Shown here one piece after another: positions 1 through 24,000 of a stretch of DNA of 24,000 bases (its first letter is position 1; the number at the start of each line of letters is the position of its first letter). The stretch lies in assembly GCF_016863335.1 (NCBI RefSeq), contig NZ_BOOR01000055.1, positions 70,855-94,854 on the forward strand, read 5' to 3'. The stretch is from Planotetraspora thailandica (lineage in GTDB: Bacteria; Actinomycetota; Actinomycetes; Streptosporangiales; Streptosporangiaceae). The translations under genes and the position numbers were made by a program. The notes under the pieces are model-generated. The model was not told where the DNA came from. It ran no database searches and worked only from the letters and a program-made list of their open reading frames with translations.

Positions 1-273
1 GTCGCCGCGTCCGGCTCGGTCAACTCCAGCATCGGCGACGACCTTCTGCTACCGAGCTTCGCCGCCCCCATCATCGGCGGGGTCGCGCTGGCCGGCGGCG
101 TCGTCAGCGTCGCCGGAACCTGCCTCGCGGCCTTCCTCGTCCGGCTGGTCGACGTCATGCAGGCGCAGTTCGGCATCAATCCGCGCTGGATCGACCTGAT
201 CATCGGCGCGGTCGTCCTCGGCGCGGTGCTGCTCGGCACCGTGCGGCAGAAGCTGTTGCGGAGGTCGTCGTGA
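1..273 (+). CDS. C-terminal fragment of a sugar ABC transporter permease (CUT2, RbsC/AraH-like); the 5' end lies outside the window
   Basis: Frame 1 is open from the window edge to TGA at 271-273. The hydrophobic tail (...PIIGGVALAGGVVSVAGTCLAAFLVRLVDVMQAQFGINPRWIDLIIGAVVLGAVLLG...) resembles permease C-termini. The stop overlaps the GTG start of the next gene (GTGA at 270-273), suggesting translational coupling. It is absent from the ORF track because it has no start codon. Confidence 0.7.
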   Translation, partial: VAASGSVNSSIGDDLLLPSFAAPIIGGVALAGGVVSVAGTCLAAFLVRLVDVMQAQFGINPRWIDLIIGAVVLGAVLLGTVRQKLLRRSS

Positions 274-1772
274 TTCTCAGCGCCGAGGGTCTGGTCAAGA
301 CCTTCCCCGGGGTGCGGGCGCTGGACGGCGCCACCCTGCGACTGGCGGCGGGGAGCGTGCACGCCCTGCTCGGCGAGAACGGCGCGGGCAAGAGCACGCT
401 GATCAAGATCCTTACGGGCGTGTACCGGCCGGACGGCGGCCGGGTGCTCATGGGCGGCGCCGAGGTGCACCTCGCCGGTCCGCTGGACGCCCAGAAGGCC
501 GGCATCGGCGTGGTCCACCAGGAACGCAACCTGATCCCCGAGTTCTCCGTCGCGGAGAACATCGTGTTGCACCACCTGCCGCGGCGATTCGGCCTGGTCG
601 ACCGGCCGCGGATGAAGGCAGAGGCCCGCCGCTGCCTGGACCTGCTCGACCTCGACCTCGACCCCGACATGCCGGTCGCCGGGCTGTCCGTCGCGCAGGC
701 GCAGCTCGTCGAGATCGCCAAGGCGCTCAGCGTCGACAGCAAGGTGCTGCTCCTCGACGAGCCGACCGCCTCGCTCACCGGAGACGAGGCCGACCGCCTC
801 TACGGCATCGTCGGGAAGCTGCGCGACAACGGTCACGCCGTCGTGCTGGTCAGCCACAAGCTGGAGGAGGTCTTCGCCGTCGCCGACACGGTGACCGTGC
901 TGCGTGACGGGCACACCGTCGCCGACGCCGAGCCCCTGGCGGGATACACCCAGGACCAGGTGGTCGACCTGATGGTCGGGCGGGCCTACGCGTCTGTGCG
1001 CCTGCCCGAGCGGCGGGTCGATCCCGAGACACCGGCGGCCCTCCGGCTGCGGGAGGTGAGCACCGCCCGCGGGCACCGCGACGTCTCCCTGTCGGTGCGC
1101 CCCGGCGAGATCCTGGGGTTGTACGGGCTGGTGGGCGCGGGCCGCAGCGAACTCGCCAAGGCGCTGCTCGGGCTCGACCGCATCACGTCGGGCACGGTCG
1201 AGGTGCACGGGCGGCCCGTCCGCATCCGCGACGTCGGCGAGGCGCTGCGCCGCCACCGGATCGGCTATGTCACGGAGAACCGCAAGGAGGAGGGCCTGTT
1301 CCTCGACCAGCCGATCACGCGCAACATCGGCGTGACCGTCTGGCGGAGCCTCGCCCGGGCCGGGCTGGTGACGGAGCGGGCGGAGCGGCGCGTCGTCGAG
1401 GAGTACGCCGACCGGCTCGGCATCAAGGCGTCCTCGCCCCGCCAGCTCGCCGGCCAGCTGTCCGGCGGCAACCAGCAGAAGGTCAGCCTCGCCAAGTGGC
1501 TCGCCGCGCGCTGCGAGATCCTCATCGTGGACGAGCCCACCGTCGGCATCGATGTGCGCACCAAGGCGGCCTTCCACGAGCTGATCGCCGAGCTGGCCGG
1601 CGAGGGACTGGCCCTGCTGCTGATCTCGTCGGACCTGCCCGAGATCGTCACGCTCGCCGATCGCATCGCCGTGATGAACGACCTGGCCGTCCGCGGCGAG
1701 CTCCTCAACGACCACGACTACGGCCGCATGAGTCAGGCGATCATCCGTCTGATCCACGGTGATGCGCGGTGA
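270..1772 (+). CDS. Sugar ABC transporter ATP-binding protein with two fused ATPase domains (RbsA/MglA/XylG-like, CUT2)
   Basis: 500 aa ORF. Domain 1 has Walker A GENGAGKST and Walker B LLLDEPT. Domain 2 has a degenerate Walker A GLVGAGRSE, signature LSGGNQQK and Walker B ILIVDEPT. This asymmetry is typical of CUT2 ATPases. Confidence 0.93.
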   Translation: MILSAEGLVKTFPGVRALDGATLRLAAGSVHALLGENGAGKSTLIKILTGVYRPDGGRVLMGGAEVHLAGPLDAQKAGIGVVHQERNLIPEFSVAENIVLHHLPRRFGLVDRPRMKAEARRCLDLLDLDLDPDMPVAGLSVAQAQLVEIAKALSVDSKVLLLDEPTASLTGDEADRLYGIVGKLRDNGHAVVLVSHKLEEVFAVADTVTVLRDGHTVADAEPLAGYTQDQVVDLMVGRAYASVRLPERRVDPETPAALRLREVSTARGHRDVSLSVRPGEILGLYGLVGAGRSELAKALLGLDRITSGTVEVHGRPVRIRDVGEALRRHRIGYVTENRKEEGLFLDQPITRNIGVTVWRSLARAGLVTERAERRVVEEYADRLGIKASSPRQLAGQLSGGNQQKVSLAKWLAARCEILIVDEPTVGIDVRTKAAFHELIAELAGEGLALLLISSDLPEIVTLADRIAVMNDLAVRGELLNDHDYGRMSQAIIRLIHGDAR

Positions 1773-1831
1773 CCGGCTGAGTGCGCCGGGGCTGACACGG
1801 AGGTTCGGCCCATCAGTCCCGCCGCAGCTCC

Positions 1832-2785
1832 GTGGCGAGGGAGGCCGATGTCCGATTCCTTCAAGACCCGGTCCGTACGGCGGGGCACGATGAGCCGGTG
1901 AGCATCGACCTTTCCGCGGCGGCCGCCTTCATGGCCACGCACGCCCGTCTCCTCGACCGCCGCCGCTTCGCGTTTCTGACCGGCGAGGGCGACGTCGCCG
2001 CGACGCTGAATGCGCTGGACGGCTACCGCAATCCCGACGGCGGCTACGGCTGGGGGCTGGAGCCCGACCTGCGTTCACCGGAGAGCCAGCCGGCCGGCGC
2101 GTTGCACGCCTTCGAGGTGTTCGACGAGATCGGCCCGGCCGCGGCCGGGCGTGCGGCCGGGCTGTGCGACTGGCTGGAGTCGGTCTCCTTCCCCGACGGC
2201 GGCGTGCCGTTCGCCCTGCCCACCAGAGACGGCGCAGGGAACGCCCCCTGGTGGGCCGGCGCCGACACCACCGTCTCCTCACTGCAGATCACCGCCGCGG
2301 TCGCGGCGGGCGCCCACCGCGTGGCGGTGCAGGACCCGGCCGTGGCCGCCCATCCCTGGCTCGGCCGGGCCACCGCGTACTGCCTGGCGGGCATCGCGGC
2401 GCTCGACGAGGCGCCGCACGCCTACACGCTGCTTTTTGTGGCGCGATTCCTCGACGCCGTGCACGCCACGCATCCCCAGGCGGAAGATCTCCTCGGCCAC
2501 GTGGGCGCGTACTTCCCTTCCGACGGCCTTCTACCCGTCGAAGGAGGCGCCGAGGGGGAGACGCTTCGCCCGCTCGGCGTCGCGCCGTATCCCGGCACCC
2601 CGGCACGGAAGCTGTTCACGCCTGAGGCGGTCTCGGCCGACCTGGACCGCCTGGCCGGTTCGCAGGCCGGAGACGGCGGGTGGACGATCGACTTCGCCCC
2701 GATCTCACCCGCGGCCGCGATGGAATGGCGCGGCTACACCACCGTGAGCGCCATCGACCTCCTGCGCCGCAACGGAAGGATCTGA
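1832..2785 (+). CDS. Hypothetical protein, possibly an alpha/alpha-toroid (prenyltransferase / terpene-cyclase-like repeat) fold
   Basis: 317 aa ORF with realistic composition. It contains NPDGGYGW, PDGGVPF and GDGGW motifs reminiscent of prenyltransferase/squalene-cyclase repeats. The start is uncertain: GTG 1832, or in-frame GTG 1898 giving VSIDLSAAAAF.... The functional call rests only on motif recollection. Confidence 0.6.
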   Translation: MAREADVRFLQDPVRTAGHDEPVSIDLSAAAAFMATHARLLDRRRFAFLTGEGDVAATLNALDGYRNPDGGYGWGLEPDLRSPESQPAGALHAFEVFDEIGPAAAGRAAGLCDWLESVSFPDGGVPFALPTRDGAGNAPWWAGADTTVSSLQITAAVAAGAHRVAVQDPAVAAHPWLGRATAYCLAGIAALDEAPHAYTLLFVARFLDAVHATHPQAEDLLGHVGAYFPSDGLLPVEGGAEGETLRPLGVAPYPGTPARKLFTPEAVSADLDRLAGSQAGDGGWTIDFAPISPAAAMEWRGYTTVSAIDLLRRNGRI

Positions 2786-2829
2786 CCGGGCGGATTCTCG
2801 ATTGCGCGAACCCGCGCGCCGCGGGAACC

Positions 2830-3708
2830 ATGGCGGCCATGCGCCGCGATGAGCACGCCGGACCCGTCGCATTGCGGGCCATGCAGGAACTGGCCTCCCG
2901 CGTCTTCCCCGTGACCGGCTACCGGCATGCCGGCGACCTCACCTGGAACTGGTGCTTGGCCCTCGGCAGCCAATTCGAATGCCCGACCGCCGTCTGGACG
3001 GCGGGGGATCGCACCCTGGCCTGGGGCTGGCTGGAGTCTCCGGACTCCCTGATGCTCCAGGTCGATCCGGAGCATCCCGAGATGGCCGGCGACGTGCTGG
3101 CGTGGGCCGAGCACACGGCCGGCGGGCCGCCGTCCGTAGAGGTCGCCGCGACGGAGACTCATCTGATCGCCGCCCTGGAACGGCGGGGCTACACCGCCGC
3201 CGACGACGGCCCGTTCATGGTGTGCATGGGCCGCCCGCTGACGGGGCTGCCGGAGGTTCCCGGCATGCCCGACGGCTACACGATCGATGTCCAGCGCGAC
3301 GACGCCGGCGTCGCCGGTCGCGCCGCCGCGCATCGCGCCGCCTTCGGCTCGGCCCGGGTCACCGCCGAACGGCACGCCCGCATGAGGATGCAGTGGCCGT
3401 ACCGGCCCGAATACGACCTCGTGGTCACCTCACCCGACGGTGAGGTCGAGGCCTACTGCCAGGGCTGGTTCGACGAGACGAACGGCGTCGGGGCGTTCGA
3501 GCCGGTCGGCACGCGGCCGGGCCGGCGCCGCCTCGGCCTGGCCCGCGCGGTATGCGTCGCGGTGCTGCACGCGTTCGCCCGGGCGGGCGGCCGGCGCGCC
3601 ATCGTTTACGCGCGCGGAGACGCCGCCTATCCCGCGCCGAAACGGCTCTATGAATCGATCGGATTCGCGCCGTACACCCGCACGCGCATATACGGCCGTA
3701 GCCGGTGA
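2830..3708 (+). CDS. GNAT-family N-acetyltransferase (about 292 aa)
   Basis: The track ORF 2680..3708 overlaps the upstream gene, so the first non-overlapping in-frame ATG (2830, MAAMRRDEHAG...) was chosen. The C-terminal part has a GNAT acetyl-CoA motif-A-like segment (RRRLGLARAVCVAVLHAFARAGGRRAIVY...LYESIGF). Confidence 0.8.
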   Translation: MAAMRRDEHAGPVALRAMQELASRVFPVTGYRHAGDLTWNWCLALGSQFECPTAVWTAGDRTLAWGWLESPDSLMLQVDPEHPEMAGDVLAWAEHTAGGPPSVEVAATETHLIAALERRGYTAADDGPFMVCMGRPLTGLPEVPGMPDGYTIDVQRDDAGVAGRAAAHRAAFGSARVTAERHARMRMQWPYRPEYDLVVTSPDGEVEAYCQGWFDETNGVGAFEPVGTRPGRRRLGLARAVCVAVLHAFARAGGRRAIVYARGDAAYPAPKRLYESIGFAPYTRTRIYGRSR

Positions 3709-4219
3709 GATCTTTCCGCTGACGGTGTCCGCGCGTTATGCCTCATCGCTCCCCGGCTCGTTTCCCGCGGGCGATCAAACCAGTGGCTTCGGGCGATCCG
3801 ACCAGGTGCGCCGAGCGGATGATAATTGATCTGACTTCATGTCATGAGAAATGTTAATGGCTTTACGGATGTCTCATTTCAAATGTCACAATAAGTCCGG
3901 AATGGTGCTGCGCCGTGAGAGCGCTCTACGACGGGTGGCCGGGGTGTGCTTCTCGCTATGCGCCGACATGTAATACGCTCAATCCCGGCGAAGGCCCCGG
4001 CTGGGGCGTTCGAGCGCGTCCGGCAGGGTGGGCCTGCGGGCCGCGGCTCTTCCGGACCGGCCGGCCCGCCACCTGACGTCGACAAGCAACCACACCTGCC
4101 CTGACCTGCTGATCAGCGCCTCCCCGCGCACTTGGCACGACTCCACGAAGGTGGGCCGTGGGTAGCTTGATCACGTGCGCCCACGCATCGCCGGCAGGCC
4201 GGAGCTAGGAGGGAACACG

Positions 4220-5485
4220 GTGTCCAGGCGCACAAGCACCCCGTCCGCGGCCCAGATCCGCTGGATGAACGCCGCCGCCGTCTATGAGGCCATGCGCGCG
4301 CGGGAGTCCTGCACCGCCCGGGACCTCATGACGGTGACCGGCCTGTCGCGCCCCACCATCCACACGACCTGCGACTGGCTCATCGCTCAGGGGCTCGTGG
4401 TGGAGGTGGACAACGACCCCGTCCAGGACTCCCAGCCCGGCCGTCCCGCCCGCCGCTACCAGATCAACCCCCGCGCCGGGTTCGTCCTGTCCCTCGACAT
4501 CCGGGAAGGCCGCGTCACGGCCGCCGTCGCCGACCTGACCGGCGGAGTCTGCGGCGAGTTGTCCCGCGAGATCACCCCCGACCCGAGCCTGCGGTCACAG
4601 GTCGCCGTGCACGGTCCGGAGATCGCCCACGACGTGGTCGAACTCGCCGGAATCGCGCCCGACGCGGTGTGGCAGGCCTGCGTGAGCATCCCCGCCCCCG
4701 TGCAGTCCCGCGAGTACGAGCCCTCGACCGCCGCGGAGTATCGGGCCGGCACACGCGACGTCATCACACGGCTTCACGAGACGCTCCCGTGGCCGGTGGT
4801 CGCCGAGAACGACGCCAACCTCGCGATGATCGGCGAGCAGTGGCAGGGCGCCGCCCGCAAATACGACAACGCCGTGCTGCTCGACGTGTGCGAGAACGGC
4901 TTCGGGGCCGGGCTCATCGTCAACGGCCGTCTCGTGCGTGGCAGCAAGGGGCTGGCCGGTGAGATGACGTCCGTCGACCTGCTGTCGGGCATGGGGCCGG
5001 CCGGCGGCGTGATGAACAAGATGGCCCAGCTCGGAGCCGATGAGGTTCGCGACCCGGCCGACCGGGAAGGCGTGCTCCACGACCTGGCGCACGGCGACCC
5101 GGGACAGGTCACGCCCGACGTCGTGTTCGCCGCGCTCGATCGGGGAGACCCCGCCGCCCGGCGGATCGCCGACGAGGTGGGCGGGATCGTGGCACGTCCC
5201 ATCGCGATGCTGGCCACGCTGCTCGACCCGGAGCTCGTCGTCGTCTGCGGTCTTTCCGCCGAGGCCGCCGACCGGCTGATGCCGCCGATCGAGGAGCAGA
5301 CGCTGGACCTCTACCGCAGGCTGGCCGCCCCGCCGCCGCGGCTGGCGCTGTCGGCCCTGGGGAACAGGGCGACCGTCCTCGGCGGAGTGCGCCGCGCGCT
5401 CAACGAGGTCGAGGGCCGGCTGTTCGGCTCGCCGCACAGCGACCGCTGGCCCGCCACGACCCTGCGCGCCGCCGACGCCCGGTAG
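4220..5485 (+). CDS. ROK-family transcriptional regulator (N-terminal winged-HTH plus sugar-kinase-like domain)
   Basis: The N-terminal HTH-like segment is ARDLMTVTGLSRPTIHTTCDWLIAQGLVVEV. ROK/ASKHA core segments include ENDANLAMIGEQWQGAA, GFGAGLIVNGRLVRGSKGLAGEM and VLGGVRRAL. GTG 4220 was preferred over 4175 because AGGAGGG (4207-4213) lies 6 nt upstream. Confidence 0.85.
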   Translation: MSRRTSTPSAAQIRWMNAAAVYEAMRARESCTARDLMTVTGLSRPTIHTTCDWLIAQGLVVEVDNDPVQDSQPGRPARRYQINPRAGFVLSLDIREGRVTAAVADLTGGVCGELSREITPDPSLRSQVAVHGPEIAHDVVELAGIAPDAVWQACVSIPAPVQSREYEPSTAAEYRAGTRDVITRLHETLPWPVVAENDANLAMIGEQWQGAARKYDNAVLLDVCENGFGAGLIVNGRLVRGSKGLAGEMTSVDLLSGMGPAGGVMNKMAQLGADEVRDPADREGVLHDLAHGDPGQVTPDVVFAALDRGDPAARRIADEVGGIVARPIAMLATLLDPELVVVCGLSAEAADRLMPPIEEQTLDLYRRLAAPPPRLALSALGNRATVLGGVRRALNEVEGRLFGSPHSDRWPATTLRAADAR

Positions 5486-5672
5486 CCCCGGGCCCTCTCC
5501 GCGCCTCTCGACAGCGACCGGCGGCCTGCCGTCGGGGATGCCTGCCGTGCCCATACGGACGGCGCGAAGCGTCATTTCCCCCGGCCTCGCGAGCGGTCAC
5601 CCATGGCTCGTTCCGCCCGTTCACGGGGCACTTCGGCTGGGCCGTACCGGCAGCCGCAGGCCCTTTGCCATT

Positions 5673-5709
5673 TTGACTGTTGACGCCCGATCTAGCCTGT
5701 GGCTAGTGT
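5673..5709 (+). promoter_or_regulatory. Sigma-70 (HrdB)-like promoter candidate with an embedded perfect palindrome
   Basis: Tandem -35-like hexamers TTGACT (5673-5678) and TTGACG (5680-5685) are followed after 18 nt by the -10-like TAGTGT (5704-5709). The spacer and -10 contain the perfect inverted repeat CTAGCC-tgt-GGCTAG (5692-5706). Pattern match only. Confidence 0.3.
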
Positions 5710-6431
5710 ATCGAAAAACCTTTAATAAATACCCCTTCGTAACATTGCGGTAACGCCCCTGCAGTAGCTCACAACGCGACCGAAACGGTCGCCATCGGGA
5801 CCTACGGGCAGACGCGGAACCCCCCGCGCCGCCCGGGACGCCACAGACGAGACATCCCACTCGCCGGTGCTCCGCCGTCCCTCATGGTGTGCTCGCGCCG
5901 AGGACTATCGCCATAACCAGAAAGACTCCGTTGGGACACAGGAAGCTGAGAATCGCCATGCCGGGCTGATCGACACGATCGGCTCGCCGGCGCCTCCCCG
6001 GGCAGCGCCGCGCACTGCGCGCGCGACGTGGACACGACCACACCCGGGCGGCCCGGATCGAGCGGCGACCATGCTGCGCACCGTCTTCGCCCTCGACGCG
6101 AGACCTGGCCGGACTCCCCGTACGGATCTCCCGCCCGCGAGGCGGCCGGCCGGCGTGGTTGCGGGCGAAGAGGCCGAGAAGTGCCGATGCAGGGGCCGGC
6201 AAATCCCCGCCGACGCCAAATGATCGGTGCTAAAACGGAAACCAATGATGCAAACGTGACATTTACGACATTTCTGCTTAAATAGGGAGCCAGGTCGTAT
6301 CGCGATCTTGGGACGGCCCCCAGGGCACAGAACATGTCCACCCCGCTGATCAGCCATCACTGATCGATCACCTCGACCCGCACCGCCTGGGAGGGCGAAG
6401 CGGTCCCGTCCGGAATTAGTGAGGAACAACT

Positions 6432-7751
6432 GTGCGTACACGCAAGCCGTACGTCTTCGCCGTCGCAGGCGCTCTGATGTTCGCCGCCGCGGCCTGCGGC
6501 AACAGCAACGACTCGTCCAGCGGCGGGTCCGCCAGTGGAGGCGCGGGCTCGTCGATCACCTACTGGGCGTCCAACCAGGGCACGAGCCTGGAGAGCGACA
6601 AGCAGATCCTCCAGCCGGAGCTCGACCGGTTCACCAAGGAAACCGGCATCAAGGTGAACCTCGAGGTCGTCCCCTGGTCCGACCTGCTCAACCGCATCCT
6701 GGCCGCGGCCACCTCCGGCAAGGGCCCCGACGTCGTCAACATCGGCAACACCTGGTCGGCCTCGCTGCAGGCGACCGGCGCGTTCGTTCCGCTCGACGAC
6801 ACCCAGCTGAACACCCTCGGCGGCAAGGCGCGTTTCCTGGGCCCGAGCCTCGCGGCGACGGGTGCCCCCGGGCAGCCCCCCGTCGGCGCGCCGCTCTACA
6901 GCACGGCCTACGCCCTCTACTACAACAAGCACATGTTCAAGGACGCCGGCATCGCCGACGCGCCGAAGACCTGGGACGAGCTGGTCGCCGACGGCAAGAA
7001 GCTCACCAAGGACGGCAAGTGGGGCCTGGCCGTCGAGGGCGCCAGCGTCAGCGAGAACGCCCACATGATCTTCACGCTCGGCCAGCAGCAGGGCGGTGAC
7101 CTGTTCGACAGCTCGGGCAAGCCGCAGTTCGACTCGCCGGCGAACGTGGCCGCCGTCAAGCAGTACCTCGACTTCATCGCCTCGGACAAGATCACCAACC
7201 CGAGTGACGCCGCGTACTCCAACGGCACCGAGGCGCTTCAGGACTTCATCGGCGGCAAGGCCGCCATGGTGATGTGGCAGTCGGCCAGCGGCACGCTCAA
7301 GACGGGCGGCATGACCCCCGACGACTACGGCGTCGCGCCGATCCCGCTGCCCGACCCCTCCTCGGGCGGCAAGCAGATCGACAGCATGGTCGGCGGCATC
7401 AACATCTCCGTCTTCAACAGCGCCGCCAACAAGGACGGCGCGCTGAAGTTCGTGAAGTTCATGACCAGCAAGCAGACGCAGCAGGACCTCAACAAGGCCT
7501 ACGGCTCGCTGCCGACGGTCACCGACGCCTACGACGACCCGGCGTTCCAGACTCCGGAGATCAAGACGTACCAGCAGATCCTGGCCAACACGGCCGCTCC
7601 GCTGCCCCAGGTGACCAACGAGAGCCAGTTCGAGACCCTGGTCGGCAACGCGATGAACCAGCTGTTCGCGGACGCGGCCAGCGGCAAGCCGATCACCGAC
7701 GAGACGGTGAAGGCCAAGCTCACCGAGGCCAACCAGCAGATGACCAGCTGA
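6432..7751 (+). CDS. Sugar ABC transporter substrate-binding lipoprotein (CUT1, CebE/family-1 SBP-like)
   Basis: 439 aa. There is a GAGGA Shine-Dalgarno at 6421-6425. The lipoprotein-type signal peptide is MRTRKPYVFAVAGALMFAAAAC followed by a Ser/Gly-rich linker. The composition is typical of a family-1 SBP, and the gene is followed by two MalFG-type permeases. Confidence 0.9.
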   Translation: MRTRKPYVFAVAGALMFAAAACGNSNDSSSGGSASGGAGSSITYWASNQGTSLESDKQILQPELDRFTKETGIKVNLEVVPWSDLLNRILAAATSGKGPDVVNIGNTWSASLQATGAFVPLDDTQLNTLGGKARFLGPSLAATGAPGQPPVGAPLYSTAYALYYNKHMFKDAGIADAPKTWDELVADGKKLTKDGKWGLAVEGASVSENAHMIFTLGQQQGGDLFDSSGKPQFDSPANVAAVKQYLDFIASDKITNPSDAAYSNGTEALQDFIGGKAAMVMWQSASGTLKTGGMTPDDYGVAPIPLPDPSSGGKQIDSMVGGINISVFNSAANKDGALKFVKFMTSKQTQQDLNKAYGSLPTVTDAYDDPAFQTPEIKTYQQILANTAAPLPQVTNESQFETLVGNAMNQLFADAASGKPITDETVKAKLTEANQQMTS

Positions 7752-7841
7752 GCAGACCTGCTCCGGGGTGCCGGGCGGTGACGATCCACCGCCCGGCACC
7801 CCGTGCCTGACCATGCACGATTGAAGATCGGAAGGACGTCA

Positions 7842-8858
7842 ATGGTCGTGTCCGCCACGTCCCGGCCCGGCGGGGGACGGGGATCCGGAGACCCGGGGGG
7901 GCCTCCACCACCAGCCGGAGGTGGGAGGGGCCGGGTCACCCCCCGGCTCTGGGTGAGGCTGCGCCGTCTCGGCCTGCCGTACCTGCTGATCCTGCCCGCC
8001 CTCGTGCTGGAACTGCTCGTCCACCTGATCCCGATGGTGATCGGGATCGGCATGAGCTTCATCAAGCTCACCCAGCTCTACATTCGGAACTGGTCGGCGG
8101 CCCCGTCCGCGGGGTGGTCGAACTACCACCTGGCGGTGGACTTCAACGCCCCCGTCGGCCGCGCGCTGCTCCACTCGTTCTTCGTGACGATCCTGTTCAC
8201 CGTGATCACGGTCGCGCTGTCCTGGTTCTTCGGGGTGGCCGGAGCCGTGCTGATGCAGGGGGAGTTCCGCGGGCGGGGCGTCCTGCGGGCGTTGTTCCTC
8301 GTGCCGTACGCGCTGCCCGTCTACGCCGGTGTGATCACCTGGAGCTTCCTGCTGCAGCGTGAATCGGGGCTCGTCAACCACGTGCTGGTGGACCAACTGC
8401 ACCTGTTCGGCGACAAGCCCTTCTGGCTCATCGGGTCGAACAGCTTCATCTCCATCATCGTGGTGTCGTTGTGGCGCTGGTGGCCGTTCGCCTTCCTGGT
8501 GCTGATGGCCGGCCTGCAGAACATCCCGCGGGACCTGTACGAGGCGTCGGCGATCGACGGCGCGGGATGGATGCGGCAGCTGCGCTCGGTCACGCTCCCG
8601 ATGCTGCGGCCGGTCAACCAGGTGCTCGTCCTGGTCCTGTTCCTGTGGACCTTCAACGACTTCAACACGCCGTACGTGTTGTTCGGTAAGACGGCGCCCC
8701 AAGAGGCGGACCTGATCTCGATCCACATCTACCAGAGTTCGTTCGTCACCTGGAACTTCGGAACCGGCTCGGCCATGTCCGTGCTGCTCCTGCTGTTCCT
8801 GCTGCTGGTCACGGCGGTCTACCTGGTGATCACCTCGCGGAGGAGGAGCGATGCGTGA
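7842..8858 (+). CDS. Sugar ABC transporter permease (CUT1, MalF/CebF-like)
   Basis: ATG 7842 is preceded by GGAAGGA (7830-7836). The protein has a Gly/Pro-rich cytoplasmic N-terminus, multiple TM segments and the EAA loop YEASAIDGAGWMRQLRSVTLPMLRP. The track start (7803) is possible but lacks an RBS. Confidence 0.88.
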   Translation: MVVSATSRPGGGRGSGDPGGPPPPAGGGRGRVTPRLWVRLRRLGLPYLLILPALVLELLVHLIPMVIGIGMSFIKLTQLYIRNWSAAPSAGWSNYHLAVDFNAPVGRALLHSFFVTILFTVITVALSWFFGVAGAVLMQGEFRGRGVLRALFLVPYALPVYAGVITWSFLLQRESGLVNHVLVDQLHLFGDKPFWLIGSNSFISIIVVSLWRWWPFAFLVLMAGLQNIPRDLYEASAIDGAGWMRQLRSVTLPMLRPVNQVLVLVLFLWTFNDFNTPYVLFGKTAPQEADLISIHIYQSSFVTWNFGTGSAMSVLLLLFLLLVTAVYLVITSRRRSDA

Positions 8859-9690
8859 CCCCAAATGGCTGAAGTGGGTGCGCATCATCGGACTCGGCCT
8901 GCTCGGCCTGTTCACGGTGACGCCGATCTACGTGATGATCACATCGTCGATCAAGCCGCTGAAGGACGTCCAGGGGGACTTCCACTGGATCCCCACGACG
9001 ATCACCTTCAGCGCCTTCCGCGACATGTGGTCGACGGTTCCCCTCGCGCACTACTTCGTCAACAGCGCCATCGTGTCGAGCATTGCGTCGGTCGTCTCGG
9101 TCGTGGTCGCGATCTTCGCGGCCTATGCCGTCAGCCGCTTCCGGTTCGCCGGGCGCAGGGCCTTCTCGATCACGGTTCTGTCGACCCAGATGTTCCCCGG
9201 CATCCTGTTCCTGCTGCCGCTCTTCTTGATCTACGTGAACCTCGGCACCGCGATCGGCGTGGACCTGTACGCCAGCCGCACCGGTCTGATCATCACGTAT
9301 CTGACGTTCTCGCTGCCGTTCTCGATCTGGATGCTGGTCGGCTACTTCGACTCCATCCCCGTCGCGCTCGACGAGGCAGCCAAGGTCGACGGCAGCGGGC
9401 CGGTCGGCGCGCTGATCCGCGTCGTCATCCCCGCCGCGACCCCCGGCATCATCGCCGTCCTCATCTACGCGTTCATGAGCGCGTGGGGTGAGGTGCTGTT
9501 CGCCTCGGTCATGACCGACGAGTCGAGCAGAACGCTCGCCGTCGGCCTGCAGGGATACGCCACACAGAACAACGTGTACTGGAACCAGATCATGGCGGCC
9601 TCGCTGGTCGTCAGCATCCCGGTGGTGGCCGGGTTCCTGCTGCTCCAGCGCTACCTCGTGCAGGGCCTCACCGCGGGCGCGGTCAAGTGA
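8851..9690 (+). CDS. Sugar ABC transporter permease (CUT1, MalG/CebG-like)
   Basis: 279 aa. The start overlaps the upstream stop (ATGCGTGA at 8851-8858). The EAA loop is [26 protein letters not shown], and the profile suggests six TM segments. Confidence 0.92.
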
Positions 9691-9752
9691 CCCGTCCCGG
9701 TCCGCACGGCACGACCGATCACCACACCACTCTTACCAAGGAGAACGGCATC

Positions 9753-11126
9753 ATGGAGCCGCATCGGGGGGACGGCCCGGATCTCACGGCCTTCCCGGAC
9801 GACTTCGTCTGGGCAGTGGCCACCTCGGCCTACCAGATCGAGGGCGCCGTCGACGAGGACGGCCGGCTGCCGTCCATCTGGGACACCTTCAGCCGCGTCC
9901 CCGGCGCGACCGACGGGGGCGACACGGGCGACGTGGCCTGCGACCACTACCACCGGTGGCAGGAGGACGTCGGCCTGATCAAGCAGCTCGGCGTGGACGC
10001 CTACCGGCTGTCGATCGCCTGGCCGCGGGTCGTGCCCACGGGCTCGGGCGCGGTCAACGCCAAGGGACTGGCCTTCTACGACCGGCTCGTCGACGCCCTG
10101 CTCGAGGCCGGCATCCGGCCGTTCGTGACGCTCTACCACTGGGACCTGCCGCAGGCGCTCCAGGACGAGGGCGGCTGGCCCCGGCGGGACACCGCCTATC
10201 GCTTCGCCGACTACGCCACCGCCGTGGCCGAGGCGCTCGGCGACCGCGTCACCGACTGGACCACGCTGAACGAGCCGCTGTGCAGTTCGTGGATCGGCCA
10301 CCTCGAGGGCGCGATGGCGCCGGGCCTGCGGGACCTCGAGGCGGCCGTGCGCACGTCGTACCACCTGCACCTGGGCCACGGGCTGGCCACGCAGGCGATC
10401 CGCGCCGTCGCCAAGAAGACGCCCTCCGTCGGCATCGTCAACAACCTCAGCCCGATCGTGCCCGCCACGGACAGCGACGCGGACCGCGCCGCCGCCCTGC
10501 GCATGGACGGTCACGTCAACCGGTGGTGGCTCGACCCGATCCTGGGCCGGGGCTACCCGGAGGACATGGTCCAGGTGTACGGCGTCGACCTGCCGATCCA
10601 GGACGGCGACCTGGAGACGATCGCCCAGCCGCTCGACTACCTGGGGCTGAACTACTACTTCCGGCAGATCGTGACCGACGACCCCGAGGGTCCCGCGCCG
10701 TACGCGCGGCAGGTGCCGGTGCCGGGCGCGACGACCACCGCCATGGGCTGGGAGGTCAACGCGGACGGCCTGGAGCAGCTGCTGCTCCGCCTGACCCGCG
10801 AATACGGCGCAGAGCGGATCTACATCACCGAGAACGGCTCCGCCTGGGACGACAAGGTCACCGCCGAGGGGGCCGTCGACGACCCCGAGCGGATCGCGTA
10901 CCTCGAGGACCACCTCGCCGCGTGTGCGAGGGCCGTCCGTCAGGGCGCTCCTCTGGCCGGGTACTTCGCCTGGTCGCTCATGGACAACTTCGAGTGGGCA
11001 TACGGCTACGCGAAGCGGTTCGGCCTGATCCACGTCGACTACGACACCCAGGTCAGGACCATCAAGGCCAGCGGTCACCGCTACGCCGAGCTGATCCGCG
11101 CCGCCAAGGGCCTGCACGCGGGCTGA
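9753..11126 (+). CDS. GH1-family beta-glucosidase (BglC-like)
   Basis: ATG 9753 is preceded by AAGGAGA (9738-9744). GH1 hallmarks are present: [15 protein letters not shown], acid/base TLNEP, nucleophile YITENG, and the C-terminal [15 protein letters not shown]. Confidence 0.95.
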
Positions 11127-11157
11127 CGTCAGCCCGCTTCGTGATCAGTGAGGCATC

Positions 11158-11207
11158 GGTGCGCGTGCCCGCCTTCCTCCAGGTAGGCCGGGGCGGGCAC
11201 GCGCGCC
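11158..11207 (+). terminator. Strong stem-loop downstream of the beta-glucosidase gene (intrinsic-terminator candidate)
   Basis: Perfect 13-bp inverted repeat GCGCGTGCCCGCC (11161-11173) / GGCGGGCACGCGC (11192-11204), extendable by 2-3 pairs, with an 18-nt loop. There is no U-tract, which is common in actinobacteria. Confidence 0.5.
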
Positions 11208-11232
11208 ACGCGAAAGAAAGGTCAGAACTCCA

Positions 11233-12252
<1,020 letters not shown>

Positions 12253-12298
12253 CGACGCCGGACCGGTGAACGACGCCCGCAAGGGGTCTCCTGTCCGT

Positions 12299-12346
12299 AC
12301 GGCCACGGCATCCCCTCTCCACGCCGGAGGGGGACGCCGTGGCCGT
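12299..12346 (+). terminator. Long hairpin downstream of the aldo/keto reductase (terminator candidate)
   Basis: ACGGCCACGGC (12299-12309) pairs perfectly with GCCGTGGCCGT (12336-12346). There is also an inner CCCCTC/GAGGGG stem. Confidence 0.5.
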
Positions 12347-12428
12347 CGTGCGTTGGGCCTGATGGGACGCAAGTTCCCGGGGTGATGTTCCACCTTTGCC
12401 GATGCTTTTGTACGCTATGCGACGTTCA

Positions 12429-12447
12429 TTAGGTAAGCCTTACTTTA
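12429..12447 (+). promoter_or_regulatory. IdeR/DmdR-type iron box (operator) upstream of the siderophore-uptake operon
   Basis: TTAGGTAAGCCTTACTTTA matches the 19-bp consensus TWAGGTWAGSCTWACCTWA at 18 of 19 positions. It ends 21 nt before the ATG at 12469. Confidence 0.75.
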
Positions 12448-12468
12448 GTGAGGCGAGAGGGGAACGGC

Positions 12469-13431
12469 ATGCAACGGCATCGCACCCGGCGGGGCGGCGC
12501 ACTTTCCTGGCTGGCGGCGCTCGCGGCGGCGCTGATGGCGACCATGGTCCTCGCGGCCTGTTCCGGCAGCGGGTCCTCGGCTGCGCCGTCCGGCGACACG
12601 CATGCCGTGAAGCACGTGCTCGGCACCACCGAGGTTCCCGGCAAGCCGAAGCGCGTCGTCGCGCTCGAATACTCCTTCGTCCAGGCCCTGGACCAGCTCG
12701 GCGTCACCCCGGTCGGCATCGCCGACGACAACGCGTCCGACCGCATCCAGCAGCTGCTCGGCAAGAAGATCAGCTACACGTCCGTCGGCACGCGCCTGGA
12801 GCCCAACCTGGAGCTGGTGAGCAGCCTCAAGCCCGACCTGATCATCGCCGACTCGACCCGGCACGCCAAGATCTACAAGCAGCTCAGCGCGATCGCCCCG
12901 ACCATCGTGCTCAACAGCTGGGAGGGCAGCTACCAGGAGATCAAGGACGGGGTCGTCACCATCGCCGACGCCCTGGGCGACCGCGCCGCCGGCGAGGCGG
13001 TCGTGCGCAAGCACGAGGAGACCATGGCGGCCCTGGCCGCGCAGATCCCCAAGGGGGAGAAGCGCACCTTCATGCTGACCGTCTCGACGCCCGACTCCAT
13101 GACGCTGCACACCTCCACGTCCTTCACCGGGTCGGTGTTCCAGACCCTCGGTCTCACCCCCGCGGTCCAGTCCGACAAGCCGCAGGAGTCGGGCGCCGGT
13201 CTGGAACGGGTGGCGGCCGTGAACCCCGACGTGCTGCTCGTCGCCATCGACGGCTCGGGCACCGCGTACGACCAGTGGAAGGACACCGCCACCTGGAAGG
13301 GCATCTCCGCTGTGAAGAACAACCAGGTCTACGTGGTCGACCGCAACCAGTTCTCCCGCTTCCGCGGCCTCGGCACCGCCGAGGTGATCGCCAAGACCGT
13401 GCTGAAGAACGTCTACCATGTCGACGCCTGA
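12469..13431 (+). CDS. Fe(3+)-siderophore ABC transporter substrate-binding lipoprotein (FhuD/FepB-like, cluster A-2 SBP)
   Basis: ATG 12469 is preceded by GAGAGGGGA. The signal peptide has the lipobox LAAC (…MATMVLAACSGS). PKRVVALEYSFVQALDQLGVTPVG and KPDLIIAD segments are typical of siderophore-binding proteins. The gene lies in an operon with FecCD permeases. Confidence 0.9.
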   Translation: MQRHRTRRGGALSWLAALAAALMATMVLAACSGSGSSAAPSGDTHAVKHVLGTTEVPGKPKRVVALEYSFVQALDQLGVTPVGIADDNASDRIQQLLGKKISYTSVGTRLEPNLELVSSLKPDLIIADSTRHAKIYKQLSAIAPTIVLNSWEGSYQEIKDGVVTIADALGDRAAGEAVVRKHEETMAALAAQIPKGEKRTFMLTVSTPDSMTLHTSTSFTGSVFQTLGLTPAVQSDKPQESGAGLERVAAVNPDVLLVAIDGSGTAYDQWKDTATWKGISAVKNNQVYVVDRNQFSRFRGLGTAEVIAKTVLKNVYHVDA

Positions 13432-14452
13432 CACGGCTGCGCCACCGCGATCGGCCCCGGCACGCTCTGCCCACGCGGCGGACCTGGGGCCGATCCTGGT
13501 CCTGACGGCACTGCTGGCGGCCGGAGTGGTCGCCAGCGTGTGCGTCGGGGCCTCCGGCCTGCCCTTCGCCCGTGCCGTGCACGGGCTTTTCGTCTGGGAC
13601 GGCTCAGCCGACCACGCCCTCGTGCTCGACGTACGGCTCCCGCGCGCGGTGCTCACCGTGCTGGTGGGGGCCAACCTCGCCGTCGCCGGCCTGATCGCCC
13701 AGACGCTCACCCGCAATCCGCTGGCCTCCCCGCAGACCTTCGGCATCAATGCCGGCGCCTCCGTCGCGATCGTCCTGGTCGCCGTCGCCCTGCCCTCCCT
13801 GGGCGGGGCGGGCCTGGTCGTGCCCGCCTTCGCGGGAGCGGCCGCCGTCGGCGCGATCATGTGGTTCCTCTCGGTGTCCGGCGCGGTGACCACCGTCGGG
13901 CTCGCCTTGGCCGGCGTCACCCTGCAACTGGTGCTCACGGCGCTCGTGCAGGCGCTGCTCATCATGAGCAACACCACCCAGGACATGGTGTTCTGGCTCG
14001 CGGGCTCGGTCACCGGGGCGGACTGGTCGAAGGTCGCGGTGATCCTGCCGTTCACGCTCGTCTGCTGCGCGGTCGTGCTGCTGGCCGGCCGGCATCTCGG
14101 TCTTCTCCAACTCGACGTCATGACGGGCGGCTCGCTCGGCCAGAACACCCGCCGCGTCGCCGGGCTGGCCTCCGCGCTGGTGGTGCTGCTCGCGGGGTCG
14201 GCGGTCGCGGTCAGCGGCCCCGTCGGCTTCGTCGGGCTGATCGTCCCGCACATCGTGCGCCGCCTGCCCGGCGGCGGCGACCTGCGCCGCCTCGCCGTGC
14301 TCTGCATGGTCGGCGGCCCGGTGCTGCTCGTGTGCGCCGACCTCGCCGGCCGGGTCGTCGCCTTCCCCCAGGAACTGCCGGTCGGCATCGTGACCGCACT
14401 GATCGGGGCCCCGTCGTTCGTCTTTCTCGCGGTGAGGCAGCGCCACAGATGA
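13418..14452 (+). CDS. Fe-siderophore ABC transporter permease (FecCD family)
   Basis: 344 aa and highly hydrophobic. It carries the FecCD signature region LTRNPLASPQTFGINAGAS and the C-terminal PVGIVTALIGAPSFVFL. The start overlaps the upstream gene by 14 nt. Confidence 0.92.
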   Translation: MSTPDTAAPPRSAPARSAHAADLGPILVLTALLAAGVVASVCVGASGLPFARAVHGLFVWDGSADHALVLDVRLPRAVLTVLVGANLAVAGLIAQTLTRNPLASPQTFGINAGASVAIVLVAVALPSLGGAGLVVPAFAGAAAVGAIMWFLSVSGAVTTVGLALAGVTLQLVLTALVQALLIMSNTTQDMVFWLAGSVTGADWSKVAVILPFTLVCCAVVLLAGRHLGLLQLDVMTGGSLGQNTRRVAGLASALVVLLAGSAVAVSGPVGFVGLIVPHIVRRLPGGGDLRRLAVLCMVGGPVLLVCADLAGRVVAFPQELPVGIVTALIGAPSFVFLAVRQRHR

Positions 14453-15516
14453 CGCCACCGATGAAGCCACCGGCGACCCCGCCCATGACGCCTCCGGCGG
14501 CTCAGGCTCCGACCCCGCCCACGGCCGGACCCCGGCCGGCCCGAATACTGCTGGCCTGCACGGCGGCGCTGACCCTGCTCGTCCTCATCGCCCTGGTGAG
14601 CATCGCGCGGGGCGCCGTCTCGTTGTCGTTGTCCGACGTCGTCGACGGCCTGACCGGCGGCTCCAACGCGTTCATCGTGCAGGAGTACCGGCTGCCGCGT
14701 GTGCTCGTTGCGATCCTCGCGGGTGGCGCGCTCGCGATCGCCGGCGTGTTCCTCCAGGCCGCCATGCGCAACCCGCTCGCCTCGCCCGACGTGGTCGGGC
14801 TCAGCAAGGGCGGCGGCGTCGGCGCGACGGTCGCGGTCATGCTCGCCTCTCCCGCGTCGCAGGTGTGGGCCGTGCCCCTCGGCGTGCTGGCCGGGACCAC
14901 CCTCACCGCGGCCGCGCTGCTGGTGATCAGCCGGAGAATCGGCGCAAGCACGGTGACGCTGGTGCTGGTCGGGGCGGCCCTGGCCGCGCTGGCGGGCGCG
15001 GCCATCGAATACCTCCTCGTGCGCGAGCCGCAGAGCGCCGACCAGGCCCTGGTGTGGCTGGCGGGCAGCGTGTACGGCAGCGACCGCTCCGACGTGACCG
15101 CCCTGCTGGTCTGGCTGGCGGTGTGCCTTCCCCTCGTCGTCGTGGCGACGCGCGCGGCCGACCTGGCCGGATTCGGCGACGACAGCATCGTCAGCCTGGG
15201 CGGCCATCCCGTGCGCGTGCGCGCCACGCTGATCATCGCGGCCGTGCTGCTCACCGCGGGCGCCGTGACGAGTGTGGGCGGAATCGGGTTCCTCGGGTTG
15301 CTGGCCCCCCACCTGGCCCGGTTCGCCGTCGGGTCGCGCGCACGCCACCTCGTGCCGATGTCGGCCGTCACCGGGGCGCTGATCCTGTGCCTCGCCGACT
15401 TCGTCGGCCGGGTCGTCGCACTGCCCAACGAGATCCCAGCCGGCATCGTGGCGGTCGTCGTCGGCGGGCCCTACCTGTTGTTCCTCCTCATCCGGGAGAC
15501 CAGAAAGCATGCCTGA
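14449..15516 (+). CDS. Fe-siderophore ABC transporter permease (FecCD family), second subunit
   Basis: The track ORF 13540..15516 is a run-on in this frame. The real start is ATG 14449, overlapping the upstream stop (ATGA at 14449-14452). The protein has a Pro/Thr-rich N-terminus followed by FecCD motifs (MRNPLASPDVVGLSKGGG, IPAGIVAVVVGGPYLLFLL). Confidence 0.9.
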   Translation: MTPPMKPPATPPMTPPAAQAPTPPTAGPRPARILLACTAALTLLVLIALVSIARGAVSLSLSDVVDGLTGGSNAFIVQEYRLPRVLVAILAGGALAIAGVFLQAAMRNPLASPDVVGLSKGGGVGATVAVMLASPASQVWAVPLGVLAGTTLTAAALLVISRRIGASTVTLVLVGAALAALAGAAIEYLLVREPQSADQALVWLAGSVYGSDRSDVTALLVWLAVCLPLVVVATRAADLAGFGDDSIVSLGGHPVRVRATLIIAAVLLTAGAVTSVGGIGFLGLLAPHLARFAVGSRARHLVPMSAVTGALILCLADFVGRVVALPNEIPAGIVAVVVGGPYLLFLLIRETRKHA

Positions 15517-16351
15517 CCACCACGGCGCGCACGGGCTCGGCGCCCGCGGCCTGTCCACCGGCTACGGCAGCGCCGTGGTCCTCGGCGACGTGACCCTCGA
15601 CGTGCCCGAAGGCAGGATCACCGCCCTGATCGGCGCCAACGGCTGCGGCAAGTCCACCCTGCTGCGCACCCTGGGACGCGCCCTCGACCCGCTCGGCGGC
15701 ACGGTGCTGCTCGACGGCGAGGACATCGCCACCCGGCCCCGGCGCGCCGTCGCCCGGCTGCTCGCCCTCCTGCCGCAAAGCCCGCTCGCCCCGGAAGGTC
15801 TGACCGTACGGGAGTTGTGCGGTTTCGGGCGGCATCCGCATCGGGGGATGTTCTCCCGTGACACGGCCGACGACCAGGCGGCCGTCGCACACGCGCTGAC
15901 GGCGGCCGGGCTGGACGATCTGGCCGACGTGCCGCTGCACCGCCTGTCCGGCGGGCAGCGCCAGCGCGCCTGGATTGCCATGGCCCTGGCCCAGGAGACC
16001 CCGATCATGCTGCTGGACGAGCCGACCACCTATCTCGACATCGCCCACCAGCTCGACGTGCTCAACCTGCTGGCCGAGCTGAACCAGACCCAGGGGCGGA
16101 CCGTCGTCATGGTGCTGCACGACCTCAACCAGGCGGCGCAGTACGCCCATCATCTGATCGCGGTGGCGGGAGGCCGGGTCCACGCCACGGGCAGCCCCGA
16201 CGAGTTGCTCACTCCCGAGCTGATCCGGGCCGTCTTCGGCGTCGAGGCCGTGGTGGTCCCGCACCCGGTGACCGGCACGCCTCTGTGCCTGCCGATCGCG
16301 ACAGGGCGCGCGGCCGAAGAGGGCGCCGACCCCGCCGAGGTGGGCGGCTGA
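15509..16351 (+). CDS. Fe-siderophore ABC transporter ATP-binding protein (FepC/FecE/FhuC-like)
   Basis: 280 aa with Walker A GANGCGKST, signature LSGGQRQR, Walker B IMLLDEPTTYLD and H-loop VLHDLN. The start overlaps the upstream stop (ATGCCTGA). Confidence 0.93.
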   Translation: MPDHHGAHGLGARGLSTGYGSAVVLGDVTLDVPEGRITALIGANGCGKSTLLRTLGRALDPLGGTVLLDGEDIATRPRRAVARLLALLPQSPLAPEGLTVRELCGFGRHPHRGMFSRDTADDQAAVAHALTAAGLDDLADVPLHRLSGGQRQRAWIAMALAQETPIMLLDEPTTYLDIAHQLDVLNLLAELNQTQGRTVVMVLHDLNQAAQYAHHLIAVAGGRVHATGSPDELLTPELIRAVFGVEAVVVPHPVTGTPLCLPIATGRAAEEGADPAEVGG

Positions 16352-16535
16352 ACCGGTCGCCCACCCGGTGCCGGCGACCATGCCGGGGACCGCACTCCCC
16401 GTCTGCTCGCCTCGCCCGGGTGGGCGCGGATGAGGCGCCCTCCCGCGGTCGGCGACCGCAAGGGGCAGATCCTCTCCGTTGCCGGCCACCCCGGGTCGTC
16501 GCCGGCCAGCCTCGCCTGTGGCAGGTGATGTGCCG

Positions 16536-16563
16536 GGGTGAGTGACGCTGCGGACGTCACCCC
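16536..16563. terminator. GC-rich hairpin just outside the left end of the IS element (possible bidirectional or orphaned terminator)
   Basis: GTGACG (16542-16547) pairs with CGTCAC (16555-16560) around a 7-nt loop. An outer GGG/CCC extension spans a 3-nt bulge. Confidence 0.35.
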
Positions 16564-16651
16564 ATAAGTGTCTGACAATATTGCTTGCAGTTCATCCGAT
16601 TTCGCGGTTCAGATGACTTTTGCCGGTCTTCAGCCTCATCGAGCGAGGAAC

Positions 16652-16671
16652 CCCGGGCGTTTACGTCCGGG
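16652..16671 (+). repeat. Left-end (LE) subterminal hairpin of the IS200/IS605 element
   Basis: CCCGGGCG-TTTA-CGTCCGGG forms an 8-bp stem (one G.T pair at position 6) with a TTTA tetraloop. It is preceded by CATCGAGCGAGGA (16637-16649). Confidence 0.75.
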
Positions 16672-16708
16672 AGGCGTCGCTTCCCTAACCTGGGCTTGTG
16701 TCCGGATG

Positions 16709-17141
16709 TCAGTCCGGGTGCTTTTGGTTGTCGATGTGCTCCTTGATGATCGACAGCGGAGCTCCTCCGCAGGAGGCGGCGAAGTAGGACGGGGACCAGA
16801 AATGGCCGCCCCACAGATACTTGCTGATATGGGCCGGGTACTCCTTGCGCAGCAACCGGGCCGAGACTCCTTTGAGGCTGTTGACCAGGCCGGACAGTGC
16901 GATCTGGCGGGGTAGTGGACCAGGAGATGGACATGGTCATGCTCGCCGTTGAACTCCACCAGCGTCGCGCCGAAGCTGTCGCACACCTCGATCATGATGT
17001 CTTCGCAGTGGCGCAAGATCTCGTCGGTGAATACCTTCTGCCGGTATTTGGGCGGGAGACCAAATGGGCGTGCGGGTTGTGGATGGCACTACGGCCTCGT
17101 CGAATATCGGGTTCGGTTTCCAGCCCGGTGACATGGGCCAA
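16709..17141 (-). pseudogene. tnpA: IS200/IS605 TnpA (Y1/HUH transposase) pseudogene, disrupted by two frameshifts
   Basis: Minus-strand homology is split over three frames. These read ...RRGRSAIHNPHAHLVSRP, then KYRQKVFTDEILRHCEDIMIEVCDSFGATLVEFNGEHDHVHLLVHYPA (HUH motif HVH), then QIALSGLVNSLKGVSARLLRKEYPAHISKYLWGGHFWSPSYFAASCGGAPLSIIKEHIDNQKHPD* (stop at 16709-16711). Frame changes occur near 17050-17060 and 16905-16912. The start (TTG 17141) is uncertain. Confidence 0.8.
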
Positions 17142-17159
17142 ACGGTAGTTTGTTCGATT

Positions 17160-18302
17160 GTGAGGCTGGTGGTGCAGGTGAAGCTCCTGCCGACGCCCGA
17201 GCAGGCGGCGGCGTTGGAGACCACGCTGCGTGCCGCCAACAAGGCCGCCGACTTCGTTTCGCGGGTCGCCTTCCAGCAGCGGTGTTTCCGTAACTTCGAC
17301 CTGCGTAAGCACACCTACGAGCAGGTCAAGACCGCCTACGGGCTGGCCGCGCAGGCCGCCCAGCACGTGATCAAGAAGGTCTGCGACGCCTATCGCACCC
17401 TGCATGCCAACCTGGCCGCCCGACACCTGGGCAAGCCAGGATCGGCGCGGCGGGTCAAGGCTGAAAGCAAACCGATCTCCTTCCGCCCTGCGGCGGCCCA
17501 GCCGTACGACGACCGGTGCCTGTCGTGGCAGCACGGAGACCGGACGGTGTCGATCTGGACGATTGCCGGGCGGCTGCGCGGTATCGCGTTCACCGGCTCG
17601 GCCCAGCAGTTGGCGCTGCTGGCCAAGCACCGTAAGGGTGAGTCTGATCTGGTGTGGCGGGAGGGCATGTGGTTCCTGCACGCCACCGTCGAGGTGGCGG
17701 ATGTCTCGATCACCGCGCCGGACGGGTTCCTCGGGGTGGATCTGGGCATCGCCAACATCGCTACCATCTCCGATGGGGTCCGGCACAGTGGCAAGGGCGT
17801 GAACGCGGTCCGGCATAGGCACCGTGAGCTGCGCCGCCGCTTGCAGGCCAAGGCCACCAGGTCGGCCAGGCGGCTGCTGAAACGGCGCCGTCGTAAGGAG
17901 GCCCGCTTCGCTGCGGACGTCAACCACAGCATCGCCAAGCAGATCGTGACCGTGGCAGAACGCACCGGGCAAGGGATCGCCCTGGAAGACCTTAAGGGCA
18001 TCCGCGACCGGGTACGGCTGCGCAAGCCCCAGCGGGTCACGCTGCATTCGTGGAGCTTCCACCAGCTGGGAGCCTTCATCGGCTACAAGGCGGCCCGGGC
18101 CGGGGTCGCCGTGGTCCACGTGGATCCGTCCTACACCTCCCAGCAATGCTCGCACTGCGGGCACGTGGACAAGAACAACCGGCCCGACCAGGAAACCTTC
18201 GCCTGTACGTCGTGCGGCTTCGCTGAGCACGCCGACGTCAACGCAGCCCGCAACATCGCCTCACGCGGTGAGGCGGGCTGGGCAGTGAGTCACGCTGCCT
18301 GA
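17160..18302 (+). CDS. tnpB: TnpB, the IS200/IS605-family RNA-guided DNA endonuclease (OrfB_IS605 plus zinc ribbon)
   Basis: GTG 17160 gives VRLVVQVKLLPTPEQAAALETTL..., matching the usual N-terminus of actinobacterial TnpB proteins; ATG 17133 and track start 17064 are alternatives. A RuvC-like triad is suggested by GVDLGIANIAT (D), IALEDLKG (E) and HADVNAARNIA (D). The zinc ribbon is CSHCG...CTSCG. There are no internal stops or frameshifts. Confidence 0.9.
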   Translation: MRLVVQVKLLPTPEQAAALETTLRAANKAADFVSRVAFQQRCFRNFDLRKHTYEQVKTAYGLAAQAAQHVIKKVCDAYRTLHANLAARHLGKPGSARRVKAESKPISFRPAAAQPYDDRCLSWQHGDRTVSIWTIAGRLRGIAFTGSAQQLALLAKHRKGESDLVWREGMWFLHATVEVADVSITAPDGFLGVDLGIANIATISDGVRHSGKGVNAVRHRHRELRRRLQAKATRSARRLLKRRRRKEARFAADVNHSIAKQIVTVAERTGQGIALEDLKGIRDRVRLRKPQRVTLHSWSFHQLGAFIGYKAARAGVAVVHVDPSYTSQQCSHCGHVDKNNRPDQETFACTSCGFAEHADVNAARNIASRGEAGWAVSHAA

Positions 18303-18380
18303 CGCGGACCGGACCGTCGACGCCATCGACGGCGAGGAGCTGCAAGCTCGGTCGTTTACGGCCGAGAAGCTGACAGTTTG
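18150..18380 (+). ncRNA. Candidate omega-RNA (reRNA) scaffold overlapping the tnpB 3' end and the right end; extent is a guess
   Basis: Inferred by analogy with characterised TnpB systems, where the guide RNA derives from the tnpB 3' end plus RE, with the guide read from flanking DNA. The only direct sequence support is the RE hairpin at 18347-18366. The 5' boundary cannot be seen in the sequence. Confidence 0.3.
18347..18366 (+). repeat. Right-end (RE) subterminal hairpin of the IS200/IS605 element
   Basis: CTCGGTCG-TTTA-CGGCCGAG has the same architecture as the LE hairpin: an 8-bp stem, a wobble pair at position 6 and a TTTA loop. It is preceded by CATCGACGGCGAGGA (18324-18338). Confidence 0.75.
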
Positions 18381-18841
18381 CGGCTGAGGACCGGGTCGGG
18401 GTGGTCCTCGAAACCGAGGCTCCGGTAGAGCCCCTGGCCGTCGGGGCTGGCGTTGAGATCCACCCGGCGCAGGCCGCGGCCCTCGAACCACGCGAGGAGA
18501 TCCTCCATGATCGCCCGGGCGTACCCCCGCTTGCGGTACGCCGGGTCGGTGACGACGCCGAAGACGTGACCGATCAGCCCGCCCGGGTTGTACGGCGTCG
18601 GCAGCCGCCGGTCGACGGCCCCGATCCCGCAGGCGGCCAGGCCCGTCTCGCCGTCGACGACGGCGATCCGCACACCCGTGTCGGCGACCTGCTCGGCCAG
18701 TGCCACCCTGCAGCGTTCCTCCCAGTCGTCCGCGCCGAGCGAGGCGGGTCCCCACACCGCGGCGAGATCGGAGAACAGCAGCACGCGGAGCCGTATCAGT
18801 TCGGCGACGTCATGGGGAGTTGCGGGACGCACGAGGACCAT
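18356..18841 (-). CDS. GNAT-family N-acetyltransferase; its 3' end runs into the IS right end
   Basis: ATG 18841 gives MVLVRPATPHDVAELIRLRV.... The GNAT motif-A region is GVVTDPAYRKRGYARAIMEDLLAWFEGRG...LYRSLGFE. The track start 18913 adds an Arg/Pro-rich extension that is probably not real. The stop TAA is the complement of 18356-18358, inside the RE hairpin loop. Confidence 0.85.
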   Translation of the reverse strand: MVLVRPATPHDVAELIRLRVLLFSDLAAVWGPASLGADDWEERCRVALAEQVADTGVRIAVVDGETGLAACGIGAVDRRLPTPYNPGGLIGHVFGVVTDPAYRKRGYARAIMEDLLAWFEGRGLRRVDLNASPDGQGLYRSLGFEDHPDPVLSRKLSASRP

Positions 18842-18914
18842 GGCCGGGAGCCTACGGCCACGCTCGCCCGTCCAGCGAGGCACCCCGTGCGGCCGCGGAC
18901 TGCTCCCGGGCACG

Positions 18915-19250
18915 TCACCGCCCGGGTCCGGCGTCGAACCGGCTGCACCCGCACGAGCAGGTCCCGGCCGGAGGGTCCGCCCAGTACAAGGCGACGAACG
19001 GCTCCGCGGACGAGGGATGATGCACCCGCTCCCGGGTGACGCGGTAGGACGCGGTGCTGTCCGGCTCCTCAGGAGAGCGGCGTGGCACCGGCACCGTGAG
19101 GAGGCCGATGTCCTGCTCGACGCGGGTGAGCATGCCGTGGCAGGGGCCGCCCAGGCAGATGGCGTTGTGAGAAGGTCTTGCCGGCTGCGGCGTGCGTGCC
19201 GCCTGCCCGCGGTCCGGCGAGGTGGCCGGTGACGTGGCCGGTGAGGTCAT
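18915..19250 (-). CDS. Small hypothetical protein (about 111 aa) with an N-terminal TSPA tandem repeat and Cys residues
   Basis: ATG 19250 gives MTSPATSPATSPDRGQ...ICLGGPCHGMLTRVEQDIGLLTVPVP...YRVTRERV...FVALYW...CSCGC. The upstream in-frame ATG 19367 is possible. I recognise no family. The coding call rests on ORF length, composition and its position upstream of the GNAT gene on the same strand. Confidence 0.5.
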   Translation of the reverse strand: MTSPATSPATSPDRGQAARTPQPARPSHNAICLGGPCHGMLTRVEQDIGLLTVPVPRRSPEEPDSTASYRVTRERVHHPSSAEPFVALYWADPPAGTCSCGCSRFDAGPGR

Positions 19251-19448
19251 GTCGTTCACGCGCACGGGGTCGCTCGGCGCGTCCGCCCGTCGAAGGGGCA
19301 AGGCCGGAAACGTGGTCACCAATTCACCATACGCTCGCAGATTCCGGCCCCATGAGTGCACTGGCATCGCATCGGCATGCTGGCCCGACGGTTAGGCATT
19401 GCACATGCGGGAGCGCGCCGCGCTGGCCGGTTCTCGTAGGGTCGTGCC

Positions 19449-19943
19449 ATGAGTGAACCGGCGTCTTTCGCGGCGTTCGTCGCCTCCGTTCCCCGGTTCC
19501 GGGCAGGGGCGGGAGCCCTTCTTCGGGACGAGCGCGGGCGGGTTCTGCTCGTCCATCCGGTCTACAAGGACACCTGGGAGATCCCCGGCGGGCTGGTCGA
19601 GGCCGGAGAGTCTCCGCTCGCGGCGCTCGTCCGCGAGCTAGAAGAGGAACTGTCGATCACACCGTCGCCCGCGCGGCTGGCGTGCGTCGACTGGGCGCCA
19701 CCGAAGCCGCCGTGGGACGCCGGGCTGATGTTCGTCTTCGACGCGGGAACGCTCAGCGCATCCCAGATCGACCAGATCCGCCTCCCGCCGGGAGAACTCG
19801 ACCAGCACCTTTTCGCCCCTCCCGCCGACCTCGACGGCATTCTGCCTCCGTCATTGGCCAGGAGGATGCGGACGGCCATCGCGGCGGCCGACGCCGGAGT
19901 CACCCTCTACGCGGAGGACGGCGTCGCCCGCAGCCTTCCGTGA
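19449..19943 (+). CDS. NUDIX hydrolase
   Basis: 164 aa with the Nudix box GGLVEAGESPLAALVRELEEELSI (GX5EX7REUXEEXGU). Confidence 0.9.
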   Translation: MSEPASFAAFVASVPRFRAGAGALLRDERGRVLLVHPVYKDTWEIPGGLVEAGESPLAALVRELEEELSITPSPARLACVDWAPPKPPWDAGLMFVFDAGTLSASQIDQIRLPPGELDQHLFAPPADLDGILPPSLARRMRTAIAAADAGVTLYAEDGVARSLP

Positions 19944-19952
19944 CGGCGCTCG

Positions 19953-19990
19953 CGCGAAGGGCCGCGGGCAGCACGCCCGCGGCCCTCGCG
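19953..19990. terminator. Bidirectional terminator hairpin between the convergent NUDIX and phoX genes
   Basis: Perfect 11-bp stem GGGCCGCGGGC (19959-19969) / GCCCGCGGCCC (19975-19985) with the 5-nt loop AGCAC, extendable outward with one bulge. Confidence 0.6.
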
Positions 19991-20003
19991 GAACCGGCCC
20001 GGG

Positions 20004-22076
20004 TCAGGAGCCGATCTTCTTGCCCTGCCTGTGCCATGCGACCGCGACGGACGGCCGGGGCTGGGAGGAGCCGCCGTCGGGCCAGTGGCTGAACGGGTTG
20101 TCGGGGGTCGCGCCGGTGATCTCACCCGGGTGCTGCACGGCGACGAACACGCTCAGCTGATCGGGGGTGATCAGCGGCCCGCAGGTCTCCGCGCCGTACG
20201 GAACGGTCAGGAACTGGCGCACGCGACCGCGCTCGGGGCCGGACAACGGCATCGCGAAGAGGCCGTCGTTCTTCTTGAGCGCGTTGCCGTCCGTCGAGAT
20301 CCACAGATTGCCCTCGGCGTCGAAGGTGACGTTGTCGGGGCAGGAGATGGGGGAGACCTTGCTCTTGTCGTAGCCCGCGAAGTACGTCGAGGGGTCGGCG
20401 GGGTCGCCGCAGACGAGAGGGATCGACCAGGCGAACGTCGTCGCGCCCGCGTCGTTCCAGCGCTCCACGATCTCCAGGATGTGGCCGTGCATGTTGGCGC
20501 TCCGCGGGTTGGCCTCGTCGGCCTGGGCCGCGGTGCGGTTGGAGTTGTTGGTCAGCGCGACGTAGACGGCGCCGTTGACCGGGTTGCGCTCGATGTCCTC
20601 GGGGCGGTCCATCTTGGTCGCCCCCACCTTGTCGGCGGCGACGCGGGTGTAGACGAGCACCTCCTGGGCCGTCATGCCCGTGACGTAGGACTTCTTGCCG
20701 CTGACCAGCGGGATCCAGGTGCCCGAGCCGTCGAAAGCGCGGTCCTTCGGCAGCGTGCCGGAACCGTCGATCTCGGCAGCCGGGCTGTCGCCGGTGAACT
20801 TGGCGACGTACAGCGTGCCCTCGTCGAGCAGGTCACGGTTGTGCCGGTCGTAGCCCGGGATGTAGCGGTCCTTCGACACGAACTTGTAGATGTACTCGAA
20901 CCGGCCGTCGTCGCCCATGTAGACGACCACTCGGCCGTCGCGGGCGAGCGTGGTGGTGGCGCCCTCGTGCGCGAACCTGCCCAGGGCGGTGCGCTTGACC
21001 GGCGTGGAGTGGGGGTCGAACGGGTCGACCTCCACGATCCAGCCGAACCGGTTGATCTCCTGCGGGTGCTTGGCGAGATCGAACCGCTCCTCGACCCGGT
21101 CGAAGCGCCGGTTGCCGCTCGGGATGGACGTGGTGGTGCTGACGCCGTACCGGGCGAGGTAGGTCTTCTGCGCCTCGGGCACGCCGTCTCCGCCGACGAA
21201 GTACTGGTTCCAGTTCTCCTCGCCGCTCAGGACGGTCTGCCACGGGGTCGTGCCCCCCGCGCAGTTGTTGAGCGTGCCGTAGACCGTGGTGCCGTGCTTG
21301 TCGGCCGCCGTCTTGAGCAGCGCCGAGCCCGCCGCGGGCCCGGTGAAGACCATCCGGGTCTGCGCGGTGATACGGCGGTTGTACTTGCGGCGTCCGTGGG
21401 TGACGAGCTTCCACTGGCCGGTGCGCCCGGCCCGCTCCACCTCCACGATGGAGCCGCCGTGCGCCGCGAGACCGATCTTGATCTGCTCCAGCGGGGCGGT
21501 GTCCCCGCTGGTCCAGCCGCGGAACATGAGGTTCTCGTCCGTGTATTCGTGGTTGACCCAGAGCAGGCCGCGGTCGCGGCCCAGGGGGAAGAACGTCACG
21601 AAGTCGCAGTTATAGCCGAACTGCTTGGCCTGCGCCGCGGCCGTCTGCCGGTTGAAGTCGAACTTCGGCGCGTCGGGAAGCACCGGGTCGCCCCAGCGCA
21701 CCACGACAGAGGACGCATATCCGGCCGCGACGGTGAGCGCGTCCGCGGAATTAGGTGCGACCGCGGTGAATCCGAGTCCGCCCCGGCGCCCGGTGGCCGG
21801 GGTGTGGCCGGTGCCGGCCACGGCCGGAAAGGCCCCCGCGACGCCGGCGGTCGCGACGAGCGTGCCGAGCGCCCCCGCACGGAGGGCGCCGCGCCGGGAA
21901 AACACGGCGGAGAGAATGTCGCCGAAATACGGATTGTCACTGGTGTTGGGAACGTCGTGCGCACAGGCATTGCCGCAGCGGAACTGGCAGGTCATGGCAT
22001 CGCGGCCGCCCGAGCGTGGAGCGGATAACAGCGGGAGCAACCTTCGGGGAGAAGGGTTCGTCACCGGAGCCTCCAT
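20004..22076 (-). CDS. phoX: PhoX-family (DUF839) secreted phosphatase with a Tat signal
   Basis: 690 aa. The twin-arginine motif is SRRGALRAGALGTLVATAGVAGAFPAVA. DUF839/PhoX-like motifs include LNNCAGGTTPWQTVLSGEENW, MDRPEDIE and CPDNVTFDAEGNLWISTDG. The N-terminal Cys-rich segment is TCQFRCGNACAHDVPNTSDNPYF. Confidence 0.85.
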   Translation of the reverse strand: MEAPVTNPSPRRLLPLLSAPRSGGRDAMTCQFRCGNACAHDVPNTSDNPYFGDILSAVFSRRGALRAGALGTLVATAGVAGAFPAVAGTGHTPATGRRGGLGFTAVAPNSADALTVAAGYASSVVVRWGDPVLPDAPKFDFNRQTAAAQAKQFGYNCDFVTFFPLGRDRGLLWVNHEYTDENLMFRGWTSGDTAPLEQIKIGLAAHGGSIVEVERAGRTGQWKLVTHGRRKYNRRITAQTRMVFTGPAAGSALLKTAADKHGTTVYGTLNNCAGGTTPWQTVLSGEENWNQYFVGGDGVPEAQKTYLARYGVSTTTSIPSGNRRFDRVEERFDLAKHPQEINRFGWIVEVDPFDPHSTPVKRTALGRFAHEGATTTLARDGRVVVYMGDDGRFEYIYKFVSKDRYIPGYDRHNRDLLDEGTLYVAKFTGDSPAAEIDGSGTLPKDRAFDGSGTWIPLVSGKKSYVTGMTAQEVLVYTRVAADKVGATKMDRPEDIERNPVNGAVYVALTNNSNRTAAQADEANPRSANMHGHILEIVERWNDAGATTFAWSIPLVCGDPADPSTYFAGYDKSKVSPISCPDNVTFDAEGNLWISTDGNALKKNDGLFAMPLSGPERGRVRQFLTVPYGAETCGPLITPDQLSVFVAVQHPGEITGATPDNPFSHWPDGGSSQPRPSVAVAWHRQGKKIGS

Positions 22077-22109
22077 GATCGTAGGCGATTGCCTTTCACC
22101 GTATGATGA

Positions 22110-22131
22110 GCCGTCTGAACTCCAGGTGAAT
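22110..22131 (-). promoter_or_regulatory. Candidate PHO box (PhoP binding site): two tandem 11-nt direct repeat units upstream of phoX
   Basis: The minus strand reads ATTCACCTGGA GTTCAGACGGC. These match the Streptomyces DRu consensus G(G/T)TCAYYYR(G/C)G at 9/11 and 8/11 positions. They lie 34-55 nt upstream of the ATG, followed after 6 nt by the -10-like TACGGT. Confidence 0.4.
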
Positions 22132-22298
22132 TGAGCTTTCCTGTTGGGTTAAGCGATTTCCGTAAAGGTTGTGGCCATGATCTCCGGCAAATCGGTCAGC
22201 CACAAATAACGAAAAATCCGATTATGAATCCATGACGGCATGATTCGACAATTCGTCACGAATTATCGACATATTTAGGGCAATTGGGGCTTGGGTCG

Positions 22299-23348
22299 TC
22301 ATGCGCGGTCGGCGAGCGGGCGCCGCCGCAGCGCGACGTCCACCAGGGCGGGGTGCGTCCACGCGCCGTCGGGGTGGTAGACGTCGGTGCCCGGAGGCAC
22401 GATCTCGTCGATGCGGTCCAGCGTCGCGTCGTCCAATGTGAGGGACGCGCCATCCAGAAGGGATTCCAGCTGCTCCATGGTGCGCGGGCCGATGATGACC
22501 GAGGTTACGGCCGGATGCGCCACGGGGAAGGCGACCGCGAGCTGGGGGAGTGAGCACCCGATCTCCGTGGCGAGCGCGGCGAGCTGCTCGGCTATGTCGA
22601 GCTTGGCCACGTTGACCGGAAGGGCCGGGTCGAAGCGGCCCGGGTTGAGCAAGGCCCGGCCGGTGGTCAGGTCGACGGGCAGGCTCGTGCGGTTCCTGCC
22701 GGTGAGGAAGCCCGAGGCCAGCGGCCCCCAGGTCAGCACGCCCATGCCGTACCGCGCGCAGGTGGGCAGCACGGAGGCTTCGACGCCCCGGGCGAGGATC
22801 GAGTACGGCGGCTGCTCGGTGCGGAAACGCTGGAGGCCGCGGCGCTCGGAGACATGATGCGCCTCGGCGATCTCTTCTGCGGGGAACGTCGAGCAGCCGA
22901 AGGCCCGGATCTTCCCCTGGCTCACCAGGTCGGTGAGCGCGGACAGGGTCTCCTCGATGTCCGTGGTGTGGTCGGGACGGTGCACCTGGTAGAGGTCGAT
23001 CCAGTCGGTGCGCAGCCGCCGCAGGCTGTCCTCCACCGCGGTGACGATCCAGCGCCTGCTGTTGCCGCCCCTGTTGACGCCCTCGCCCATCGGGAAGTGC
23101 ACCTTGGTCGCCAGCACCACCTCGTCGCGTCGTCCGTACAACGCCTTGCCGACGATCTCCTCGGACTCGCCGGCCGAGTACATGTCCGCGGTGTCGACGA
23201 AGTTGACGCCGCCGTCCAGCGCGGCGTGCACGATGCGCGCGCACTCGTCGTGGTCGGGATTGCCGACCGCGCCGAACATCATGGTGCCGAGGCAGTGCAC
23301 GCTGACCTTCATGCCGGTACGGCCGAGGACGCGATAGTGCATGATCAT
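22299..23348 (-). CDS. Aldo/keto reductase (NADP-dependent oxidoreductase)
   Basis: 349 aa. MHYRVLGRTGMKVSVHCLGTMMFG and GVNFVDTADMYSAGESEEIVGKAL are typical AKR N-terminal motifs. The gene is divergent from a MerR regulator. Confidence 0.92.
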   Translation of the reverse strand: MIMHYRVLGRTGMKVSVHCLGTMMFGAVGNPDHDECARIVHAALDGGVNFVDTADMYSAGESEEIVGKALYGRRDEVVLATKVHFPMGEGVNRGGNSRRWIVTAVEDSLRRLRTDWIDLYQVHRPDHTTDIEETLSALTDLVSQGKIRAFGCSTFPAEEIAEAHHVSERRGLQRFRTEQPPYSILARGVEASVLPTCARYGMGVLTWGPLASGFLTGRNRTSLPVDLTTGRALLNPGRFDPALPVNVAKLDIAEQLAALATEIGCSLPQLAVAFPVAHPAVTSVIIGPRTMEQLESLLDGASLTLDDATLDRIDEIVPPGTDVYHPDGAWTHPALVDVALRRRPLADRA

Positions 23349-23441
23349 GCTCCTTGGGGACGGTCTTCCAGACCGGGGTCGCTGACGCGCGGCAGCCTAG
23401 GAGCTCGACTCGACTCTAGATCAAGCCTCATCCTTATCGAC

Positions 23442-23855
23442 ATGACGGACAATTCGACCACTATGACCATCGGTGAGGTTGCGGCGCGCACCGGCCTGAG
23501 CGTCCACACGCTGCGTTTCTATGAGCGTGAAGGCATCCTGGCCGACCCGGTGCGGCGCGACGCGGGAGGGAGGCGCGTCTACACCGAAAACGACATCGAG
23601 TGGCTCAACCTGTGCGTCATCCTGCGGACCTCCGGCATGCCCGTTCCTGAGATCCGCCGCTACACCGAGCTGGCCAGACAGGGCGACGGCACCGAGGGTG
23701 AGCGCCTGGCCCTCCTGCGCGAGCACCACGCCAGGGTCACCGCGCAGATCGGCGACCTGCACCGTTGCCTCGACCTGATCACCTACAAGATCGGAATCTA
23801 CGAGGACTTCTTCGACGAAGCCGAACGCGAGCACGCCGGCGCCCTCACGCCGTGA
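23442..23855 (+). CDS. MerR-family transcriptional regulator
   Basis: The track ORF 22854..23855 is a run-on antisense to the AKR. The real start is ATG 23442 (MTDNSTTMTIGEVAARTGLSVHTLRFYEREGIL, a MerR HTH), followed by a coiled-coil dimerisation helix. Confidence 0.9.
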   Translation: MTDNSTTMTIGEVAARTGLSVHTLRFYEREGILADPVRRDAGGRRVYTENDIEWLNLCVILRTSGMPVPEIRRYTELARQGDGTEGERLALLREHHARVTAQIGDLHRCLDLITYKIGIYEDFFDEAEREHAGALTP

Positions 23856-23873
23856 CGCTCCGCCCGACGGACC

Positions 23874-24000
23874 TCACGGCTTGCGCGCGTAGACGTAGAT
23901 GACGGGCAGGTCGAACAGGTCCGGCCGGCCGAGCGCGTCGTCGAACCGGGCGACGAACGACGACTCGAAGGCATCCCTTTCTGCGGGGCCGAGCGAGGCG
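23874..24000 (-). CDS. 3' end of an unidentified gene (partial; continues beyond the window)
   Basis: The minus-strand frame is open from the window edge to TGA (complement of 23874-23876) and reads ...SLGPAERDAFESSFVARFDDALGRPDLFDLPVIYVYARKP*. Composition and GC3 look coding. No function can be assigned. Confidence 0.5.
   Translation of the reverse strand, partial: ASLGPAERDAFESSFVARFDDALGRPDLFDLPVIYVYARKP

What the first reader, a model, noticed from the sequence alone, without database searches (positions are those of the whole stretch)
16630..18380. IS200/IS605 element with an apparently intact TnpB RNA-guided nuclease beside a dead TnpA
This is the only mobile or system-like locus in the window. 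The 380-aa TnpB ORF has no frameshifts. It retains a plausible RuvC D-E-D triad (GVDLGIANIAT, IALEDLKG, HADVNAARNIA) and a CxxC...CxxC zinc ribbon. The divergent Y1 transposase is split over three reading frames. A retained nuclease beside a lost transposase fits the picture of TnpB as a selfish homing or possibly domesticated RNA-guided nuclease. TnpB/OMEGA is a described class, but the omega-RNA, guide and TAM of this actinobacterial lineage cannot be read off by homology. This copy is a candidate for a compact programmable nuclease.
Basis: partly seen in the sequence, partly recalled or inferred. Interest (0 to 1): 0.75.

Follow-up and report, generated by a model that had tools for sequence, protein, structure and literature searches.

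The report
IS605-type insertion sequence with live TnpB
This is an ordinary insertion sequence of a family very common in actinomycetes, whose transposase gene is broken by three one-base deletions while its RNA-guided nuclease gene (TnpB), its guide-RNA region and both transposon ends are intact; it is a new copy of a well-known kind of element rather than a new system.

Summary
Window 16634-18374 (1741 bp) is a complete IS200/IS605-family element in Planotetraspora thailandica. It sits directly 3' of a TTCAG motif, one base before the stop codon of a GNAT acetyltransferase gene.

- **tnpB:** 17133-18302, 389 aa, or 380 aa from the GTG at 17160. It is full length, with the RuvC residues D203/E285/D368 and the CxxC...CxxC ribbon aligned to Cas12f and TnpB structures. 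NCBI already names it an RNA-guided endonuclease.
- **tnpA:** 17134-16709 on the minus strand, divergent from tnpB. Exactly three 1-nt deletions break it.
- **What 75 related copies add:** The copies give a sharp right end (...AAGCTGAC), a TAM of T-T-C-A-G/A, and a covariation-supported omega-RNA scaffold of about 167 nt (about 18208-18374). The predicted guide is AGTTTGCGGCTGAGGACCGG.
- **Live TnpB beside dead or missing TnpA** is the majority state in this family: 47 of 70 copies with intact TnpB.

Nothing points to domestication. Nuclease activity, RNA expression and TAM use are inferred, not shown. This is a new member of a known kind and of low interest. The one mildly notable point is that this clade is closer to Cas12f than to ISDra2 TnpB.

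The parts
16629..16633 (+). TTCAG, the predicted transposon-adjacent motif (TAM) and insertion target. It lies outside the element. On the minus strand it contains the original TGA stop codon of the GNAT gene.
   Evidence: 46 left ends give T(34/46)-T-C-A-G(35)/A(11), with unconserved bases upstream. Joining the flanks at TTCAG|AG restores ...SRKL*, as in homologues.
16634..18374 (+). Whole IS200/IS605-family (IS605-type, divergent tnpA/tnpB) insertion sequence, 1741 bp.
   Evidence: Similarity to related copies begins and ends sharply at these positions. Relatives with recognisable ends are mostly 1713-1811 bp.
16634..16708 (+). Left end (LE). Outer stem AGCGA 16642-16646 with TCGCT 16677-16681. 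DNA 'guide' GGAAC 16647-16651. Imperfect hairpin CCCGGGCG-TTTA-CGTCCGGG 16652-16671.
   Evidence: Conserved in 46-49 copies. The outer stem covaries: AGCGA/TCGCT, TGCGA/TCGCA, AGTGA/TCACT, TTCGA/TCGAA, GGCGA/TCGCC. The last guide base covaries with the last TAM base.
16709..17134 (-). tnpA pseudogene (Y1/HUH transposase). Three 1-nt deletions lie between 17112/17111, 17055/17054 and 16910/16909. The HUH motif (HDHVHLLV) and the catalytic Tyr region (SPSYFAAS) are still encoded.
   Evidence: Pfam Y1_Tnp hits in two separate frames. Three-frame translation. Alignment to intact L001, L007 and L023. The repaired 142-aa protein is 83-84% identical to intact 142-aa TnpAs over 99-100% of its length.
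17133..18302 (+). tnpB, an RNA-guided endonuclease gene: 389 aa as called by NCBI, or 380 aa from the alternative GTG start at 17160. D203 = 17739-17741, E285 = 17985-17987, D368 = 18234-18236. Zinc ribbon C339, C342, C358, C361.
   Evidence: NCBIfam guided_TnpB 210.7 bits over positions 2-389 of 389. Pfam TNB domain. PDB sequence matches to Cas12f and TnpB with aligned catalytic motifs. The residues are invariant in A3. Foldseek finds the Cas12f/TnpB fold over the whole length. dN/dS is 0.23-0.38.
18208..18374 (+). Predicted omega-RNA (reRNA) scaffold. It overlaps the last ~95 nt of tnpB and runs to the right end. Helices: 18208-18220/18225-18237; 18257-18260/18267-18270; 18280-18285/18295-18299; 18304-18307/18340-18343, which encloses 18317-18320/18326-18329; and the terminal hairpin.
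   Evidence: Synonymous divergence collapses in the last 31 codons, and third-position identity rises to 0.94-1.0 from about 18213. RNAalifold on 74 copies gives 38 pairs, 21 with compensatory changes. 95.7% of cells are paired against 30-47% in slid controls, with 249 double-change cells against 9-37. The window RNA folds with z = -3.16. The 5' limit is approximate.
18347..18374 (+). Right-end (RE) hairpin CTCGGTCG-TTTA-CGGCCGAG (18347-18366) and the terminal transposon-encoded motif CTGAC (18370-18374).
   Evidence: All 75 located right ends finish in an A(A/G)(C/T)TGAC-type terminus (one reads AGTGGAC), followed by unrelated sequence. The hairpin covaries.
18375..18394 (+). Predicted guide segment of the omega-RNA, AGTTTGCGGCTGAGGACCGG. 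This is host DNA, the 3' end of the GNAT gene on the opposite strand. The length (about 16-20 nt) is assumed from other TnpBs.
   Evidence: It is the first sequence after the sharply defined right end. It is unique in the window. Its role is inferred from the ISDra2 and ISGst mechanism (PMC8612924; 10.1101/2023.03.14.532601).
18356..18841 (-). Host GNAT N-acetyltransferase gene whose 3' end was hit. The last 5 codons (SASRP) and the TAA stop come from the IS right end.
   Evidence: Homologues end ...LSRK[L/R/S]* at 155-156 aa against 161 aa here. The uninterrupted homologue L083 reads cgcaagctCTGAG at its stop.

Best explanation
Window 16634-18374 is one copy of an IS200/IS605-family insertion sequence of the IS605 type, with divergent tnpA and tnpB. 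The family is abundant in Streptosporangiaceae, Micromonospora and Streptomyces.

**Insertion (shown by sequence comparison).** It inserted 3' of the target motif TTCAG, one base before the stop codon of a GNAT gene.

**Transposase (shown).** Its Y1 transposase gene has since been inactivated by three 1-nt deletions.

**Mobility (inferred).** The copy can no longer excise or transpose unless a cognate TnpA is supplied in trans.

**What stays intact (shown).** The tnpB gene, both hairpin-bearing ends and the RNA region at the 3' end of tnpB.

**Mechanism (inferred from ISDra2 and Geobacillus ISGst elements).**
- Transcription through tnpB and the right end yields an omega-RNA. Its scaffold is about 18208-18374, and its 3' guide is the flanking host sequence AGTTTGCGGCTGAGGA...
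- TnpB binds this RNA and cuts double-stranded DNA that carries TTCAG followed by the guide match. That sequence is the empty site left after excision, or an unoccupied allele.
- Recombinational repair from a copy that still holds the element then restores it.
- The occupied site is protected, because the right end finishes in CTGAC rather than TTCAG.

In this genome, with tnpA dead, the nuclease probably has nothing to do. It is intact because the decay is recent.
For: **Identity of tnpB.**
- Full-length HMM match.
- Catalytic D-E-D residues and the zinc ribbon align to solved Cas12f and TnpB chains and are invariant in relatives.
- A predicted structure matches AsCas12f, OsCas12f and TnpB over the whole length.
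- The NCBI name is 'RNA-guided endonuclease InsQ/TnpB family protein [Planotetraspora thailandica]'.

**tnpA decay.** Three 1-nt deletions relative to intact relatives. The repaired protein is 142 aa and 83-84% identical over 99-100% of its length to 142-aa TnpAs.

**Element ends.**
- The right end is sharp at 18374 in the window and at the equivalent point in 74 related loci.
- The left end starts after TTCAG.
- Empty-site logic: homologues end ...SRK[L/R/S]*. Joining the two flanks gives ...SRKL-TGA, as in the uninterrupted homologue L083.

**TAM and DNA-guide pairing.** The last TAM base against the last base of GGAAC/GGAAT/GGAGT gives 22 G:C, 10 A:T, 3 G:T and 1 A:C, the last in a decayed copy. 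This matches the cleavage-site recognition rule for IS608, recalled as TCAA/GAAT from Barabas 2008 (own knowledge). The rule was confirmed experimentally for ISGst (10.1101/2023.03.14.532601).

**Omega-RNA.** dS is 0-0.19 in the last 31 codons against 0.29-0.62 elsewhere. The consensus structure has 38 pairs, 21 of them compensatory, and is far above shuffled and slid controls.

**Selection on tnpB.** dN/dS is 0.23-0.38.

**Family context.** 242 relatives in species-representative genomes, many with intact divergent tnpA. Of 70 copies with intact TnpB, 23 have intact tnpA, 28 have it broken and 19 lack it. Streptomyces plasmids carry up to 14 places per record, annotated IS200/IS605.
Against: - **No expression or activity data.** The omega-RNA, its 5' end, the guide length, TAM use by TnpB and cleavage are all inferred.
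- **Structure support is partly ambiguous.** Covariation in the terminal hairpin is also required by TnpA, which binds the single-stranded DNA, so it does not by itself prove an RNA role. The long-range helix 2 (18245-18247 with 18369-18371) has no compensatory support.
- **The structure model is moderate.** pLDDT is 75 and pTM 0.52, and the RuvC and zinc-ribbon part is the weakest.
- **The TAM logo is partly circular.** The script required [TC]CA[AG][CT] near the expected place. Even so, only 3 of 49 left ends lacked it, and those look decayed.
- **Sampling bias.** The intact-TnpB statistic comes from the 80 best TnpB matches.
- **Selection is historical.** dN/dS reflects the history of the family, not proof of selection on this copy.
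- **The rest of the genome was not searched,** whether for more copies or for a trans-acting TnpA.
Confidence: 0.8

Rival explanations
1. Inert relic. The element is what it looks like, but in this genome TnpB and its RNA have no present activity or selective value. tnpB is intact only because tnpA loss is recent, and it will decay too.
For: - tnpA is dead.
- Only one contig encodes this exact TnpB.
- No Planotetraspora TnpA appears among the 120 best TnpA relatives.
- Without excision there is no empty site to cut.
- A few relatives already have broken tnpB: L008, L014, L021, L025, L040, L073.
Against: - This rival does not dispute the identity or the biochemical capacity; it is a statement about present selection.
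- In 47 of 70 copies TnpB is intact beside a broken or absent tnpA, and dN/dS is about 0.25-0.35. This suggests TnpB tends to outlast TnpA, although the sample is biased towards intact TnpB.
- Other copies or a trans-acting TnpA elsewhere in the genome were not excluded.
Confidence: 0.25
2. The tnpA frameshifts are assembly errors, and the element is a fully autonomous IS.
For: - All three lesions are single-base deletions.
- At least one lies in a C-run: CCCC in L007 and L023 against CCC here.
- They sum to -3, and the repaired protein is otherwise well conserved, with the HUH motif and catalytic Tyr region kept.
Against: - Three errors within about 200 bp contrast with intact neighbouring ORFs: the 280-aa ATPase, the 389-aa TnpB and the 161-aa GNAT.
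- The gene list for the NCBI contig shows no tnpA product.
- Frameshifted tnpA is common in related genomes from independent assemblies.
Confidence: 0.07
3. Domesticated TnpB. The host has kept the nuclease or RNA-guided binder for a function of its own, for example regulation of the adjacent GNAT or transporter genes, in the manner of TldR-type repressors.
For: - It is a TnpB without a working transposase.
- The guide would match the 3' end of a host gene.
Against: - The catalytic triad is intact, whereas nuclease-dead repressors have lost it (own knowledge).
- Both transposon ends, the TAM and the terminal motif are intact.
- The closest GNAT homologue found (P0002, 74% identity) has no insertion at its stop codon.
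- tnpA decay is minimal.
- Every guide in the family is simply whatever flanks the right end.
- The occupied site is flanked by CTGAC, not the TAM, so the RNA has no TTCAG-flanked target in the window.
Confidence: 0.03
4. A miniature CRISPR-Cas12f effector rather than a transposon TnpB.
For: - The best solved-structure matches by sequence and by fold are Cas12f proteins.
- NCBIfam Cas12f2 aligns at 148 bits.
Against: - The Cas12f2 score is far below its cut-off of 450, while guided_TnpB passes its cut-off.
- There are no direct repeats or array within 13000-22000, and no cas genes among the neighbours.
- The gene sits between IS200/IS605 ends beside tnpA.
Confidence: 0.01

Closest known systems
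IS605/IS608 of Helicobacter pylori (IS200/IS605 family, IS605 group)
   Same: - A Y1 HUH transposase gene plus tnpB, divergent as in IS605.
- Subterminal imperfect hairpins at both ends.
- Insertion 3' of a short target motif without duplication.
- Cleavage sites read by a short DNA 'guide' just 5' of each hairpin. Here that is TCAG/GAAC at the left end and TGAC/CAAG at the right end. This has the same geometry as IS608 TCAA/GAAT, which is recalled from the literature.
   Different: - The target is TTCAG instead of TTAC.
- The host is a high-G+C actinomycete.
- The left end has an extra outer stem around the hairpin.
- tnpA is a pseudogene in this copy.
ISDra2 TnpB / omega-RNA (Deinococcus radiodurans; PMC8612924; PDB 8EXA, 8H1J)
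   Same: - Domain set and RuvC D-E-D plus zinc ribbon.
- The RNA is encoded at the 3' end of tnpB through the right end, with the guide taken from the flanking DNA.
- The TAM equals the transposon target motif.
   Different: - It is only a distant relative: phmmer E 5e-10 and 42 bits, against 107 bits for OsCas12f. Foldseek TMq is 0.45-0.46, against 0.54-0.57 for Cas12f.
- The TAM is TTCAG rather than TTGAT.
- tnpA and tnpB are divergent rather than co-oriented (gene order in ISDra2 is own knowledge).
Geobacillus ISGst elements (10.1101/2023.03.14.532601)
   Same: - A five-base TAM next to the left end and a related motif at the right end, differing at a few positions. Here TTCAG and CTGAC differ at positions 1, 3 and 5.
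- TAM and DNA-guide covariation.
- The homing model.
   Different: - Different TAMs (TTTAT, TTCAT) and a different host phylum.
- Those elements were tested experimentally; this one was not.
Cas12f (type V-F) effectors such as AsCas12f and OsCas12f (PDB 8J12, 7WJU, 9NZQ)
   Same: They are the closest solved relatives by sequence and fold. They have the same RuvC and zinc-ribbon motifs and a similar size (about 400-430 aa).
   Different: - There is no CRISPR array or cas genes here.
- The guide comes from the transposon end.
- The NCBIfam Cas12f2 cut-off is not reached.
- Whether this TnpB dimerises like Cas12f is unknown.

Membership tests
TnpB (OMEGA RNA-guided endonuclease, IS200/IS605-associated) | Full-length match to the family profile (WED/REC, split RuvC and zinc-ribbon TNB domain), not truncated | tested here: met
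   NCBIfam NF040570 guided_TnpB scores 210.7 bits (cut-off 100) over positions 2-389 of 389. Pfam PF07282 scores 85.9 bits (cut-off 26.3). PF01385 scores 30.3 bits, just under its cut-off of 30.5. Foldseek alignments span about 430 columns to AsCas12f and OsCas12f.
TnpB (OMEGA RNA-guided endonuclease, IS200/IS605-associated) | RuvC catalytic D-E-D triad and CxxC...CxxC zinc ribbon present at the aligned positions | tested here: met
   GVDLG, IALEDL and HADVNAARN align with GVDMG, IQMEDL and NADFNASQN of 9nzq and with the AsCas12f chains. D203, E285, D368, C339, C342, C358 and C361 are invariant in 39 relatives. That these are the catalytic positions in Cas12f and TnpB is taken from established knowledge.
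TnpB (OMEGA RNA-guided endonuclease, IS200/IS605-associated) | Structured guide RNA (omega-RNA/reRNA) encoded at the 3' end of tnpB and the right end | tested here: met
   This holds at the level of conservation and covariation only. dS collapses in the last 31 codons. The consensus has 38 pairs, 21 compensatory. 95.7% of cells are paired against 30-47% in slid controls. No Rfam family matches. Transcription was not tested.
TnpB (OMEGA RNA-guided endonuclease, IS200/IS605-associated) | RNA-guided, TAM-dependent double-stranded DNA cleavage | not testable with these tools
   Needs a plasmid-interference or TAM-depletion assay.
IS200/IS605 insertion sequence | Y1 (HUH) transposase gene tnpA | tested here: met
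   It is present as a pseudogene. Pfam Y1_Tnp scores 31.1 and 42.5 bits on two fragments. Three 1-nt deletions break it. The repaired protein is 83-84% identical to intact TnpAs. A functional transposase is therefore not present.
IS200/IS605 insertion sequence | Subterminal imperfect hairpins at both ends, no terminal inverted repeats, and sharply defined ends shared by many copies | tested here: met
   The left hairpin is 16652-16671 and the right hairpin 18347-18366, both with a TTTA loop. The ends are shared by 46-75 copies, with covarying stems.
IS200/IS605 insertion sequence | Insertion 3' of a specific short target motif without target duplication | tested here: met
   TTCAG or TCAA precedes the left end in 46 of 49 left ends. 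The right flank shows no repeat of the motif. The reconstructed empty site matches the stop-codon region of GNAT homologues. A same-species empty site was not available.
Cas12f (type V-F CRISPR effector) | Adjacent CRISPR array and cas adaptation genes; family-specific profile score | tested here: not met
   There are no direct repeats in 13000-22000. The neighbours are a transporter ATPase, GNAT and NUDIX. NF049972 Cas12f2 scores 148 bits against a cut-off of 450.

The most novel reading that the evidence does not exclude
This large actinomycete TnpB clade is nearer to Cas12f than to ISDra2 TnpB in both sequence and predicted fold. It may represent a transposon-borne stage on the way to Cas12f, for instance a TnpB that already works as a dimer on one omega-RNA. 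It could also supply a 380-aa nuclease native to high-G+C hosts, with a five-base TTCAG TAM that I could not find reported together with TnpB in the searchable literature.
Probability: 0.12. Interest if true: 0.5.

Novelty: new member of a known kind. Interest (0 to 1): 0.2.

Why it matters
This matters little for basic biology. It is one more copy of a very common transposon type, and it behaves as the published TnpB homing model predicts, including the frequent loss of tnpA beside a surviving tnpB.

The practical value is modest. The comparative analysis gives a ready-to-test design for this lineage:
- protein 17133 (or 17160) to 18302;
- RNA scaffold about 18208-18374, followed by a 16-20 nt guide;
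- TAM TTCAG.

That design could be tried as a compact nuclease in Streptomyces and other high-G+C actinomycetes, and used to ask whether Cas12f-like TnpBs dimerise.

Tried and rejected
- **Rfam.** No family reached its gathering score in the whole window. A permissive scan of 16550-18450 gave only a chance-level Chlorobi-1 hit at E 1.7. The RNA is therefore not a curated family.
- **More copies in the window.** The right-end motif GCCGAGAAGCTGAC occurs exactly once. The guide sequence also occurs once.
- **CRISPR array near the gene.** None found.
- **Promoter scan of 16350-18450.** No sigma-70-like sites. This is uninformative for an actinomycete.
- **Other copies, or a cognate TnpA, in the same genome.**
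  - The exact TnpB is on one contig only.
  - No Planotetraspora TnpA is among the best 120 TnpA relatives.
  - The source genome did not appear among the loci listed from the species-representative collection, so the rest of the genome could not be searched.
- **Literature search for TnpB with TTCAG.** Only an unrelated paper turned up.
- **An early coordinate slip of mine,** which placed the TAM at 16623-16627, was corrected to 16629-16633.
- **Left boundary after TTCAGC instead of TTCAG.** Rejected. It would extend GNAT by 15 residues, unlike any homologue, and it breaks the register of the TAM/DNA-guide covariation.
Full report
**Source and setting.** The window comes from contig JBHLUG010000018.1 of assembly GCA_042434005.1. 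Proteins encoded there are named Planotetraspora thailandica, family Streptosporangiaceae. The finding lies between an iron-siderophore-type ABC transporter operon (two FecCD permeases and an ATPase ending at 16351) and a convergent GNAT acetyltransferase gene. NUDIX and PhoX genes follow. G+C drops from about 0.73 to 0.61-0.67 across 16501-18000. The rest of the window holds ordinary metabolic and transport genes.

**The observation.** The plus-strand ORF 17064-18302 is open throughout.
- NCBI calls the 389-aa product from 17133.
- NCBIfam guided_TnpB matches at 210.7 bits (cut-off 100) over model positions 2-389 of 389, and Pfam finds the Cas12f1-like TNB domain. The protein is therefore not truncated.
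- Against all PDB sequences, the best matches are Cas12f proteins: 9nzq at 1e-29, and the AsCas12f entries 8j12, 8j1j and 7wju. ISDra2 TnpB follows at 5e-10.
- In those alignments GVDLG, IALEDL, HADVNAARNIA and both CxxC pairs sit on the corresponding motifs.
- In an alignment of 39 relatives, D203, E285, D368, C339, C342, C358 and C361 are invariant.
- An AlphaFold2 model (pLDDT 75, pTM 0.52) has a confident N-terminal half. It matches AsCas12f and OsCas12f at TMq 0.54-0.57, and ISDra2 and ISFba1 TnpB at about 0.46, over the whole length.

On the minus strand the Y1 transposase is in pieces. Alignment to intact relatives shows exactly three single-base deletions, between 17112/17111, 17055/17054 and 16910/16909. 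After repair the protein is 142 aa. It is 83-84% identical over 99-100% of its length to many 142-aa TnpAs.

**Ends of the element.** A scan of species-representative genomes found 242 relatives of the TnpB, and the best 80 loci were fetched.
- *Right end.* Similarity among copies stops abruptly after ...GCCGAGAAGCTGAC, window position 18374, and the downstream sequences are unrelated. This holds for 75 located right ends, all finishing in an A(A/G)(C/T)TGAC-type terminus (one reads AGTGGAC).
- *Left end.* Similarity starts just after a conserved TTCAG at window 16629-16633.
- *Size.* The element is 16634-18374, 1741 bp, within the 1713-1811 bp range of most relatives with recognisable ends.
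- *Hairpins.* Both ends carry an imperfect hairpin with a TTTA loop, at 16652-16671 and 18347-18366. The left one sits inside an outer stem that covaries among copies.

**Target site.**
- The GNAT gene here is 161 aa and ends ...SRKLSASRP. Its homologues are mostly 155-156 aa and end ...LSRK[L/R/S].
- Joining the left and right flanks at TTCAG|AG gives, on the minus strand, AAA CTC TGA, that is ...SRKL-stop. An uninterrupted homologue reads cgc aag ctc tga at the same place.
- The element therefore inserted one base before the stop codon. The five extra codons and the new stop come from its right end.
- A boundary one base further in (TTCAGC) would add 15 residues that no homologue has. I rejected it.

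**TAM and cleavage-site recognition.**
- In 46 left ends the five bases before the element are T(34/46)-T-C-A-G(35)/A(11). The bases further upstream are not conserved. The script required a CA[AG] core, so part of this invariance is built in. Even so, only three decayed left ends lacked it.
- The last TAM base covaries with the last base of the five bases just 5' of the left hairpin: G with GGAAC 22 times and A with GGAAT, GGAGT or CGAAT 10 times. There are three G:T cases and one A:C, the last in a decayed copy.
- This is the rule known for IS608 and shown experimentally for Geobacillus ISGst elements. A short DNA 'guide' beside the hairpin pairs with the cleavage site (10.1101/2023.03.14.532601).
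- The right end finishes in CTGAC, which differs from TTCAG at positions 1, 3 and 5. In that paper, such a difference is what keeps TnpB from cutting the occupied site.

**Guide RNA.**
- Among 25 close relatives, third-codon-position identity rises from about 0.5-0.8 to 0.94-1.0 from about 18213 to the stop codon.
- Pairwise dS in the last 31 codons is 0-0.19, against 0.29-0.62 in the rest of the gene. Something other than the protein constrains this stretch.
- RNAalifold on the last 200 nt of 74 copies predicts 38 pairs in eight helices, and 21 pairs have compensatory changes.
- Counted against controls, 95.7% of cells are paired, compared with 84% in shuffles and 30-47% when partners are slid. 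There are 249 double-change cells, against 68 in shuffles and 9-37 when slid.
- The window sequence alone folds at -95.6 kcal/mol, z = -3.16.
- The terminal hairpin is also a TnpA DNA site, so its covariation is ambiguous. The upstream helices are not needed by TnpA: 18208-18237, 18257-18270, 18280-18299, and 18304-18343 with its inner hairpin. They fit an omega-RNA scaffold of about 167 nt.
- The three-pair long-range helix has no compensatory support, and I do not rely on it.
- No Rfam family matches.
- The guide would be the host sequence from 18375, AGTTTGCGGCTGAGGACCGG, which is unique in the window.

**How it most likely works.** The published mechanism comes from ISDra2 (PMC8612924), ISGst (10.1101/2023.03.14.532601) and the RNA-processing work (PMC10278001).
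- TnpA excises and reinserts the single-stranded element at TTCAG sites.
- TnpB, loaded with the right-end-derived RNA, cuts the TTCAG-plus-guide joint left behind.
- Recombination with a sister copy then restores the element.

All sequence features that this mechanism needs are present here except a working TnpA. The activity itself is inferred. With tnpA dead, and with no cognate TnpA visible for this species among the best 120 relatives, this copy is probably stranded. Its TnpB is probably idle.

**Family context.**
- Purifying selection on TnpB is seen across the family, with dN/dS 0.23-0.38.
- Among 75 loci not at contig edges, TnpB is intact in 70. Of those, tnpA is intact in 23, broken in 28 and absent in 19. 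The loci were chosen as the best TnpB matches, which favours intact TnpB.
- 'Live TnpB beside dead TnpA' is thus the usual state in this family, not a special feature of this locus.

**Comparison and novelty.**
- The element passes every testable defining feature of an IS200/IS605 insertion sequence and of TnpB. It fails those of a CRISPR-Cas12f locus: there is no array, no cas genes, and the Cas12f2 profile scores 148 bits against a cut-off of 450.
- The family is very large. At least 5455 proteins score E<=1e-30 among the scored candidates. There are 85 plasmid records, mostly Streptomyces, with up to 14 places per record and IS200/IS605 annotation.
- NCBI already names this protein an RNA-guided endonuclease.
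- Nothing supports domestication. The triad, ends and TAM are intact. The closest GNAT homologue found has no insertion at its stop codon. tnpA decay is minimal.
- It is a new member of a known kind.
- Two points go slightly beyond routine. The clade is closer to Cas12f than to the model TnpB, and its predicted TTCAG TAM did not turn up with TnpB in the searchable literature. Both remain to be tested.

**Caveats.**
- There are no expression or cleavage data.
- The 5' end of the RNA and the guide length are estimates.
- The three tnpA deletions have not been checked against reads, and one lies in a C-run.
- The rest of the genome could not be searched.

Noticed in passing
window 17132-17135: The tnpA start codon (minus strand, 17134-17132) and the NCBI-called tnpB start codon (plus strand, 17133-17135) share one CATG palindrome, so the divergent genes would overlap by 2 nt. 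Most relatives are 380 aa, which suggests the real tnpB start is the GTG at 17160.
   Followed up: partly
window 18356-18374: The insertion replaced the GNAT stop codon. The host protein now carries five extra residues (SASRP) and uses a TAA lying in the TTTA loop of the IS right-end hairpin.
   Followed up: yes
L027, L042, L054, L078 right flanks; also L051 and L066: The sequence just after the right end is near-identical in representatives of different Micromonospora species (CTGCAACGGTGGTC...). L051 and L066 share another flank (GAAGGATACTGCGG...). Either the same insertion is inherited across species or the target itself is repeated.
   Followed up: no
L016, L022, L015, L049, L035, L044 (left ends); L015, L022, L064 (right ends): Several copies carry a tandem duplication of the hairpin-loop unit (for example GTTTACTGTTTACGC), so the end hairpins tolerate loop expansion.
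   Followed up: no
window 18208-18237: The first predicted omega-RNA helix lies in the codons for the second CxxC of the zinc ribbon (TSCGFAEHADV) and still shows compensatory changes (CG to GC in 18 sequences, UA to GC in 16). The same bases serve both a protein and an RNA constraint.
   Followed up: partly
window 16525-16555: An inverted repeat, GTGAGTGACGCTGCGGACGTCACCCC, lies between the transporter ATPase gene and the original GNAT stop. It is probably the shared terminator of the two convergent host genes, now separated from GNAT by the IS.
   Followed up: no
window 22001-22500 and 8001-9500: G+C dips to 0.60 and 0.63-0.65, outside the finding. The genes there are an aldo/keto reductase and sugar-transporter permeases. 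No mobile-element signal was seen.
   Followed up: partly

Follow-up and report, generated by a model that had tools for sequence, protein, structure and literature searches.

Subterminal hairpins as the probable ends of an IS200/IS605-family insertion sequence with a predicted omega-RNA right end in Planotetraspora thailandica

Two hairpins were assigned with high confidence as the left-end (LE) and right-end (RE) subterminal imperfect palindromes of an IS200/IS605-family insertion sequence (IS) at 16634-18374 of the window, i.e. the whole 24-kb stretch of Planotetraspora thailandica DNA that was analysed. The + strand is taken as the active top strand of the element, to which IS608-like DNA guides and an omega-RNA right end are ascribed. 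The element is 1741 bp long and of the IS605 type with divergent tnpA and tnpB, and its position was determined by blastn with 79 related loci. The evidence consists of the mapped boundaries, the conservation and covariation of the hairpins, the complementarity between guides and cleavage sites and the insertion site, together with a TnpB that is intact and a tnpA that has decayed. The IS200/IS605 identity is textbook, and the knowledge of how such elements work is unchanged by it; the practical value lies in annotation, the exact ends of an IS605-type element being fixed in this species.

The homology with the related loci, which belong to Nonomuraea, Streptosporangium, Actinoplanes, Streptomyces and other genera, started at 16621-16629 and ended at 18374-18380. 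About 30 related copies showed a sharp loss of similarity, on the left at TTCAG (16629) and on the right at ...AAGCTGAC (18374), with unrelated DNA outside. The earlier note on this DNA had read same-strand subterminal hairpins as defining the ends of an IS200/IS605 element, and the comparison of copies supported this reading. The hairpins were present at the same places in about 30 relatives retaining LE and in about 45-60 relatives retaining RE. Conservation reaching well past 16625 or 18385, which according to the same note would make the hairpins internal, was not seen, as it stopped at 16629 and 18374.

The target, TTCAG (16629-16633, + strand), lies outside the element and was defined by its conservation, the empty site and the pairing with the left guide. 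It includes the predicted left cleavage site C_L, TCAG, with the cut after the G, and is also the predicted TAM of TnpB; it falls inside the range 5' of about 16625-16637 where the TAM had been expected. TTCAG stood directly 5' of LE, next to unrelated flanks, in 19 of the 23 aligned copies in register and, offset by 3 nt, in one copy. The RE tail AAGCTGAC (18367-18374, + strand) ends with TGAC, the transposon-encoded motif of the predicted right cleavage site C_R, which was placed by junction comparison. Every one of the 19 sequences in alignment A2 has the TGAC terminus, as have all of the 28 relatives in the junction listing except L056; the flanks are unrelated from the next base. The base after RE differed between copies, and TTCAG does not recur in the 3' flank, AGTTT, indicating that there is no target-site duplication. 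The repeat search found the element only once in the window, and it showed neither terminal inverted repeats nor a long inverted repeat pairing the two element ends. The guide had previously been placed just past RE, which was the right location, with a start at about 18370, which was too early because AAGCTGAC is still transposon; the boundary lies between 18374 and 18375.

On the + strand, LE reads CATCGAGCGAGGA-AC-CCCGGGCG-TTTA-CGTCCGGG (16637-16671) and RE reads CATCGACGGCGAGGA-GCTGCAAG-CTCGGTCG-TTTA-CGGCCGAG (18324-18366), and the strings and coordinates reported earlier match the sequence exactly. The hairpins proper, IP_L (CCCGGGCG TTTA CGTCCGGG, 16652-16671, + strand) and IP_R (CTCGGTCG TTTA CGGCCGAG, 18347-18366, + strand), were established from sequence, fold and covariation. 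The 8-bp stems, the TTTA tetraloops and the wobbles at stem position 6, G.T in LE and T.G in RE, were all seen as described. The minimum-free-energy folds of the + strand DNA contained both hairpins; on the - strand they were interrupted, the wobble turning into an A.C mismatch, so that both hairpins are specific to the + (top) strand through their wobbles. A second LE hairpin (16698-16721, + strand), followed by TTTTGG and straddling the tnpA stop codon, was flagged as terminator-like and had a counterpart in two related loci, L001 and L013. Such a second LE hairpin is known in IS608, ISDra2 and IS605 (PMC5934647).

The z-scores of the DNA folds were unremarkable, -0.47 for LE and -1.89 for RE. 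The 24-kb window, with 69% G+C, contains 10 comparable hairpins (8-bp stem, 4-nt loop, at most one wobble) on its + strand and 11 on its - strand. By themselves, the hairpins are no more than expected by chance, and folding stability cannot carry the finding. Beyond chance are the TTTA loops bracketing tnpA and tnpB, the fixed distance to the homology breaks and the covariation of the stems across copies. LE and RE were the only TTTA-loop hairpins in the window, and they flank tnpA/tnpB in the same orientation.

For the LE hairpin, 97.3% of the cells were paired and 4 of 8 pairs were changed on both sides (23 copies), and for the RE hairpin 100% were paired and 6 of 8 pairs were changed on both sides (19 copies, several genera); both sets were chosen by scripts requiring a near-perfect hairpin, which inflates the paired percentages but not the variety of pair types. 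The wobble pair of LE was GC in 13, CG in 9 and GU in 1 of the 23 sequences, the GU being that of this copy alone, where the LE stem has a private C-to-T change. The corresponding RE pair was UG in 7, CG in 6, GC in 4 and UA in 2 copies and is clade-specific. The wobbles, as part of the identical architecture ascribed to the two ends, are not general, one being private and the other limited to a clade. The differing but still pairing stems had also been taken as a sign of selection on structure; the argument from LE versus RE is weak alone, and it is the covariation between copies that supports it.

Conserved 4-nt stretches that would fit the role of TnpA 'DNA guides' are GAAC and CAAG, located directly 5' of the stems. 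GAAC (16648-16651, + strand), the putative left guide G_L at the foot of the LE hairpin, was recognized by its conservation and its complementarity to TCAG, and CAAG (18343-18346, + strand), the putative right guide G_R at the foot of the RE hairpin, by its conservation and the prediction of C_R. GGAAC 5' of the LE stem was kept across genera, and CAAGC was invariant or nearly so in 19 copies. In IS608, the corresponding sequences are AAAG and TTAC for G_L and C_L and GAAT and TCAA for G_R and C_R, with A+16:T-3 and A+17:T-4 as documented pairs (PMC5934647). The IS608 scheme consists of G1:C2, G2:C1 and G4:C4, the last of which was inferred from the published IS608 sequences and not from a published statement. 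With this scheme, GAAC predicts TCxG and CAAG predicts TGxC, and the sites observed were TCAG and TGAC. All six guide/cleavage pairs fit at the independently defined boundaries, the chance of which was estimated as about (1/4)^6. The distances are also known for IS608, 19 nt from C_L to IP_L and 10 nt for C_R, where C_L is external to the IS and C_R internal (PMC3201880); here, C_L was 18 nt from the LE stem and C_R ended 8 nt past the RE stem. The apparent pairing of GAAC with TCAG and of CAAG with TGAC in the IS608 register is a matter of sequence complementarity only. The motif CATCGA...GAGGA, previously proposed as shared by the twin ends, was not conserved as a feature common to both and lies at different distances from the LE and RE hairpins. 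In RE, it belongs to another conserved hairpin (18314-18332), of which it makes up the loop and the 3' arm, and the LE version of the motif reads GTGATCTGGCGTGGA in most relatives.

The element appears to have landed in the stop codon of a GNAT acetyltransferase gene (18356-18841, - strand), the last five codons and stop of which (SASRP and stop) are read from the IS right end. On its other side, the interval that holds the element is bounded by a FecE-type ABC ATPase gene. The GNAT protein is 161 aa long here, and its homologues are 155 aa long and end with ...LSRK[L/R]. With 16634-18374 removed in silico, the GNAT strand read ...CGC AAA CTC TGA, which placed a native stop at the stop position of the homologues; the closest homologue ends with CGC AAG CTC TGA. 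The predicted empty site is GGTCTTCAG joined to AGTTTGCGGCTGAGG, i.e. ...GGTCTTCAG followed by AGTTTGCGG..., and it is a reconstruction, for which the homologues were usable for comparison of the 3'-end sequence only. A true orthologous empty site was not found via the GNAT homologues, and the two loci fetched were not syntenic. Cuts with TTCAG inside the IS, or with TTCA or TTCAGC as the target, were rejected, as the GNAT frame then runs on past the native stop. Both cuts moved 1 nt leftward would also give ...K L and stop; what speaks against this shift is that the C at the end of TGAC is kept in all copies and needed for the pairing with G_R. In the GNAT protein as annotated, with 161 aa, the tail derives from the transposon.

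The tnpA (Y1/HUH transposase) pseudogene (16709-17134, - strand) was identified by Pfam, its split frame and the comparison with orthologues. The reading frame is divided over three frames, with three 1-nt deletions near 16903/4, 17054/5 and 17108/9 as compared to the intact orthologues of L001 and L007. Pfam Y1_Tnp matched one fragment only, with 31 bits against a cut-off of 23, and this fragment includes the HVHLL HUH motif; the L001 orthologue passed NF033573 (IS200/IS605 transposase) with 143 bits. Judging by these matches and frameshifts, a Y1 transposase gene belongs to this type of element and is apparently dead in this copy. Because of the three frameshifts this copy cannot move on its own, and it would need TnpA supplied by a different copy. 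Among the related loci, L012 is without tnpA and L068 is a deletion derivative of about 0.5 kb keeping both ends.

In contrast to tnpA, tnpB (17160-18302, + strand) is intact according to Pfam, NF040570 and structure-aligned motifs. Its start was set at GTG 17160 by homology with L001, and the NCBI annotation has ATG 17133. TnpB scored 211 bits against NF040570 guided_TnpB (cut-off 100), 85.9 bits against Cas12f1-like_TNB (PF07282) and 30.3 bits against OrfB_IS605 (PF01385; cut-off 30.5). The RuvC D/E/D motifs GVDLG, ALEDL and ADVNAARNI aligned with Cas12f 9nzq and related chains, and the zinc-finger CxxC...CxxC with solved Cas12f/TnpB structures. The protein was nearer to Cas12f-type structures (E = 1e-29) than to ISDra2 TnpB (E = 5e-10).

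The RE hairpin is the final helix of a conserved structured module of about 100 nt (18274-18374, + strand), determined by covariation and a covariance model and predicted to form the 3' portion of an omega-RNA scaffold. The other helices, all on the + strand, are helix B (18281-18285/18295-18299), outer P2 (18304-18306/18341-18343 and 18309-18310/18336-18337) and P2 with a conserved NGCCA loop (18314-18320/18326-18332). RNAalifold on the 240-nt alignment missed P2; this helix was derived by a script and by folding the sequences one by one, and was then tested by covariation. In the unfitted MAFFT alignment, 97.7% were paired compared with 37-46% in slid controls, and 12 of 25 pairs were changed on both sides. 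In the covariance-model alignment, which is fitted to the model, 21 of 24 pairs covaried. In 62 of 80 sources the covariance model matched exactly once per locus; the match lay on the tnpB strand in all cases and, wherever the right end was known from independent mapping, stopped at that end. Folded as RNA, the last 150 nt (18225-18374) had a z-score of -3.7. The search of Rfam with the whole window at the gathering threshold gave no matches and that with 16400-18600 at E <= 5 gave one meaningless match, Chlorobi-1; no known RNA family applies.

The module is consistent with the 3' part of an omega-RNA scaffold. The ISDra2 reRNA comprises the 3' part of the IS and about 16 nt of the 3' flank (PMC13565253). 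By this analogy and the mapped boundary, the TnpB guide would begin at AGTTTGCGG... (18375), and the predicted guide of about 16 nt is AGTTTGCGGCTGAGGA (18375-18390, + strand), which lies in the flanking DNA and runs antisense to the final codons of GNAT. We infer the expression of the omega-RNA, its 5' end, the guide length and the use of the TAM. In the promoter scan no sigma-70-like site was detected, which is uninformative for an actinomycete.

By analogy with IS608, a dimer of the Y1 transposase TnpA would bind both single-stranded hairpins. GAAC in LE and CAAG in RE, acting as DNA guides, would pair with TCAG just outside the left end and with TGAC at the right-end terminus, respectively. 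Cuts after these two sites would release a single-stranded circle and leave the donor resealed as TTCAG+AGTTTGCGG.... As RNA in the direction of tnpB, the right end would be the last helix of the multi-helix module of about 100 nt, and transcription past 18374 would append the guide of about 16 nt. With this guide, TnpB would target the joint of the resealed donor beside the TAM TTCAG, in line with the model described for omega-RNA, TAM and donor joint (PMC13565253; bioRxiv 10.1101/2023.03.14.532601).

Other explanations were weighed against this assignment. That the two structures are chance hairpins in G+C-rich DNA agrees with about 10 comparable hairpins per strand in 24 kb and with the non-significant DNA fold z-scores; it was refuted by the comparative data, namely positional conservation, compensatory changes and guide/cleavage complementarity, and its probability is negligible. 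It is very improbable, too, that the hairpins are intrinsic terminators, RE for the convergent tnpB and GNAT genes and LE for the upstream ABC operon or tnpA. Both are G+C-rich and intergenic or at a 3' end as terminators would be, but no T-run follows either hairpin on either strand, and they move with the element into unrelated contexts. The terminator scan, by which this reading was rejected, reported neither of them and flagged the different hairpin at 16698-16721.

The right-end structure could also serve TnpA and single-stranded DNA transposition, for example the stability of the synaptic complex, with no omega-RNA made. The RE hairpin, G_R and C_R fully fit the TnpA model, IS608 has accessory secondary hairpins stabilising TnpA binding, and no omega-RNA-type family of Rfam was matched. 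This is nevertheless unlikely: the IS608 RE requires only G_R, IP_R and C_R, whereas here three further helices, reaching about 95 nt inside the end and in one case overlapping the last tnpB codons, covary across genera. The module is, moreover, always on the tnpB sense strand right after an intact RuvC nuclease gene, as in TnpB reRNA/omega-RNA. A considerably more plausible alternative, though one we do not favour, is that the identification is right and the copy is an inactive relic, its hairpins and RE module idle and its apparent guide merely flanking DNA. The three 1-nt deletions of tnpA against intact orthologues, the G.T at LE stem pair 6 in this copy alone and the many visibly decayed or truncated related loci point in this direction. 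The full-length tnpB with its catalytic motifs points the other way, as does the RE module, which scored 102 bits with the covariance model, as high as in copies with intact tnpA. The G.T wobble still pairs, and IS200/IS605 ends can be mobilised in trans, tnpA-less elements and PATEs being common.

With the assignment as an IS200/IS605 element retained, it is tentatively suggested that this element, although without a working tnpA, still encodes an active TnpB together with a conserved five-helix omega-RNA 3' module absent from Rfam and a G/C-containing TAM, TTCAG, in an actinobacterial TnpB clade nearer to Cas12f than to ISDra2. If true, a compact nuclease from high-G+C genomes would have its own distinct class of omega-RNA and its own TAM specificity. 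Among the papers searched, none reported a TnpB with a TTCAG or TCAG TAM. A more distant possibility is that a transcript of RE plus guide, antisense to the GNAT 3' end, would affect the GNAT gene. The results provide TTCAG as a TAM that can be tested, 18375 as a predicted guide start and a candidate omega-RNA module for a TnpB clade in Streptosporangiaceae, Micromonosporaceae and Streptomyces, as well as a worked example of how the element ends of a distant relative with high G+C can be predicted from the pairing of guides and cleavage sites in IS608.

In comparison with IS608 of Helicobacter pylori (IS605 group), the element shares same-strand subterminal hairpins, the lack of terminal inverted repeats and of target duplication, and a second hairpin 3' of IP_L. 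C_L lies 5' of IP_L and beyond the element (19 nt in IS608 and 18 nt here), C_R lies within it, 3' of IP_R (10 and 8 nt), and the 4-nt guides stand 5' of the stems in the same register (AAAG/TTAC and GAAT/TCAA in IS608, GAAC/TCAG and CAAG/TGAC here). In contrast, the target is TTCAG or TCAG instead of TTAC, the 8-bp stems are G+C-rich and lack an obvious extrahelical T, and the two genes are divergent, with tnpA a pseudogene in this copy. As in the TnpB-reRNA/omega-RNA systems of ISDra2 (Deinococcus radiodurans) and Geobacillus ISGst TnpB (OMEGA), tnpB is followed by RE with a conserved structure over the tnpB 3' end and RE. The guide is likewise expected immediately 3' of the RE cleavage site, and the expected TAM is the TnpA target 5' of LE, so that the donor joint would be the TAM plus the guide-matching flank. 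Unlike in those systems, the predicted TAM holds G and C (TTCAG) and is not of the AT-rich TTGAT/TTTAT type; compared to ISDra2, TnpB is only distantly related here and the RNA is a prediction. Finally, this copy would depend on TnpA in trans like PATEs and tnpA-less IS1341-type derivatives, but differs from them in its recognisable, recently decayed tnpA and its full tnpB.

The strings which an earlier note had reported as the left and right ends (LE and RE) of an IS200/IS605-family element are present on the + strand: CATCGAGCGAGGA-AC-CCCGGGCG-TTTA-CGTCCGGG at 16637-16671 (LE) and CATCGACGGCGAGGA-GCTGCAAG-CTCGGTCG-TTTA-CGGCCGAG at 18324-18366 (RE). Each includes a hairpin with an 8-bp stem, a TTTA loop and, at stem position 6, a wobble pair (G.T or T.G). 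Folding of the + strand as DNA gives both hairpins in the minimum-free-energy structures; on the - strand, where the wobble turns into A.C, they are weaker. By themselves, the hairpins are not unusual: in the window, with its G+C content of 69%, 10 and 11 comparable hairpins (8-bp stem, 4-nt loop, at most one wobble) were counted on the + and - strands, respectively, and the DNA fold z-scores were -0.47 for LE and -1.89 for RE. As these values are ordinary, the case depends on context and comparison.

The hairpins bracket two genes. One is an intact tnpB (+ strand, from 17160 or 17133 to 18302), whose product passes NCBIfam NF040570 with 211 bits (cut-off 100). The RuvC motifs GVDLG, ALEDL and ADVNAARNI and the zinc-finger cysteines align with solved Cas12f/TnpB structures. 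The best solved-structure matches of the protein encoded by 17160-18302 were Cas12f chains (9nzq, E = 1e-29, and the 8j1j/8j12 group), the ISDra2 TnpB structure 8bf8 matched more weakly (E = 5e-10), and the NCBIfam Cas12f2 model gave 148 bits, under its cut-off; this actinobacterial TnpB clade may lie close to the Cas12f branch. The other, the Y1/HUH transposase gene tnpA (16709-17134, - strand), is a dead pseudogene, readable only with frame switches. In comparison with the intact orthologues of two related loci, L001 and L007, it lacks single nucleotides at three separate places, near 16903/4, 17054/5 and 17108/9; the L001 orthologue passes NF033573, 'IS200/IS605 family transposase'. The deletions could be assembly errors; none lies in a long homopolymer.

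A scan with the TnpB protein, using one genome per species, resulted in 79 related loci, mostly from Nonomuraea, Streptosporangium, Actinoplanes, Dactylosporangium, Micromonospora and Streptomyces. Where a locus possesses the left end, its blastn alignment with 16300-18700 starts at 16621-16629; where it possesses the right end, the alignment stops at 18374-18380. The right junctions of 28 copies read ...AAGCTGAC or ...AGTTGAC and are followed by complete divergence, the TGAC terminus being found in all of them but L056. Nine of the 10 left junctions that were lined up are wholly dissimilar up to TTCAG and similar from there on; in L014, the exception, the outer part of LE is gone. The LE hairpin begins 23 nt inside the homology break and the RE hairpin ends 8 nt short of it, and the hairpins are therefore subterminal, as had been proposed; conservation beyond 16625 or 18385 was looked for in the related copies and was absent.

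In IS608, 19 nt separate the LE hairpin from the left cleavage site (C_L), which is 5' of it and outside the element, and 10 nt separate the RE hairpin from the right one (C_R), which is 3' of it and inside the element; both sites are recognised by 4-nt guides directly 5' of each hairpin foot (PMC3201880). The IS608 sets are G_L AAAG with C_L TTAC and G_R GAAT with C_R TCAA, and the documented pairs A+16:T-3 and A+17:T-4 (PMC5934647) therefore give the register G1:C2, G2:C1; we added the G4:C4 pair from the complementarity at both IS608 ends. The corresponding + strand guides in the window, formed by the 4 nt directly 5' of the stems, are G_L GAAC (16648-16651), predicting TCxG, and G_R CAAG (18343-18346), predicting TGxC. 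The independently mapped breaks carry TCAG (16630-16633) and TGAC (18371-18374), as the guides predict, and the two positions differing between these sites have complementary differences in GAAC and CAAG. Of the 23 left ends aligned, which represent several genera, 19 have TTCAG in register, and the 18 nt separating it from the LE stem vary, as would be expected if it were a target motif and not part of the transposon.

The insertion point could also be reconstructed from the flanking acetyltransferase (GNAT) gene on the - strand. In homologues, the protein stops after ...LSRK[L/R], at about 155 aa; the window protein has 161 aa and ends ...LSRKLSASRP, its last five codons (SASRP) and stop coming from the IS right end (18356-18376, - strand). 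The stop codon now lies within the RE hairpin loop. Deletion of 16634-18374 restores CTC AGC CGC AAA CTC TGA on the GNAT strand, and the closest homologue (74% identity) ends CTC AGC CGC AAG CTC TGA; the IS was inserted in the GNAT stop codon. All other cut positions tried left the GNAT frame open, except a 1-nt leftward shift of both cuts, which is at odds with the G_R pairing and with TGAC, whose terminal C is invariant. Because the IS608-type guide pairing, the empty-site reconstruction and the TTCAG register agree, the element is placed at 16634-18374 (1741 bp), with the right terminus TGAC|. TTCAG (16629-16633) is the target and hence also the predicted target-adjacent motif (TAM) of TnpB.

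The copies used for stem comparison (23 LE, 19 RE) were picked by script for near-perfect hairpins, which inflates the pairing values of 19/19 copies for the RE stem (30-46% in slid controls) and 97% of cells for the LE stem; the diversity of pair types is real. Six of the eight RE pairs and four of the eight LE pairs are changed on both sides, examples of the RE variants being CTCGGTCG/CGGCCGAG, CCCGCCCA/TGGGCGGG, CCCGGGAC/GTCCCGGG, CCCGTCGC/GCGACGGG and CTCAGTCC/GGGCTGAG. In decayed copies the LE hairpin is degraded or missing, as expected. The 'identical architecture' attributed to the two ends holds in this copy for the 8-bp stems, TTTA loops and position-6 wobbles. However, the LE wobble is private to the window copy (GC 13, CG 9, GU 1 among the 23) and the RE wobble is typical of the Nonomuraea/Planotetraspora clade only, thus the likeness is in part coincidental. 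The shared CATCGA...GAGGA motif is not a conserved twin feature: its distance from the stem is 2 nt at LE and 8 nt at RE, its LE version is GTGATCTGGCGTGGA in most relatives, and its RE version belongs to another hairpin, P2, of which it makes up the loop and the 3' arm.

The tnpB sense strand carries three further conserved helices 5' of the RE hairpin: helix B, GGCAG/CTGCC (18281-18285 with 18295-18299), with a conserved AGTCA loop and overlapping the last tnpB codons; P2, CCGTCGA/TCGACGG (18314-18320 with 18326-18332), with a conserved NGCCA loop; and an outer P2 extension (18304-18306 with 18341-18343, 18309-18310 with 18336-18337). The stem sequences vary by genus with pairing kept (in P2, for example, CCTCGC/GCGAGG, CCCCAC/GTGGGG and GCATCAC/GTGATGC). 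In a MAFFT alignment with no structure fitted, 97.7% of the cells of this RE module were paired, compared with 37-46% in slid controls, and 12 of 25 pairs were changed on both sides; in the alignment fitted to the covariance model, 21 of 24 pairs covary. The model of 98 positions gave one match each in 62 of 80 sources, all on the tnpB strand and ending at the right end wherever that was mapped separately; the window match is 18274-18374 (102 bits). The RNA fold of 18225-18374 had z = -3.7, and RNAalifold proposed an additional covarying helix farther upstream, within the zinc-finger coding region. No Rfam family matching the predicted omega-RNA was found.

It is possible that the whole RE module serves a DNA-only function. 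However, IS608 TnpA needs only G_R, the subterminal hairpin IP_R and C_R at the right end (PMC3201880), therefore the extra helices seem best explained, and more economically, as an omega-RNA scaffold. The RNA bound by ISDra2 TnpB consists of the 3' part of the IS and about 16 nt of 3' flank, and the enzyme cuts beside a TAM that has the same sequence as the target flanking the IS on the 5' side (PMC13565253). By analogy, the guide is predicted to span 18375-18390, AGTTTGCGGCTGAGGA, and to be antisense to the 3' end of the GNAT gene; this moves its start from the earlier estimate of about 18370 to just beyond TGAC|. Following the donor-joint logic of a Geobacillus study (bioRxiv 10.1101/2023.03.14.532601), it would target the resealed joint TTCAG+AGTTTGCGG....

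A reading of the LE and RE hairpins as transcription terminators is opposed by the absence of a T-run; the terminator scan passes over both and picks another hairpin instead, at 16698-16721. Chance is excluded by the comparative data. That the copy is a fossil as to present-day activity is a real possibility, given the dead tnpA, but this leaves the identity of the hairpins unchanged.

The terminator-like hairpin at 16698-16721 (+ strand), 3' of the LE hairpin and followed by TTTTGG, straddles the tnpA stop codon, and relatives show a hairpin in the matching position; IS608, ISDra2 and IS605 are described as having a second LE hairpin (PMC5934647). The ABC-transporter ATPase gene is separated from the IS by 277 bp (16352-16628) that include an imperfect inverted repeat (16358-16387/16397-16426, 73% complementary), which may be the terminator region of the ABC operon. 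Many relatives are left-truncated or internally deleted with the RE module complete (L002, L005, L006, L012, L027, L054, L056, L066); in decaying copies, the right end seems to survive longer than the left one. In L012, LE directly adjoins tnpB without tnpA (IS1341-like). L068:2746-3283 (Nonomuraea sp. NPDC049480) is a copy reduced by deletion to about 0.5 kb with both ends kept, and its LE and RE loops carry the same 6-nt duplication, CGTTTACGTTTACG, possibly by end-to-end conversion, co-adaptation to TnpA or artefact. RE loop duplications were also found in L050 and L019.

With the guide start, LE wobble, shared motif and tnpA corrected, the interpretation of the earlier note is supported, and the element is of the standard IS605 type within the IS200/IS605 family. 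Its end anatomy is nearest to that of IS608 and its TnpB/omega-RNA logic to those of ISDra2 and ISGst. It differs in a target containing G/C (TTCAG), in G+C-rich stems and in a TnpB nearer to Cas12f-type structures than to ISDra2 TnpB.
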